In this document: piece after piece, positions 1-64,000 of the stretch
Position numbering within the stretch: position 1 is the stretch's first letter
Layout of the letters: each line of letters opens with the position of its first letter
NCBI GenBank assembly: GCA_037917675.1
Contig: JAVCBW010000005.1
Coordinates: 93,887 to 157,886, forward strand
Reading direction: 5' to 3'
Source of the DNA: Thermoproteota archaeon
Lineage (GTDB): Archaea; Korarchaeota; Korarchaeia; B14-G2
DNA: 64,000 nucleotides
Made by a program: the position numbers and the translations under genes
The notes under the pieces: generated by a model
Seen by the model: the letters and a program-made list of their open reading frames with translations, nothing else
The model's database searches: none
What the model was told of the DNA's origin: nothing

Positions 1-2
1 GG

Positions 3-974
3 GAGCTGGCTCAGCTAGCAGCCGTATATAAGGAGACTATCTGCTTGGGGCGTACCCATGGGATAGCTGCCTTACCAGTTACTTTTGGATTTAAAATGGC
101 TGTCTTTGCATCAGAGTTCAAGAGGCACCTGATAAGGCTACGTGATGTGGTAGATAGGGTTTGTGTCGGCAAGATGAGTGGAGCAGTAGGTACCATGGCA
201 GAGTTCGGTGAGAAGGGGCCTGAGCTCCAGAGAAAGGTCATGAGAAAGCTCGGGATCAAGCCTGCTGAGATATCTACGCAGATAGTCCCCAGAGACCTCC
301 TTGCTGAGTTTATATGCTACCTAGGGCTGCTATCCTCCAGCTTAGATAAGCTCGCTAATGAAATAAGGAACCTGCAAAGGACAGAAATAGGAGAGGTTGA
401 GGAGCCGTTTGAGAGAAGGCAGGTTGGCAGCTCCACCATGCCACACAAGAGGAACCCTGTCAGCTGTGAGAAGGTTTGTGGCCTGGCTAGGGTTGTTAGG
501 GGGCTTGTGCTAGCTGCTCTAGAGAATGTGGTCTTAGAGCATGAGAGAGACCTAACTAATAGCTCATGTGAGCGTGCTATAGTGCCTGAAGCCTGCCTCC
601 TTGTCGACGAGCAGCTTAGAACTATGGTCAGAGTCCTCAAAGGGCTTGTGGTCCATGAGGACAGGATGCTTAGAAACCTGCTTTCTGTCAGAGATCTGAT
701 CATGTCTGAGGCTATCATGCTTGAGGCTGTGAGGAGGGGAGCTGATAGGCAGAAGATGCATGAGGTAATTAGACGCCTAGCCATGAGTGCGATAGAGGGA
801 GGCAAGAGCTTTAGGGAGCTGCTGAAGCAGAGCAGCGAGATTAAGGAGTATTTCGCTGAGGAGGAGATAGATGAGATGCTAGATCTACGTAGATACATAG
901 GGCTTGCTGCTGAGATCGCTGAGAGGATTGCTAGCTCTGTTGCTGAGGCCTTAGGACCCGAGGAAGTCGCTTAG
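3..974 (+). CDS. purB: Adenylosuccinate lyase, C-terminal part. The 5' end is truncated by the window edge; the frame is open from nt 3.
   Basis: The frame is open from position 3 (ELAQLAAVYKETICLGRTHG...). The GRTHG and fumarase/ASL-type C-terminal region are present. The track's TTG start at 45 is an artefact of the window edge. Confidence 0.7.
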   Translation, partial: ELAQLAAVYKETICLGRTHGIAALPVTFGFKMAVFASEFKRHLIRLRDVVDRVCVGKMSGAVGTMAEFGEKGPELQRKVMRKLGIKPAEISTQIVPRDLLAEFICYLGLLSSSLDKLANEIRNLQRTEIGEVEEPFERRQVGSSTMPHKRNPVSCEKVCGLARVVRGLVLAALENVVLEHERDLTNSSCERAIVPEACLLVDEQLRTMVRVLKGLVVHEDRMLRNLLSVRDLIMSEAIMLEAVRRGADRQKMHEVIRRLAMSAIEGGKSFRELLKQSSEIKEYFAEEEIDEMLDLRRYIGLAAEIAERIASSVAEALGPEEVA

Positions 975-3527
975 AGTCCTCTTCTCCCTCTCTATGACTG
1001 GCTTGTGCTCTATACCAAGCTGGCTGAGTATGCTTGCAGCTATCCTTCTTCCTATTCCAGGTATTCTTGACAGCTCATCTATGCTAGCTGAAGCCAGGTC
1101 GCTTAGAGACCTATAGCCTGCCTCATAGAGCCTTCTTGCTCTAATCCTGCCAACTCCCTCTAGCTTCACAAGCTCTAGTAGCTCTTCTCTGACACCATGT
1201 CTCACTCTCCTCTCGAGTAGGGAGGTTAAGGCTGATTCCTCCACAAGCCCTAGAGCTCTAGCTATCATTGAAGCTGCCTTTAGAAGCCAGCTTGCAGAAT
1301 CTACTATCCTCGCTAGGTCACCTAGCTGTACATTCAGCTTTTCCTCGATCTCCCTCTCGCTTCTCTCGTTTATCCAGCTCACGAGTGCAGCAGTCTTCTT
1401 GACAGCTGATAGGAATTCACCATACTCAAGCTCATCTAGGGCAGTAGAAACCTCTGGCTGCGGGAACTCCTCTGAGTGTGTGTAGTAGAAATCCAGTAGG
1501 CCTCTGACTTCACTTCTCCTCACAGGTAGGTCTTCCATGTCTGGTGCTGATGCCACCATGTAAATGAAGTATAGAGGAGTCTTCTTGGCTTCACGTAGCA
1601 TACGCTGGAACAGGCTCGCTGACTTAGGATCTATATATGACTTAGCTGTAGCTTGGCCTAGCTTAGTTGCTGAAAGCATGTTATCCTTCCTTGATATGAA
1701 GCCACCAGAGGCTAGGTATTTGATCACCTTAGCTATGCTCTTCTGGACTGCTGTCTGGCCATATTGGATGGCGAACAGCGTCTTTGAGAACCTGAAAGCC
1801 ACCTCGCTCCTGGATATAGGCCCCCACGTTGCTATGACACCTAGCACATGCGACCTCAGAGCTGGTGGATTGGAGAGCTTTGATTCTATTGGCTCAGGCT
1901 CTCCTCTGATGTAGCTCTCGAATAGCGCTTCTAGCTCAGCTCTGGACTTAGCTATAATTACAGCCTCCCCCAGCTCATCATATCCTGGTCTGCCAGCTCT
2001 CCCACAGTTGTGTACGATGACCCCCTCTACTATGTAGGCTGGAGTTGGAGCTAAAGTCAGGTTGTATACTCTCTCAGGGTAGCTTAACTCATGTAGCCAT
2101 AGGACCTTAGCCCACCTGACTCTGCTACCTTCTGCAAGAGCTATCTTAGATCCCTTGGAGAGGGAGGCTGCTGGAGCCCACCCTGCTGGTGTTAGAACTG
2201 GGTGCTCTGGGGTTATAGCTATATAGCTGCTGCCAGCTTCAACCTCTATAATGTGGCTAGCTATTCTGCTGCCTGCTCTAGTTACGTAGCTAATGCTACC
2301 TGAACCTGGAGAAAGCAGCTGGTCTCCTAGCTTTAGGTCTCTGATCTCAGTTGGCCCATGTGGGGTATGTACTCTCATGTCTCCTGGTATGCACATTTGC
2401 TTATACTCCATTACAGGTATAGGCCTCTGCCCTATTCCAGCTTCATATCTCCTATAGTCTCTGATGACTACTAGCCTAGCTGGAAGGTTTACTCCAGCTG
2501 CTAGAGTAGGTGTTGAGCACACTACCTTGATGCACCCCTCTCTGAAAAGGCTTTCAACTGTTTTCCTGGCCTCGTGAGGAAGCCCTGCATGGTGGAATGC
2601 TACACCACGCTTTATGCAGTCTACTAGCTCCATTGTGGTTGGGGTTGCTGGCACCTTGCTCTCTAGATCTCTTATCGCAGAGTAAACTTCCTCAGCTTCC
2701 CCCTGTGAGAGAGCTATTTTGAGGCAGCGAGCCAGTCTCATTGCAGCTTTCTGGGCTCTTGACCTACTTCCATAGAAGACTAAAGCCTGTCCTCCCTTCC
2801 TTAGGTAGTGCTTTACTAGCGCTTCTACTGGCTGGCTCACCTTAGCTTCTGAAAGAGATCTAGCACCTGTCTGATAGTGGACGGCTCCATCTAGGTATAC
2901 TCCCTCTAGCAGGGGAACTGGCCTCCAGTTGCTCACTACAGGTTCTGCTTCAAGCCAGCTTGCTAGCTCACTTACATTGGATACTGTCGCGCTTAAGCCT
3001 ATCATCTGGCAGCTAGGAGACTCAGCTTTCAGATTTGCTACTATGACCTCTAAGGTTCCTCCTCTCGTCTCACTTGAAGCAAGGTGTATTTCATCTAGGA
3101 CTATGCAAGATAGTGCTTGTAGCATGCTAGGTGTGTGCCTGGTTAGTGAGTCAAACTTCTCATAGGTCGTGACAAGCAAGTCGCTTCTACCTGGGTCTGC
3201 ATCCCTTGAAGTGTAGTCTCCGAGACTGATCGAAACCCTTATGCCGAGGCTGCTATAAGTCTCCTGAAACTTTTCATACTTCTCGCTAGCTATGGCCTTT
3301 AGAGGGGTGAGATATACTGCTTTTCCTCCTCTTAGTATGTTGCTCACAGCAGCTATCTCTCCTACCAGCGTTTTCCCACTGGCTGTAGGCGCAGCTAGGA
3401 GAATGCTTTTCCCATCTAGAACACCATGCCTGATAGCCTGCTCCTGAGGGGGGTATAGCTTGAGGTAGCCTGCCTTCAGGAGAGCTTCCTTGAGAGCTGG
3501 TTCTACTGGTAGTTCTTCTATCCTCAT
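951..3527 (-). CDS. hel308: Hel308/Ski2-like DNA helicase with a mini-intein inserted in helicase motif VI.
   Basis: It has a Walker A motif (AAPTASGKT), a DEIH box and an SAT motif. Motif VI is split as EYKQM|C...VHN|CGRAGRPGYDE. The C-terminal WH and HhH domains are typical of Hel308. Confidence 0.8.
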   Translation of the reverse strand: MRIEELPVEPALKEALLKAGYLKLYPPQEQAIRHGVLDGKSILLAAPTASGKTLVGEIAAVSNILRGGKAVYLTPLKAIASEKYEKFQETYSSLGIRVSISLGDYTSRDADPGRSDLLVTTYEKFDSLTRHTPSMLQALSCIVLDEIHLASSETRGGTLEVIVANLKAESPSCQMIGLSATVSNVSELASWLEAEPVVSNWRPVPLLEGVYLDGAVHYQTGARSLSEAKVSQPVEALVKHYLRKGGQALVFYGSRSRAQKAAMRLARCLKIALSQGEAEEVYSAIRDLESKVPATPTTMELVDCIKRGVAFHHAGLPHEARKTVESLFREGCIKVVCSTPTLAAGVNLPARLVVIRDYRRYEAGIGQRPIPVMEYKQMCIPGDMRVHTPHGPTEIRDLKLGDQLLSPGSGSISYVTRAGSRIASHIIEVEAGSSYIAITPEHPVLTPAGWAPAASLSKGSKIALAEGSRVRWAKVLWLHELSYPERVYNLTLAPTPAYIVEGVIVHNCGRAGRPGYDELGEAVIIAKSRAELEALFESYIRGEPEPIESKLSNPPALRSHVLGVIATWGPISRSEVAFRFSKTLFAIQYGQTAVQKSIAKVIKYLASGGFISRKDNMLSATKLGQATAKSYIDPKSASLFQRMLREAKKTPLYFIYMVASAPDMEDLPVRRSEVRGLLDFYYTHSEEFPQPEVSTALDELEYGEFLSAVKKTAALVSWINERSEREIEEKLNVQLGDLARIVDSASWLLKAASMIARALGLVEESALTSLLERRVRHGVREELLELVKLEGVGRIRARRLYEAGYRSLSDLASASIDELSRIPGIGRRIAASILSQLGIEHKPVIEREKRTLSDFLGS
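2007..2393 (-). mobile_element. Mini-intein of about 129 aa within the Hel308 coding sequence.
   Basis: It runs from Cys379 to Asn507 of the ORF. It begins with C and ends ...IVHN, followed by the C extein CGRAGR that restores helicase motif VI (QMxGRAGR). Confidence 0.65.
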
Positions 3528-3532
3528 CTCAG

Positions 3533-6500
3533 CTACCTTCTGGTCCTCATCACCCTGCCTGGAGCAGGCTCATATATCACACCTTGGTCATACTTCTCTC
3601 TATATACCCTCAGTACAGCTCTCCTTATCTTCTCTGGGTCAAGCTCAGGGTTGCTGGCCTTAATCGCGTTAGTGACGCGATCTATCAGCTTGTCTCTTGG
3701 GACACCCATCCTTGATACAGCTATCCCTGATTCAGCTGCCTCAGCTAGCATCTCATCTAGCACCCTGTCGAAAGTCTCTCTGACCATCACACTGGAAGAA
3801 AACACTCCTACATGCACTGCTCTTATGTCTCTTCTCCCTGTGAAGGGGTCTATTGCGACATCTGTGTACATAGCTTCCATCAGAGCTATAGCTGCTAGCG
3901 CGTCCTCTGCTGTCACCTTGCTTCTCAGATGCATTCTTGCTCTGGCCATTGCAAGCCTAACTAGAGCCTCCAGCTGCCTTGGAGTGACTGCTAGAGACTT
4001 TTTCGTGTCTCTGCTTTCGTCTCTAAGCTTCACATAGTAGTCTTCAAGTATTTTGCTGGCTTCCTCCGTCATCTTCGGCATCACTTTCTGCCTGGCATGT
4101 GCTATGTACTTTCTTAAGAGCTCTGGTGGTATTATTGGTGTTGCTAAAGCCGTGTCTCCTCCTCTAGTCTTTAGAATATGCTTTGCTATAGCCCTGTCCT
4201 TCTGGGGCTCAGGGACGTCATGTAGCCTCAAGATGAGGTCGAATCTCGATGTTATGGTCGGAGGGAGGTTCACGTTCTCAGTTATCGGGAGCTCTGGGTT
4301 ATATATGCCATCCTTAGGGTTGGCGGCAGCTATTATCGTTGTCCTAGCATTTAACGTAGCTATTATGCCTGCTTTAGCTATGGATATCGTGTTGTGGAGC
4401 ACTAAGCCGTCTCCTATGATGGAATGAGTAGGGTTAACCTGTATGTCATAGACCCACTTATCCTTATTTGGCTCTACACTCTTTGAGGAGACCTCAGCCC
4501 ATGCTAGCTTAGACTTTAGGAGAAACTCTGCTGACCTCACTACCTGAAGGCTCTTCTCTGTGAGGGGAGCTTTCCTTAATGCCTTAAGCACTTCTAACGC
4601 CTTAGTTCTGCTGGAGGATATAGCTTCTGAGGAGGCTGCTAGCCCTACCTCGTGAGCTAACTCAGCTAGGTGTTCTGCAAGAGGTTTAGGTAGCAGCCTG
4701 CAGCCTGGCGATAGGAGGGCAGGAGACCAGTCACCTACCTTTATGGAGCTAGCTGGGATAGTCTTTAGTATGCCATCTTCGCCCATAACGTAAACTGGGT
4801 GATCTGGTGTGACCTTCAGTATGCTGCCATTCGAGTACCTTATGGTGATGATGTTCTCTGGAGGCTTATGACGGCTTACTGCTGTAGCATCAGCTGGATA
4901 GATTCTTTTGAAGTCTGTTGTGAGAACTCTCAGCTGTCCCTTCTTTAGCTTGAGGATCTCGCAGTCTATGCCTTGCTCTACCCTAGCTCTCTCCTCTAGG
5001 AGAAGCTTGTCTACTAGCTCTCCGATCTGGACGAGGTCTCCGCTCTCAAGCTTGATCAGCTGAGATGGGTGAAAGGACTGCTGTTCCATTGCTTCATGTA
5101 TTGCTATCCTGTCATTCCTATCCATCTTGTCAAACTCGTCTATAGCAGCTATTCCCCGGTCTGCTATGATAAGTGCACCAGCCTCCAGTGACCACCCTCC
5201 AGTCAGGGGGTCTTTGACTACAGCAGCAGTCAATCCAGCTGCTGTAGATCCCTTTCCAGTAGTATATATTGCTCTTGGAGCCACCTTAGCTATGAACTTG
5301 AGTATCTGGCTGTTATGTAGAACTATGAAGTTTCCTATGAAGTTTAGAGTACTGCTGACCTGGACATCATAAACCCAGCCGTCACCTTCTACCTCAGAGA
5401 TTTTCACTACCCTATCCCAGCTTACATGTGAGGTAGCTATAGCCTTAGCAGTCTCTATGAGCTTCCTGTTCTCAGGGTAGGTGAGCTGCTTACATGCTCT
5501 TATCACGTCTAAGAGCTGCCCTCTTCTCAGCCCACACCTCTTAGCTAGCTCCCTTACATCTCTAGCTGACCTAGCTACATGAGGATTTGTCGCAGTTAAT
5601 AGTATCTCCCTTGCTTCCTTCATTTTCTTCTCAGCTGCCTCTACTAGAGCTGCTAGATGCTCTCTTCTGATAGGCGCGTCTCCTCTCTCTACTCTAGCTA
5701 GTGTAGATGCAGGGGCATTTATCTCTCTATACTTGAGGCTAAAGTTCCTCTTGAGAGCTGAGACCAGTGAGGATACGCAAGGTATCTTTGAGCTTCCATC
5801 TAGTGTAGGCGAGTCATCGCTGTTTATGTGGCTTACTTGAGATCTGGTTAGAGTTATGCTGTGGCTATCATGCTCCTTTGCTACTACTCCAACTCTAAGC
5901 AGAAGCAGCCTTAGGTTATTGAGCGAGCTTCTGCTTTGAAGCCTTATCTTAATTGCCTTCCCTTCCTCATAGCAGCTCACAAACCCCTTAAGGAACGCTG
6001 CTATCTGCCTCCTGCTTGCTGAAAGCATGCTTTCAGGTACTCTTCTTCTCTTGGCTACTAGCTCAGGCACCTTCTCTTCAATGAGCTCACCAAGCTTCTT
6101 GGACCTCCAGTACAGTAACATGCTACGCTTCGATGTAGTTATGATCTTAACCTGGCTCTTCACCTCAAGCTTATCGAGAGCTTCCTTAAGCAGCTCTAGA
6201 GCTCTCTTGTTTGCCCTCAGCTTGAAAGTATACCAGCTCTTCGACTTCTTCACCTCACCTCTAGCTGCAAGCATACCAATCAGCGTGTACAGAAAGCTAT
6301 CGTCTATGGACCTTGAGCGCAGAGGCTTCTGCTGTGGAGATGGGAGGAAGCCAAGTACTGCTATGTAGTCTCCTGGCTTGAGCTCTTCCGCCTTCACTGG
6401 CAGGAGAGCCCCGCCTTTGCTCTTGAAGAAGAGGTGGTCTGGTGTAACTTTGACTTCTAGCCCGGATTCCGTCCTGATTTTAAGCAGCTTCCTGTCTGCA

Positions 6501-7654
6501 GGCTTTCTGGCTACAGCATCTGGTGTAGTGAATACAGCCTTTCCTTCTCTAGATATTGTGAGGACCTCTGGTAGATCTCCCATGTTATATAGCTCCTCTA
6601 TGGTGATCAAGCCTTCTCTCGTTAATACTAGTGTGTCTCCTGTTACACACTTTGCTGTCCCTGGGTCGCCTACTAGGAGTATGTTGACTTCTCCTCTTAT
6701 CCTTGTTCCATCAGGTAGCTCTATGGGTACTCCACCGAAGAGAGCGTATGCTATCCCCTTCTTGACTACTTCCCAGCCATATATTGATGGAGCTATTGAC
6801 TGCACTATCAGCTCCTCTAGCTTCGGAGACCTCGCAAGCTCAAGTATCTTCTCCTCTTCCTCTGGAGTTATCTCTATCTGTTCGAACTCCCTTGGAGGAG
6901 TCTTCACTGAGTTGACGTCTAGTATCATGTTGAAAATAACGTCTGCCTTACCTTTCCTCTTCTCTACTAGCCTAGGTACCCCTACTACTGTCACTCGGTC
7001 ACCAGGCTTCACTACATCGACCAAGTCATCTACGAGAATACAGTCTATTGAACGAGGCATTGTCCCGGGAGGGAGCTCCTCAGGCATCTCCTGAAGCTTT
7101 ATCCTCTGCCAGTCTAAGAGCTTGCTTTCCTCTTGAACCAGCTTGAGCCCTCTGCTTCCACAGCTCTCACAGATCGACGGCTTAGAGAGCCACCTGCTTG
7201 GCTGGGGTACCTCTACTTCTGCTCCACAGCTCTCACATCTGAACTTAGCTACATCAAGCTTGAAGGCTACCTCTGAGCATGATGTAACTATCCCCTTGAC
7301 TGAGATAAGCTTGTTCAAGTGCTTAGATGACACACCTCTCAAGGGTATTTCAGCCATCAGGTCCACTATTCTTGGATAGAACTTTGTAGCCTCAGCATAC
7401 TCTGGGTCTATTATAGAGACTCTCCTCCTTATGACCTCAGATGCCGCTAGAAGCACCCTATCAGGGTTATCTACAAGCTCTCTGGCTAGCTTCACGTTAA
7501 AGCTCCAGAGATCTCTGTAGCTTATCTCAAGTGATTTCCTTCTATCAACAGACAGCTGTCCTATCTGCTCATAGTACTTCCTTCTCCCTGACTCGTCTCT
7601 GAACTCTATGAAAAACTCCTCGAAAGCCTCTTCTATACTTCTCCTGTCCATCAA
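3533..7654 (-). CDS. mcm: MCM replicative helicase (1373 aa precursor) containing two inteins.
   Basis: An MCM N-terminal domain with a Zn finger (CESCG...CESCG) is present. Walker A is split as GDPGTAK|C...LHN|SQILKF. The arginine-finger region is split as HEAMEQQ|S...LHN|TISIAKAGI. An SRFDL motif follows. Confidence 0.85.
4391..5077 (-). mobile_element. MCM intein 2 (about 229 aa), inserted between EAMEQQ and TISIAKAG.
   Basis: It starts [21 protein letters not shown] (Ser nucleophile, block-A like) and ends GLVLHN with +1 Thr. The flanking exteins reconstitute the conserved [19 protein letters not shown] motif. Confidence 0.6.
5312..6649 (-). mobile_element. MCM intein 1 (about 446 aa), inserted immediately after the Walker A lysine. 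It probably carries a degenerate LAGLIDADG endonuclease domain.
   Basis: The N-terminal block is [13 protein letters not shown], the C-terminal end is FIVLHN, and the +1 residue is S. An internal [20 protein letters not shown] segment resembles LAGLIDADG motifs. Confidence 0.65.
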
Positions 7655-7655
7655 C

Positions 7656-8129
7656 TCAGCTCCCTCCTGAAGCCTGCTGTATGGCAGTATCTACCAGGAG
7701 CCTAGCTAGCTTAAGTAGCACAAGCTCCTCTGGCGTAAGCTTACGCTCCTCGCTCTCGCTCACAGAAGGAGAGAGAGCCATCCTAAATACCTTTCTGAGC
7801 CTAGATCTCACTAGATCCTCTAGGTACACCCTTTCTTTCCCTGCTAAATTGGGGGAGCTGAGTCTTAGCTGGGAGAAGAAGTCCTCTGGGAGAGGCTGAA
7901 GTATGTCCTGTACTCTCTCAAGCTCGAGCTTTTCAGGCAAGTCGAGATTCTCTGCCTCAGCTGGCTTTGCGACACCATGTTTAATGAGAACTGCTGCCAG
8001 CCATGTCGGCAGCTCCGATACATCACCTCGTGATACATCTACTCCAAGCTCATCCTGCACTTCCTGAGGAAGAGCATCCTCTAAGATCTTCACCCTGACA
8101 AATGTGTAATACTTTAGGATGGGTATCAT
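7656..8129 (-). CDS. GINS subunit, Gins23-like; its stop/start is adjacent to the mcm start.
   Basis: It is a 157-aa acidic helical protein located immediately upstream of mcm. The gap to the mcm start is 1 nt, as in the crenarchaeal gins23-mcm operon. The assignment rests on size and context. Confidence 0.45.
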
Positions 8130-8177
8130 CTTGTCTTTAAGCGCAAGTATAAGGACCCCCCAAATCTAATTGGGGGG

Positions 8178-8192
8178 AGAAAATAAAAGGGT
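8178..8192 (-). terminator. Candidate terminator: an oligo-T tract (minus strand) plus a C6/G6 hairpin, downstream of the GltB-like gene.
   Basis: On the minus strand the sequence cccttttattttctcc follows the stop at 8197. An adjacent inverted repeat (ccccccaa...ttgggggg) lies at 8156-8177. Confidence 0.3.
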
Positions 8193-8196
8193 TGGC

Positions 8197-9801
8197 TTAG
8201 TCTAGTAGGATGTGCTCTATGAGAGCTTTCTCGACGTCTTCTAGCAGCGGTATCCCAGTTACCTTATAGGCTCTCTCAGTTAGGGATGCTAGATCCCCTC
8301 TGTCTATGAGATCTAGCTTCCACTTTCTGACACCTGCTATCAGCTGCTGCAAGCCTACCCTTATCCTGTCCCAGTAGGTGTAGAGGCCTATTGCTCCAAC
8401 CGGGATCTCTTTGACCCTCTCTCCGAACATCTGCTCTAAGTCATGGTATGTTATGAACATGGTTTCAGGCTTATCTCCATATAGCTCCTTGAACTTAGGT
8501 GGAAGCTTACCTTCTGAGGCTAGTTTGGTGAAGTACTTTGCCTTGAATACTGCTGTCAGAGGGGCTCTTGCTTGGGCTACTGCCTTTACGTAGGGCTTTC
8601 CTGTGAAGTTACTCATTGCTATGGCCTTGAACAGCTGAGTTTCGTTTACAAAACCTCCTGCCACCACTATATCAGGAAGATATCTGCCATGTCTCCTCAG
8701 CAGCTCGCAGCAGCTGAGAACTTGTGCCTCAAGATACACAGTTGGCGTCCCACACTCCATCATCATAGGGACTGGGCTCATCCCTGTCCCTCCTCCTGCG
8801 CCATCAAAGGTTACTGCATCTACCCTTGCCTCTGATGCAGCCTTCAGTGTGAATGCAACTACAGCAGGTCTGTATGACCCAGTTTTAAGGAAGACCTTCT
8901 TGGCACCCATCTCTCTTAGCTTCTCCACATCCTCTACAAAGGATTCTATGGTAGGCATGCCTACTCTACTATGCCTCTCGAATGTCCTGAACTCCCCTCT
9001 CTTGAATGCAGCCTGCACCTCCTTGTCCTCTGGATCAGGTATCACAATGTAGCCACGCTTCTTTAGCATTATAGCCCTCTCCAGCGAGCCTATCCTGACT
9101 TCACCTCCTATCGCCTTAGCTCCCTGCCCCCACTTCCTCTCTATGATGTCCACTTCTAGCTTAGATATCACATATTCATCTACACCTAGCCTCTGATCCT
9201 CTACATTTGTCTGGACTGCTATGTCACCATGCTTCCCATCCCAAAACTTCCTGTAAGACTCTATTCTGAACTTCATGTCCTCACTATGCGTCACCTTGCC
9301 ATTCGTTATCACGCTGTTAGGATCCATGCCGCAGACATTTTCTCCTACAACTTGTATTGTCCCTGATAGTGCTGCTCCAGCAGCCAGCCCATCCCAGTTC
9401 ACTTTAGCTACTGCTGTGGAGCCTAGTGCAGCTATCATTAGAGGGATCTTCATTGGCACTCCACCTACGCTTGTTGAAACGTCGACATTTGGGAATATTG
9501 CTTTGTCTGGGTCTGGCTCTACCCCCTTAGCTCCTCTGACCTCGACAAGGATCTGAAAGTGGCTCCAATCTAGGCCATAGTCTTTGTTTGATGCTGCTGT
9601 GCTATGCCCGAACTCCTCTGCGATAGGATATAAGACCTCTCTGCCTCTGAATGCTGATAGACCTATCTCACAGAGGACAGGGCAGTGGTCTATGCATATG
9701 GGACACATTCCACTCTGCGGGCTAGGGTCTCTAACTCGCAGAGATGTGCCTGTAGTTGATCTGGCATTAGGGTATGAAGGTAGGCTCATATACCTGCTCA
9801 C
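8197..9801 (-). CDS. Archaeal glutamate-synthase-related FMN protein (GltB domain-2 homologue).
   Basis: It is 534 aa with an N-terminal Cys cluster (CPICIDHCPVLC) and GltS FMN-domain-like segments (GGTGMSP, VVAGGF). Confidence 0.55.
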   Translation of the reverse strand: MSRYMSLPSYPNARSTTGTSLRVRDPSPQSGMCPICIDHCPVLCEIGLSAFRGREVLYPIAEEFGHSTAASNKDYGLDWSHFQILVEVRGAKGVEPDPDKAIFPNVDVSTSVGGVPMKIPLMIAALGSTAVAKVNWDGLAAGAALSGTIQVVGENVCGMDPNSVITNGKVTHSEDMKFRIESYRKFWDGKHGDIAVQTNVEDQRLGVDEYVISKLEVDIIERKWGQGAKAIGGEVRIGSLERAIMLKKRGYIVIPDPEDKEVQAAFKRGEFRTFERHSRVGMPTIESFVEDVEKLREMGAKKVFLKTGSYRPAVVAFTLKAASEARVDAVTFDGAGGGTGMSPVPMMMECGTPTVYLEAQVLSCCELLRRHGRYLPDIVVAGGFVNETQLFKAIAMSNFTGKPYVKAVAQARAPLTAVFKAKYFTKLASEGKLPPKFKELYGDKPETMFITYHDLEQMFGERVKEIPVGAIGLYTYWDRIRVGLQQLIAGVRKWKLDLIDRGDLASLTERAYKVTGIPLLEDVEKALIEHILLD

Positions 9802-9816
9802 CGGAGTATAGGTGTA

Positions 9817-9834
9817 GATAAAAAATTTTTAACC
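9817..9834. promoter_or_regulatory. AT-rich palindromic TATA-like element between divergent genes.
   Basis: The sequence gataaaaaatttttaacc lies about 20-30 nt upstream of the nob1 ATG at 9851 and upstream of the minus-strand GltB-like gene. Confidence 0.35.
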
Positions 9835-9850
9835 CTCAGTGGTGGCGTAG

Positions 9851-10363
9851 ATGCCAGAAGAGCTCACGTGTATACTGGATGCGTCAGCGTTCATTGGAGG
9901 CCTTAGCCCCTTTTCGATCAGATGCCATAGGATCCTGACGTGCAGCAGTGTTATAGAGGAGCTAGCTGACATCAAGAGCTCCTCCTACCTGGAGGCAGGG
10001 CTTGCATCCAAGAGAATCGAAGTCATAGACCCTGAGGAGAGGTATGTTAGAGAGGTTGCCGAGGAGGCGAAGAGGAAAAGCCTCTATAAGGCGCTCTCCA
10101 CAACAGATATAGAAGTTTTAGCACTCGCGCTACAGGAGAGAAGTAGAGGGAATGCTGTGATCGTATACACTGATGATCAAGTTATGCAGAGCATGTGCAT
10201 CTACATGAAGCTGAGGTGGAGGGGAGTAAGGAGGAAGGGCGTAAAGAGGCCTGTCAGCATAGAGGTCAGATGCAAGCTCTGTGGAAAGAGCTATGGCAAG
10301 CTGGACTTAGAGGAATGCCCGCTATGTGGCGGTGAGCTCGAGGTTGTAAGGAGATATGGATGA
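9851..10363 (+). CDS. nob1: Nob1-like endonuclease (PIN domain plus C-terminal zinc ribbon).
   Basis: An N-terminal PIN-like fold is present (ILDASAFI..., D residues). The C-terminus is CKLCGKS...CPLCGGELEV. Confidence 0.6.
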   Translation: MPEELTCILDASAFIGGLSPFSIRCHRILTCSSVIEELADIKSSSYLEAGLASKRIEVIDPEERYVREVAEEAKRKSLYKALSTTDIEVLALALQERSRGNAVIVYTDDQVMQSMCIYMKLRWRGVRRKGVKRPVSIEVRCKLCGKSYGKLDLEECPLCGGELEVVRRYG

Positions 10364-11508
10364 AGCTCTCTCTAAAGCTTGAGACCGACGTACTCGAGCT
10401 TGTTAGGCTAGTTTATGGAGCTAAGACGGATGCCGTCTTGAGGACGCTAGCTACCCCTACATCCAGGTACTTTGTCAGAGTAAACACCATTAAGACAAGC
10501 GTAGAGAGGCTGCTGAGAAGCCTCTGGAAAAGGGGGATCGAAGTACACGTGCACCCTGAGGTTGAAGAAGCCCTCTACTTCCCTGTAAAGGGACCATTCA
10601 CGCTGCAGCAGCTTGAAAGAGAAGTCAGGGCTGACAAGAAGGCTGCTGAGAGCGTTATACAGGGAGCAGACCTGTACTGCCCAGGGGTATTAAGAGCTAG
10701 TAGCGGCATCAAGAATGGAGATGAAGTCTCTATAGTAGAGGAGTATACTGGAGCTCATGTAGCCAATGGCATAGCAGTCATAGGCAGGAGAAGGATGCTT
10801 TCCTGTAGAAGAGGGAGAGCAGTTAGAGTTACACATCCACTGTTTAAGGCACCAAAGATCAGAGAGATGCCTGAGTACAGTGAGGGACTAATATACCCTC
10901 AAACTCTACCTTCAATGCTAGCAGTGCTAGCGCTGGAACCTTGGAGACACAGCCGGATACTAGATATGTGTGCAGCACCAGGTGGAAAGCTCACTTACAT
11001 CATGCAGCTAGCCCCACATGCTGAAGTCATAGGAGTAGATAGGAATAGGAAGAAGATCATGGAGATTAAGCAGACTATTGCAAGGCTGAAGATTCGGGAG
11101 GCAAAGCTACTAGTAGAGGACTCCAGATACCTTGACATCAGATACCCCTCACTCAGACCAGACGCCATACTCTTAGACCCCCCATGTTCAGCTTTAGGAG
11201 TGAGACCTAAGCTCTATGACAAGAAGACCAGGAGGGACGTAGAAGCCTTAGCGTGCCTCCAAAGACAGCTTCTGAAGGTTGCTGCAAAGATCCTCAAGCC
11301 TGGTGGGACTCTAGTTTATAGTGTTTGCACCGCGACAGCTAACGAGTGTGAGAAGAATGTAGAGTATGCAACTGCCCTGGGACTCGAGCCAACAGAACCC
11401 CATGAAGTGGTCAGAAAGCTTGGAGAAGCTTCAGATGGAGCTGTCAGATTCCACCCTCACATCCATGATACACCAGGCTTCTTCATAGCTGTCTTCACAA
11501 AGCAGTAG
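10360..11508 (+). CDS. RNA cytosine-C5 methyltransferase (NOL1/NOP2/Sun family) with an N-terminal PUA-like domain.
   Basis: The SAM motif DMCAAPGGKLTYI, DPPCSALG and the catalytic Cys region SVCT are present. There is a 4-nt ATGA overlap with nob1. Confidence 0.7.
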   Translation: MKLSLKLETDVLELVRLVYGAKTDAVLRTLATPTSRYFVRVNTIKTSVERLLRSLWKRGIEVHVHPEVEEALYFPVKGPFTLQQLEREVRADKKAAESVIQGADLYCPGVLRASSGIKNGDEVSIVEEYTGAHVANGIAVIGRRRMLSCRRGRAVRVTHPLFKAPKIREMPEYSEGLIYPQTLPSMLAVLALEPWRHSRILDMCAAPGGKLTYIMQLAPHAEVIGVDRNRKKIMEIKQTIARLKIREAKLLVEDSRYLDIRYPSLRPDAILLDPPCSALGVRPKLYDKKTRRDVEALACLQRQLLKVAAKILKPGGTLVYSVCTATANECEKNVEYATALGLEPTEPHEVVRKLGEASDGAVRFHPHIHDTPGFFIAVFTKQ

Positions 11509-11512
11509 AAAA

Positions 11513-11525
11513 CATTTAATATCCC
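11513..11525 (+). promoter_or_regulatory. tRNA promoter (TATA/BRE-like catttaatatccc).
   Basis: It lies about 23-35 nt upstream of the tRNA start. A near-identical motif (acatttttatccc) precedes the second tRNA-Leu at 15116-15128. Confidence 0.45.
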
Positions 11526-11547
11526 TGTAAGCAAAGTAATAGCTTAG

Positions 11548-11645
11548 CGGGGGTAGCCAAGCCTGGCCAACGGCGGCAGAAGCTGCTGAGACTCAAGATC
11601 TGCTCCCTTAGGGGTTCGTGGGTTCAAATCCCACCCCCCGCACCA
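11548..11645 (+). tRNA. tRNA-Leu (anticodon CAA). It has a type II variable arm and probably an 11-nt intron at a non-canonical position; CCA is encoded.
   Basis: The acceptor is GCGGGGG/CCCCCGC. The D-arm is GCC-AAGCCTGGCCAAC-GGC. The anticodon stem GCAGA/TCTGC encloses 18 nt ending CTCAAGA. The variable arm is TCCCTTAGGGG, the T-arm is GTGGGTTCAAATCCCAC, and the 3' end is ACCA. Confidence 0.7.
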
Positions 11646-11772
11646 TATCTAAAGGCCTGCTAAAGGCCTGCATGGAGATTGTATCCTCAAAATTGATCCA
11701 CCTGAAGGTGCGCACTTCTTAAGAATAAGAGTAGCATACGAACCATTGAACCGCTCTATTGAATAGAAGGAA

Positions 11773-12828
11773 TTGTTAAAAAATATAATTAGAATGGGAG
11801 TAGAAGTAAATGGAGTTATGACCGATGATGGCTTACATGTTAATGGAACAGATTTAACAAAAGCAATAAGCCAAAGATTTTGGATCAACTATTACATACT
11901 AAAACCTGAAGAAGATTCTGATGGAGATGGAATACCAAATAGCATTAAAATAGGTGAGAACCATTACAGAGCTTTAGATACTAATCCAAGAATACTAGAT
12001 CCAAAACCCATTAAAAATAGTATGAGTGTTGGAGTTTGGTATATTACAGGCTGGGGACTGAAAGGAAGATCAGTCGATTGGTCAATAGGCGCATCATTTC
12101 ATTCTCTTTTAGGAAATTATTCTTCTAATGATCCTGACGTAGCGGATTGGCATATAAAGTGGGCTGTTGAACATGGGATAAATGTCTTTATATCCCCTTA
12201 TACAAAGCCTTTATGGGGATGGGAGAATAATCTTGAAGATGGATTGCTAAGAGCTAGGTTCTTACCTTATATTAAGTGGGCAATCATGTTCAACAATGAA
12301 CCATTTTGGCCTGGAAATCCATTTGGATTTGATCCTTCTTACCTAGACAAGCTAACTAATGAAACAATAAGCTATATCGCAAAAAACTATTTTGACAGCC
12401 CTTCCTACTTTAAAATTGATAATAAACCTTTAATGATATACAACGCGGCAGTTTATCATGATGATATCATTGGCCATGAAAAATTTAGTAAGTTTATTGA
12501 TGAAATTCGAAATATCACAAATAGAACAGGAAATTCTGTTTATCTTGTAGGAGATGTTATGAGTACGTGGATAGGCTATGATGAAAATGCATTAAAACAT
12601 GCTAAAGAAGTTATAAGTTCTCTCGACGCAGTCTCCGCTTATGCAGTCCTAGATGCTGGCGAACATTGGGAATTTGATGAAAAAGGAAATGTACACCTAA
12701 TAAAACCCTACGATACTATGGTTGATGTTGTCACGATAAGTTTGACAAAACGGTCTAACGTATTTTTACCAAAGCTTATCTTCATAGCTCACCACTCAAC
12801 TCATGTCGGCCTTACAGGCCTTAGTTGA
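11773..12828 (+). CDS. AT-rich hypothetical protein with a DxDxDG calcium-binding motif and a glycoside-hydrolase-like central region. Its C-terminus is probably disrupted.
   Basis: It has roughly one-third GC by eye, against about half elsewhere. A DSDGDGIPN motif is present. W/F/Y-rich segments (WHIKWAVEHGINVF..., NNEPFWPGNPFGFD) resemble GH-like proteins. The composition switches near 12780, just before the IS fragment. Confidence 0.35.
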   Translation: MLKNIIRMGVEVNGVMTDDGLHVNGTDLTKAISQRFWINYYILKPEEDSDGDGIPNSIKIGENHYRALDTNPRILDPKPIKNSMSVGVWYITGWGLKGRSVDWSIGASFHSLLGNYSSNDPDVADWHIKWAVEHGINVFISPYTKPLWGWENNLEDGLLRARFLPYIKWAIMFNNEPFWPGNPFGFDPSYLDKLTNETISYIAKNYFDSPSYFKIDNKPLMIYNAAVYHDDIIGHEKFSKFIDEIRNITNRTGNSVYLVGDVMSTWIGYDENALKHAKEVISSLDAVSAYAVLDAGEHWEFDEKGNVHLIKPYDTMVDVVTISLTKRSNVFLPKLIFIAHHSTHVGLTGLS

Positions 12829-12830
12829 TA

Positions 12831-12983
12831 TGGTTAAGGAGGCGAAGGTGTTCAAGCGCAACAAGACTCCGTTGGAGAAGAAGGTGCTCGCCAGCATGCT
12901 ATGCTTTGCCGGCCTATCTTACAGGAAGGTAGCTAGCTTGGTCGATGGATGTCGAGGATGGCGGTGCAACGGGCATTCATAGC
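12831..12983 (+). pseudogene. Fragment of an IS transposase (N-terminal HTH region only).
   Basis: A 50-aa ORF (MVKEAKVFKRNKTPLEKKVLASMLCFAGLSYRKVASLVDG...) resembles the HTH N-terminus of archaeal IS transposases. It is followed by out-of-frame residual sequence with no catalytic domain. It abuts the truncated AT-rich ORF. Confidence 0.35.
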
Positions 12984-13234
12984 TATGAAGAGCTTACCTA
13001 AGCCTGAGGAGGGAAGGCTTCCCACTACATGAGTAAAAGTATGAATGTAGCGGGAAACCAGAACGGGAAATGTAGAGAGCATTTTGACGTCACGGTTTGA
13101 GATGTAGGATTGTCGAATTCTTCATGGATATCTGAGAGCAATAGCAGATTATGCTCAGATGGTCTTTAGCAAAGTTAATCTAGAGATCTGCTAGCAGAGT
13201 TTAGCGGAGTTTCCATCTGCACTTGGTGTAGGAT

Positions 13235-13993
13235 ATGAGGCTGTCGACGACACTTGCTATAATGGTACTGGGGGTGTTAGCTATCACAGCAGTCAGTTTC
13301 CTGATTCCTGGCAGAGAGGGGAAGGCGCCTTTTGAGCTTGAAGTCAGGTTTCAAGCTTCGGAGAAGTGTGTCTATGAGAGCACTAGCAGAGGTGGTGTGG
13401 CCAAAGTTGTTATGGAGTTGACTTCTCAGGTAGAGCTTAATGGAAGCATGTTCTATAGGATAGTTGGGAGTATACATGAGGAGGATGGAGAAAACAGTTA
13501 TGTTGTGAGAGAGGAGCTTCTAGCGTCATGCAATAGCCTTCTGCCTATCATAGTGAACCTCACATATGTAAACAATAGTGTTGTCGTCGCTAGGCTTAAC
13601 ATGACGTTCAGTCAGGAGAAGGGGAAGGTTCTGATATGCTTCTACAGAGCTGGGCTTGAGGATGCTAAGGTAGTGTGCATAGAGCCAGGTAGGAGGGTTT
13701 ATGACTCGCTCTCAGAGCTCTACTTCCTCAGGTCTATCAAGTGGAGAGAGGGTGTTATGGCTAGGTTCTATCTTTTGGCGTCAGACTTTAAGGTTGAGGA
13801 GGTGGAGGCTTCCTTTGCAGGATACGAGAGCCTGGTGGTCCCAGCTGGAAGCTTCAGCTGTGTTAAAGTCTTTGTTAGAACGCCTAGGGATGAGATATGG
13901 GTCTGGATAAGCTTAGATTCGCCTCACCAGATAGTTCAGATAGAGAGTAAGAGGGAGCAGTCTCTTCTCAAGCTTGTAGACTACAGCAGCTAG
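13235..13993 (+). CDS. Secreted or membrane-anchored hypothetical protein (N-terminal signal/TM).
   Basis: The N-terminus MRLSTTLAIMVLGVLAITAVSFLIP is hydrophobic. No recognisable domain was found. Confidence 0.4.
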   Translation: MRLSTTLAIMVLGVLAITAVSFLIPGREGKAPFELEVRFQASEKCVYESTSRGGVAKVVMELTSQVELNGSMFYRIVGSIHEEDGENSYVVREELLASCNSLLPIIVNLTYVNNSVVVARLNMTFSQEKGKVLICFYRAGLEDAKVVCIEPGRRVYDSLSELYFLRSIKWREGVMARFYLLASDFKVEEVEASFAGYESLVVPAGSFSCVKVFVRTPRDEIWVWISLDSPHQIVQIESKREQSLLKLVDYSS

Positions 13994-15003
13994 CTGGGCT
14001 CTTTAAGCAGGCTAGCTATGCTCTCAGATAGTACTATAACGTTAGTCTTCCCCTGAGGTCTCTTGATGACAAACCCTTTCTCCTCAAGAGCCTTTAAGAT
14101 CCTGCTGACTTTAGCCTTAGATAAGCCTGTTGCCTCTGGGAGCTCCTTTTGCAGCATAGATCCCCCAGCATCAAGCACCACTCTCAGAATAGCCTTCTCG
14201 TCTTCAGTAAGCAGATCCATGCGGGCTACCTTGGGGCCCTTACCTCTCCTCCTAATTCTCATGAGAAGTAAAGCTGCTATCATACCTCCTACTGTAGCTG
14301 CAGCTATGCCTGCTGCTAGGAGAGGGGCTTTAGTCCCCTCACCTGCTACGATAGAAGCTGATACAGAGACTCTCTGGCCTGGATCTAGATGGCTGAAGCC
14401 CCACTCTATGGTCATCTTACCGGACCAAATGTTTAACTCTGTTCTGTTTGGTGTCGGGAAGTATATGGGGAGAGCTTCGACTATCTGCTTCGCCATGTAT
14501 CCCTCTGGGAGGACGAACTTTATCAGAAGGCTGTTGACAGAGGCGTTTGGGCAGAAGAACTCATAGGACACATAGAGCTTCTCACCTTCGAGGACGCCGA
14601 CTCTGACATTGCGCCTGTAAGCATAAACGAACATCTTGAACTTGAACTCCTTGCTTGATCCAGGAGGAATACTGTCTTGGAAAGTTAACATCACGGAGTC
14701 ACGGAATCCAGAGACATTGCTTATGACTTTAACTGTATACCTCTGCTCACCTCCTATAGGCTCTGGAATAACCTCGCTTACCCTGTACTTCCTGAGAGCC
14801 TCAGGGGGTATGACTGGGAAAACCAGAGATCTTACTGGAACTTGCCCGCTATTCGACACGAGCCCTGAGACTACTATGGTAACTGGCGCGTCTGCTGGAG
14901 GAATAAGCAACTCCACCTCGAGCCTAGAGATAGTTGCCTCAGCCTGCTGAGGAAGGAGCGCTATAAAGGCTAGTAGAGCAAGCGACATTATCATCTTGAT
15001 CAA
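13990..15003 (-). CDS. Single-pass membrane protein with an extracellular domain and a cytoplasmic C-terminal winged-HTH (TrmB/MarR-like). This is a candidate transmembrane one-component regulator.
   Basis: It has a signal peptide (MIKMIMSLALLAFIALLPQQAEA), a roughly 230-aa ectodomain, a TM segment (LLAAGIAAATVGGMIAALLLM), an RIRRRGK stop-transfer, and then a wHTH (DEKAILRVVLDAGGSMLQKELPEATGLSKAKVSRILKALEEKGFV). Confidence 0.5.
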   Translation of the reverse strand: MIKMIMSLALLAFIALLPQQAEATISRLEVELLIPPADAPVTIVVSGLVSNSGQVPVRSLVFPVIPPEALRKYRVSEVIPEPIGGEQRYTVKVISNVSGFRDSVMLTFQDSIPPGSSKEFKFKMFVYAYRRNVRVGVLEGEKLYVSYEFFCPNASVNSLLIKFVLPEGYMAKQIVEALPIYFPTPNRTELNIWSGKMTIEWGFSHLDPGQRVSVSASIVAGEGTKAPLLAAGIAAATVGGMIAALLLMRIRRRGKGPKVARMDLLTEDEKAILRVVLDAGGSMLQKELPEATGLSKAKVSRILKALEEKGFVIKRPQGKTNVIVLSESIASLLKEPS

Positions 15004-15152
15004 AACATGACACCTTTAACATGATGGTATTGAGACTCCTAGCTGCTGGCATCTTTATACTTTTTCCTGAGCTGGCCTCAGTCTAAGGCATAGGTGAGAG
15101 GGAATACCTAAGATAACATTTTTATCCCAGAGCTTAGAGAGTATAGGTGAAT

Positions 15153-15271
15153 GCGGGGGTTGCCGAGCCTGGACAAAGGCGCAGGAGCCGTTATGGCGGT
15201 GTGACTTAAGATCTGGGTGGTGAGGCATCCTGTCCCTTAGGGGTTCGTGGGTTCAAATCCCACCCCCCGCA
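15153..15271 (+). tRNA. tRNA-Leu (anticodon UAA) with about 34 nt of intronic sequence that appears to flank the anticodon loop on both sides. CCA is not encoded.
   Basis: The acceptor is GCGGGGG/CCCCCGC. The anticodon stem CAGGA/TCCTG encloses 41 nt containing CTTAAGA. The variable arm TCCCTTAGGGG and the T-arm are identical to those of tRNA-Leu(CAA). Confidence 0.65.
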
Positions 15272-15278
15272 CAGGCAG

Positions 15279-15656
15279 GTGAGGACTTTGGAGAGTGAGC
15301 TGCTGCTAGCTAAGTTGAGGAAGCTGGCTCAAATGCAGAGGAGGATAGCTGTAGCAAGAGAGGAGGAGGAGAGGAGGAGAAGAAGAGAGGAGGAGAGAGC
15401 TAGACTCATATCCAGCATCACTACGCGGGATGGAGCTGAGAAACTTGAAGCTCTTAGAAGTAGTAGCCCGGAGCTTGCGAGGAAAATAGAGGATGTCATG
15501 CTGGAGATAGGTAGGATCTATGGGTTTAGGGTGGTATTTGACAGGTATGCTATTGAGGCTATCAGAAGGAAGCTTACTGGAGAGGAGACCAAGATAAGAA
15601 TTCAGAGAGAAGGGCGTACGATAGACTTCAGCGAGTACATTAGAGGAAAAACGTGA
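15279..15656 (+). CDS. PDCD5/TFAR19-like dsDNA-binding protein.
   Basis: It is 125 aa with a charged N-terminal helix, then a segment (KLEALRSSSPELARKIEDVMLEIGRIYGF) that aligns with the PDCD5 core ([29 protein letters not shown]). Confidence 0.45.
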   Translation: MRTLESELLLAKLRKLAQMQRRIAVAREEEERRRRREEERARLISSITTRDGAEKLEALRSSSPELARKIEDVMLEIGRIYGFRVVFDRYAIEAIRRKLTGEETKIRIQREGRTIDFSEYIRGKT

Positions 15657-15714
15657 AGACTGCTTCATAGGCTAAAGTTATAAATAGCTTCCTTCGGGTA
15701 CCTGCTGATCAGCC

Positions 15715-16521
15715 TTGCTAGCAGTTAGAGCCTTAGAGGGGCTTTTAGTTACATCTTTCTTAGGGCTGCTAAGCTATAAGAGGAGGCTAGTTGATGTAAG
15801 CGGTGTTATAGCAGGCATATTTGTTGGGACTAGTGTAATAGTATTCGGTAGCTGGAGGATGTTCATACTGTTAGCTACATTCCACTTTGTAGCAGGATTC
15901 TTCACACATTACAAGTATGAGGTTAAAGCAGCTAAGGGGGTTGCAGAGTTTAAGAGAGGAGCTAGATCCTGGCAGAATGTCCTAGCGAATGGGCTTATAC
16001 CAGCCTTAACTGCAGTGGCAGAATACTTCCATGGAGGAAGCATAGCAACCTTAGCCTTCGTTGGAGCTGTAGGAGCTTCACTATCAGATACACTCAGCAA
16101 TGAAGTTGGTGTCTTGAACCCCTCACCTCCGAGGCTAATAACCTCACTGAGGATTAAGGTTCCTCCAGGCTATCCTGGAGGAGTTTCTCCACTGGGGACA
16201 TTCACAGCGTTTGCTGCACCCTTGTCTCTAGGAGCTATGGCCTACTGGCTTAGAGTGATACCAGAGAGCAAGCTTGCAGCACTCTGTGTAGGTCTCGCTG
16301 GCGCCATCGGCTCTATGGTGGATAGCCTGATAGGCGCAACCCTACAGGGGGTTTATGTCTGTAGGGTATGTGGGAAGTTTACTGAGAGGAGGCACCACTG
16401 TGGGAGACCTGCTAGGCTTCATAGAGGCTATAAGGTGGTTAATAACCATGTTGTCAACTTACTGATGTCTACTGCTGGAGCAGCAGCTGCGGTGGCGATG
16501 TGGATGTTATTAAACTTCTAG
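15715..16521 (+). CDS. Polytopic membrane protein (DUF92/TMEM19-like) with a C-terminal Cys4 zinc ribbon.
   Basis: It has about seven hydrophobic segments. The motif RSWQNVLANG is present. The C-terminus is CRVCGKFTERRHHCGRP. Confidence 0.3.
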   Translation: MLAVRALEGLLVTSFLGLLSYKRRLVDVSGVIAGIFVGTSVIVFGSWRMFILLATFHFVAGFFTHYKYEVKAAKGVAEFKRGARSWQNVLANGLIPALTAVAEYFHGGSIATLAFVGAVGASLSDTLSNEVGVLNPSPPRLITSLRIKVPPGYPGGVSPLGTFTAFAAPLSLGAMAYWLRVIPESKLAALCVGLAGAIGSMVDSLIGATLQGVYVCRVCGKFTERRHHCGRPARLHRGYKVVNNHVVNLLMSTAGAAAAVAMWMLLNF

Positions 16522-16548
16522 GAACAGTTATAAATCATCGACGGAAGA

Positions 16549-16570
16549 TTTATATATAACCTTATATTAA
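16549..16570 (+). promoter_or_regulatory. TATA box (tttatatata, with a downstream cttatattaa) for tfb.
   Basis: It lies 27-36 nt upstream of the tfb ATG at 16585. Confidence 0.5.
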
Positions 16571-16584
16571 TTTTTTTGGTGAGT

Positions 16585-17538
16585 ATGCGAGAGCTCATAG
16601 GTGAGATACCTAAGAAGTGCCCATACTGTGGTAGTGATAGGATAGTAATAGATGCAGGTAGTGGAGAAGCTGTCTGTATGGGATGTGGTAGAGTAATAGA
16701 GGAGAACCTCATAGATAGTGGGAAGGAGTGGAGAGAGTTCGATGACGAAGTGAGTGCTGAAAGGGCTAGAGTAGGGCCTTCAACCTCACCTATCAAGGTA
16801 GGCTTTGGTCTAACGACAGAGTTCGACCTGTATAGCAAGGGGGTAAAGCTTCCCCAGGAGATTAGGAAGAAGGCAAGCAAGATAGCTCTCCTCCAATGGA
16901 GGGCGACAAGGGATACTATGCCAAAGAGGTCTGTTAGCGCAGCACTACCACAGCTAAAGAGGGCAGCCTCAGGTCTAGGGCTCTCAGATCACGTGATAGA
17001 GGAGGCAGCCATGATATATAGAAAGGCTTCAGCAGCAGACCTGATTAAGGGCAGAAGCGTGATAGCTACAATGGCAGCAGCAGTGTACATAGCTGTAAGA
17101 CTAAACTATGTCGCGAGAACTCTTGAGGAGGTAGCTAGAGAATTTGGAATCTCAGAGAAAGATCTCGGAAGGAATTTCAGGCTTCTGATCAGAGAGCTAA
17201 ACCTGAAGCTACCACCTCCATCACCAGAGGCCTTCGTAGAGAGGATCTGTGGAGAGCTAAAGCTTCCAGGTGAAGTGGCTGCTAGAGCCCATCAGGTGCT
17301 GAAGAAGGCGAGAGAAGCTGGTATAACAATGGGCAAGGAGCCCTGTGGGATAGCTGCAGCAGCAGTGTACATGGCTTGCCAGGAGACCAATGAGAAGAGA
17401 ACCCAGAGAGAGCTAGCTCAGGCAGCTGGAGTAACAGAGGTAACTGTGAGAAATAGGTTCAAGGAGCTTGTAAACAAGCTTTACCCCGGCAAGGTGATAG
17501 TGGAGGAGGTGGCAGAAAGGAGGAGGGGGAAGGAGTAG
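16585..17538 (+). CDS. tfb: Transcription initiation factor IIB (TFB).
   Basis: An N-terminal Zn ribbon (CPYCGS...CMGCG), a B-finger/linker and two cyclin repeats are present. The C-terminal RTQRELAQAAGVTEVTVRNRFKEL is the HTH of the second cyclin repeat. The ATG at 16585 is preferred over the track's TTG at 16576. Confidence 0.9.
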   Translation: MRELIGEIPKKCPYCGSDRIVIDAGSGEAVCMGCGRVIEENLIDSGKEWREFDDEVSAERARVGPSTSPIKVGFGLTTEFDLYSKGVKLPQEIRKKASKIALLQWRATRDTMPKRSVSAALPQLKRAASGLGLSDHVIEEAAMIYRKASAADLIKGRSVIATMAAAVYIAVRLNYVARTLEEVAREFGISEKDLGRNFRLLIRELNLKLPPPSPEAFVERICGELKLPGEVAARAHQVLKKAREAGITMGKEPCGIAAAAVYMACQETNEKRTQRELAQAAGVTEVTVRNRFKELVNKLYPGKVIVEEVAERRRGKE

Positions 17539-17853
17539 CTATTCCTCGACCTCAATCCTCTCAGGTGGGAAGCCACGTTTCTCAAGGAGCTCCCTGACCT
17601 TCTTCGTGTGCTTGCCCTGCAGTATTATCATATTCTCCTTGACAGTACCTCCACAAGCACACTTAGACTTCAAGTACTTGGCTACCTCATATATGTCGTC
17701 ATCTGGAACCCCCTCTATTATGGTTACATCCTTTCCCCACTTTCTTTTCTCTGCCCTTATCTTGATTATCTGGAGCTCTAGCTCACGGGTCTTACACGTG
17801 CAGAGCGCTATCGGCAGCCCGCAGATCTCACATCTCTCCATGATATCCCACAA
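17539..17853 (-). CDS. Translation initiation factor aIF1 (SUI1).
   Basis: Features are CEICGLPIALCTC, IKIRAEKRKWGKDVTII, ACGGTVKENMIILQGKHT and LLEKRGF. Confidence 0.85.
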   Translation of the reverse strand: MWDIMERCEICGLPIALCTCKTRELELQIIKIRAEKRKWGKDVTIIEGVPDDDIYEVAKYLKSKCACGGTVKENMIILQGKHTKKVRELLEKRGFPPERIEVEE

Positions 17854-17989
17854 CAGCCTCAGTCTCTAAAGCATACTACACTAGGGTTTAAAACTTTATC
17901 GTAGCTTAGGCTGTAGTCTCCTAGGCTAAGAGGAGACTTTCTTAAGGCAAGTTTAAAGAGCACGCTAAAGGTAGTTGGGGGGTGTAGCC

Positions 17990-18142
17990 ATGAGCTATAT
18001 ATGTGCTAAGTGCAAGAGGATAATGACGATTGAGCAGCTCCAGACAAGCTTTATGAGCCCGAGAGCGAGATGCGTCTACTGTCAGTCTAAAGTCCTATTT
18101 AAGGCGAGACCACCTATCGTGAGGAGGGTTAAGGCTATATGA
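17990..18142 (+). CDS. rpoP: DNA-directed RNA polymerase subunit P (RpoP/Rpb12). It is absent from the ORF track because it is under 60 aa.
   Basis: The 50-aa sequence is MSYICAKCKRIMTIEQLQTSFMSPRARCVYCQSKVLFKARPPIVRRVKAI. It carries a C-x2-C...C-x2-C Zn ribbon and a C-terminal RxPxVxxVKAI as in archaeal RpoP. Its stop overlaps the next gene's ATG (ATGA). Confidence 0.7.
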   Translation: MSYICAKCKRIMTIEQLQTSFMSPRARCVYCQSKVLFKARPPIVRRVKAI

Positions 18143-18678
18143 GCCTGCAGAAGCATATAGCTAAGAACATAGCCTCAGTGATCCTGCTTGCTATCAGCAT
18201 ATACATTGCTACCAACATCCTCGTAGTATATGCTCTCGGGACTAAAACTCCATTCACAGTGGTCACAAGCGGTTCTATGAGGCCTACTTTGATGGAGGGC
18301 GACCTGCTCATAGTACGGGGAGTCAGCAACCCAAACAGCCTTAAGGAGGGAGACATAATAGTTTTCAGATACAAGTTCAGTGACAAGCCTGTTGTACATA
18401 GGATAGTCAAGATCATACGTACGCAAGATGGAAGCGTATACTACCAGACGAAGGGTGATGCTAACCCTGCTCCTGATGCAGGGTATAGGACGATAGAGGA
18501 CATACTTGGAGTCGTAGCATTCAGGATCCCAAAGCTGGGTTATGTGTTCTGGTTCTTTCATACAACAGAGGGAAGAACTCTAGCACTTCTACTCATAGCA
18601 GGTATAGTGGTGTGGAGTATAGTCAGAGAGAAGAGGGAAAGAGAGGAGGAGCTGCTAGAGGAGACAGAAGAAGGGTAA
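18139..18678 (+). CDS. Signal peptidase I (archaeal Sec11/S26 type).
   Basis: There is an N-terminal TM segment, the catalytic box TSGSMRPTL and a C-terminal TM segment. Confidence 0.8.
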   Translation: MSLQKHIAKNIASVILLAISIYIATNILVVYALGTKTPFTVVTSGSMRPTLMEGDLLIVRGVSNPNSLKEGDIIVFRYKFSDKPVVHRIVKIIRTQDGSVYYQTKGDANPAPDAGYRTIEDILGVVAFRIPKLGYVFWFFHTTEGRTLALLLIAGIVVWSIVREKREREEELLEETEEG

Positions 18679-18796
18679 AGCAAGGTTCTCCTCTGAGCTC
18701 ATTGAATAAAAATTTTCACTTTTATGGAGAAGAGTGTTGCATAAAATGCCACTATGTATTTATAGAATGTCAATACAATAAGCTAGTGTGAGGTAG

Positions 18797-19405
18797 TTGA
18801 GCAGCGTGAGGGGGAGAGAGCAAATCAAGATAGAGGACTTACCAGAGCCTTTAATAAACATAGAAAATGTAGTTGCCTCTGTTGTGATAAATCAGAGGCT
18901 TGATCTACATAAAATAGAGCAGCTGATACCTGGGGCTACGTTCAATCCAGATAAGTTTCCGGGTCTCATCCTGAAGCTTAAGGAGCCTAAAACAGCCCTT
19001 CTGATCTTTAGTAGCGGTAAGTTCGTTTGCACCGGGGCTAAGTCGGCAGCTACGGTAGCTAGAGCTGTCAATAAGGTTATAGAGATGCTTAACTCTAAGG
19101 GAATAAGAGTTACAGGAAAGCCTTTGATCAAAGTTGAGAACATAGTAGCTTCAGCTAAGCTCTATGTCACGGTAGATCTTGAGAGAGCATCTGTAGAGCT
19201 TGAGGGGACAGTATATGAGCCGGAGCAGTTCCCTGGAATGATACTGAGAATGGAAAACCCTAGCGTCGTCTTTCTGGTGTTCTCCTCTGGAAGCCTAGTG
19301 TGTACAGGAGCCAAAAAGGAGGAAGACGTTTATAAGGCTGTTTATAAGCTTAGAAGGATCCTAGCTGAAAAGGGGCTGATAATAAGCGTGGCTCCTCGAG
19401 AGTGA
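18797..19405 (+). CDS. tbp: TATA-box binding protein.
   Basis: Two direct repeats are present: NIENVVASV...FPGLILKL...LLIFSSGKFVCTGAKS and ENIVASAKL...FPGMILRM...FLVFSSGSLVCTGAKK. The start is non-ATG (TTG/GTG), and a TATA-like tatttataga lies upstream. Confidence 0.9.
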   Translation: MSSVRGREQIKIEDLPEPLINIENVVASVVINQRLDLHKIEQLIPGATFNPDKFPGLILKLKEPKTALLIFSSGKFVCTGAKSAATVARAVNKVIEMLNSKGIRVTGKPLIKVENIVASAKLYVTVDLERASVELEGTVYEPEQFPGMILRMENPSVVFLVFSSGSLVCTGAKKEEDVYKAVYKLRRILAEKGLIISVAPRE

Positions 19406-19409
19406 TAGC

Positions 19410-20498
19410 ATGAGTAGAATAACGGTTTCTGTGATAAAAGCTGATATAGGGAGCCTAGCAGGCCACCATGTTGTTCCAGAGGAGATAAAGGAAGCTGCCA
19501 GGTCGATGCTAAGGGAGGCAGCTGATGAAGGGAAGATAATAGACTACTATGTGACAAACTGTGGAGACGACCTTGAGCTCATAATGACACATAGAAGAGG
19601 AGAAGAGTCACCTGAGATACATGAGCTGGCATTCAAGACGTTTAAGAAGTGTGAGAAGAGGGCTAAGGAGCTCAAGCTCTATGCTGCTGGGCAGGACATA
19701 CTGTCAGATGCATTCTCAGGAAACCTGAGGGGGATGGGGCCTGGCTTCGCTGAACTGGAGTTTGAGGAAAGGCCATCAGATCCTGTCGTTGTGTTCATGG
19801 CAGACAAGACAGAGCCTGGCGCATTCAACCTCCCTCTCTTCAAGGCGTTTGCAGACCCCTTCAACACAGCGGGGCTTGTTATAGACCCTAAGATGCATAG
19901 CGGTTTTGAATTCGAGATTCTAGACGTCGTAGAAGGTAAATCTGTCAGACTGAAGTGTCCTGAGGAAATGTATGACTTACTTGCCTTAATAGGGACTACA
20001 GGAAGATACATAATCAGGAAAGTATACTCTAAGAATGGGGTGCCTGCTGCAGCAGTCAGCACAACAAGGCTTAGCCTCATAGCCGGCAGATATGTTGGAA
20101 AAGATGATCCTGTTGCAGTAGTTAGGGCGCAGGCAGGGCTCCCTGCAGTCGGGGAAGTGCTGGAGGCATTCGCATTCCCACATCTAGTTGCAGGATGGAT
20201 GAGAGGATCTCACTATGGCCCTCTGATGCCAGTTTCAGAGCAGGATGCTAGGTGTACGAGATTTGATGGGCCACCGAGGGTAGTTGCCTTAGGCTTCCAG
20301 GTGTCGGATGGAAAACTGCTTGGACCTGCAGATCTATTTAGGGATCCAGCATTTGATAGAGCTAGGGAGCTATGCAATCAGATAGCAGACTACATGAGGA
20401 GACACGGTCCCTTCATGCCCCATAGGCTTGGTCCAGATGAAATGGAGTATACAACACTGCCTAATGTCCTAGAGAAGCTAAGAGACAGATTCAGGTAG
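19410..20498 (+). CDS. fbp: Fructose-1,6-bisphosphate aldolase/phosphatase (class V FBPase).
   Basis: The N-terminus ITVSVIKADIGSLAGHHVVPEE is diagnostic. The length is 362 aa. Confidence 0.85.
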   Translation: MSRITVSVIKADIGSLAGHHVVPEEIKEAARSMLREAADEGKIIDYYVTNCGDDLELIMTHRRGEESPEIHELAFKTFKKCEKRAKELKLYAAGQDILSDAFSGNLRGMGPGFAELEFEERPSDPVVVFMADKTEPGAFNLPLFKAFADPFNTAGLVIDPKMHSGFEFEILDVVEGKSVRLKCPEEMYDLLALIGTTGRYIIRKVYSKNGVPAAAVSTTRLSLIAGRYVGKDDPVAVVRAQAGLPAVGEVLEAFAFPHLVAGWMRGSHYGPLMPVSEQDARCTRFDGPPRVVALGFQVSDGKLLGPADLFRDPAFDRARELCNQIADYMRRHGPFMPHRLGPDEMEYTTLPNVLEKLRDRFR

Positions 20499-20504
20499 GT
20501 CAGG

Positions 20505-21128
20505 TTGCTGAGCGAGGAAGATGGAGAGTATCTTGTTAAGCTGGCTAGAAGAGCAATAGAGTATTGGCTTGGTGAAAGAAGGTACCTTGAGGTTAAGCAG
20601 GCGCCTAGTAGGCTAAGAGAGAAGAGAGGAGTGTTTGTCACGCTTAACAAGTATCCAGCTATGGAGCTCAGGGGATGTATAGGGTTCCCTTATCCAATAT
20701 ATCCTCTCATAGATGCTGTGACTAGAGCAGCTGTCGCAGCAGCATTTGAGGACCCTAGATTTCCTCCTCTATCTAGAGAGGAGCTTAGTGAAGTAGTTGT
20801 CGAAGTTAGTGTGCTCACGTTTCCTAGTAGGATCTTCGCTAGCTCAGCTGAAGAGTATGCAGAGAGGGTGGTGGTAGGCAGAGATGGTGTCATAGTCAGC
20901 TACCATGGGAGGAGCGGCCTCCTCCTGCCTCAAGTCGCTGTGGAGCAAGGCTGGGATAGTATGGAGTTCCTTAGACACTGCTGCTATAAGGCTCTTCTCC
21001 CGGAGACGATACTAGATAGTCCAGATGTTGAAGTCTATACCTTCCAGGCAGAGATATTTGCGGAAGAAGAGCCTGGTGGAGTTGTGAAGAGAGTTGAGCT
21101 TAAGGCTGTGAGGAAGCATCAATTATAG
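20505..21128 (+). CDS. AMMECR1-domain protein.
   Basis: The LRGCIGFPYP motif is present and the size is typical. Confidence 0.75.
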   Translation: MLSEEDGEYLVKLARRAIEYWLGERRYLEVKQAPSRLREKRGVFVTLNKYPAMELRGCIGFPYPIYPLIDAVTRAAVAAAFEDPRFPPLSREELSEVVVEVSVLTFPSRIFASSAEEYAERVVVGRDGVIVSYHGRSGLLLPQVAVEQGWDSMEFLRHCCYKALLPETILDSPDVEVYTFQAEIFAEEEPGGVVKRVELKAVRKHQL

Positions 21129-21645
21129 CCCTCCTAATAGCATTCAACACTCTTCTAGAGGACCTCTCGTCTCTGAGGTTATATACTACTATCCTCCTCA
21201 AGATCCCTCTTTCACCCTCTATCTTCCAGTCGATAGCCTGCTTGGGATCTAACTCCCCACTCTTAGCCTTCCTCAGGTCTTCCTCTCTCATGGGATATAG
21301 CACCTTAGCAACAAGGAAATTTCTTATGGGCTCTGAATCTACTCTGAGAGCTATACCCTCAGATGGTGTGAAAACAAGCATGTTCTCATACTCTACAACC
21401 CTTCCAAGGACGATGCCATCAGGCTTTTTGACAGGTATAGTATGCTCCTCGGGTCTCTCGATGAGCATCTGATCTGCTGTCATAATGCTCTTAGATGCTG
21501 CAAGAGATTCCAGAACTGCTATAAGCTTTCGTAGAAGCTTCTCCCTGCGCTGAACTTCCTCTAGCTCCCTCATCAGCTCAGCTCTGACCTCCATTATCTC
21601 CGCTAGAAGCTTGAACTCATCAGGCTTCTTTGAGCTCAATGACAT
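21100..21645 (-). CDS. Hypothetical protein with a coiled-coil N-terminus.
   Basis: It is 181 aa with a charged heptad-like N-terminus. No recognisable motif was found. Confidence 0.35.
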   Translation of the reverse strand: MSLSSKKPDEFKLLAEIMEVRAELMRELEEVQRREKLLRKLIAVLESLAASKSIMTADQMLIERPEEHTIPVKKPDGIVLGRVVEYENMLVFTPSEGIALRVDSEPIRNFLVAKVLYPMREEDLRKAKSGELDPKQAIDWKIEGERGILRRIVVYNLRDERSSRRVLNAIRRAIIDASSQP

Positions 21646-21713
21646 GGCAGCAACCCAGCTGACACCATGAGAACTTATTTTAATGTTATCTGCCTACTAG
21701 CTTGAGAGCAGAT

Positions 21714-23132
21714 ATGGAGGAAAGTGAAGCTCTAGAGGCCTTGTTCTACCCGAAAAGCATAGCTGTGATAGGAGCCTCTAGGGATCCAAGGAAGATAGGA
21801 TATCAGGTTCTTAGGAGCCTAGTAGAATATGGCTACCAGGGTAGGGTATATGCTGTAAACCCTGTAGCTGATAGCATTCTTGGAGCCAAGTGCTATAAGA
21901 GTGTCCTGGAGATACCAGAGAACATAGACTTAGCTGTCCTAGTTGTGAAAGCAGAAGATGCAGTAAGAGTAGTCAGGGAGTGCGTGAGAAAGGGAGCTAA
22001 GGGAATAATAGTGGTTTCAGGAGGATTCAAGGAGAGGGGAGAGGAGGGAGAAAAGCTTGAGAGAGAAGTAGTCCATGTGGCTAGGGCACATGGTGCACGT
22101 GTAGTAGGCCCAAACTGCATTGGAGTATACAACTCAAGCAATAAGCTAGACACGCTATTTCAGGCAGCTGAGAGGTGTCTAAGGCCAGGTAAGGGGCCTC
22201 TTGCCTTCATATCCCAGTCTGGTACATTTAGCCTGGCCATGTTGGAGTGGGCTGCTGAAAGCAAGCTTGGGGTCTCCAAATTCGTCAGCATTGGAAATAG
22301 ATGTGACCTGACAGAAGCTGAGCTGCTAGAGTACCTTACAAAAGACCCTGAAACGCATGTTATAGCCATGTACATGGAGAGCATACCTGATGGGAGGAAG
22401 CTTCTTGCAGCAATAAAGAGAGCAGCTGGTAGAAAACCTGTCATAGCGCTTCTCGTCGGGAGAAGCGGAGAGGGAGCTATTGGAGCAAAGTTCCATACAG
22501 GTAGGCTTGCTGGAGACTACAAGAGGGCAGCTGGAGCACTCAGGCAGGCTGGAGCAATACTAGCTGACACGATACACCAGCTATTTGATTACGCCAAGGC
22601 ACTAGCTTGGCAGCCTCTCCCACCCGGAAATAGAGTGGGCTTTGTGACAAATGGAGCAGGGCCTGTCGTCATAGCACTCGATAAGCTCAGCGAGTGGAGG
22701 CTTAAGCTCGCTGAGCTAAGTGACGCTACGCTCCAGAAGCTTGGAGAGAGGCTGCCAGCATACACCCAGTCAGAGCAAAATCCAGTTGACCTCACAGGGT
22801 CTGCTACAAGCTTAGATTTCAGAGAGGCTCTAGATGTCCTTCTTAACAGCAGAGAAGTTGACATAGTCATGCCATTCTTTGTCTTCCAGGATACGCCGCT
22901 AGATGAAGGTATAGTCGACGTTATGCGAGAGATATCAGGTAGAGCAATGAGCCTTAAGAAGCCTGTAATCTGCTGTGCTATGGGAGGCCCTTACACTAGG
23001 ATGATGTCTTCTAAGGTTGAGGAGAGCAGGATACCAGTGTATGATAGCCCTGAGAGAGCGCTATCAGCTGCATGGGCTCTTTGCAGGTACTCAGAGGTCA
23101 GAAGGCGGCTTGGAGCAAGAGAATCTACTTGA
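21714..23132 (+). CDS. ADP-forming acetyl-CoA synthetase alpha subunit (CoA-binding plus ligase-CoA domains).
   Basis: Supporting sequences are YPKSIAVIGASRDPRKIGY and NCIGV, with the length and domain order of ACD-alpha. The ATG at 21714 is preferred over the track's TTG at 21702. Confidence 0.75.
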   Translation: MEESEALEALFYPKSIAVIGASRDPRKIGYQVLRSLVEYGYQGRVYAVNPVADSILGAKCYKSVLEIPENIDLAVLVVKAEDAVRVVRECVRKGAKGIIVVSGGFKERGEEGEKLEREVVHVARAHGARVVGPNCIGVYNSSNKLDTLFQAAERCLRPGKGPLAFISQSGTFSLAMLEWAAESKLGVSKFVSIGNRCDLTEAELLEYLTKDPETHVIAMYMESIPDGRKLLAAIKRAAGRKPVIALLVGRSGEGAIGAKFHTGRLAGDYKRAAGALRQAGAILADTIHQLFDYAKALAWQPLPPGNRVGFVTNGAGPVVIALDKLSEWRLKLAELSDATLQKLGERLPAYTQSEQNPVDLTGSATSLDFREALDVLLNSREVDIVMPFFVFQDTPLDEGIVDVMREISGRAMSLKKPVICCAMGGPYTRMMSSKVEESRIPVYDSPERALSAAWALCRYSEVRRRLGAREST

Positions 23133-23886
23133 AGTATGCTTGGTCTAAAGTAGAGTATAGAGCTTCAAGCCCTCTACCATCCATAGCACTGACTTCAGTC
23201 AGGGGATAGGGGAGCCCTGTCTCCTCTAAGAGCCTCAGAAATGACATGGCTATGGTCTTATACCGGTCAGATGACTCCAATACCTGAGAGAGAACAGCTT
23301 CTCTGAGCTCTTCATATGAGGACAGAAGGTGGGTAATTCTCCTCCTGTCTGCCTCGCTAAGCAGGTCAGTCTTGTTTATTATGGTGTACACTGGTATGTT
23401 CAGCCTGAACTCAGCTATCTTTGACATCACTAAGCTCGTTAGGAGGGAGTCTACCTTCATCAGCGCAGGAGCACTTACAAGGAATACTCCAATGATGCGG
23501 GACATCCTGGATAGTGATGAGACGACCTCGGAGGAGATCTCTCTCATTATAAAGAGCTCCATCTGGCCTGGTGTATCTATCACAATGTAGTCTGCATTGA
23601 AGGCTCCTATGTCGCTTACAAGCTTGCTAAGATGCTCTGAGATCATGTCACATGAGAGAATGAGGGCTCCATTAGGCCCTAGTTGGTACTCTCTTATCAC
23701 ACTCTCATAGCTCACATACTCCCTTATGTCGACATCTGGGTCATATGGGACCTCTATGACTGCTGGATCAAGATTTACGAGGCATGTTGTCTCACCATAG
23801 CTGTCTAGCAGCTCTGAGAAGGCCTTTGTGAAGAAGGTCTTACCTACCCCAGCTAAGCCAAGTACAAGTAGAGAGAGAGGCAGCAT
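23125..23886 (-). CDS. GPN-loop GTPase.
   Basis: A P-loop (GLAGVGKTF), the GPN motif (QLGPNGAL) and DTPGQMELF are present. Confidence 0.8.
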   Translation of the reverse strand: MLPLSLLVLGLAGVGKTFFTKAFSELLDSYGETTCLVNLDPAVIEVPYDPDVDIREYVSYESVIREYQLGPNGALILSCDMISEHLSKLVSDIGAFNADYIVIDTPGQMELFIMREISSEVVSSLSRMSRIIGVFLVSAPALMKVDSLLTSLVMSKIAEFRLNIPVYTIINKTDLLSEADRRRITHLLSSYEELREAVLSQVLESSDRYKTIAMSFLRLLEETGLPYPLTEVSAMDGRGLEALYSTLDQAYFK

Positions 23887-23935
23887 AGGTACCTAGCTAA
23901 GAGTCTAATAAAAGTGGGGTAGCGGAGAGGTTAAG

Positions 23936-24256
23936 TTAAATCTTCCTCTCCAGCTCGATCTCTATTACGCTAATCCCTCGTCTCTCTCCTGTTTCATCGA
24001 AGATCTCTTCTGTCCCTGTTCTGATATCAGAGACCCTCAGAAGCCCCTGCAGGTACTTGAGCCTTAGAATCTCTGCTACATCGACTGCCCTAGATATCGA
24101 CCTCCCTCTAGCCTTTAAGACGACCTTCTTCGCACCCTGGTTTATCTGGAGGACTGTAGCCATGACATAGCTTGTAGCAGGCTTCTTACCTATGTAGACG
24201 ACACCTACTTCTCCTCTGGACAAACTGCTCACCTCATGGTAGGTGATTAACCTCAC
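23936..24256 (-). CDS. albA: Alba (Sso10b) chromatin protein.
   Basis: The sequences VLKARGRSISRAVDVAEILR and IDETGERRGISVIEIELERKI are typical of Alba. Confidence 0.85.
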   Translation of the reverse strand: MRLITYHEVSSLSRGEVGVVYIGKKPATSYVMATVLQINQGAKKVVLKARGRSISRAVDVAEILRLKYLQGLLRVSDIRTGTEEIFDETGERRGISVIEIELERKI

Positions 24257-24285
24257 ATAGAGGAGGCATTTTAACTTTTCTCCAG

Positions 24286-24534
24286 CTACCTTAGGAGCTC
24301 TTTGACATCAATCCTGCAGACTCTACCTCCTTTGGTAGCTCTTTCTATTACTATAGGAAGTACGCCAGCTTCAAGCTCTCTCTCAGCTATCTCAGTTGGA
24401 GAACGGATGTGAGGAGGGATGTCGCTGAGCAGTGGAGGAGCACCCTTAGCCAGCTGCAGAGCTCTTATCGTGATAATCTTCACCTTCTCGTATTTTGTCA
24501 GCCTTTTGGGGCCTAGCTTGCACCAGCTGTTCAC
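24286..24534 (-). CDS. rpoK: RNA polymerase subunit K (RpoK/Rpb6).
   Basis: The sequences LTKYEKVKIITIRALQLAKGAPPLL and IAERELEAG are present. Confidence 0.8.
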   Translation of the reverse strand: MNSWCKLGPKRLTKYEKVKIITIRALQLAKGAPPLLSDIPPHIRSPTEIAERELEAGVLPIVIERATKGGRVCRIDVKELLR

Positions 24535-26156
24535 TCGAATCCACCGTATTCTTCTTTGCCCTTCTTCTCCTCTTTGGCCTTGCCAGCAGCTATCACGTCA
24601 TCTATCCTGAGTATAGATTCTGCGGTCTCTGCTGCAGACTTTATCACTTGCCTCTTTACTCTAGCAGGCTCTAGGATGCCCTTCTCCTTCATGTCCACTA
24701 TCTCTCCTGTCTCTAGGTCTACTCCAGCATGCTTGTTGCCCTCTGTGTGGGCCTTTACAAGCTCAGCTGACTTGGTTACCACGTCGAAGCCTGAGTTTTC
24801 TATCAGTATCTTTGGTATGCTCATGACTGCGTTTGCAAACTTGTTTACTATGAGCTGCTCTTTGCCACCTAGTGTCTTGGCATATTCTTGTAGTGCAAGT
24901 GACACTTCAGTTTCTATAGCCCCTCCTCCAACAACTATCTCTTGATCTTCTATCGCGTTTCTGACGACTGAGAGTGCGTCTTTGAGAGTTCTTTCAGCTT
25001 CATCTATTATCTGCTTAGTCCCGCCTCTAAGCAGTATTGAGATGGATCTGGGGTTCTTGCAGCCCTCAACGAACACCATCTTGTCCTCTCCGACTATCCT
25101 CTCCTCTACTAGCTCTGCTTCACCTAGGTCGCTTGGCTTCAGGTCTCTTATGTTGGCTACCACATTGGCGCCTGTCGCTCTCGCTAGCTTCTCCATATCA
25201 GACTTCTTTACCCTCCTGACTGCTAGTATGCCTAGCTGAGCTAGGAAGTGCTGTGCTACATCGTCTATTCCCTTCTGGCAGAAAACTACGTTTGCTCCAA
25301 CCTCCTTTATCTTCTCCACCATATCCCTTAATATCTCCTTCTCCTTCTCCTTGAACTTCCTCATCATCTCTGGTGAGGTTATGTTGATCTTTGAGTCATA
25401 CTCTAGCTTCTCTATCTCTAGTGGTGCCTGTATGAGAGCTATCTTTGCATTCTCTATCCTCTTTGGCATCTCCGGGTGTACTACCTCCTTGTCTACCACT
25501 ACACCTCTTATCAGCTGGCTATCATATACGCTTTTGCCATCCTTCTTCTCTATCTTTACATTGTCAAGGTCTGCGACTATTTTCCCATCCCTCTCCTCTG
25601 CTACAGCTAGGATTGCCTCTACAGCTAGGTCAGCTAAGTACTCTCTTGCATAGTATGCTGCCTTAGTTGCCATCGAGACCATAGCTATCTTTTTCAGAAC
25701 ATCCTTATCTCTCCAGTCTATCTTGATTTTCAGCTCTTCTATCGCCTCTAGGGCCTTTCTAGCAGCCTTTCTGTATGCCTCTACTATTAGTGTCGGGTGG
25801 ATTTCCAGATCTATCAGCTCTTCAGCTGCCTTGAGGAGTTCGCCTGTCAATATGACTGATGTCGTTGTTCCATCTCCAGCCTCCTGATCTGTGGCTTTAG
25901 CTACCTCAACCATCATCTTTGCTACTGGATGCTCGACTTCTATCTCTTTCATGACAGTAGCTCCATCTCCTGTGACCACTACGTCGCCGAAGGAGTCTAC
26001 TAGCATCTTCATCATGGACTTTGGCCCTAGTGTCGTTCGCACTGCATCTGCCACAGCCTTTGCTACACTTATGTTTGTCCTTAGAGCCTCTCTACCTCTA
26101 ACTCGGGTAGTGCCTTCCTTCAGGATTAAGACAGGGATCCCCTGTCCTGCCATCAT
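24531..26156 (-). CDS. Thermosome subunit (group II chaperonin).
   Basis: Supporting features are the N-terminus ...[42 protein letters not shown] and GGGA, at 541 aa. Confidence 0.9.
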
Positions 26157-26249
26157 TCAAATCACCTACAACTTTGGTATGAGCGTCATGACAGCATTTC
26201 ATGAATGCTACTCTATAGCTTAGGATCATGTGGGTGGATTTAAACTTTT

Positions 26250-26279
26250 AGCTATACTGTATCAGGTCGCAGTATAGCT
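26250..26279. promoter_or_regulatory. Perfect 10-bp inverted repeat (AGCTATACTG-N10-CAGTATAGCT) in the divergent thermosome/Lhr intergenic region. It is a candidate operator.
   Basis: Read directly from the sequence. It lies immediately downstream of a TATA-like ggatttaaactttta (26238-26251) and about 40 nt upstream of the lhr-like ATG. Confidence 0.4.
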
Positions 26280-26320
26280 GATGTTACGCTTTATTAGCAT
26301 GAACAGCAGTTGAGCTCTAT

Positions 26321-28645
26321 ATGGCTATCAAGGGAGCATTTAGGATGCTTAGACCTGAGATCAAGGCTTGGCTTGAAGACTATGGGATATCAGAGCCTAC
26401 CCCTGTTCAGGAGAGGTGCATTCCTCTCGTCCTAAGCGGAGTGAATGTGCTAGTGTCGTCTCCTACAGGCACAGGTAAGACCGAGGCTGCTGTCTTACCT
26501 ATAGCGAGTAAGATGCTGGATGCTAAAGCCAGCAGAGCTATAGCCCTATATGTGACGCCACTTAGAGCTCTCAATAGAGATGTTTTCAGTAGACTTCAGG
26601 CTCTCTTCAGGGTGGTGGGACTTGAGATATCTGTGAGGCATGGAGATACACCTGAGAGTATAAGGAGAAAGCAGGCTGCTAAGCTGCCAGACATGCTTGT
26701 AACCACCCCTGAAACCCTTCAGATAATGTTGGGAGGGAGAAGGCTCAGAGAAGGGCTCTCTGCTGTCAGGTTCGTTGTAGTAGATGAGGTACACCAGCTA
26801 GCGTTCAACAAGAGGGGAGCTCAGCTCTCTGCTGGGCTAGAGAGGCTTAGAGAGCTGGCAGGAGACTTCCAGGTTGTTGGGCTCTCCGCTACGGTAGGTG
26901 CTCTGGACGAGGCTGCTAAGGTCCTGTTTGGCTCTAGAAGCTATGAGATAGTTGACATGGGTGGAGTTAAGAAGTTTGAAGCTGAAGTCATCATGGTGGG
27001 GGAGCTGGGTGAGAGAGAAGTCTGCAAAGCTATAAGCAAAGCCTGTAGAGGAGCTAGGTCAGCTCTAGTGTTCACCAATACCAGAGCTACGGCAGAATAC
27101 ATAGCTTCAGCTATGAGCAGATACAGCTCAGAGAGCGGGGTGCATCATAGCTCACTGTCTAAGGAGATGAGGCTTGCAGCAGAGGAGGGGCTTAGGTCAG
27201 GGAAAGTTAGGCTTCTGGTGTGTACGAGCTCTCTTGAGCTGGGAATAGACATAGGGACTGTAGACATAGTTGTTCAGTACATGTCTCCTAGGCAGGTTAC
27301 TAGGTTCCTGCAGAGGGTAGGTAGGTCTGGGCACAAGCCTACATCGACATCTAGGGGGGTTGTGCTCGCTACAAGCTGGGAAGACGCGCTTGAGGCCTCA
27401 GCTATAATCAGGAGGGCTAAGCTCGGGGAGCTCGATGCAGAATCTCCTCCCGAAGCTCCATTTGATGTCTTATGCCACCAGCTTGCAGGTCTGATCATAG
27501 AGAGAAAGGCTGTGCCATTAGAATATGCTGTCAGAGTTCTCAGGAGATCTCATCTATATAGGGGGCTCAGTGTGAGAGATCTCCTCAAGGTGCTTGGCTA
27601 CATGGCTGAGAGATGGCCTAAGCTGGCTGTTGTAAAGGATGGGGTAGCTAGAAAGCCACCAGATGCAAGTACACTGTACAAGTACTATTTTGACTGTGTC
27701 TCGATGATACCAGATATAAAGACGTTTGAGGCTGTGGACGAAGATGGAAGGAGAATTGGAGTGTTAGATGAGCCTTTTGTACTAGAGTACTGCAGAAAGG
27801 GGAGCAGGGTGGTAATTGGAGGACGTACATGGCGTGTTGTGGAAGTGAGAGGAGATAGGGTTGTCTTGAAGACAGCTAGTGATGAGGGGGGAGTCGTACC
27901 TAGCTGGATAGGAGAGGACCTTCCAGTTTCACTTGAAATAGCTGAAGAAGTCGGGTCCATGAGAGAGAAGGTGGAGAAGGGAGTTAGGTTGGGAAGCGAA
28001 GCTAGCGTGCTTGATGAGCTATCAGAGACCTACCCATTCTGCGACCCTAAGGCATTCAGAGAGTTAGTTAACAGTGTTAGATGGGCGCTGACTAGGGAGA
28101 TGGAGATACCCTCTCCTAACAGAGTTGTCATAGAGGAAGCTGGAGAGTTTACTGTCGTACACAGCTGCTTTGGGACACGCGTAAATAGAGCTCTAGGAGA
28201 CATGCTCAGGTGGATGCTACGTGACTTCAGAGCTGATGTAAGGGTCGTTGTAGACCCATATAGAGTTTATTTAGTTCCAGCTATCCCATGTAAGCTTGTT
28301 GTCGATTCTCTTCAGAGAGCTGATCTGAGTAGCGTAGAGGAGTTGCTGCTTAGCCAACCTGATCTGCCTACTCTTAGGAGGAGACTTGTTAACGTAGCTA
28401 AGAGGTTTGGCGCCATAGACAGGGAGGTAAGTGCTGTCGACTTGCCGCCTATCAGGCTGTTTGACATGTTCTATGGTACGCCAGTTCTTGATGAAGCTAT
28501 CAAGGAGGTTTTACAGATAGACTATGACTTCGAGGGAGTAAAGCAGGTTTTAGATGGCATTAGATCAGGTAGGCTGGAGCAGGCATGCTTCACTTGCCGT
28601 GGTGGAAGCCCCTTTGCTAGGATTGGGATATGGAGAGTCAGCTAG
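26321..28645 (+). CDS. Lhr-like DEAH/DEVH-box helicase (SF2).
   Basis: Motifs present are motif I SSPTGTGKT, motif II VVVDEVHQL, SAT (LSATVG) and motif VI QRVGRSGH, with a winged-helix and extended C-terminal region. Confidence 0.65.
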   Translation: MAIKGAFRMLRPEIKAWLEDYGISEPTPVQERCIPLVLSGVNVLVSSPTGTGKTEAAVLPIASKMLDAKASRAIALYVTPLRALNRDVFSRLQALFRVVGLEISVRHGDTPESIRRKQAAKLPDMLVTTPETLQIMLGGRRLREGLSAVRFVVVDEVHQLAFNKRGAQLSAGLERLRELAGDFQVVGLSATVGALDEAAKVLFGSRSYEIVDMGGVKKFEAEVIMVGELGEREVCKAISKACRGARSALVFTNTRATAEYIASAMSRYSSESGVHHSSLSKEMRLAAEEGLRSGKVRLLVCTSSLELGIDIGTVDIVVQYMSPRQVTRFLQRVGRSGHKPTSTSRGVVLATSWEDALEASAIIRRAKLGELDAESPPEAPFDVLCHQLAGLIIERKAVPLEYAVRVLRRSHLYRGLSVRDLLKVLGYMAERWPKLAVVKDGVARKPPDASTLYKYYFDCVSMIPDIKTFEAVDEDGRRIGVLDEPFVLEYCRKGSRVVIGGRTWRVVEVRGDRVVLKTASDEGGVVPSWIGEDLPVSLEIAEEVGSMREKVEKGVRLGSEASVLDELSETYPFCDPKAFRELVNSVRWALTREMEIPSPNRVVIEEAGEFTVVHSCFGTRVNRALGDMLRWMLRDFRADVRVVVDPYRVYLVPAIPCKLVVDSLQRADLSSVEELLLSQPDLPTLRRRLVNVAKRFGAIDREVSAVDLPPIRLFDMFYGTPVLDEAIKEVLQIDYDFEGVKQVLDGIRSGRLEQACFTCRGGSPFARIGIWRVS

Positions 28646-30126
28646 ACTTCAGGGACTTCTCTGATAGCTTCCTCTATCGCTTTCTTCCTCCTGAGCCTTA
28701 TGGCATATGCAACTATGGCTATGACAACAGCTAACATTGTAGCAAGCATCATGACTGTAGCAGCCTTGATTCCCTCCTCTCCTTCTGGCTGTAGTGTGCT
28801 AGCTGACGGCGGTGATAGCTGTTCTCTAGGAGATGCTGTAGGTGTTAGCTCTGTAGGTGGTGTTATCGTAGGTGTAGGAGAAGGCTTAGGAGAGGGAGCT
28901 ACAGTGAATGTGATAGCTGAACGCATGTAGCCGCTCTTAGACACAGTTAAGTTATGTAAGCCACTTGCCACTGGCATGTAGACTGTGCCCTTGCTGTCAG
29001 TGTAGTATACTATGGTCGTCCCATTGGAGTATCTGGCTACAACCTCAGCTCCTCTGACAGGCTCTCTAGATATGGCGTCAAGCACCTTCACTTTAGCTAT
29101 TCTAGCTGGCTGCAGAGCTACTTCAATCAGCAGCTTTCTGAGCACGCTTATTTCCAGCCAAGTCGTATTGAGGTATTTCCCATCAGCCCGCACTACTACC
29201 TTAACCCTATATGAACCTGGAGGGGGGAGCTCTATCTCTAGAGGGATTTCCTCAGATGTTTCTGCTAGTGGAAGAGCTGTGAAAGCCTTTCTTCCAGATA
29301 CACTAGCCTCTGGGATACTCCATAGGACTTCTATGCCTATGGGAGTAGATAGCTCGTGTGCTACTGTGACTAGCAACTGATAGCCTGTAGTCTTGTTCCT
29401 CAGCTGTACATTAGAGTAGATTTTAGGCTGCACTAGGAACACTCGATGGGTAGCTGTTAGGGTTATGTTGCCAGCGGAAATCTCTAATTGCAGATCATAT
29501 GGGCCAGCACTCCAGTTTGAGGTTACAATCTGGAGCTCAGGAGAATCTATGTCTGTAATGGAGCTTGGAGGCAGTACTGTATCTATTTGAGACGTACGTA
29601 TCAATCTATCACCTGAGAATACTGTCATCTTGATGCTGACAGCTATAGAGCTGTTGATAGTGTTTGCTAGCTTGAAGCTTAGAGGGATCCTTGACCCTAT
29701 AGGGATCTCATATGGCATCGATGAGGGGATCAAAATTATGGGAGGCACTTCAACTCTGAAGTAGTATGTAGCTAGCAGCTGTGATCCTACTCTGACCTCT
29801 AACTTCCATACACCTTGTGAGGAGGAGATTGGAAGCTTATATGTGTACGTGGCTTCTCCTAGAGTCACATAGATGAGGCTCTCATCTACTATAGTCCCAT
29901 TTGGAGCATAGAGAGTAGCTAGTAGAGCTACCCCTGAGACAGCCTCACCCTCCCGGGTTCTAAGGTACATCACACACTGTATGTTTTCTAGTGGATGATA
30001 GGATTCTCTCGTGAACCCACCTGTGATGGTGTACTGTTGTACAGGCGATACCTGTAGTAGTATAGTAGCTAGAGCTAAGATTAGAGCTCTCAGACTTAAT
30101 CACCAAGTCAGTCTGGGAATCAGCAT
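28642..30126 (-). CDS. Cell-surface protein: Ig-like/beta-rich ectodomain, Pro/Thr-rich stalk and C-terminal TM anchor. If the ATG at 30126 is used, the signal peptide contains an in-frame TGA.
   Basis: The C-terminus is ...SPKPSPTPTITPPTELTPTASP...ATVMMLATMLAVVIAIVAYAIRLRRKK. Upstream and in frame, MLIPRLTW-TGA-LSLRALILALATILLQVSPV would form a signal peptide. The track ORF (28642..29973) starts at a GTG after that segment. Confidence 0.45.
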
Positions 30127-30127
30127 A

Positions 30128-31513
30128 TTAATCCTTTCCTTCAGAAGACCTGCATGTTAGCCTTCTCTCCACAGCTTCTATAGCATCTGCTTCACCGAGA
30201 ACCCTCACCTTCTCTCCAGGCAGAAGCTCTCGCGACACACGTGGGATCTCAGGATCCCCTCCCCGTGTGTAAACTAAGGTTACTGTGACACCCATCTCCT
30301 GTATCTCACCTACTGTAGGGGCTAGATGTGTATCTACTTCTATCAGCTTGAATAATGGTGCACCTGACTTGTAGAAGGATGGTGATCTAAGCTCCATCTC
30401 CTCTCCTTTAGTGATGAGAACTTCGACAATCCTCTCGCTTGCCTTCCCATCTCCAAATGGACAAGGCTGCTCTCTTGCCTTCTCCCGGATATCAGGGTCA
30501 TATATTATCCTCCTCACAGCACTGACTATCTTCTCTGTAGCACATCCAACTAGGATATTGGTTCCTAGCTCCACTGTTTCCGGCCTCTCTGTGTTCCTTC
30601 TCAAGGTTATGCATGGGATCCCTATTGCAGCAGCCTCTTCTTGTACGCCTCCTGAGTCTGTCAGTACAAGCATGCTTGCCTGTAATACTCTTAGGAAGTC
30701 TATGTACCTTAGAGGCTTTAGCAAGTATAGGTGCTCTATCTTCTTGGCTCTCTTCCAGAGGCCCTGCGCCTTTAGAGCTTCCTGCGTCCTAGGGTGTACA
30801 GGAAATAGGAATATCAGGTCATCTAGCTGCTCTATTGCAGCCAGGATCCTCTCCAGAGCCTGCTTAGTCACATTGCTTGGCCTATGAACTGTTATAGTAG
30901 CTATAGCCATGTCTTCACTCAGACCTAGGTCTTCTATGACATCAGACTCCTCTCTAGCCTTATCTAGGTATTTTACTAGAGCATCTATGCCTGTGTTCCC
31001 TGTAACATAGACTGATGAGGGGGGGACTCCCTCATATAGGAGGTTTAAGGCAGCTCTCTCTGTTGGAGCAAAGTTCAGAGAGGATATCGAGTCTACTATC
31101 CTCCTGTTCACCTCCTCTGGCATCGTCATGTCAAAGCTTCTGAGACCTGCCTCTATGTGCGCAAATGGAATACCTAGTTTAACAGATGCTATTGCTGCTG
31201 CCAGCACTGAGTTTGTGTCTCCCTGAGCCAGGCATAGGTCTGGTTTAAAGGTAGATATTACATGCTCTGCCTTCACCATGGTTTCTCCTGTCTGGGAGGC
31301 ATGAGAGCCTGAACCCACCTCTAAGTCGAAGTCTGGCTCTCCTAAGTTAAAGTCTGATAGAATAGCATCTCTCAGCATTCTATCGTAATGCTGGCCTGTA
31401 TAGCAGAGCGCCCATTCAATCTCAGGATGCATCTGAAGCTTCTCGAGTACCGGTGCGGTCTTAACTATCTCAGGTCTAGTTCCAACAAATACGAGAAGTC
31501 TCAATGGGATCAC
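30128..31513 (-). CDS. wecB: UDP-N-acetylglucosamine 2-epimerase (WecB-like) fused to a C-terminal TrkA-C (RCK_C) domain.
   Basis: The N-terminal 370 aa (VGTRPEIVK, CYTGQHYD, LAQGDTNSV, HIEAGLRSFD) is epimerase. The C-terminal 90 aa (KLIEVDTHLAPTVGEIQE...LVYTRGGDPEIP...LLPGEKVRVLGEADAIEAVE) matches the TrkA-C pattern. Confidence 0.6.
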   Translation of the reverse strand: MIPLRLLVFVGTRPEIVKTAPVLEKLQMHPEIEWALCYTGQHYDRMLRDAILSDFNLGEPDFDLEVGSGSHASQTGETMVKAEHVISTFKPDLCLAQGDTNSVLAAAIASVKLGIPFAHIEAGLRSFDMTMPEEVNRRIVDSISSLNFAPTERAALNLLYEGVPPSSVYVTGNTGIDALVKYLDKAREESDVIEDLGLSEDMAIATITVHRPSNVTKQALERILAAIEQLDDLIFLFPVHPRTQEALKAQGLWKRAKKIEHLYLLKPLRYIDFLRVLQASMLVLTDSGGVQEEAAAIGIPCITLRRNTERPETVELGTNILVGCATEKIVSAVRRIIYDPDIREKAREQPCPFGDGKASERIVEVLITKGEEMELRSPSFYKSGAPLFKLIEVDTHLAPTVGEIQEMGVTVTLVYTRGGDPEIPRVSRELLPGEKVRVLGEADAIEAVERRLTCRSSEGKD

Positions 31514-31564
31514 CTTAAATGAACAGCATATTTAAGAAGTTTAGCAGCTGTCTCTAGGCTGAGC

Positions 31565-32650
31565 ATGTGCATGAGAGAGCAGCTACCTAGAACCATTGAG
31601 TGGATGGATGGCAGAGTTCGATTCATCAATCAGCTTAAGCTGCCTGATAAGCTTGAGTATGTTGAGACAAGCAGCCCTGAGAGAGTAGCAGAAGCCATAT
31701 CCAGGATGGAGATAAGGGGTGCCCCAGCTATAGGTGTTGCAGCAGCTATGACGCTTGCTTTAGCTGCTGTCAACTCTCAGGGGGAGAATATTCTTGACGC
31801 CGTCAAGAAGACAGCTGAGACTCTGCTTTCCACTAGACCTACAGCATATAACCTCTATGGAGCGGTCAGTAGAGTCCTCAGGAGAGCAGAGGAAGCCTGT
31901 AATGCTGGCGAAGACGCTACCAGGGCTATAGTAGAGGAGGCTCTCAAGATAGCTCACGAAGATGAAGAGGCAAATAGGAGGATAGGTAAAGCTGGCGAGC
32001 AGCTCATAGAGGAGGGAGCTAGAGTTCTTACGATATGCAATGCAGGGTCTTTAGCAACCTCATACTATGGGACAGCTACAGCCCCCATGTATGCAGCACA
32101 TGAGAGAGGTAAGAGCTTTGAGGTTATTGTCCTTGAAACTAGACCTTACCTTCAGGGAGCTAGGCTCACAGCATGGGAGCTAAGTAGATGCGGGATTAAG
32201 GTCACAATAGCTCCAGATAACCACATGGGCATCTTGATGCAGAGAGGACTCGTCGACATAGTACTCACTGGAGCAGATAGAGTAGCTATCAGCGGGCATG
32301 TCGCAAATAAAGTCGGGACATATCCGCTTGCAGTCATGGCACATAGGCACTCAGTACCTCTATACGTCTGCTCACCTATGTCTACAGTAGACCCTAAGGT
32401 AAGCGGAGAGAACATGCCTATTGAGACTAGGAGCGCAGATGAGGTACTGTACTTTGCAGGCAAGAGGATAGCACCAGAGGGAGTTAATGCAGTCTACTAT
32501 GCTTTTGATGTGACGCCACCAGAACTGATCACAGGTATAGTAACCGAGCTTGGGATAGCTGAGCCTCCATATCAAAGGAGCCTTAAGATGCTAGTTGAGC
32601 AATATTATGCTCTCCATGGGAGTAATTTAAATAGAGGGTTAGGATGGTAG
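31565..32650 (+). CDS. eIF-2B alpha/beta/delta-like isomerase (methylthioribose-1-phosphate or ribose-1,5-bisphosphate isomerase family).
   Basis: Supporting sequences are GAPAIGVAAA, CNAGSLAT and GADRVAISG, at about 360 aa. Confidence 0.65.
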   Translation: MCMREQLPRTIEWMDGRVRFINQLKLPDKLEYVETSSPERVAEAISRMEIRGAPAIGVAAAMTLALAAVNSQGENILDAVKKTAETLLSTRPTAYNLYGAVSRVLRRAEEACNAGEDATRAIVEEALKIAHEDEEANRRIGKAGEQLIEEGARVLTICNAGSLATSYYGTATAPMYAAHERGKSFEVIVLETRPYLQGARLTAWELSRCGIKVTIAPDNHMGILMQRGLVDIVLTGADRVAISGHVANKVGTYPLAVMAHRHSVPLYVCSPMSTVDPKVSGENMPIETRSADEVLYFAGKRIAPEGVNAVYYAFDVTPPELITGIVTELGIAEPPYQRSLKMLVEQYYALHGSNLNRGLGW

Positions 32651-32657
32651 AGGCCTC

Positions 32658-33836
32658 TTGAGCGAAAGGAGATCTGTCCGTGAGATACTGGTTGAGCTTA
32701 AAGATACAGCATCCTATGTTGTTAGCTTAGCATACGCCTCTCTTCTATCTAGGAATGTAGAGCTTGCTAGAGAAGTCATTGAGCTAGAGAATGAGGTAAG
32801 AGACCTGAGAGACGACTTGCTTGAAGCTATCCTCCTTGCTGCCAGAAGTGCGCGTAGAAGAGAAGAGGTGAGGTCTCTCACCACACTACTAGAGGTAGGG
32901 TATGTTTCCATGCAGATAGCTAACGCAGCTGCAGACATAGCTAAGCTTGCTATGGCAGGAGGCCCTCTGCCTCTCTACCTTGTTAAGGCACTTAAGGAAT
33001 CTGAGATTGTGACTAGCATAGCTACAGTGAGCAGTAGATCTAAGCTTGTAGGCAAGAGGCTAGCTGAGCTCTTTAACCCACCCATCCTAGGTGGGTGTGA
33101 TGTATTAGCTATAAGAAGAGGGAGGACATGGATATTTGACTATGATGCTGACGAGGTTATCGAGGAAGGAGATCAGCTTCTGTTGAAGGGAACAGCAAAG
33201 GGGGTTAGGGAGGCAAGCGCAGCACTTGGAGGAGAAATCGTGGTCCAGGGGCCTCTTGGAATGGTCGATCTACCAGTCATAAGGAACATCTTAAGGAGGA
33301 TGAAAGACATCTCTGAGAGCATGATTGAGCTAGCTTACACAGCTCTGATATATGATAACATCGAGATAGCTAGAGAAGTCATCAAGCTAGAAGAGCAAGT
33401 GGATAGGCTTTACACACAGTTTGAGAGAGAAGTGCTTAAGGTGGCTGGAGCTGACCTGGCAAGCAGCTTACCTCCAGCTCTTAGGGTAGCAATAGCCTCT
33501 GAGGGCATCGCCGATGCAGCAGCAAGCCTAGCTGAGCTTGTTATAGACAGGATAACAGCTCACCCAGTACTTAAAATAGTCTTCAGAGAAGCAGAGGAGA
33601 CTGCTATCCTAACTAGAGTTAGACATGGCTCGTATCTAGATGAGAGAGGGATAGCGGAATCAGGTATTGAAGAAAAGAGCGGGATGAGAATTGTTGCAGT
33701 CAAGAGAGGAGGAAGGTGGATAGTAAACCCGCCAGCTAACTACGTGGTTAAGAGGGGAGATCTGATCGTAGCTGTAGGCATGCCAGAAGGAGCAAGAGTC
33801 CTCCTTAGCATGGTGGAGGGGGATGGGAGCACATAG
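32658..33836 (+). CDS. PhoU-like plus TrkA-C tandem-repeat protein (COG3273-type).
   Basis: It contains two repeats, each a PhoU-like helical segment (VELAREVIELENEVRDLRDDL; IEIAREVIKLEEQVDRLY) followed by a TrkA-C-like beta domain (VGKRLAELF...GDQLLLKG; ...RGDLIVAVG). Confidence 0.5.
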   Translation: MSERRSVREILVELKDTASYVVSLAYASLLSRNVELAREVIELENEVRDLRDDLLEAILLAARSARRREEVRSLTTLLEVGYVSMQIANAAADIAKLAMAGGPLPLYLVKALKESEIVTSIATVSSRSKLVGKRLAELFNPPILGGCDVLAIRRGRTWIFDYDADEVIEEGDQLLLKGTAKGVREASAALGGEIVVQGPLGMVDLPVIRNILRRMKDISESMIELAYTALIYDNIEIAREVIKLEEQVDRLYTQFEREVLKVAGADLASSLPPALRVAIASEGIADAAASLAELVIDRITAHPVLKIVFREAEETAILTRVRHGSYLDERGIAESGIEEKSGMRIVAVKRGGRWIVNPPANYVVKRGDLIVAVGMPEGARVLLSMVEGDGST

Positions 33837-34719
33837 AAGGCCTAACACGCTGTCTTTTGCTGGACTCACAGGATATGAGTATGATAGTATAAGATATGTT
33901 ATAGTACCTGTACCATATGACTCGACTGCCAGCTTCCACCCTGGAGCTAGAGAGGGGCCCTTTAAGGTGCTTAGGGCATCAGAGGAGCTTGAACTATATG
34001 ATCCTAAGCTAGGGGTGACGCCAGCTGAGGCAGGTATAGCAACAGCTAGTGATCTAGAGCTTCCACTTGGTAATCCAGTAGAAGCTATCAGAGCCATAGA
34101 GGACTTATGCTATCAGGTGATAGCTGATCGCTGTATCCCAATACTCATTGGAGGAGAGCACACTATAGCTGTTGGAGGAGCAGCCGCAGCTAAGCGAGCT
34201 TATAGGGAGGTTGCAGCTGTGATCTTTGATGCACATCTAGATCTGAGGGACTCATATCGAGGGAGTAGATACAGCCATGCCTGTACTGCTAGGAGAGTCC
34301 TAGAGCATGCTGATAGGGTTATTATAGTTGGATGTAGAGAGGCTAGCTATGACGAAGCTGAATATGCTAGGGAAGAAGGGAAGGTAGAGGTCATATGGAG
34401 ATGGGACCTCTTAGATGGCATGGAGAAGCTATCTGAGGCCCTAAGTGAGGCTGGTGAAGCTATCTACCTGTCTTTTGACCTAGATGCGCTAGACCCCAGC
34501 GTGCTGCCCTGTGTAGGATGCCCCTCTCCAGATGGGCTCTCATTCAGAGAAGCAGAGCATGCTTTGGCATGCATCCTGAGGAGATGCTATGTGGTCGCTG
34601 CCGATTTCACTGAGCTCTCCTGTATGCTCCCCCATGCAAGCTGTGGTATGACCGTTGCCAAGCTAGTCTATAGGTTTATTGGGATGCTGGAGTCCTATAG
34701 CTCAGCTAAGGGTAGGTGA
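33823..34719 (+). CDS. Arginase-family ureohydrolase (agmatinase-like).
   Basis: Mn-binding motifs are present: GGEHTIAVG, DAHLDLRD and SFDLDALDPS. Confidence 0.75.
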   Translation: MGAHRRPNTLSFAGLTGYEYDSIRYVIVPVPYDSTASFHPGAREGPFKVLRASEELELYDPKLGVTPAEAGIATASDLELPLGNPVEAIRAIEDLCYQVIADRCIPILIGGEHTIAVGGAAAAKRAYREVAAVIFDAHLDLRDSYRGSRYSHACTARRVLEHADRVIIVGCREASYDEAEYAREEGKVEVIWRWDLLDGMEKLSEALSEAGEAIYLSFDLDALDPSVLPCVGCPSPDGLSFREAEHALACILRRCYVVAADFTELSCMLPHASCGMTVAKLVYRFIGMLESYSSAKGR

Positions 34720-35864
34720 AGCTCTTTCAATAGAAGTTTAAGCCCAGACTTTATGTTGCCAGATGCTAATATCACGTGCTTGAGTGGATCATGCAGGAGT
34801 AGGAGCTCTATGGGGCAGGTCACTGATACCACGGCTTGAGCTCTACATAGCTCTGTGAACATCATGTTCGACTGGATCACCTTACCCTCTGCTATAGCTG
34901 CTCCCTCACAGCGAAGAGGCGCTATGATAGTCACCTTACCAAGCCTTATGTCTCCAGTTGGAGAGACACCTAGCTTATGTCTGGCATGGGTCCTCAATAC
35001 AGAGAACTCTAGGCCACCTACTAAGCTTATTGGTATTGTGCAGTGTGAGACCACTAGCTGCCTTTTATCGAAGTCTACAGAGGATATGTGAGGCATCCAA
35101 CATGGCTTCCCCCTCAGGTTAGATGCTATTGAGAAAAGCAAAGATGCTGAAGCCTCCTCTCCACAGCCGAGAGGTATTCCTTCCTCATTCAAGACTGCTA
35201 CTGGAAGGCAGGGAGCTACGCCTAGAGAGCCTATCAGCTCTCTGCTGCATTCGATGTGAGCTCCCAGCTGCAGCTTGGTGCCTAAAAGCTCTCTTAGAGC
35301 AATATATGCCCTAGCAGATTTTACCATTAGATCCCAGCTAGCATCTAGGATACCCATCGCTTGGCTTCTCCACTTTTCCGCCATGTGCTCAGCTTCCTGC
35401 ATGCTAACCTCTTCATAGGCTTCTAGCAGGCTGTCTACTGTGATGTGCTTCACTCTTATACTGGAAGGGAGCTGCTGTCTGCCATAGCCTATCATGTAGA
35501 ATGGATGAGAAAGCTTTTGGATGGATCCAGCAATCCTGAGAAGCGACACTAGCCGCTCCACTGTCCTCCTTCCAACCTTGTCTATGTACCATGGGAAACG
35601 TGCTTGAGGATGCTCTCTGACGAGCTCTATTGCTCGTGTTATGCTGCCTATCCCTCCTATGCTCACTGGTATCACTGGAAGCGTATCTGGAGCATTCTTT
35701 AGTGAAAAGCTGCTCTCACTGAATGCAACTAGGACGTCTACCTCCTCTAGCTTTTCAAAAGAAAATGTGATGAAGGGATCTATCTCCTGAGCTCTAAGCA
35801 TGAGCTCATCAATAGCTGACCTGCAGCTATCTGACTCAGCTATGACACCTACTCTCAGCCTCAA
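34695..35864 (-). CDS. Hypothetical protein (389 aa). It lies directly downstream of, and on the same strand as, the pilin-like gene.
   Basis: No confident motif was found. A sugar-isomerase-like fold is a weak guess only. Confidence 0.3.
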   Translation of the reverse strand: MRLRVGVIAESDSCRSAIDELMLRAQEIDPFITFSFEKLEEVDVLVAFSESSFSLKNAPDTLPVIPVSIGGIGSITRAIELVREHPQARFPWYIDKVGRRTVERLVSLLRIAGSIQKLSHPFYMIGYGRQQLPSSIRVKHITVDSLLEAYEEVSMQEAEHMAEKWRSQAMGILDASWDLMVKSARAYIALRELLGTKLQLGAHIECSRELIGSLGVAPCLPVAVLNEEGIPLGCGEEASASLLFSIASNLRGKPCWMPHISSVDFDKRQLVVSHCTIPISLVGGLEFSVLRTHARHKLGVSPTGDIRLGKVTIIAPLRCEGAAIAEGKVIQSNMMFTELCRAQAVVSVTCPIELLLLHDPLKHVILASGNIKSGLKLLLKELHLPLAEL

Positions 35865-35907
35865 GCCTATCTGTTAGAGCTGTTCCACCACCCTTATTAA
35901 GCAGCTG

Positions 35908-36162
35908 TTACCCACCTGAGAGCCAGCTCCAGATATCTTTCAGCCCACCGGATAGCGTATCCAGCAGCTTCGACCCTGATTCAGACGCTGCCTTCATGAG
36001 GGAGTCTAGGAATGATGCTATCCCCTTGATGGGCTCTACTATCAGTATGAAAAACAGAGCCACAGTTGATGTCAGTAAGAGAGCCTCGCTTACCACTTCG
36101 TTCACACCCCTCTCATCTCTGATGAAATCCTTGATAAGTGAGAAAAATCTTCTAGCCTGCAA
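35908..36162 (-). CDS. Small type-IV-pilin-like protein with a class III signal peptide.
   Basis: A putative prepilin-peptidase cleavage site is IRDERG|VNEVVSEALLLTSTVALFFILIVEP, followed by a roughly 20-aa hydrophobic helix. The predicted mature size is about 65 aa. Confidence 0.45.
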   Translation of the reverse strand: MQARRFFSLIKDFIRDERGVNEVVSEALLLTSTVALFFILIVEPIKGIASFLDSLMKAASESGSKLLDTLSGGLKDIWSWLSGG

Positions 36163-36191
36163 CTCATCCCCATAGTCAGTATAGCCGTGAA

Positions 36192-36234
36192 CAGATTTAT
36201 CCCCCGAACATCTGAATCTCGGATAGTAAATCTG
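36192..36234. promoter_or_regulatory. Inverted repeat (CAGATTTAtcc ... ggaTAGTAAATCTG; 8-bp perfect arms 27 nt apart) in the divergent pilin/ATPase promoter region.
   Basis: Read directly from the sequence between the pilin start (36162, minus) and the ATPase start (36256, plus). Confidence 0.3.
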
Positions 36235-36255
36235 TTTCTGGGTGTGATATAGCTG

Positions 36256-37914
36256 ATGATAGAGCTAGGCATGGAGAGACTGCCTTCAAAAGGTTGCAGC
36301 AGATACGCTAACTGCTTGGCTGTCAAGGCTGCACTGGAAGTATGCCTATACCTTCCACAGCAGACATGCTCTAGTCTAAATGGGTTTAAGGCTGAGCTTC
36401 AGGATGAGAATCAGGCGAGAACCCTAGCTAGGTCAGTGCTAAAATCCATGAGGAACATGGCTAAGGCCCCACCAGACTGCAGAGTGCTGCGTAGCATCCA
36501 CTGTAGGCACGTGATCGGGCGTGTTGTGGAGGGAAGCAAGCTAGCTAATCTAGCCTGTATCTTCTGCAGGCATGCTGAGTCTTGCAGCTTATGTGCCAGC
36601 CTTCTTGAAGTTTGGAGAGCAGTGAATTCGATGAGCTTCCGTATATGGGAGCCTGCGGAGGAGGTGTTGAGGACAGAGGAAGTTGAGTTTACTGAGGTAA
36701 GCTATGTGAGGAGGGGAGGGAGAGTATATGCCTTTTTCCGGGAGAAAGCTCGTAGCATGCTGCAAGCTGAGGCGCTCAGGGCTTGCCTACGCTTTCTCTC
36801 TGAGAGCCCACCTAGCGGGAGAAGCCTAGGTGATGCAATAGAGCTGGGAGTACATGCTATCGGGGAAGCTCTCCGCAAGCTGGCAGGTTATGAGTGGTTT
36901 AGAGAGGTAGCGCTTGAAGCTGTCATGATGCACTTTAGGCTACATGAAATCTATCCGCTAATAGCAAACCCTAGGGTTACAGAGGTCTATGGGACGCTTG
37001 GGCACACACTGTACTTTGACCACATACACCTAGGGAGATGTGATACTAGGGTACAGCTGACAAAGGAGCTTTATGATAGGATCCTTTCTATAGCTGAGCT
37101 AGACCCCTATAGCTGGCTTGACGAGAAAAGCCCCTCACTTAAAACAAGCATTGAAACAAGGTATTTTAAGCTCAGAATAACTGTAGACGGGGCTCCTCTG
37201 GCAGAACCGTCAGTAGACATCAGAAACCTCACTAGCATGCAGCTCATGTCTCTACCAACACTGATTAGCATAGGTAGCATAAGCTATCTTGACGCTGCAA
37301 AGATGCTTAAGTCGCTGGCTTCGGGAGCGAATATCCTTGTAGCTGGGCCTACGGGAAGCGGAAAAACTACACTGTGCAATGCGCTTCTCGTGTTCACAGA
37401 CCCCTCTGCTAGGATAATTAGCATAGAGGGGAGCAGAGAGATAGAAGACATGAGCAGATATGGGAAAAAGCACCACATATATGTGGTCCCTCCAGCTGAA
37501 AGCGGGGATAAAGGTGGGAAGTGGGAGGAGGTCATCAAGCTTCTTCATAGGAACCCAGATGTTGTCTTCCTCGGTGAACTGCAACACCAGATGCATGTAG
37601 ATGCATTCTTTACAGCAGTGGAGAGCGGGTTTCAGGTGATGGCAACAACTCATGCTAGGTCGCTTGAGGAGCTTAGAGAGAAGTGGACTAGATGGAATAG
37701 GCAGTTTGACCCCTATAAAGTGGATGTCGTTGTCACCATGGAGAAGAATGGGGGAGCACGTAGGGTAGCTACAGTCTACCAGAGGAATAGAGCCGACCTT
37801 AAAGGTAGAGAGCGTGTTGTAGAGAAGATGCTTCAGATCCTAAAGAGAGGAGAGCTACCCAACATCGAGTGTGCTAGAGCAGTAAGACAAGCCTACTATG
37901 GGGATGACGGTTGA
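36256..37914 (+). CDS. Type IV pilus / archaeal secretion ATPase (FlaI/PilB/VirB11 family) with a roughly 150-aa Cys-rich N-terminal extension.
   Basis: Walker A is ILVAGPTGSGKTTLCNALL. An Asp-box-like PDVVFLGELQ and a His-box-like VMATTHA are present. The N-terminal FlaI-like domain contains ...TRYFKLRITVDG. The first 150 aa carry about 14 Cys (CSRYANC...CRVLRSIHCRH...CIFCRHAESCSLC). Confidence 0.7.
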   Translation: MIELGMERLPSKGCSRYANCLAVKAALEVCLYLPQQTCSSLNGFKAELQDENQARTLARSVLKSMRNMAKAPPDCRVLRSIHCRHVIGRVVEGSKLANLACIFCRHAESCSLCASLLEVWRAVNSMSFRIWEPAEEVLRTEEVEFTEVSYVRRGGRVYAFFREKARSMLQAEALRACLRFLSESPPSGRSLGDAIELGVHAIGEALRKLAGYEWFREVALEAVMMHFRLHEIYPLIANPRVTEVYGTLGHTLYFDHIHLGRCDTRVQLTKELYDRILSIAELDPYSWLDEKSPSLKTSIETRYFKLRITVDGAPLAEPSVDIRNLTSMQLMSLPTLISIGSISYLDAAKMLKSLASGANILVAGPTGSGKTTLCNALLVFTDPSARIISIEGSREIEDMSRYGKKHHIYVVPPAESGDKGGKWEEVIKLLHRNPDVVFLGELQHQMHVDAFFTAVESGFQVMATTHARSLEELREKWTRWNRQFDPYKVDVVVTMEKNGGARRVATVYQRNRADLKGRERVVEKMLQILKRGELPNIECARAVRQAYYGDDG

Positions 37915-38525
37915 GAAAGGTGGATGCTCTATTCCTCGTGCTGCTCACGGCAACAGCAGCTACTGTACCAGCTCTCTCAGCAGCTATACTTGCTACTAGG
38001 CTTCTCCTTGTAGCTCTTGAGAGGGCTGCGTCTAAGAGGGTAGAGTTATCCTATCTGACGTCAGCATACGCCTTCGCATTCACCTACCTAACTGGGCTAG
38101 AGAGAGGAGTACCTTCAGCACTAAACGCAGTGTTAGCTCTTGGTATAGAGCCATATGCAGCTGATCTCAGGAAGCTGAAGGCTGAAGCTCTGAGGGGTAG
38201 GCCTCTACAGGAGCTAGTTTCAGAGTATGCTGAAAGAGTCCCTGTACTCCCATCTAGGATAGCAGTGCTCTCTTCACTAGGCAAGCAGGAGAAGCTAGGC
38301 TACATAAGAGAGCTTGTAGCCATAGAGGTGAGTGAGAAGATATCTGCCTACCTTAGTGCAGCATCACTTGCTGTAGTAGGAAACTACCTCCTACTCCTCA
38401 TGCTGCTGATGCTCCTTGCGCTTGGAAGAGTTAGTGGCAGCCACATGCTGGTAGCAGCCATATCAGCCTTCACTATGGAGGTAGGTGTACTTGAGTACTG
38501 GAGCAGGACCGAGGCTGAGGAGTAG
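37911..38525 (+). CDS. TadC/FlaJ-like membrane platform protein, first half (one T2SS-F-like repeat).
   Basis: It has a TM segment, a cytoplasmic helical domain and TM segments. It overlaps the ATPase stop; the start may be the GTG at 37920. Confidence 0.45.
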   Translation: MRKVDALFLVLLTATAATVPALSAAILATRLLLVALERAASKRVELSYLTSAYAFAFTYLTGLERGVPSALNAVLALGIEPYAADLRKLKAEALRGRPLQELVSEYAERVPVLPSRIAVLSSLGKQEKLGYIRELVAIEVSEKISAYLSAASLAVVGNYLLLLMLLMLLALGRVSGSHMLVAAISAFTMEVGVLEYWSRTEAEE

Positions 38526-39150
38526 GAGGTTCATATGGGAGACTCCAGATGTAGACGAGATCCTTGGGTTAGCAGAGATCATAGAGAGGACAGCATCACA
38601 TATGGGAAAGTGTAGAAGCCTGTATGCTGCTCTGGTAGAGGGGTGCAGAGAGTATAGAGGGTATATGAAGGAGCTGGTTCAGGAGGCAGCCAGAAGAGCT
38701 AGCTCAGGAGAGTATACGGTGGAGGAGCTTGCGGCAAAGTTGGAGGAGACATTTCCTACGAGAGGGAAGATCCTCAGGCTCCTCCTCCTAAGCAGAGTAG
38801 ATTTAGAAGAGCTAAGCAGGAACATCAGAGAGCTCCACATGATGTTGCTTAGTGAGGCTGTGATCGCTAGGAAACTAGCATCTTCTCTTAGAGAGATGCA
38901 TAGGAGAGCGCTTCTCCTGCTATCTCTCCTGACAGCCTCATCTATAGGGCTTCTCAGAGTTAGGGATGTACTGGCAGGAGCCAGCGTGCTCAGAGCCGCC
39001 CAAAGTACACCTTGGTATGCTCTAGCAGCTGTCATGGGGGTTAATATTGTAGTTCTGTCAAGGCTCTGCCAGCTTAGCATAGTTAGGTCTCTGCTAGCTA
39101 CAGTCTTGGGGGCACTCTTGGGGTACCTCCTCTTTTGGGTGGTATTCTGA
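38485..39150 (+). CDS. TadC/FlaJ-like membrane platform protein, second half.
   Basis: A cytoplasmic helical domain is followed by three C-terminal TM segments. It overlaps the previous ORF by 41 nt in another frame. Confidence 0.45.
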   Translation: MYLSTGAGPRLRSRRFIWETPDVDEILGLAEIIERTASHMGKCRSLYAALVEGCREYRGYMKELVQEAARRASSGEYTVEELAAKLEETFPTRGKILRLLLLSRVDLEELSRNIRELHMMLLSEAVIARKLASSLREMHRRALLLLSLLTASSIGLLRVRDVLAGASVLRAAQSTPWYALAAVMGVNIVVLSRLCQLSIVRSLLATVLGALLGYLLFWVVF

Positions 39151-39647
39151 ACATGCTGCTAGCTTTAGGCTGCATTCCAATAGCATGCTCTATAGTAACA
39201 GACTTGATCTATGGTAAGGTGTATAACGCGGCCATAGCTGCTGAGCTAGCGATACTAGCAGCACTATCATACACTAGTGGCAGCTGTAGGGGCTTCGCAT
39301 ACCTGCTAGCTACAATCCCACCTTCACTAGCGTTGTTCTCAGCTGGGCTTGGTGGAGGAGACTGTAAGCTGCTAATGACTACATCAGCCCTCATATCCAC
39401 CATAAACCTGAAGGCTGGAGCATACATGTACGTGTACTTTCTAGCCCTACTTCATCCAGCCTGGTATCTACGTGAAGGAAAAGTGAAGGGCATTGTGTCA
39501 GCGATGCTAGCTTCTCTGCCAGCTCCCAAAATAGCCCCATACACGTGGCTAATGCTTGCTGCATCCTCCTCATTTAGCAAAAGAGGGGTGCTAGCTACTC
39601 CACTTATTATGCTAGCTTATACTATGGCAGCTAGCTATGTAGTCTGA
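39135..39647 (+). CDS. Prepilin/preflagellin peptidase (A24 family, PibD/FlaK-like), short form.
   Basis: It is polytopic, with the first Asp in TM1 (IVTDLIYGK) and a conserved LGGGDCKLLM motif. Confidence 0.65.
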   Translation: MGGILNMLLALGCIPIACSIVTDLIYGKVYNAAIAAELAILAALSYTSGSCRGFAYLLATIPPSLALFSAGLGGGDCKLLMTTSALISTINLKAGAYMYVYFLALLHPAWYLREGKVKGIVSAMLASLPAPKIAPYTWLMLAASSSFSKRGVLATPLIMLAYTMAASYVV

Positions 39648-40959
39648 GCTTTATGTACTCATAAGCTAGCCTCCCGCTCTCAAAGCAGTAGTGTATGCTC
39701 CTGAACCCCCTTCTGAACTCAGATACCTTCTGGAAGACCTCTCTCGGATCCCTTTTATCGATTATAACCTCTCTAATGAAGCGAGCTATCTCATCCATAT
39801 CGCTCTCCTTCATGCCAAGCCTAGTTACCTCAGAAACTCCCAGCCTTATCCCTCCAGGCTCTCTGAAGCCCCTCCCAAGCCGGATGTCCCATGGGAGCAG
39901 GTTCCTGTTCACTATGATCCCAGCCTCCTCTAGAGCTCTCTCAGCCCAGGCTCCATTCCCATGCTCCCATACGTCTACTAGCACGGTATGGCTCTCTGTG
40001 AAGCCTCTCTTCTCACCCACTACCTTAAAGCCCTCTCCACATAGAGCTTCAGCGAGCCTCTTGGCATTCCTTATGATCTGGCTACAGTACTCCTTTCCGA
40101 ACTCAAGCATCTCAGCTAGAGCAACAGCCAGCCCAGCTACATTGTGGAGGTGGTGATTGCTGGTTACACCTGGGAAAACAGCCTTCTTTATCTTCTCAAA
40201 GTGTTCTTCGCTATTGGTTATTATAGCACCATGTTGTGGGCCAGGTAGCGTCTTATGTGTAGACATGCTGACGGTGTCAGCGCCTTCACCTAGAGGATCC
40301 TGAAAAAGCCCTGCTCCAATCAGCCCTGCTACGTGAGCTGCATCATAGTTGACTACAGCTCCGACAGTATGCGCCACCTCAGATAGCTCGCGGACTGGTG
40401 CAGGGAATAAGAATACGCTTGCTCCGAGCATTATGAGCTTAGGCCTGCTAGCCTCGATGGCCTTAGTGGCTCGATCCACGTCTATGGTGAAGTTCTCTTC
40501 ATCAAAGGGCAGATACTCCACTTTGAGCCTAGCTACAGCCCCTGCAGTTCCACCGATTTTAGCGCCAGTCTTGCCTATGTCAGGCCCCATTGATATGTGG
40601 CCTCCGCTTGGTATCGACTGGGCGAACATGGTGTCTCCAGCCTTAGTGAAGGCTGTGTAGATGGCCAGGTTGGCAACTACACCTGACGTCGGCCTGACAT
40701 CAGCATACCTACATCGAAACAGCTCTTTCATCAGGTCTATGCAGAGAAGCTCGACTTTATCTATGAGCTTACAGCCAGCATAGACACGTTCACCAGGCCA
40801 GCCTTCAGCATATCTATGGCCGAAGTCAGAGATCATGGCCTCCTTTACAGCTGGACTCACTATATTCTCACTAGCTATCAGAGGGATAACATTATCGAAC
40901 CATCTGTGATGCTCTTCTAGGAGCTTAAAAACCCTTTCATATGCCTGTCTGTACCCCAT
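39631..40959 (-). CDS. glyA: Serine hydroxymethyltransferase.
   Basis: Supporting sequences are LIASENIVSPAVKEAMISDFGHRYAEG and the PLP-Lys region STHKTLPGPQHG. Confidence 0.85.
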   Translation of the reverse strand: MGYRQAYERVFKLLEEHHRWFDNVIPLIASENIVSPAVKEAMISDFGHRYAEGWPGERVYAGCKLIDKVELLCIDLMKELFRCRYADVRPTSGVVANLAIYTAFTKAGDTMFAQSIPSGGHISMGPDIGKTGAKIGGTAGAVARLKVEYLPFDEENFTIDVDRATKAIEASRPKLIMLGASVFLFPAPVRELSEVAHTVGAVVNYDAAHVAGLIGAGLFQDPLGEGADTVSMSTHKTLPGPQHGAIITNSEEHFEKIKKAVFPGVTSNHHLHNVAGLAVALAEMLEFGKEYCSQIIRNAKRLAEALCGEGFKVVGEKRGFTESHTVLVDVWEHGNGAWAERALEEAGIIVNRNLLPWDIRLGRGFREPGGIRLGVSEVTRLGMKESDMDEIARFIREVIIDKRDPREVFQKVSEFRRGFRSIHYCFESGRLAYEYIKLRLHS

Positions 40960-40974
40960 GACATGCTCATGTAG

Positions 40975-42192
40975 CTAGTGCTGAAAACCTTTTCCCATGC
41001 TCCATTCAGCTATCCTTTGCTCAGCTTCATCTAGGAACTTAGAGAGAGTGCTTCTTGGAAGGATAGCTGACCCTGCATAGTCGTGGCCGTCACCGAGCTC
41101 TCCGACGGCTCTAGCTGCTGATGAGATCACTAAGCTTATAGGAGGCTTGCCTCCGGATTCTATCTCTCTCCTGAGGCCTCTGGGGGCTCTCATGGAAGCC
41201 TTCATGAGATCTCTACCATGCTCTCCAAGCCCGGGGATCTGTGGCTCCAGCTCCATGAGCCCAAGCAGATACTTGCTCTGGTCAACCAGCCTGTAGTTAG
41301 AGAGCATAGAGCAGAAGCTTCCAATAACCTTACTTCCCATCCCTCTAAAGGCTCTGCCAGCATTGAAGTACTGTATGTTCTCGGTTGAAGACAGTCCCTT
41401 TCTCGCTAAGATCGCTGTGAGCCTCTTAAATGCCTTCTTACGCTCACTTCTTAAAGCCTCAGCCATCTCATTGACATCGCTACTGAACCCCTCTAGAAGA
41501 GCTTTGACTCCAGCCTCAGGGCCTCCCTTATAGTACCCCACAGAGCCTAGGACTTGAAGCGTTGAAAAAGCCTTTGAAAGAGAGGAGCCTAAGCTTACAG
41601 ACACCAGCTGCTTACCAGACCTCTCTACAGCACCAGTAGATAACGCTTCCTTGAGGACAATCTTGGTGAAGAAGCCATCCATCTTAGGTAACTCGTGTGC
41701 TCCGACGAGAGCCACATGAGGAAGAGAAGCCCCAGCCAGCTCCTTAGCAAATATGTAAGCCACAATGCTCCCGCTAGCATCGACTTCACCCTGAAAACCA
41801 TAGAGCTCAGGGTTGATGTTTGCTATACGCCTACCTGAGTAATCAGTGTTGTGGTGATCAAGTATGACGATAGCCTCATCAGGCATCATCTCCTCAATGA
41901 GGCTGGCATGAGGAGAGGCTAGATCAGCATAGATGAGTAGGTCAAAAGCTCTCTTATGAAGTAGCTCAAGAGCACTCAAGCTTAGCCTCTCTAGACATAT
42001 GGTAGTCGGCTGGTAGCCTATCTTCCTCAAGGCATCTAACAGGATTGCAGCGGAAGAAAGGCCATCTGCATCATCATGGTACACAAGCCCTACACGACTC
42101 CAGCTGCCGCCCTTAACTAGGTCAACAGCCTCTCTAACAGCTCTCATGAAGTCAGAAGCAGACCCCATGAAGACCCTAATATAGGGGTACAT
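40975..42192 (-). CDS. DHH-family phosphoesterase (DHH plus DHHA1; RecJ/NrnA-like).
   Basis: Supporting sequences are YHDDADGLSSAAIL, ILDHHNTD and a DHHA1-like GGH region. Confidence 0.6.
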   Translation of the reverse strand: MYPYIRVFMGSASDFMRAVREAVDLVKGGSWSRVGLVYHDDADGLSSAAILLDALRKIGYQPTTICLERLSLSALELLHKRAFDLLIYADLASPHASLIEEMMPDEAIVILDHHNTDYSGRRIANINPELYGFQGEVDASGSIVAYIFAKELAGASLPHVALVGAHELPKMDGFFTKIVLKEALSTGAVERSGKQLVSVSLGSSLSKAFSTLQVLGSVGYYKGGPEAGVKALLEGFSSDVNEMAEALRSERKKAFKRLTAILARKGLSSTENIQYFNAGRAFRGMGSKVIGSFCSMLSNYRLVDQSKYLLGLMELEPQIPGLGEHGRDLMKASMRAPRGLRREIESGGKPPISLVISSAARAVGELGDGHDYAGSAILPRSTLSKFLDEAEQRIAEWSMGKGFQH

Positions 42193-42533
42193 AAGCAGAA
42201 AAACCTAACGTCCCATAAGGCTACTAGCCCCTGGCAATCCTCAGGAGGCTATCTGGAATTCCATGTATAAGAGCTGACTCAAAGCTGCCAAAGCATAAAA
42301 GTTAATAGACCCCCTCCAGTAGGGTGTGAAGCCTAAGCAACTTGATCGACACAATGCCTAGCATGCCCTAGCAGGCTAAGAGTAATGCAGATACACTAGG
42401 AGATGTTGCTAGCATCTTCCACCAGTTTAACACATAAGCTATAAGAGACGTAAGGAGAGCTCTGCTCATCTGTTATATGGAGGCTAAGTAGCTGGGAGAA
42501 ACTCTTAATAGGTTAGGGGTAACTACTGAGCTG

Positions 42534-42587
42534 ATGATGAATGCTTCCGGGACTGAGCTAGGCGATGATGTAAAGGCATTTGACTGA
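42534..42587 (+). ncRNA. Candidate C/D-box sRNA (C-guide-D'-C'-guide-D).
   Basis: The C box is AUGAUGA (42534-40). A 12-nt spacer precedes D' CUGA (42553-56). After 7 nt comes C' GAUGAUG (42564-70). A 13-nt spacer precedes D CUGA (42584-87). It ends 10 nt before the ATG of the next gene. Confidence 0.45.
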
Positions 42588-42597
42588 GGGGACATAG

Positions 42598-43530
42598 ATG
42601 ATTAGAGTTGGGGTAGTAGGCTGCGGCTGGTTTGGTAGAGCACACTGTAGAACCTATAGGACGCTGAGTGGAGTCGAGCTTGTTGCAGTAGCGGACAAAG
42701 ACAGGCATAGGGCACAGGAGGCAGCAAAAGAGTACTCCTGCAGAGCGTATACGAGCTTAGAGGAGATGGTGATGAGGGAAGATCTTGATGCAGTCAGTAT
42801 AGCAGTAACTCCACAGATGCTTACTAGAGTAGCAGTAGAAGCAGCTAGAGAAGGAGTAGCAATCCTCCTAGAAAAACCTCTTGCAACAAGCCTAAGTGAG
42901 TACGAGGAGCTATACAGGGTCATTAAGAAGGAAAGCTGCCTGATGATGCCTGGGTTCATAGAGCTCTTTAACCCAGCATATAGAGCTTTGAAGGAGGTGG
43001 CTAAACACGAAATAGGAGAACTATACCTGCTGAGCTCGAAGAGAATAGGATGGAACCCAAAGAGAGAGGTCAAGTGGGAAATAGGAGTCATCCATGACCT
43101 TGCAATACATGACATCTACTTGTTCAGAGACATGTGTGGACAACCCTCTAGGGTAAATTGCCGAGCAGGGTACATCCTCAACAGCAAGTATGAGGACATT
43201 GCGATAATAACAATGGAGTTCCCTAGTGGAGTCTTCGGGGTGATTGAAACAAACTGGATAACTCCTACAGGGGAAAGGGTGCTTAGAGCCACAGGGTCTA
43301 GAGGGTCAGCTGAGATAGACTTCTTAGCTCAAAGTCTCGAGATCAAGTTTAGAGAGAAGACTGTGAAGCCTCATATGAGGAGGGAGGAGCCGCTTAGAGT
43401 AGAGCTCCAAGCGTTCATAGATGGCGTTAAAAGAGGGGAGGCGAGACTGAATGAGGATGACGGCTTGTCTGTCTGGAAAATCCTACAAAAAGCCATAGAT
43501 GAGGCGAGAGGGGGTAGAGCTAGGTTGTGA
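42598..43530 (+). CDS. Gfo/Idh/MocA-family NAD(P)-dependent oxidoreductase.
   Basis: The N-terminal Rossmann motif is IRVGVVGCGWFGRAH. The size and C-terminal alpha/beta domain fit the family. Confidence 0.7.
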   Translation: MIRVGVVGCGWFGRAHCRTYRTLSGVELVAVADKDRHRAQEAAKEYSCRAYTSLEEMVMREDLDAVSIAVTPQMLTRVAVEAAREGVAILLEKPLATSLSEYEELYRVIKKESCLMMPGFIELFNPAYRALKEVAKHEIGELYLLSSKRIGWNPKREVKWEIGVIHDLAIHDIYLFRDMCGQPSRVNCRAGYILNSKYEDIAIITMEFPSGVFGVIETNWITPTGERVLRATGSRGSAEIDFLAQSLEIKFREKTVKPHMRREEPLRVELQAFIDGVKRGEARLNEDDGLSVWKILQKAIDEARGGRARL

Positions 43531-43722
43531 TAGAGAATTCCTATAGGCTGTGGCTGCAGGTGCTTGAATGAGAAGCTCAGCCAGCTCATCTTCTGCTAGC
43601 TGAGCTAGGCAAGATTAATGTACAGATCTTCTATGTTAGAGCATAGTGTATGCTTAAGATGACGCCTGAAGCTATTATGTTTGTAGAGATAGCAGCCTGA
43701 TAGCAGCAGTGGAGGTGGTGAA

Positions 43723-44826
43723 GTGGAAGGTGAGAGGGCTATTTTCGAGTACAGGGGCTTCAACGAGATATACTACGAGAGCGGAGGAGGCATAGACGAG
43801 CTATATGAAAAGGGGTATGTTGAGAAGCTTCCAAGTGGAGAGTATGTGATGCCATCAGTAGCAGCAGTCCACTTGCTTGAGCAAGGTAAGGTGGTGATAA
43901 GGGAGGAGGGGAGAGAGGTTACAGCACTGGAGGTCTTAGAAGATGCTGTGAAAGCTAGCCCAGACAATATACTAAGGTACTTCGTCTTTAAGGATCTCAG
44001 AACAAAGGGGAGGCTAGCTAAAGTTGAACTTAACACCCCGTTCATAAGGCTATACCCAAGAGGAGGGAGAGTAGGAGAAACACCAGCAACCACGCTGATC
44101 TACTGCATATCAGAGGATAAGCCCATAAGGCAGAGCGAAATACTGGAGAAGATAAAGTATGCTCAGCTAGCTAGGAAAAGCCTCATATTTGCAGTAATCG
44201 ATGACGAGATGAACATAAGCTACTATGCTGCAGAGGAGTTCGAGCCAAAGAAGATACGTGAAGTAGACTTATCCTTTCCTGAAGCTGATGGCATAGTCAT
44301 GCATGACAGAGTCATAGTATGGGACCATGAAGTTGGGAATGCCATATATAAGGCAGGTTTCTGGGGGCACTTTATAGGGGTAGCTAAGCCGAGGCATGAC
44401 CAGTACTATGAGAAGCCACTCCAGCTCTCCCTGACCGAGGCATGCTATCTAGCTGAGAAGAAGAAGATAAAGCTATATAGGGTAGGGACACATAGCCTAG
44501 TGAGCACCAAAGAGATAGCTGAGCTTCATGCTAAAAGCAGGGTTAAGGGAGCAGAGAAGATAGTAGCATACACATACTGGAGGGATAGGGGATACGTAGT
44601 TAAGCCAGCGTCAAAGTATGGGGTGGACTTCATGTTCTATGAGCTTGGGCCGGGAATAGACCATGGGCCCTATATGTGCCTCGTCTCAACCCCTGATGAA
44701 ATGATACTCCCAGTTGAGCTTATCAGAGCAGGGCGTATAGCGACTTCAGTGAGAAAAACCTTTGTTGTGACCGTAGTTGATGGGAGTAGAGTAGTTAACT
44801 ATAAGTTCAGCTGGAGGAAGCTTTAA
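43723..44826 (+). CDS. endA: tRNA-splicing endonuclease, long two-repeat form (degenerate N-terminal unit plus catalytic C-terminal unit).
   Basis: The C-terminal unit is SLTEACYLAEKK...AYTYWRDRGYVVKPASKYGVDFMFYELGPGIDHGPYMCLV, with catalytic Tyr/His/Lys as in the archaeal EndA active site. The N-terminal unit is YFVFKDLRTKGRLAKV...LIFAVIDDEMNISYY. The start is GTG. Confidence 0.7.
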   Translation: MEGERAIFEYRGFNEIYYESGGGIDELYEKGYVEKLPSGEYVMPSVAAVHLLEQGKVVIREEGREVTALEVLEDAVKASPDNILRYFVFKDLRTKGRLAKVELNTPFIRLYPRGGRVGETPATTLIYCISEDKPIRQSEILEKIKYAQLARKSLIFAVIDDEMNISYYAAEEFEPKKIREVDLSFPEADGIVMHDRVIVWDHEVGNAIYKAGFWGHFIGVAKPRHDQYYEKPLQLSLTEACYLAEKKKIKLYRVGTHSLVSTKEIAELHAKSRVKGAEKIVAYTYWRDRGYVVKPASKYGVDFMFYELGPGIDHGPYMCLVSTPDEMILPVELIRAGRIATSVRKTFVVTVVDGSRVVNYKFSWRKL

Positions 44827-45247
44827 GTGGAAGCGGAGGCACTCTCCCAGAAGCCATGTTCAGGAAGTCTCTCAGCTTCATCCACGACCTCCTTGCCTCA
44901 TCTAGCTTAACTGAGAAGGTCTTACCCCTCCTTTCAGGTATTTCTGTAGCTCTTATGAAGAAGAGCTCGCCTGGAGCCAGCTTTGTAAACGCAGCCACCA
45001 GCCAAGGCTCTGCGCTGAATTTCTCACAGAATATAGCCAGCTGAGCTATCTCATCCCACGTATACTTGATCCTGTCTCCAGCTGTCGATTTAACTTGGAA
45101 AGCATAGAGCCTGCCATCTATACAGGCCAAGACATCTGGAGATGGATGTACCGAAGCCCCACTACCAGGGCTTCTGAGAGCCCCATATCCACTTCTCCAC
45201 ATGATGTCCACAAGCTTACGCTCGATATACTCACCTCTCTTCGGCAA
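44807..45247 (-). CDS. hjc: Holliday junction resolvase Hjc.
   Basis: Supporting sequences are GEYIERKLVDIMWRSGYGALRSPGSG and PDVLACIDGRLYAFQVKS (catalytic E/D/K). Confidence 0.8.
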   Translation of the reverse strand: MPKRGEYIERKLVDIMWRSGYGALRSPGSGASVHPSPDVLACIDGRLYAFQVKSTAGDRIKYTWDEIAQLAIFCEKFSAEPWLVAAFTKLAPGELFFIRATEIPERRGKTFSVKLDEARRSWMKLRDFLNMASGRVPPLPLKASSS

Positions 45248-45248
45248 G

Positions 45249-46157
45249 CTACCACCTTAATGGAGCTGCTATAACATGGTTGCCATCTCCATCAACTATG
45301 ACTGTAGCCTCAGCTTGAGCAACAATGCTATCTGAAGACTCAACTAGTGGAGGATAGGCCCTAAGCGCACCTACTTTAGCTAGCTTGTCGAGCTCAGGGA
45401 CATAGAGTGCTCCAAGCTCCCTTCTAACCCACCGTCTACAGAACGGTAGCCCTTTGAGGTCAGATGCATATGATAGAATAGGTGCTTCAGCCCTCCTCCT
45501 GGGTTTCCTGAACCTAGCTAGAGAGAATATCTGAGCTGGAGGATGCTCGATCACGGTACCTGCTGCATCAGGAAGTGTAGCGAAAGGCTCGATAGCGAGG
45601 ACATCTCCTGTCTTAAGCTTGTATAGCGAGGACCAAGATCTTACGTTTGGGATTGAGACACCTGCATGAAGCCGATATCTCCCTATCATGTGTCCGGTTA
45701 GGTTTGAAACAGGCTTTGCACCATGCCTTCTTATCTCCTCATCTATTATGTAGCTTATCTCACGGACCCTTACTCCTTCTCTCACGTGAGACAGAGCTTT
45801 CTCGAGAGCTGCCTCACAGGCCTCCTTGAGCTCTACCCCTTGGTCTCCTACACAAACTGAGACAGCTGCATCGGCTATGTAGCCTTCATAGTGTACACCG
45901 ATGTCTAGCTTTACAAGTGCAAGCTCACCAACCTCCAAGTCGTCTTCAGGACCTGCTGTATAGTGAGCTGCAATGCTATCCACTGAGAAGTTGACTGGAA
46001 AGGCCGGCTTACACCCAGCTTTACTGATCTCCAGCTCTATCTGATCACAGATGCTCAGAGCAGATGTACCCTGAGAGATGCGCCTAGAGTACTTCATCAG
46101 GAGCCTCGATAAGACATGCCCAGCCTTAGCATATCCATCTATTACACTGGATTCCAT
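45249..46157 (-). CDS. map: Methionine aminopeptidase, type 2 (archaeal).
   Basis: The pita-bread fold is supported by the metal ligands DIGVHYEGYIADAA, HG and EPF, at 302 aa. Confidence 0.8.
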   Translation of the reverse strand: MESSVIDGYAKAGHVLSRLLMKYSRRISQGTSALSICDQIELEISKAGCKPAFPVNFSVDSIAAHYTAGPEDDLEVGELALVKLDIGVHYEGYIADAAVSVCVGDQGVELKEACEAALEKALSHVREGVRVREISYIIDEEIRRHGAKPVSNLTGHMIGRYRLHAGVSIPNVRSWSSLYKLKTGDVLAIEPFATLPDAAGTVIEHPPAQIFSLARFRKPRRRAEAPILSYASDLKGLPFCRRWVRRELGALYVPELDKLAKVGALRAYPPLVESSDSIVAQAEATVIVDGDGNHVIAAPLRW

Positions 46158-46218
46158 TATATGTAGCTAGCAGCCATACAATATATTCTTTTAGAAGACT
46201 ACACTCTGGACATGATGT

Positions 46219-46857
46219 ATGCGGGTGATTAAGGTAGATTATGACAAGCCAGATAGAAAAGCTATTGAGATGGCAGTTGAGGTGCTGAAGCTCGGTGGGC
46301 TTGTAGTATACCCCACAGACACAGCGTATGCGCTTGGAGCTGATGCGCTCAACACCAGAGCTGTCCTAGACGTCTATGCAGCAAAAAGGAGGCCTCTTAA
46401 CAGGTACCTGACGGTAACAGTCTCTGACACTAAGATGGCAGAAGAGTATGCGATAGTGACTGACATAGCTAGAGCTATCATGGAGAGACTCATGCCTGGG
46501 CCTATCACAGTGATTCTCCAGAAGAGGGCTAGGATACCTGATGTAGTGAACCCTAGGCACATCGGCATAAGGATCCCAGACTGTAAGATTGCAGTAGAGC
46601 TAGCTAAGAGGCTTGGGAGGCCTGTTGTAGCGACGAGCGCAAACATAACAGGTATGCCTCCACCCTACTCTGCTCTTGAAGCATATAGACAGCTCGGGAG
46701 CCTAGTACACTTAGTGCTAGATGCAGGACAGCTGCCTATCAGGAAGCCTTCGACGATAGTGGATGTAACAGGAGCTGCACCTACCTTAGTGAGAGAGGGG
46801 CCTGTCTCATTCTCAGAGATCCTTAGGGAGGTGAGGGATGCTATCGCTAGGCATTGA
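46219..46857 (+). CDS. L-threonylcarbamoyladenylate synthase (YrdC/Sua5-like, short form).
   Basis: Supporting sequences are VVYPTDTAYALGADA, KRRP and ...SANITG. Confidence 0.75.
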   Translation: MRVIKVDYDKPDRKAIEMAVEVLKLGGLVVYPTDTAYALGADALNTRAVLDVYAAKRRPLNRYLTVTVSDTKMAEEYAIVTDIARAIMERLMPGPITVILQKRARIPDVVNPRHIGIRIPDCKIAVELAKRLGRPVVATSANITGMPPPYSALEAYRQLGSLVHLVLDAGQLPIRKPSTIVDVTGAAPTLVREGPVSFSEILREVRDAIARH

Positions 46858-47884
46858 ATCTACTGCTCACACGTTTGGAATAGGTGTAGTGACAAGTGAG
46901 GGCAGGATACTAGTAGATGAGAGAGCTGTCTATACGCCTCCATCAGGAGGTATAAAGCCTCAGGAGGCAAGTGAACACCACTATCATGCTGTGAGTGAGG
47001 TCATAAAAAGGGTCTTTAACACCATTAAACCAGAGGATATAGGTGTAGTGTGCTTTTCAAGAGGCCCAGGGCTACCACCCTGCCTTAGCATAGGAGCTAT
47101 AGTAGCAAGAACTCTAGCACATGCACTTGGCAAAAAGCTGATAGGAGTTAACCACTGTACTGCACATGTTGAGCTAGCTAGACTGCTCTCAGGATTCCAT
47201 GACCCAGTTATCGTCTATGTGTCAGGAGGCAACACGCAGGTAATAGCGTACTCTGAGGGGAGATACAGGGTTTTCGGGGAGACTGAGGACCTTGGGCTTG
47301 GAAACGCCCAGGATAAGCTTGCCAGAGAGCTTGGAGTCCCGAACCCACCAGGCCCCTACATGGATAAGGTCGTTGGGAAGTGGATAGAGCTACCCTATAC
47401 TGTGAAAGGCATGAATCTCGCCTATAGTGGGCTGGTTACAGAAGCTGTCAAGAGAGCTAAGCAGGGGGCTAGAGTAGAGGATGTGATTTATAGCTTCATG
47501 GAGGTCAGCTTCTCCATGCTAGTTGAAGTAGCTGAGAGGGTGCTAGCGCACGTGGGTAAACAGCAGCTTACGCTCACAGGAGGAGTTGCAGCCTCACCGA
47601 AACTGAGAGAGAAGTTCAGGCTGATGTGCGAGGAGAGGGGAGTAGAGTTCTATGCAGTAGAGCCGAAGCTAGCTAGAGACAATGGAGCTATGATAGCTTG
47701 GACAGGTATACTAGCATACATGCAAGGTAAGTGGATGGATGAAAGCTGGATTAAGCCAAGCTGGAGAATAGATGATGATAGCTGGGAGCTTATCGATCTA
47801 ACCAAGCTGGTGGAGAAGGGAGGTGACGTATGTGAAGATACTTGTAAGCGGGCTAGCAGGCACTGGAAAGACGACGCTATGTAA
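46838..47884 (+). CDS. kae1: Kae1/TsaD tRNA N6-threonylcarbamoyladenosine transferase.
   Basis: Supporting sequences are LGIESTAHTFGIGVV, HCTAHVE and VSGGN. Confidence 0.85.
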   Translation: MLSLGIESTAHTFGIGVVTSEGRILVDERAVYTPPSGGIKPQEASEHHYHAVSEVIKRVFNTIKPEDIGVVCFSRGPGLPPCLSIGAIVARTLAHALGKKLIGVNHCTAHVELARLLSGFHDPVIVYVSGGNTQVIAYSEGRYRVFGETEDLGLGNAQDKLARELGVPNPPGPYMDKVVGKWIELPYTVKGMNLAYSGLVTEAVKRAKQGARVEDVIYSFMEVSFSMLVEVAERVLAHVGKQQLTLTGGVAASPKLREKFRLMCEERGVEFYAVEPKLARDNGAMIAWTGILAYMQGKWMDESWIKPSWRIDDDSWELIDLTKLVEKGGDVCEDTCKRASRHWKDDAM

Positions 47885-48407
47885 GAGACTCGCATCCGAG
47901 TTCAATCTAGAGTACTACTCTGGAGGAGATGCTCTGAAGGAGGTTGCATCGAGGTTAGGGTATAACGTGTCGCAGGTAGGCTGGTGGGAGAGCGAGGAGG
48001 GGCTGGATTTCCTCGAGGAGAGGAGGAGAAAGCTTGAGTTCGACAGGAAAGTCGATGAGCAGCTGCTGAAGAAGGTCAGGGCAGCAAGAGGCATAGTAGT
48101 AGATGGATGGGCTCTCCCCTATCTGTATGATGAGAAGGATGCTGTCAGGATATTCCTTAAGGGAGAGCCTGAGGTCAGAGCGGAGAGAGTAGCTAGGAGA
48201 GATGGAATCCCTTTGAGAGAAGCTCTAAAGGCAATAATGAGAAAGGAGGAGATGACTAGAGAGATCTATAAGGAGCTCTACGGCTTCACTATAGGAAGGG
48301 ATCTGGAGCCATTTAACCTCATAGTAGACACAAGCAGACTAACAGCAGACCAGGTATTTGAGATAGTGAAAAGCTACATCAACTACTTCTTTAAGCGTGA
48401 CAGTTAA
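47832..48407 (+). CDS. cmk: Archaeal-type cytidylate kinase (P-loop NMP kinase).
   Basis: The pattern (V)KILVSGLAGTGKTT...VVDGW...IFLKGEPEVRAERVARR resembles archaeal CMP kinases. The GTG start at 47832 is preferred. The gene overlaps the kae1 3' end. Confidence 0.6.
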   Translation: MKILVSGLAGTGKTTLCKRLASEFNLEYYSGGDALKEVASRLGYNVSQVGWWESEEGLDFLEERRRKLEFDRKVDEQLLKKVRAARGIVVDGWALPYLYDEKDAVRIFLKGEPEVRAERVARRDGIPLREALKAIMRKEEMTREIYKELYGFTIGRDLEPFNLIVDTSRLTADQVFEIVKSYINYFFKRDS

Positions 48408-48438
48408 GAAGAATGCTGAGAGAGCTTAGGGGGGTAAT

Positions 48439-48924
48439 ATGGTCAAGATAGAGGTCGTAGACCTCACGCCTCCAGAAGGTTGCCAGATGATAATCGGGAT
48501 GTCACACTTCATCAAGACAGTAGAAGATCTATATGAAGCCATGGTGAACTCTGTGCCTGGAATAAAGTTTGGGATAGCATTCTGCGAGTCGAGTGGACCA
48601 GCTCTAGTAAGGTATGATGGAAGCGACAAGGAGCTCACAGAAAAGGCTGTAGAGTATGCCCTAAAGCTGTCAGCAGGGCACAGCTTCGTCATCCTATTCA
48701 AGAATGCATATCCAATCAATGTTCTAAGCAGGCTGAGGGTCGTAGATGAGCTAGTTAACCTCTTCTGTGCCACAGCAAACCCTGTTCAGGTGATAGTAGC
48801 AGAGACAGAGCAGGGTAGAGGTATACTTGGAGTAATAGATGGCATAAAGACGAAGGGTGTCGAAACAGATAGAGACAAGGAGGAGAGGCACAGGTTCCTA
48901 AGGGAAATAGGCTACAAGAGGTAG
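48439..48924 (+). CDS. Adenosine-specific-kinase family protein (PF04008-like).
   Basis: Supporting sequences are IIGMSHFIKTVEDLYEA, ILFKNAYPINVL and CATANPVQVIVAETEQGRGILGVIDG. Confidence 0.45.
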   Translation: MVKIEVVDLTPPEGCQMIIGMSHFIKTVEDLYEAMVNSVPGIKFGIAFCESSGPALVRYDGSDKELTEKAVEYALKLSAGHSFVILFKNAYPINVLSRLRVVDELVNLFCATANPVQVIVAETEQGRGILGVIDGIKTKGVETDRDKEERHRFLREIGYKR

Positions 48925-48931
48925 AAGGAGG

Positions 48932-49405
48932 ATGGGAAAGAGGGTTTTAGTAGGAGGGTGCTTCGACATAATACATCCTGCACACATTAAGATGCTCAGT
49001 AAGGCAAGAGAGATCGCAGGGGAGGGGGGAGAGCTCATAGTAGTTGTTGCTAGAGACAGAAACGTGAGGCGTCTGAAGGGTAGAGAGCCCATAGTCCCAG
49101 AGGAGTCTAGGAGATTCATAGTGGAGAGCCTCAAGCCTGTCGATAAAGCCGTGCTTGGCAGTGAGGGAGAAGACCTTCTTGAGATCGTATGTGAAATAAA
49201 GCCTGATGTCGTGGCACTTGGGTATGACCAGCCATTTGATGAGGAAGCCTTAAAGCAGACACTTCACGCGAGAGGGCTTAGAGTAGAGGTAGTTAGGCTA
49301 CCGAAGTATAATGCAACCCCAGACAGCACCTCAGAGATACTGAGTAGGGTGAGGAGGCTGCTTGAAAGCAGTCAAGACTCTCATAGGAGTATGGAGGCTG
49401 ACTAG
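48932..49405 (+). CDS. ribL: FAD synthase RibL (nucleotidyltransferase).
   Basis: Supporting sequences are RVLVGGCFDIIHPAHIKML, IVVVARD, LKGREPIVPEE and LKPVDKAVLG. Confidence 0.7.
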   Translation: MGKRVLVGGCFDIIHPAHIKMLSKAREIAGEGGELIVVVARDRNVRRLKGREPIVPEESRRFIVESLKPVDKAVLGSEGEDLLEIVCEIKPDVVALGYDQPFDEEALKQTLHARGLRVEVVRLPKYNATPDSTSEILSRVRRLLESSQDSHRSMEAD

Positions 49406-50243
49406 ATTCGAGCATGCGCTCATAGCTGGCCTAGCTGTAGTCGCAAGCTACACTATAGTCTGTAAGCTCACATACATCAGGGTCAGCACACCAGATGCAG
49501 CTATTGGTTTCCTAGTTGGTGTACTAATCACGGCAGCAAGCTTCTCGATAAACGACTACTTTGACATCGAAGTTGACAGAGCTAACATGAGGCTTGATAG
49601 GCCTCTCGTGTCAGGTGAGATAAGCCCGTCATCAGCCCTGTATGGAGCTATAGCAGCATATGCTGGAGGAGTAGGCATAGCAGCGCTGATCTCAGTGAAG
49701 GCATTCATGTCAGCACTTGTGTTTGCAGTCTGTATTGGAGCACTCTATAGCTGGAGGCTTAAAGGGCTACACTGGAGCATCAAGAATATGGTAGTGGGGC
49801 TAAGCTACATGATCCCGTGCATATATGGCTGCTTCATGGTAGAGGAGGTCAGTGGCATCCTGTGGGCTAACATGATGGTGCTGGGTGGGACAGCATTCCT
49901 CTATGGTTTTGGCAGGGAAGTCATGAAAGACATAATAGACCTAGAGGGAGATAGGCTGAGGGGAATTAAGACAGCTCCCATGGTGATGGGGTCTAGAAGA
50001 GCCTCTCAAATTGCTGCAGCATTCTTCATAATGGCGGTAGCTATGAGCATGGTTCCATATCTCTCCCTGCTGAAAACCTTCTGGTATGCAGCCATCATAG
50101 CAGTAGCAGACACCATAGCCGTAGTGACAGCTATACTGGCGCTTAGGTGTAGTAGAGAGAGCCTTAAGAAAGGCAGAAATTACTCAATAATAGTTATGGG
50201 GCTAGGTATACTAGCCTATACCATGGGAGCACTAAGCATTTAG
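49362..50243 (+). CDS. UbiA-family prenyltransferase, probably (S)-2,3-di-O-geranylgeranylglyceryl phosphate synthase.
   Basis: It has the NDYFDIEVDRAN motif, a second Asp-rich motif (DIIDLEGDR) and about eight TM segments. The start is TTG. Confidence 0.6.
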   Translation: MKAVKTLIGVWRLTRFEHALIAGLAVVASYTIVCKLTYIRVSTPDAAIGFLVGVLITAASFSINDYFDIEVDRANMRLDRPLVSGEISPSSALYGAIAAYAGGVGIAALISVKAFMSALVFAVCIGALYSWRLKGLHWSIKNMVVGLSYMIPCIYGCFMVEEVSGILWANMMVLGGTAFLYGFGREVMKDIIDLEGDRLRGIKTAPMVMGSRRASQIAAAFFIMAVAMSMVPYLSLLKTFWYAAIIAVADTIAVVTAILALRCSRESLKKGRNYSIIVMGLGILAYTMGALSI

Positions 50244-50246
50244 GGC

Positions 50247-51551
50247 CTAAGATAGGTGCTGAGAGAGGAGCTGCCCTAGCTTCAGCGCGCCCTCTCTGAG
50301 AACTTCAGGAGGCTTGTAGACAAAGCACAGCCTCATTCCATTGGTCTTTGGGGAGCTTGGAGAGAGCCTTCTGCTAGATGGAGTATACTGGTACCCTGTG
50401 GGAGGATAGAATGCGTGGCTCGGCACGTAGATTATGTCGTTTTTCAAGGCCACCTCCTCGAGGAACCTCTTTGAGTCGAAGTCTTCTCTCTCTGACTCCC
50501 ACCAGATGAAGAACCCTCCAGTTGGATCTGTCCTCCACCCTGCAGGGAAGCTTTCGTCTATGGCCCTTTTTAGAGCATCACATCTCCTCCTGTACTCAGC
50601 TAGGATCTCAGGCAGGTGTCTATCAATGTACTTAGTGTAGTACCTAGCTAGTATGTACTGCACTAGGCTTGGAGAGCAGAGGTCATAGTACCCCTTAGCT
50701 TTGACTATCTCTTCTCTCAGCTGGGGAGGCACAAGTATGTATCCTATTCTGAGTGGTGCAGCCTCCTTGGAGGATGACCTTATGTAGGCTACATACTTAT
50801 TGTCCTTGTCATATGCCTTCAGTGGAGGAAGTCGAGATTCTGTGAACTGCATCTCCCTGTATGCAGCATCTTCTATGATAAGCATCCCCCTCTCAGCACA
50901 CGTGTCGAAGATCTGCTTCCTCCTCTTCTCTGAGAGAGTGGAGCCAGTTGGGTTGTTTGAGTCAGGAATGATATATAGTATCTCAGGTTTCTTGCCAAGC
51001 TCCTTGACTGCGACATCAAAGGCTTCATCAACATACTCAGGGACTATGCCTTCCCTGTCAGATGGGACTATCACTACTCTAGCTCCAAGCTTCACTGCAG
51101 GCATCACGAACCCGAGGTAGGCTGGTGAAGATACCATTATCACGTCTCCCTTGTCTATGAGCGTGTCAAGGATTGCATAGAGAGCCTGTTGCGACCCAGA
51201 TGTTATCACCAGCTCATTTGGATCCGCTTCCACACCATCCTTCTCCCTCATCCTCTTAGCTAAGACCTCTCTGAGCACAGATATGCCCTCTGTTGGCCCA
51301 TAGTTATACTGCTCAAGGGCCTCCTCATATCTCCCTTCATCCAGCATCTTAAGCTGCTCCTGTCCCATTTCAATCAGTATCTTGGCCATAGCCTTTATGG
51401 GGATCTTACCAGGCTTCCCTCCAGCAAAGTAATATTTCACATTGTACCTTAGAAGCCTCCTGATCTCAGATTCAGGGATGAGGCGAGTCCAGGCAGCAAA
51501 GTCATAGATAGAAGAAGAGCTACTCATGCCAGCACCTAGCTTAAACTGCAT
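50247..51551 (-). CDS. Class I/II PLP-dependent aminotransferase. The start is revised to the ATG at 51551.
   Basis: It has an aminotransferase fold with the Lys motif region SSSKEAAPLRIGY. The track start (51632) would overlap rnz by 40 nt. A TATA (ttatattatt) lies 10-20 nt upstream of the ATG at 51551 (MQFKLG...). Confidence 0.7.
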   Translation of the reverse strand: MQFKLGAGMSSSSSIYDFAAWTRLIPESEIRRLLRYNVKYYFAGGKPGKIPIKAMAKILIEMGQEQLKMLDEGRYEEALEQYNYGPTEGISVLREVLAKRMREKDGVEADPNELVITSGSQQALYAILDTLIDKGDVIMVSSPAYLGFVMPAVKLGARVVIVPSDREGIVPEYVDEAFDVAVKELGKKPEILYIIPDSNNPTGSTLSEKRRKQIFDTCAERGMLIIEDAAYREMQFTESRLPPLKAYDKDNKYVAYIRSSSKEAAPLRIGYILVPPQLREEIVKAKGYYDLCSPSLVQYILARYYTKYIDRHLPEILAEYRRRCDALKRAIDESFPAGWRTDPTGGFFIWWESEREDFDSKRFLEEVALKNDIIYVPSHAFYPPTGYQYTPSSRRLSPSSPKTNGMRLCFVYKPPEVLREGALKLGQLLSQHLS

Positions 51552-51561
51552 GGGCAGCCTA

Positions 51562-51573
51562 ATAATATAAGGT
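51562..51573. promoter_or_regulatory. Shared bidirectional TATA element (taataatataag) between the divergent aminotransferase and rnz genes.
   Basis: It lies about 10-20 nt from the minus-strand ATG (51551) and 20-30 nt from the plus-strand ATG (51593). Confidence 0.4.
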
Positions 51574-51592
51574 TTGCCATAAGCTGGCTTCC

Positions 51593-52543
51593 ATGTCCAT
51601 GAGGGTAACAATCCTAGGGTCAGGAGGAACATACCCTACACCAGAGAGGGGGCTACCTGCCATAGCAGTCAGGATGCCAGGGAGACTCTACCTGCTAGAC
51701 TGTGGGGGATGCACTCAGAGGCAGATTTTCAAAGGGAAGCTCAAGATAGGCCCTCTTACACACGTCTTCATAACCCACTTGCATGGAGACCACGTCTTCG
51801 GCATCTTTGGGCTGCTTCAGACTTTATCTCTGCTTGACAGAAAGAAGCCACTGTGTGTAGTTGGCCCTGAGGGAATAGGAAGCTTGATTGAAGAAGTCGG
51901 TAGGTGGACTCGGCTTAAGCCAAGCTATGAGCTTTCAGTCATAGAAGTCGGTAGGGAAAGGGTCTTTGAGCTTGACACACACTACATCAAGCTGTTTCCA
52001 GTAAGCCATGGCATCCCAGCATTTGGGATAGCGATAGAGGAGAAGCCTAGGCCAGGGAAGTTCGATGTAGAGAAGGCTGATAAGCTAGGAGTTCCAGTCC
52101 ACCTTAGAAAGGACCTCCAGCTCGGCAAGGCCATCAAGACACCATCTGGGAAGCTAGTATATCCGGAAGATGTGCTAGGAGAAAGTAGGCCAGGGAGGAA
52201 GATCGTTTACACAGGAGACACATCTCCCTGTGATAGAGTTGCTAGAGAAGCTAAGGGAGCAAACCTGCTAATACATGACTCAATGTATCTGGTTGGAGAC
52301 GAGGAGCTCGCTGAGGAGGGGGTACATAGCAGCTATCGAGATGCATGTGAGGTAGCTGCAGCATGTGAGGTAGGCCTTTTGCTCCTAACGCATTTCAGCC
52401 CAAGATACAGGATGGAAGACGTGCTGAGGGCTGAAAAAGCTGCTAGAAGCTACTTCCCTAGGACTATAGCCTGCAGAGACTTCACTACAGTTGAGATCGA
52501 CTTCTCTGGCGCCTGCCATGTTGTCGAAGCTGGTATGCAATAG
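51593..52543 (+). CDS. rnz: Ribonuclease Z (tRNA 3'-processing metallo-beta-lactamase).
   Basis: Supporting sequences are ILGSGG, HLHGDHVFG and the C-terminal HFS and H motifs. Confidence 0.85.
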   Translation: MSMRVTILGSGGTYPTPERGLPAIAVRMPGRLYLLDCGGCTQRQIFKGKLKIGPLTHVFITHLHGDHVFGIFGLLQTLSLLDRKKPLCVVGPEGIGSLIEEVGRWTRLKPSYELSVIEVGRERVFELDTHYIKLFPVSHGIPAFGIAIEEKPRPGKFDVEKADKLGVPVHLRKDLQLGKAIKTPSGKLVYPEDVLGESRPGRKIVYTGDTSPCDRVAREAKGANLLIHDSMYLVGDEELAEEGVHSSYRDACEVAAACEVGLLLLTHFSPRYRMEDVLRAEKAARSYFPRTIACRDFTTVEIDFSGACHVVEAGMQ

Positions 52544-52931
52544 CTGGAGGGCAAAGCCAGTTGATGACTTTGAGAGCATCATCACACTCGATTACGACAT
52601 CTATGACTCCGAGGGGGGTGGAGTGGGTCGGTGAGAAGTTTATCACCCCATGATATGCTGCCTGCTTGTTCAGCTCAAAGTGTATAACTCTCCCATCAGG
52701 GCTCCTCCCATCGAGCAGTAGCTTCCTTGCTGTTGCCAGTATTCTCCTCTCTCTAAAGCCTCTGTATAGCTTTTCGAGAGCAGGCTTACCGCTCCCAACT
52801 AGGATGATAGAGGACTCTGTGTGCTTCACTTCCCCGCTGGCAACATTCAATACAGCCTTCTCTACTTTACTCCTGTCTTCAGTAGAGTATATAGGAGCCC
52901 TGACTCTCACAACTATCTGAGACATCAGCAT
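52485..52931 (-). CDS. Hypothetical small protein (possibly UPF0201/COG1931-like), divergent from cca.
   Basis: It is 148 aa with no confident motif. Its 3' end overlaps rnz convergently by 58 nt. Confidence 0.3.
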   Translation of the reverse strand: MLMSQIVVRVRAPIYSTEDRSKVEKAVLNVASGEVKHTESSIILVGSGKPALEKLYRGFRERRILATARKLLLDGRSPDGRVIHFELNKQAAYHGVINFSPTHSTPLGVIDVVIECDDALKVINWLCPPAIAYQLRQHGRRQRSRSQL

Positions 52932-52967
52932 GTTAAAGCCTGAGGGGTATATAAGATTGGGGGGATA

Positions 52968-54377
52968 TTGGACAGCATCCTGAAGCTCATATCAAGTGAG
53001 GTGACACCGAAACCAGAGGAAAGAGAGGCTTTAGAGAGGGCTGTATCAGAAATCACGAGGAAGCTGCAGGATATCAGAGACAGATATGGGTGGAGATATG
53101 AAGTAATGCATCTGGGGTCGACAGCAAGAGACACATGGCTTTCTGGGAGCAGAGACATAGACATCTTTCTAGCATTTCCCTTAGATGAAGGCGAGAGTGC
53201 AATGGAGGAGATAGGTGTTAGAGCTGGGATAGAGGTGTCAGGTGGAAGATATAAGCTGCTTTACTCAAGCCACCCATATGTCAGAGTGGAGCATAGAGGC
53301 TTTGAGATAGACATTGTACCATGCTATAGGATAACAGATGTATCTCAGCTTAGGAGCGCAGTCGATAGGACACAGCTGCACCAGAAGTATCTGGAGGAGA
53401 AGCTGACTCCAGAGCTATGCAGTGACATAAGGCTGATGAAAGCCTTTGCTAGGGGGGTTGGGGTATATGGAGCTGAAGCTAAGACTAGAGGCTTCTCAGG
53501 ATATCTACTAGAGCTCATAGTCCTCTACTATGGGAGCTTCCTTGAAGCGATCAAGGAGGCATCAATGTGGAAGCCTCCTATAGTAATCGACATAGAGGGG
53601 TATTATGCTCCGAGAGAAGCTAGAGAGGTCTTTGACTCCCCTATTATAGTCGTGGACCCAGTGGATAGGAGAAGGAATGCTGCTGCATCAGTGAGCAAGC
53701 AGGCACTATCAGCCTTCATAGCAGCCTCCTCGCTCTTCCTAGCAAGGCCCAGCATTGCCTTCTTCAAGCCACCACAGAAAAAGCTACCTGACAAGGTCGA
53801 AAGCCACTTTGCAATAGTGGCTTTCAAGCTGACTAGGGCTCCACCAGATGTCCAGTGGAGCCAGCTTGAGAAGACATGTAACAAGGTCAGAGCATACCTG
53901 GAGGAGCAGGGAGCTCAGGTATTGGGGGCTAGCTTCTGGACAGATGAAGATATCAGAGGTGCTTTAGCATTTAAGTTCGCTAGCTGGCAGATACCAGAAG
54001 CTAGAGTGCACTATGGGCCATTTGTCTGGCAGAAGGAAGAGAGCTTGAAGTTCATAGACAAGCATCTTAGGAGAGAGGATACGATTGAAGGCCCTTTCAT
54101 ACAGGACTTCAGGTGGGTTGTGGTGAAGAGAAGAGAGAGAAGTGTGCTGAGCATTTTGAGGAGCCTTGTATCTAGTATGAGCATCATGGTGTCAATTGGG
54201 GTACCTGCAAGGATAGCTGAGTGCATAGAGAGGGAGCACATGGTCTTAACTGAAAGGGATATAGCAGCCATAAGGGGCACAGAGCTAGAAGAGTTCCTGT
54301 CGGAGCTACTGGATAGAACTCCTCAGTACGTCAAGTGGGGCCGGCGGGACTTGAACCCGCGACCTCCAGCGGTCTAG
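52968..54377 (+). CDS. cca: CCA-adding tRNA nucleotidyltransferase, archaeal class I.
   Basis: Supporting features are GSTARDTWLSGSRDIDIFLAFP (Pol-beta NT motif) and the typical length. The last 14 codons run antisense through the neighbouring tRNA gene. Confidence 0.8.
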   Translation: MDSILKLISSEVTPKPEEREALERAVSEITRKLQDIRDRYGWRYEVMHLGSTARDTWLSGSRDIDIFLAFPLDEGESAMEEIGVRAGIEVSGGRYKLLYSSHPYVRVEHRGFEIDIVPCYRITDVSQLRSAVDRTQLHQKYLEEKLTPELCSDIRLMKAFARGVGVYGAEAKTRGFSGYLLELIVLYYGSFLEAIKEASMWKPPIVIDIEGYYAPREAREVFDSPIIVVDPVDRRRNAAASVSKQALSAFIAASSLFLARPSIAFFKPPQKKLPDKVESHFAIVAFKLTRAPPDVQWSQLEKTCNKVRAYLEEQGAQVLGASFWTDEDIRGALAFKFASWQIPEARVHYGPFVWQKEESLKFIDKHLRREDTIEGPFIQDFRWVVVKRRERSVLSILRSLVSSMSIMVSIGVPARIAECIEREHMVLTERDIAAIRGTELEEFLSELLDRTPQYVKWGRRDLNPRPPAV

Positions 54378-54434
54378 CAGAGGCCCCAGGCTCACGCCTG
54401 TGTTGGCGCCCTAGCCAAGCTGGGCCACGGCCCC
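54336..54434 (-). tRNA. tRNA, 99 nt, containing an intron or introns. The isotype is unresolved; a CUGCUAG loop would give Ser-GCU.
   Basis: The acceptor is GGGGCCG/CGGCCCC. The D-arm is GCCC-AGCTTGGCTA-GGGC. The T-arm is GCGGG-TTCAAGT-CCCGC. The discriminator is A. About 24 nt of excess sequence lie in the anticodon region. Confidence 0.6.
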
Positions 54435-54551
54435 TAGCTGCTACTAGACTACAGAGTTAAAAGAGTATCTGAGGAGTAGAGTACTTGAGCAGTATGCTGT
54501 AGAGCCTCTGTCAGCAGAGGATGTAGGTTATCGCTGAAGAATGGAAGCATG

Positions 54552-56720
<2,169 letters not shown>

Positions 56721-56729
56721 TCAACCTAG

Positions 56730-57260
56730 CTACTCTATCCTTATCTCCTTCCCAGGCCTAGGCTTCTTCTCGGCTCTTGGAAGCCTCACCTCTAGGATCC
56801 CGTTTCTATATGAGGCCTTAGCTTCCTCAGGCCTCACCTTAGCTGGGAGCTCTATTGTCTTGTCAAACCCCCTCTCAGGGTGCTTAACTGATACACGTAG
56901 CTCTGTCTCTGTGCAGTTTAGGTTTATCTGGTCTTTTTCTACACCGGGAACCTCTATCGTGACTATTATCTCATCGTCAGCCTCTACCACATCTACTAGC
57001 GGCTCTCTCTCAGGGACTATGATTGGGCGGCCTCGCATCCTCCTTATGTTCCCAAACTCGTGTATGATAGGCTTCCCATCAGGGCCTATTCTCATGCTGA
57101 ACCCATAGACATAGGGGCCTTCCACCCTGATTCCCTCTGTCTCTCTTTCAAAGGCTCTTTCAAAGCTTCTCTCCATCAGCTCATCAAAGAGCTCGTCTAT
57201 CCTCTCGAAGAACTCGAAGATATCTGACCAAGGCCTCCTACGTCTTCTCTCTGACATCAA
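56730..57260 (-). CDS. Small heat-shock protein (Hsp20/alpha-crystallin).
   Basis: The alpha-crystallin domain sequence VDVVEADDEIIVTIEVPGVEKDQINLN...LRVSVKH is present, with TATA ggtatataatgg immediately upstream. Confidence 0.8.
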   Translation of the reverse strand: MMSERRRRRPWSDIFEFFERIDELFDELMERSFERAFERETEGIRVEGPYVYGFSMRIGPDGKPIIHEFGNIRRMRGRPIIVPEREPLVDVVEADDEIIVTIEVPGVEKDQINLNCTETELRVSVKHPERGFDKTIELPAKVRPEEAKASYRNGILEVRLPRAEKKPRPGKEIRIE

Positions 57261-57589
57261 GACACCATTATATACCTGCTCTCTAGTATTGAAAAGTCTT
57301 ATTCCAGTGGGTTCCTATGCTACCTCACCTGAACTCCACAGGAGACCCTCCAGGCGCATGGTAGGTAGCTCCTTTGCATCCTCTGGCAGCCTACTGGAGT
57401 GGATTTTCTCTTAGAGAGCTCCTAGAGGAGCCATATGAGAGCTGTGACATGAGGCTGATGAAGCGTTGAAGCTACTGCCTGCTGAGAGGTGGCGTACTAT
57501 CTAGGTTTAGCTAGAAACTGTTTTTAACTCAGTGGTAGCATAGTGCATTAGGCGGGATAGTGCGAGTGAAAAGTAGAGACATCATACTA

Positions 57590-57724
57590 TGCCCCTCATG
57601 TGGATACTCTTTTAGCGTCACATATAGCCGGATGGTTGCATGTAGAGGGTGTCCAACCTTATCCTCTCAGCTATCCTGTTCCTATGTGAAGTGCCCTAAG
57701 TGTGGACATGAGTTTGTGAGGTGA
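57590..57724 (+). CDS. Possible small zinc-ribbon protein (about 45-55 aa; the start is uncertain and may be a GTG at 57560/57566).
   Basis: The frame encodes ...CPSCGYSFSVTYSRMVACRGCPTLSSQLSCSYVKCPKCGHEFVR, which contains three CxxC pairs. It lies immediately upstream of the next small ORF. Confidence 0.25.
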   Translation, partial: CPSCGYSFSVTYSRMVACRGCPTLSSQLSCSYVKCPKCGHEFVR

Positions 57725-57729
57725 TGTAG

Positions 57730-57936
57730 ATGGCAATAGCTCCCCCTCCACACAAGCTTAAGAAGAAGACGCTCCTCAGAGAAGCCCTTAGAGACCTCTC
57801 TCCAGGGCTCCAGGAAGAAGTCTTGGAGCTCATAGAGTCATCTGAGGATGCTGAGAAAGTTAGAGATAGACTTGAGGAGAAGCTTGGGCCTGAGAGAGCT
57901 AGGAAGCTGGTCAGGAGGATATGGGGCTCTGAATGA
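57730..57936 (+). CDS. Hypothetical small basic helical protein whose stop overlaps the glycerate kinase start.
   Basis: It is 68 aa with an ATGA overlap with the downstream gene. Confidence 0.3.
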   Translation: MAIAPPPHKLKKKTLLREALRDLSPGLQEEVLELIESSEDAEKVRDRLEEKLGPERARKLVRRIWGSE

Positions 57937-59345
57937 AGAGTGTCATCAAGAACATAGAGGAGCTTCTCAGGCTGGCAGATAGCAAGGAAGACGAGAAAGC
58001 TGCTGAGATAGCCCTAGCAGCTGCTAGTGAGGCTGTAGAGAGCGTGCTGCCTGACAGAGTTGTCAAGAGGTGTGTGAGCTTAAAGGGAAGCAGGCTCCTA
58101 GTAGAGGGGGTCTATGAGAGCATAGAAGTGGACTTGAGCCATTATGACAAGATTTGGATATTTGGCTGCGGGAAGGCAAGCGGGCTGATGGCATCTGCTC
58201 TAGAGAGCTTGCTTGGAGATAGGGTGACAGGAGGCATTGTGCTGGTGCTTAAGGGGACAGAGACTAGAATTCAAGCCAGGAACGTAGATGTCATAGGAGC
58301 TGGGCACCCTCTACCTGATGAGGAAAGCATCAAGGGGGCAGAGGCTATAGTCAACCAGCTTAAGGAGCTTGGGAGAAGAGATCTGGTCTTATTCCTGGTT
58401 TCTGGAGGGGGGTCTGCGCTGATGACCCTCCCTAGAGAGGGCATCACGCTTGAAGACATAGTTGAAGCTACAGGACAGCTTCTCAGGGCTGGAGCAGACA
58501 TATATGAGGTTAATGCTGTCAGAAAGCATCTCTCTGCTGTGAAGGGAGGGTGGCTTGCCAGGTACGCTTACCCAGCTACCATGATCAGCATGATAGTGTC
58601 AGATGTTGTTGGAGATAGGCTTGACACAATAGCATCAGGGCCAACAGCACCAGATGAAACCACATTTAGAGACGCGATAGAGGTGCTCAGGAGGTATAGG
58701 CTGCTCGACAAGGTGAGTAGCCGTGTGAAAGACATACTGGAGACGGGGGCTAGGGGAGCTATACCTGAGACCCCAAAGCCAGGAGACCCTGTATTCAAGA
58801 GGGTGAAGAACATAGTTGTATGCAACAATGCTAGCGCACTAGAGGCTGCAGCTAAGGCAGCAGAGAGGAGAGGCATCAGAGCTGTCGTGCTTGGGTCGCG
58901 TATCGAGGGAGAAGCTCGGGAGGTAGGCAAAGTGCTAGCAGCCATAGGTAAGGCGGTAGCCTACGAGAACACTCCAGCTTCCCCCCCTGCACTGGTGATC
59001 GCGGGAGGAGAGACCACGGTTACGGTGAGAGGAGAGGGTAAGGGTGGAAGAAACCAGGAGCTCACGCTGTCAGCTTCTCTTAAGATGAGAGGTGAGAGGG
59101 GGATTGCCTTGTGCTCCATTGGAACTGATGGAATAGATGGAAACACCGATGCAGCTGGGGCAATAGCATTCGGGAGCACAGCTGACAGAGGGATGCTGGC
59201 TGGAGCTGACCCCTGGGAAGCCCTCGATAGAAATGACAGCTATGGCTTCTTCTCTAGGGTGGGTGGCCTTATATTCACTGGGCCTACACTGACGAATGTA
59301 AATGACATAATGCTTGTGTCAGTTTCCAGAAACGCTTTTAACTGA
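57933..59345 (+). CDS. Glycerate 2-kinase (MOFRL family).
   Basis: Supporting sequences are IWIFGCGKASGLMASA, GAGHPLPDE, LVSGGGSAL and ITGPTLTNVNDI. Confidence 0.75.
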   Translation: MKSVIKNIEELLRLADSKEDEKAAEIALAAASEAVESVLPDRVVKRCVSLKGSRLLVEGVYESIEVDLSHYDKIWIFGCGKASGLMASALESLLGDRVTGGIVLVLKGTETRIQARNVDVIGAGHPLPDEESIKGAEAIVNQLKELGRRDLVLFLVSGGGSALMTLPREGITLEDIVEATGQLLRAGADIYEVNAVRKHLSAVKGGWLARYAYPATMISMIVSDVVGDRLDTIASGPTAPDETTFRDAIEVLRRYRLLDKVSSRVKDILETGARGAIPETPKPGDPVFKRVKNIVVCNNASALEAAAKAAERRGIRAVVLGSRIEGEAREVGKVLAAIGKAVAYENTPASPPALVIAGGETTVTVRGEGKGGRNQELTLSASLKMRGERGIALCSIGTDGIDGNTDAAGAIAFGSTADRGMLAGADPWEALDRNDSYGFFSRVGGLIFTGPTLTNVNDIMLVSVSRNAFN

Positions 59346-59351
59346 CTGTAA

Positions 59352-59678
59352 GTGTGGTGTGTAGAGAGCTTGCCTAGGAGAAAGCCGAGAGAGCTTGTAG
59401 CTAAGCCTAAGGATAGGAGAAGGCTCAGGAAGTACGTCAACTACATGCTTGCTGAACAAGACTACACAAAGCTTGTCAGAGAAGAGGGCGGTGAAGTAGG
59501 CGTTGGAGACGAGGTTGAGGTTGTGATAACAGACGTGAATGACAGGGGGCAGGGAGTAGCTAGGGTAGGTGATCTAGTAGTTTATGTAAATGGCTCTGAG
59601 CCTGGAGAGAGGGTTAAGGTGAAAATAGTTAAGAGGAAAGCCACATATGCAGTAGCTCGGGTGGTTGCTAGGCGCTAG
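59352..59678 (+). CDS. TRAM-domain protein with a basic N-terminal tail.
   Basis: The C-terminal sequence VGDEVEVVITDVNDRGQGVARVGDLVVYVNGSEPGERVKVKIVK forms a TRAM (OB-like) fold. Confidence 0.6.
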   Translation: MWCVESLPRRKPRELVAKPKDRRRLRKYVNYMLAEQDYTKLVREEGGEVGVGDEVEVVITDVNDRGQGVARVGDLVVYVNGSEPGERVKVKIVKRKATYAVARVVARR

Positions 59679-61212
59679 CTCCTCTGAGCCTTCTCCACTC
59701 CTCTATTGGAATAGAGTACTTTTTCTCGATCTGTTTCCTATAGAGTGATCTACCATGCCTGTCTGTCATATTCATTGCACAGAAGGGGATGAGTCTACCA
59801 TCTAAAGTTGGGTAGTGTATTGCACACCTCTTAAGCCTCTCTAAGTCTAGGTTAAATGCATCTTGGAAGTGCATCATCCCTATCATGAGGACTCTATTCA
59901 TGTGGAACTCTGCTAAAGCAGAGTAGTCTCTCTTCACTAGCACCTGCTTGAGGAGGTGTAGGATGTCGAGCTCCGGAGGAAGCTCCTCTTTGACCATAGA
60001 GCTCCGGAGAGCTGATAAGGCCTTCAGGCGAGCTCTGGTCTTAGCTAAGATCCCCCCCTTCCTAAGGATCTCTGAGGCATCTCTGAGAGCATCTAGGAAC
60101 CTATCTACGTTGATAAACCTTGGAATTGGCTTATAGCTCCCGTCTCTGCTAACATACAGGTAGGTTGCCATCCCGCAGTGTACATTGGTTGTGAACTCAA
60201 CTTTCGGGCTTCCCTCCAGGAGCCCTATGAACCTAGATATGTCTACGACAGTCGGCACAGGGTAGAAGTCCTCCTTCCTTATCCTGCCATTAGTCTGCTC
60301 CTCTATCTTCTCTATGGCCTCTGGTATCGTGATCCTATGCTTCTCTATCTCCTCAAGCTCACATCTACCTACAAAGGATATTGGTTGGATATTGACACAC
60401 CGTATCACATCTATGTTTTCCACAGCAAACTCTATGATCCTCCCTAGCTCCCCGTCGTTTACCCCTTTGACTAGCGTTGGCACTAAGACGACGTTTATCT
60501 TAGCCTTCCTGCAATTCTCTATAGCCTTCAGCTTCTCCTCTAGGAGGTTCCTGCCCTTATGCTCATATGCCTTGTCGCTGAAGCCTTCAAATGACAGGTA
60601 GACCGTCGTGCAGCCTGCTTCAGCTATCTTCATAGTGTACTCTAGGCTTTCAGCTAGCTTTAAGCCGTTTGTGTTAAGCTCTATATGAGCGAAGCCTGCC
60701 TCCCTAGCTGCCTTGACGATCTCAAGCAGGTCCTCTCTCACTGTGGGCTCTCCTCCAGTTATCTGGACAGCTGGGCATGGTACAGGACTGTTTGACCTGA
60801 GTATGCTGAACAGGAACTTGATCTGCTCTAGAGTAGGCTCATACACGTACCCTGTAGCGAATGCAGCGTCAAAGCACACAGGGCATCTCATGTTGCAGCG
60901 GTTTGTCACATCTACTATACCTAATGCAGTATGTGACTTATGGATAGGGCATAGGCCACAGTCAAATGGGCATCCTCTATCCATCTCCTTTATGGCAGGA
61001 TTCTCTACACCGTTACCATCTCTAGAATACTTCTCAACTCTCTTAAACATCTCAGCATCACTCCAGTATATGTGAGAGAAGAACCCGTGCTCACTGCATG
61101 CCTTCTCCAAGTATACCTTCCCATCTCGCTCAACTACCTCTGCATCGATCAGCTTAAGGCACTCTGGACACAGGCTCTTGGTCTTGTATAGGAGCTTTTG
61201 ATCTGAAGACAT
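59668..61212 (-). CDS. Radical SAM protein with an N-terminal zinc ribbon and a large C-terminal domain (Tes/GDGT-MAS-like?).
   Basis: The N-terminus is CPECLKLIDAEVVERDGKVYLEKACSEHGF. The radical SAM cluster motif CNMRCPVCFD is present. The protein is 514 aa with additional Cys residues in the C-terminal half. Confidence 0.55.
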   Translation of the reverse strand: MSSDQKLLYKTKSLCPECLKLIDAEVVERDGKVYLEKACSEHGFFSHIYWSDAEMFKRVEKYSRDGNGVENPAIKEMDRGCPFDCGLCPIHKSHTALGIVDVTNRCNMRCPVCFDAAFATGYVYEPTLEQIKFLFSILRSNSPVPCPAVQITGGEPTVREDLLEIVKAAREAGFAHIELNTNGLKLAESLEYTMKIAEAGCTTVYLSFEGFSDKAYEHKGRNLLEEKLKAIENCRKAKINVVLVPTLVKGVNDGELGRIIEFAVENIDVIRCVNIQPISFVGRCELEEIEKHRITIPEAIEKIEEQTNGRIRKEDFYPVPTVVDISRFIGLLEGSPKVEFTTNVHCGMATYLYVSRDGSYKPIPRFINVDRFLDALRDASEILRKGGILAKTRARLKALSALRSSMVKEELPPELDILHLLKQVLVKRDYSALAEFHMNRVLMIGMMHFQDAFNLDLERLKRCAIHYPTLDGRLIPFCAMNMTDRHGRSLYRKQIEKKYSIPIEEWRRLRGASA

Positions 61213-61288
61213 GGGAATCTAAGCTGCCTGCTGTACTTAGTTTATAAGCTTTCTGTCGCAGTTCCACAGGGCTCTCTGCTTTAGGCAG

Positions 61289-61999
61289 CTATCCCATGAA
61301 AATCTCTAGCCCAACTTTCCTCCTAGTAGGCTTGAGATCTATCAGCGATATCTCTCTGGTACATGGGAGGCTGACGTTGTAAACTGGACAGAAACCTACT
61401 TGAGCCTTAGGCTGACCGCGATGTACGTGCGCGTGTATGGCGATGTCAAAGACACCAGCTTTAAGACACTTCTCCACCATCCTAGAGCCTAGCTGGGGGT
61501 ATATTGATCTGGGTTCTCCCTTCATCGTCTCGTAGGTTGGGGCATAGTGGGATAACAGAGCCTTCACCTCTGCTTTAGAAGACCTAGCTAGGTCACAGAC
61601 TAGAGCAGCTCTCCTCCTGTACCTCTCAGCTATACCAGGCATGTTCCTAGCTTGCCAGGCTGTCGGCTTGTCTAGAGAGCCTTTGGTTCCAACTAGGCAC
61701 AGCTCCATGCCATGAGCTCTCACAGTGACTACTGTGTCATTTAGCACAATCGCGTGGTCTGCCATCTCGCTTGAGAAAACGCTTTCAGAAAACTCCTCAT
61801 TACCAGGGACAGCTACCATCGGGCACCCTACTGTCTCAGCTATCTCAACTACCTTCTTAAGCCACTCATATCTTCCCCTGTATATCAGGTCCCCTAGTAG
61901 AGCTAGCATCTCTGGCTTCGCGTCTAGCCTGGACACAGCTTCCTCAAAGAGCTGGAGGTATTTTGGTGCGTGGATATCTCCTACTGCAGCCAGAATCAA
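61289..61999 (-). CDS. Calcineurin-like metallophosphoesterase.
   Basis: Supporting sequences are ILAAVGDIH, LALLGDLIYRG, GNEE and AIHAHVH. Confidence 0.7.
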   Translation of the reverse strand: MILAAVGDIHAPKYLQLFEEAVSRLDAKPEMLALLGDLIYRGRYEWLKKVVEIAETVGCPMVAVPGNEEFSESVFSSEMADHAIVLNDTVVTVRAHGMELCLVGTKGSLDKPTAWQARNMPGIAERYRRRAALVCDLARSSKAEVKALLSHYAPTYETMKGEPRSIYPQLGSRMVEKCLKAGVFDIAIHAHVHRGQPKAQVGFCPVYNVSLPCTREISLIDLKPTRRKVGLEIFMG

Positions 62000-62002
62000 C
62001 TG

Positions 62003-63319
62003 CTACACCTTAGCAACATCACCTACCTTAGGGACGTATACAGTATACCCCCTGAGCTTTTCAAGCTTCTTAGCTAGCTGCATAGACTTCTCCGGTTCAC
62101 CATGGACTATGAAGGCTTTCCTCACACCTCTGAGCTTAGATGTGAACTGGAGGATCTGCTTCTGGTCTGCGTGAGCTGAGAGCTCTGCGAATTGAATCCG
62201 CGCCCTTATCTTGACTACTCCATCAGGCAGCTCTAGCTCTCTAGCTCCATTCAGGAGAGCTCTGCCGCGTGTCGACTCAACCTGGTATCCTGTTATAACA
62301 ATCAGGCTCCTGCTGTCTGGAGCTATCTCCCTCAGGTATCCCAGTACAGGGCCTCCCTCAAGCATACCAGAAGTCGTTACGACCACATATGGCTCAGATA
62401 TCTCAAGTATCTCCTCTCTGTCAGCCACATCAGATATGGCCCTGTAGTCAAGAGGGGAGGCTCTAGTCTGCCTGACTTTTCTTCTGACCTCAGGCTTAAG
62501 CCACTCCCAGTATAGGAAGTAGACCTTGTTGACCTCTCGGATCATCCCATCTACGAAGACAGGATACTCAGGTAGATACCCCGACCTCATGTAGTCAGCT
62601 ATTATAGAAAGAACCTCTTGAGCTCTGCCAACAGCAAATGTGGGTATCAGAACTCTCCCCCCATTGTCGAGCGCTCCCTTTATAGCATCTACAAGTGATC
62701 TCTCCGTCTTCTTGATGGCAGGGTGAGCGTCGAGGTCCCCACCATATGTCGACTCAATTATGAGTACATCTACTTCAGGTAGGTCTGTTTCAGCTGGAGG
62801 TAGAAGCCTCGTCGATCTAGCTGAGAAGTCTGAGGTGTATAAGAGCCTAGTGCCGTGTGCTTCGAGGTATATCATAGAGCCTCCCAGCACATGTCCTGAG
62901 CAGTATAGGGCTGCTCTGACCTCACCTAGATCTAGTTCCTCGCGGTAGGAGGCTTCTACCTCAGATGACCTCACTTTCATCACGTCCTCATTTGTATATG
63001 GGATCTCGTGTCCCAAGTGACTTGAAAGCCTCAGCGCATCAGTGAGTAAGAGCTCGCTGAGGTCTACTGTAGGCGGCGTCGCTATAGCCACGCAGCCATG
63101 CTCTCTGACCACCCAGGGAGCCATCCCAACATGGTCTAGGTGAGCATGAGACAAGATGATAGCATCGACTTGCTGGGCTGCTCTTAGAGGGAACCTATCA
63201 ACCTTAGAAGCCAAGTTTACGCCGCAGTCTAGCAGTATGCTCTTGCCTCCATAAGAGGCCTCGATGCAAGACCTTCCTACTTCACGTGCTCCACCTAGAA
63301 ATCTCAGAGTGAGTGGCAA
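62003..63319 (-). CDS. beta-CASP ribonuclease of the aCPSF2 type (metallo-beta-lactamase without KH domains).
   Basis: The MBL motif HAHLDHVG, beta-CASP motifs and the C-terminal His (VHGEPE) are present, at about 438 aa. Confidence 0.75.
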   Translation of the reverse strand: MPLTLRFLGGAREVGRSCIEASYGGKSILLDCGVNLASKVDRFPLRAAQQVDAIILSHAHLDHVGMAPWVVREHGCVAIATPPTVDLSELLLTDALRLSSHLGHEIPYTNEDVMKVRSSEVEASYREELDLGEVRAALYCSGHVLGGSMIYLEAHGTRLLYTSDFSARSTRLLPPAETDLPEVDVLIIESTYGGDLDAHPAIKKTERSLVDAIKGALDNGGRVLIPTFAVGRAQEVLSIIADYMRSGYLPEYPVFVDGMIREVNKVYFLYWEWLKPEVRRKVRQTRASPLDYRAISDVADREEILEISEPYVVVTTSGMLEGGPVLGYLREIAPDSRSLIVITGYQVESTRGRALLNGARELELPDGVVKIRARIQFAELSAHADQKQILQFTSKLRGVRKAFIVHGEPEKSMQLAKKLEKLRGYTVYVPKVGDVAKV

Positions 63320-63391
63320 GCTGAAGGCACCTGTGTTCCCCTGTGTTTTTAAGTATAGGAGCTACTGAAAGCCAAGCTGTGGTGGTAGAGC

Positions 63392-64000
63392 TTGAGCACC
63401 ATCAGGGAGGGAGATCTAGTGCTCTTCTATGACGGGAGAAAGAGAAAGTACATCCGGACAGTGAGAGGGGGAGATAGGCTTGAAACAGATCTTGGCTATG
63501 TTGACATGCAAGCTGTCATGGGCAAGCAGGTGGGGGAGGCTGTTTCGACGAGCAAGGGTGCAAGATTCTATCTCCTTAAACCTACGCTGATAGATTTGAT
63601 CTTCTCCTTTAGGAGGCCTACTCAGGTCATATATCCAAAGGATGCTGGGCTGATACTGCTGGAGGCTGACATAAGGCCTGGAATGAGGATTGTTGAGGTC
63701 GGGACAGGCTCAGGGTTCCTCACAGCAATACTCTCAGAGTATGTTGGGCCAGAGGGCAGAGTCTATACGTACGAGTATAGAAGAGAGTTCCTGCTAGCAG
63801 CAAAGAGAAACCTGAGTAGGCATGGGCTTGGTTCAAACGTGGAGTTCAAGCTTAAGGACGCTACTGAAGGAATAGACGAGCAAGATGTAGATGTGGTTGT
63901 AATAGACATAGCAGAGCCCTGGAGGGTTCTTAGGCATGCCTGGAGCGCGCTTAAGCCCTCAGGTAGGTTTGTATCCTTCTCACCAACATATAACCAAGTT
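63392..64000 (+). CDS. trmI: tRNA (m1A58/57) methyltransferase TrmI (Gcd14 family). The 3' end is truncated by the window edge and the start is probably TTG.
   Basis: Supporting sequences are IREGDLVLFYDGRKRKYIRTV and the SAM motif VVEVGTGSGFLT...DLP-like region. No in-frame ATG precedes the conserved N-terminus; a TTG lies at 63392. Confidence 0.7.
   Translation, partial: MSTIREGDLVLFYDGRKRKYIRTVRGGDRLETDLGYVDMQAVMGKQVGEAVSTSKGARFYLLKPTLIDLIFSFRRPTQVIYPKDAGLILLEADIRPGMRIVEVGTGSGFLTAILSEYVGPEGRVYTYEYRREFLLAAKRNLSRHGLGSNVEFKLKDATEGIDEQDVDVVVIDIAEPWRVLRHAWSALKPSGRFVSFSPTYNQV

Follow-up and report, generated by a model that had tools for sequence, protein, structure and literature searches.

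The open reading frame at positions 43723..44826 (+) of the window, i.e. of the whole 64-kb stretch of DNA analysed here, is a genuine two-unit tRNA-splicing endonuclease (EndA), whose single chain combines a structural with a catalytic half. The host is a korarchaeon, and the fused endA gene is the rule in Korarchaeia. Very probably the korarchaeal enzyme consists of a beta-like structural unit (residues 1-186) followed by an alpha-like catalytic unit (residues 187-367) in a single polypeptide, which acts as a homodimer mimicking the (alpha-beta)2 enzyme. Its specificity would be set by a Crenarchaea-specific loop with a lysine residue in the catalytic unit, rather than by the fusion; this loop was absent from the first-pass annotation of the DNA. 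The enzyme is an ordinary further example of the already described korarchaeal alpha2 type with specific loop, and the points made in 2011 and 2018 are reproduced in a different korarchaeal lineage.

Gene structure and the two units

The endA gene encodes a protein of 367 aa, begins with a GTG codon and ends with a stop codon at 44824-44826, exactly as the first-pass annotation had placed it. A Shine-Dalgarno-like GGAGGTG (43711..43717 (+), read from the sequence) lies 5 nt before the GTG, and the N-terminal 22 residues of EndA are kept in translation at the 87% identical locus L001. The GTG start is therefore credible. The L001 copy of endA had been called as a shorter gene. Membership in the EndA family is supported by two Pfam domains that both exceed their gathering thresholds: PF01974 (tRNA_int_endo) matches two stretches of the 367-aa protein with 120 bits (cutoff 27), and PF02778 (tRNA_int_endo_N) scores 53.2 bits (cutoff 21). 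The NCBIfam model for the beta subunit matches residues 70-174. The window contains no second EndA-like ORF within its 64 kb.

The N-terminal structural unit (residues 1-186, 43723..44280 (+)) is a complete EndA unit without the catalytic His. Residues 23-170 align to residues 18-166 of M. jannaschii EndA (phmmer against 1a79, E=2e-12), and the columns of the catalytic triad read Y-E-K, such that Y111 and K152 are present and Glu or Pro occupies the position of the His. The unit also retains an acidic L10-type loop, D160-D161-E162 (44200..44208 (+)), which is aligned with 'VDADGD' of M. jannaschii EndA ('AVIDDEMNISYY' versus 'AIVDADGDIVYY' in the alignment). D160 is invariant in 10 of 10 homologues, D161 in all korarchaeal ones. 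By analogy with published EndA structures, from which the role in dimerisation is taken, the L10 loop of the N-unit would insert into the partner protomer.

The C-terminal catalytic unit (residues 187-367, 44281..44823 (+)) carries the catalytic triad (44638..44757 (+)), consisting of Y306 (44638-44640), H314 (44662-44664) and K345 (44755-44757). All three residues are invariant in all aligned homologues and line up with the triad in the alpha subunit of A. pernix, where the His mutated in 3ajv is the counterpart of H314. The best sequence matches of the unit in the PDB are alpha subunits of crenarchaeal (alpha-beta)2 enzymes, namely those of A. pernix (E=9e-32) and P. aerophilum (E=7e-30). 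The division into a degenerate N-terminal endonuclease-like unit and a catalytic C-terminal unit with Tyr, His and Lys, as claimed in the first-pass annotation, is thus borne out, and the alignment to M. jannaschii EndA rules out that the N-terminal half is an unrelated domain.

The C-unit further contains an insertion of roughly 10 residues that corresponds to the Crenarchaea-specific loop (L1, approximately residues 216-232, 44368..44418 (+)) and includes K222-P223-R224. K222 (codon 44386-44388, within 'VAKPR') aligns with Lys44 of the A. pernix alpha subunit (within 'VEKPR'), the residue that is important for the function of this loop (PMC5829648, PMC3241643). In 13 of 13 korarchaeal C-units the segment G215-L233 comprises 19 aa, and in stand-alone alpha subunits 18-19 aa; of the 81 euryarchaeal-type alpha'2 C-units examined, most have only 8-9 aa in the equivalent segment and three have 18-19 aa. 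Within the Korarchaeia proteins aligned, the loop and its Lys are invariant. A sequence search with the window protein gives 74.6 bits for 3p1y, the A. fulgidus chimera with a grafted loop, versus 51.7 bits for the wild-type enzyme 1r0v.

An AlphaFold2 model built on ten homologues (pLDDT 92.2, pTM 0.86) is confident across the junction of the two units. All 41 Foldseek matches with E<=1e-3 are EndA/Sen chains. The structural modelling that had been suggested as a check returns two-unit EndA structures as the best matches: 5x89 (TM 0.78/0.84), followed by the loop-grafted chimera 3p1y and the native A. fulgidus enzyme 2gjw. The fit to the epsilon2 enzyme 4fz2 is poorer (TM 0.63/0.60, rmsd 6.9). 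A three-unit epsilon2 identity is excluded by this difference, together with the presence of two complete units only. Hence, of the likeness to alpha2 or epsilon2 architectures that had been proposed, the two-unit alpha2-type part stands and the epsilon2 part does not.

Distribution and evolutionary placement

An uninterrupted two-unit gene was found at 18 loci (L001-L018, 35-87% identity) in a scan of species-representative genomes with two peptide patterns; K. cryptofilum and the window's own genome are not among the 18, and the patterns probably fail to match the K. cryptofilum protein. The genomes include Ca. Methanodesulfokora washburnensis (class Korarchaeia), and the named closest homologues of the window protein belong to Korarchaeota and Ca. 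Methanodesulfokora. The protein is 87% identical to that of the Guaymas MAG B14_G2 and 42-53% identical to other korarchaeal EndA.

The first-pass annotation had framed the gene as a departure from the typical heterotetramer of Crenarchaea. This framing does not apply to a korarchaeal host, where the fused form is the published norm (PMC3239211, PMC4033280, PMC5829648). Fujishima et al. (2011) listed K. cryptofilum as the sole non-euryarchaeon with an alpha2 endonuclease (PMC3239211), Fujishima & Kanai (2014) classed the 'korarchaeal alpha2 with specific loop' as hypothetical (PMC4033280), and Kaneta et al. (2018) set Korarchaeota apart from the (alpha-beta)2 type of the other TACK archaea, noting an alpha2-type enzyme that has the specific loop (PMC5829648). 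In the literature searched, we found no biochemistry or structure of any korarchaeal EndA.

To place both halves, 167 retrieved proteins were split into 261 units and a neighbour-joining tree with 200 bootstraps was computed. The catalytic unit groups with the alpha subunits of (alpha-beta)2 enzymes and not with the euryarchaeal alpha'2 enzymes: korarchaeal C-units and stand-alone loop-bearing alpha subunits form a clan, apart from the alpha'2 C-units, in 181 of 200 bootstraps. Profile scores agree with the tree. Korarchaeal C-units score 155-198 bits (with one outlier, P0010, at 140) against the alpha-with-loop profile versus 110-138 bits against the alpha'2 C-unit profile, a margin of about 30-60 bits, mostly 45-55. 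For the N-unit, the tree leans to beta subunits and the profile comparison is tied. Its sister group is exclusively beta-like in 95 of 200 bootstraps, exclusively alpha'2-N in 6 of 200 and mixed otherwise, the beta-like sisters being His-less stand-alone units of Methanomethylicia and Asgard lineages; the N-unit scores much the same against the beta and the alpha'2-N profiles.

We consider the chances evenly balanced that the korarchaeal enzyme is a natural beta-alpha fusion independent of alpha'2, that is, a convergent fifth archaeal EndA class with both units derived from (alpha-beta)2 subunits. The placement of the C-unit speaks for this reading, and the tree of the N-unit leans in the same direction. 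An independent korarchaeal beta-alpha fusion was already put forward as a hypothesis in 2011 (PMC3239211). If true, it would therefore confirm a published proposal and would not constitute a discovery.

Among known systems, the alpha2 EndA with specific loop proposed for K. cryptofilum is a close counterpart. Both enzymes have tandem units, a loop with Lys and a catalytic unit placed among the (alpha-beta)2 alpha subunits, and both host genomes have non-canonical and multiple tRNA introns. The window protein belongs to another korarchaeal lineage, and its likeness to K. cryptofilum EndA is judged from the published description. With the alpha subunit of the (alpha-beta)2 enzymes found in Crenarchaeota, exemplified by A. 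pernix (3p1z/3ajv) and P. aerophilum (2zyz), the catalytic unit shares 36-38% identity, and its TM is 0.88-0.91 when normalised to the alpha-subunit chain. It also has in common with them the triad and the loop with the Lys44 equivalent, and the same substrate range would be expected. The two types differ in that the korarchaeal units are not products of two genes but covalently joined, N-unit then C-unit, in a single ORF without a stop in 18 genomes. The N-unit of the window protein is also full length, whereas the P. aerophilum beta subunit has only 96 residues. The best structural match, 5x89, is an engineered M. kandleri beta-alpha fusion (PMC5829648) with the same unit order and two-unit shape. 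It is, however, an artificial construct with constrained specificity and no specific loop, whereas in the window protein the fusion is natural and the loop is present. The epsilon2 enzyme of ARMAN-2 (4fz2, 9w2k) resembles the window protein as a multi-unit homodimer chain that achieves broad specificity via an inserted loop (the dimer and the broad specificity being presumed in our case), but it consists of three units (alphaN-alpha-betaC) with a different loop (ASL/L2), in addition to the poorer structural fit.

tRNA introns and the proposed mode of action

The window harbors three tRNA genes with five introns, three of them at non-canonical positions (29/30, 30/31 and 30/31), in line with the intron-rich tRNAs noted earlier. 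Default ARAGORN reports no tRNA genes in the window, its intron mode (-i) reports three. Introns were assigned by listing every solution with one or two introns that yields a 5-bp anticodon stem together with U33 and R37. The geometry of the splice sites was then evaluated as 4 bp between exon nt -5 to -2 and intron nt -5 to -2, with 3-nt bulges.

The gene for tRNA-Leu(CAA) (11547..11642 (+), Rfam 38.3 bits, also found by ARAGORN -i) contains one 11-nt intron at 30/31 (11580-11590), with a predicted bulge-helix-loop and a central helix of 4/4 bp. The gene for tRNA-Leu(UAA) (15153..15271 (+)) was detected by ARAGORN -i only, whereas Rfam detected the other two genes. It contains an 18-nt intron at 30/31 (15186-15203), with a central helix of 3/4 bp and an inner helix of 4 bp, and a 16-nt intron at 37/38 (15211-15226), with a central helix of 4/4 bp; exhaustive enumeration gives no single-intron solution. 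The gene for tRNA-Pro(GGG) (54336..54434 (-), Rfam 47.2 bits) contains two 12-nt introns, at 29/30 (54392-54403) and 37/38 (54372-54383), both with a predicted bulge-helix-loop and 4/4-bp central helices. Only the two-intron form of this gene yields a 5-bp stem, U33 and R37. None of the three window tRNA genes is explained by a single canonical 37/38 intron. Splicing in silico gives clean calls for all three genes: Pro(ggg), Leu(taa) and Leu(caa).

We note that the original ARAGORN -i assignments, Ser(AGA) for tRNA-Pro(GGG) and Leu(GAG) for tRNA-Leu(UAA), both have a mismatched stem and were replaced after enumeration and the test of splice geometry. Likewise, low-threshold Rfam matches to tmRNA (54333-54434) and Plastid-ycf2 are artefacts of the intron-bearing tRNA-Pro gene.

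Four of the five predicted introns have a perfect 4-bp central helix and the expected 3-nt 3' bulge. Introns of 11-12 nt are too short for the 5' bulge to be closed, so that the corresponding motifs would be bulge-helix-loop motifs. Judged from the predicted splice junctions, most of the five introns are probably of the bulge-helix-loop type. The tRNA-Pro and tRNA-Leu genes of the window thus carry introns of the relaxed or non-37/38 type. According to the literature, bulge-helix-loop motifs are cut only by loop-bearing (alpha-beta)2 and by epsilon2 enzymes, and strict alpha'2 enzymes do not cleave bulge-helix-loop or non-37/38 substrates (PMC5829648).

The first-pass annotation had also tied the architecture of the enzyme to broad specificity. 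One part of this claim holds, as non-canonical, relaxed introns are indeed present. The other does not: because the euryarchaeal alpha'2 enzymes are strict, a two-unit architecture by itself is no predictor of broad specificity.

By homology we infer dimerisation, activity, substrate breadth and a role for K222 as follows. Two chains would pair as a homodimer and so imitate the four units of the (alpha-beta)2 enzyme, with the D160-E162 loop of each N-unit docking on the partner chain. The active sites of the C-units (Y306/H314/K345) would thereby be as far apart as the pair of splice sites in a bulge-helix-bulge RNA, and each cut would produce 2',3'-cyclic phosphate and 5'-OH ends. The loop at approximately residues 216-232 with K222 may provide an additional RNA contact, which would render relaxed bulge-helix-loop introns and introns outside 37/38 cleavable.

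Rival readings and significance

The protein might instead be an ordinary euryarchaeal-type alpha'2 enzyme that is strict for bulge-helix-bulge motifs, with an irrelevant loop and with the non-canonical introns handled otherwise. The alpha'2 enzymes (A. fulgidus 1r0v/2gjw; Methanosarcinales) are also two-unit chains with the triad in the C-unit only, and their N-unit has an acidic L10 loop; alignments to alpha'2 proteins of Methanosarcinaceae cover 88-90% of the length with approximately 33% full-length identity; the alpha'2-type model PRK09300.1-3 (NF006795) is the best full-length NCBIfam model (residues 23-356); and the N-unit scores about as high against the profile of alpha'2 N-repeats as against that of beta subunits. 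The match to the NCBIfam model, at 179 bits, however, falls far under the equivalog cutoff of 501 bits, which the window protein hence misses. In addition, most alpha'2 C-units have a segment of 8-9 aa instead of the 19-aa loop segment, which is present with its Lys and invariant in Korarchaeia, and the alpha'2 C-units form a separate clade, whereas the C-unit considered here joins the stand-alone loop-bearing alpha subunits in the bootstrap analysis described above. Finally, alpha'2 enzymes are strict for the canonical bulge-helix-bulge per literature and do not cut introns such as those of the window, which are mostly predicted to be bulge-helix-loop, with three outside 37/38 (PMC5829648). 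Taken against this evidence, an ordinary alpha'2 enzyme is very improbable.

Slightly less improbable, though still unlikely, is that the protein is only part of an enzyme and needs a separate beta-like subunit, encoded elsewhere, to form a hetero-oligomer. The genome was inspected over 64 kb only, and EndA units that lack the His and stand alone occur commonly in other lineages of TACK and Asgard archaea. Nevertheless, the N-unit already is a complete structural unit with an acidic L10 loop, and the 64-kb window has no second EndA-like ORF. In a comparison with 1.84 billion representatives, two-unit proteins lead the ranking, a stand-alone protein appears no earlier than in 13th place (P0030, E=6e-19, 33% identity), and none of the stand-alone proteins is closely related to the N-unit. 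Likewise, a search with the beta-like profile gave no korarchaeal stand-alone structural subunit among the named matches (best 120 of 648), which are Asgard proteins and euryarchaeal two-unit proteins. The complete genome of K. cryptofilum was reported with an alpha2-type endonuclease gene only (PMC3239211), and artificial beta-alpha fusions are active by themselves (PMC5829648, PMC3239211). That the fusion is an artefact of assembly or gene calling, which joined adjacent beta and alpha genes, is the least credible reading. One Methanodesulfokora MAG speaks for it, in which the gene is listed as two adjacent partial proteins (P0169 and P0170). But the same uninterrupted frame, with linker residues F173 and P175 conserved among korarchaeal two-unit proteins, recurs in 18 species-level genomes that are independent of one another and stem from different studies, an identical protein is present on two contigs, and the AlphaFold2 model is confident through the junction.

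The current view of EndA evolution, and of how tRNA introns and endonucleases have co-evolved, is unchanged by the korarchaeal enzyme described here. With this gene, a type that is still hypothetical in the literature gains a well-supported example from a second korarchaeal lineage. In the same genome, the enzyme is paired with candidate substrates, namely 11-12-nt putative bulge-helix-loop introns at 29/30, 30/31 and 37/38, so that a direct biochemical test would be easy to design.

Genes around endA

The fused endonuclease gene endA (43723-44826, plus strand) is convergent with a gene on the minus strand for an Hjc Holliday-junction resolvase (44807-45247), and the two genes share 20 bp at their 3' ends. 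In structure, Hjc is distantly related to the EndA catalytic domain; it is among the last entries of the Foldseek list obtained with the model of the endA product as query. Further neighbours encode a DHH phosphoesterase, a Gfo/Idh/MocA oxidoreductase, an M24 peptidase of the methionine aminopeptidase type and Sua5/YrdC.

Immediately 5' of the oxidoreductase gene lies an intergenic candidate archaeal C/D-box sRNA (42530-42589, plus strand). On this strand it consists of a C box (AUGAUGA, 42534-42540), a D' box (CUGA, 42553-42556), a C' box (AUGAUGU, 42565-42571) and a D box (CUGA, 42584-42587), with two guide spacers of 12 nt each. The segment matches four sRNA families of Rfam (sR28, sR11, sR47 and sR1), every score being below the gathering score.

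Intron-containing tRNA genes

The two tRNA-Leu genes at 15153-15271 and 11547-11642 (both plus strand) are identical in acceptor stem, variable arm and T arm, and both carry an intron at position 30/31, which suggests that the shared intron position was inherited through gene duplication. The former, a Leu(UAA) gene, has no Rfam match at either of two thresholds. The gene at 54336-54434 (minus strand) can be resolved consistently only as tRNA-Pro(GGG) carrying two introns of 12 nt. Rejected assignments of this gene are tRNA-Ser(AGA), called by ARAGORN with a mismatched stem, and tmRNA/Plastid-ycf2, an Rfam label returned at low threshold.

Partial and divergent homologues

In one Ca. Methanodesulfokora MAG the fused gene is represented by two partial proteins side by side, 177 and 189 aa long (P0169 and P0170, in the cluster of homologue P0021), with consecutive accession numbers on a contig of 20.9 kb. 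This division probably stems from a frameshift or a break in the annotation and not from a true separation into beta and alpha genes. Five loci from Micrarchaeota and Marsarchaeota genomes (L019-L023) have protein products that align to query residues 26-356, thereby spanning both units, at 24-26% identity; these are presumably multi-unit, epsilon2-like enzymes.

Two further homologues, P0077 (389 aa) and P0024 (368 aa), together with the proteins of loci L015-L018, combine the two-unit EndA architecture with a K-P-[KR]-type loop of 18 aa. They resemble the korarchaeal core set far less closely, their catalytic C-terminal units scoring 138-218 bits compared to approximately 290-300 bits for that set. 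The four loci L015-L018 come from the scan of species-representative genomes; they are uninterrupted two-unit genes with 35-39% identity, in MAGs labelled Thermoproteota or Nitrososphaerota. The fused form of EndA with the loop may reach deep korarchaeal branches or other lineages.
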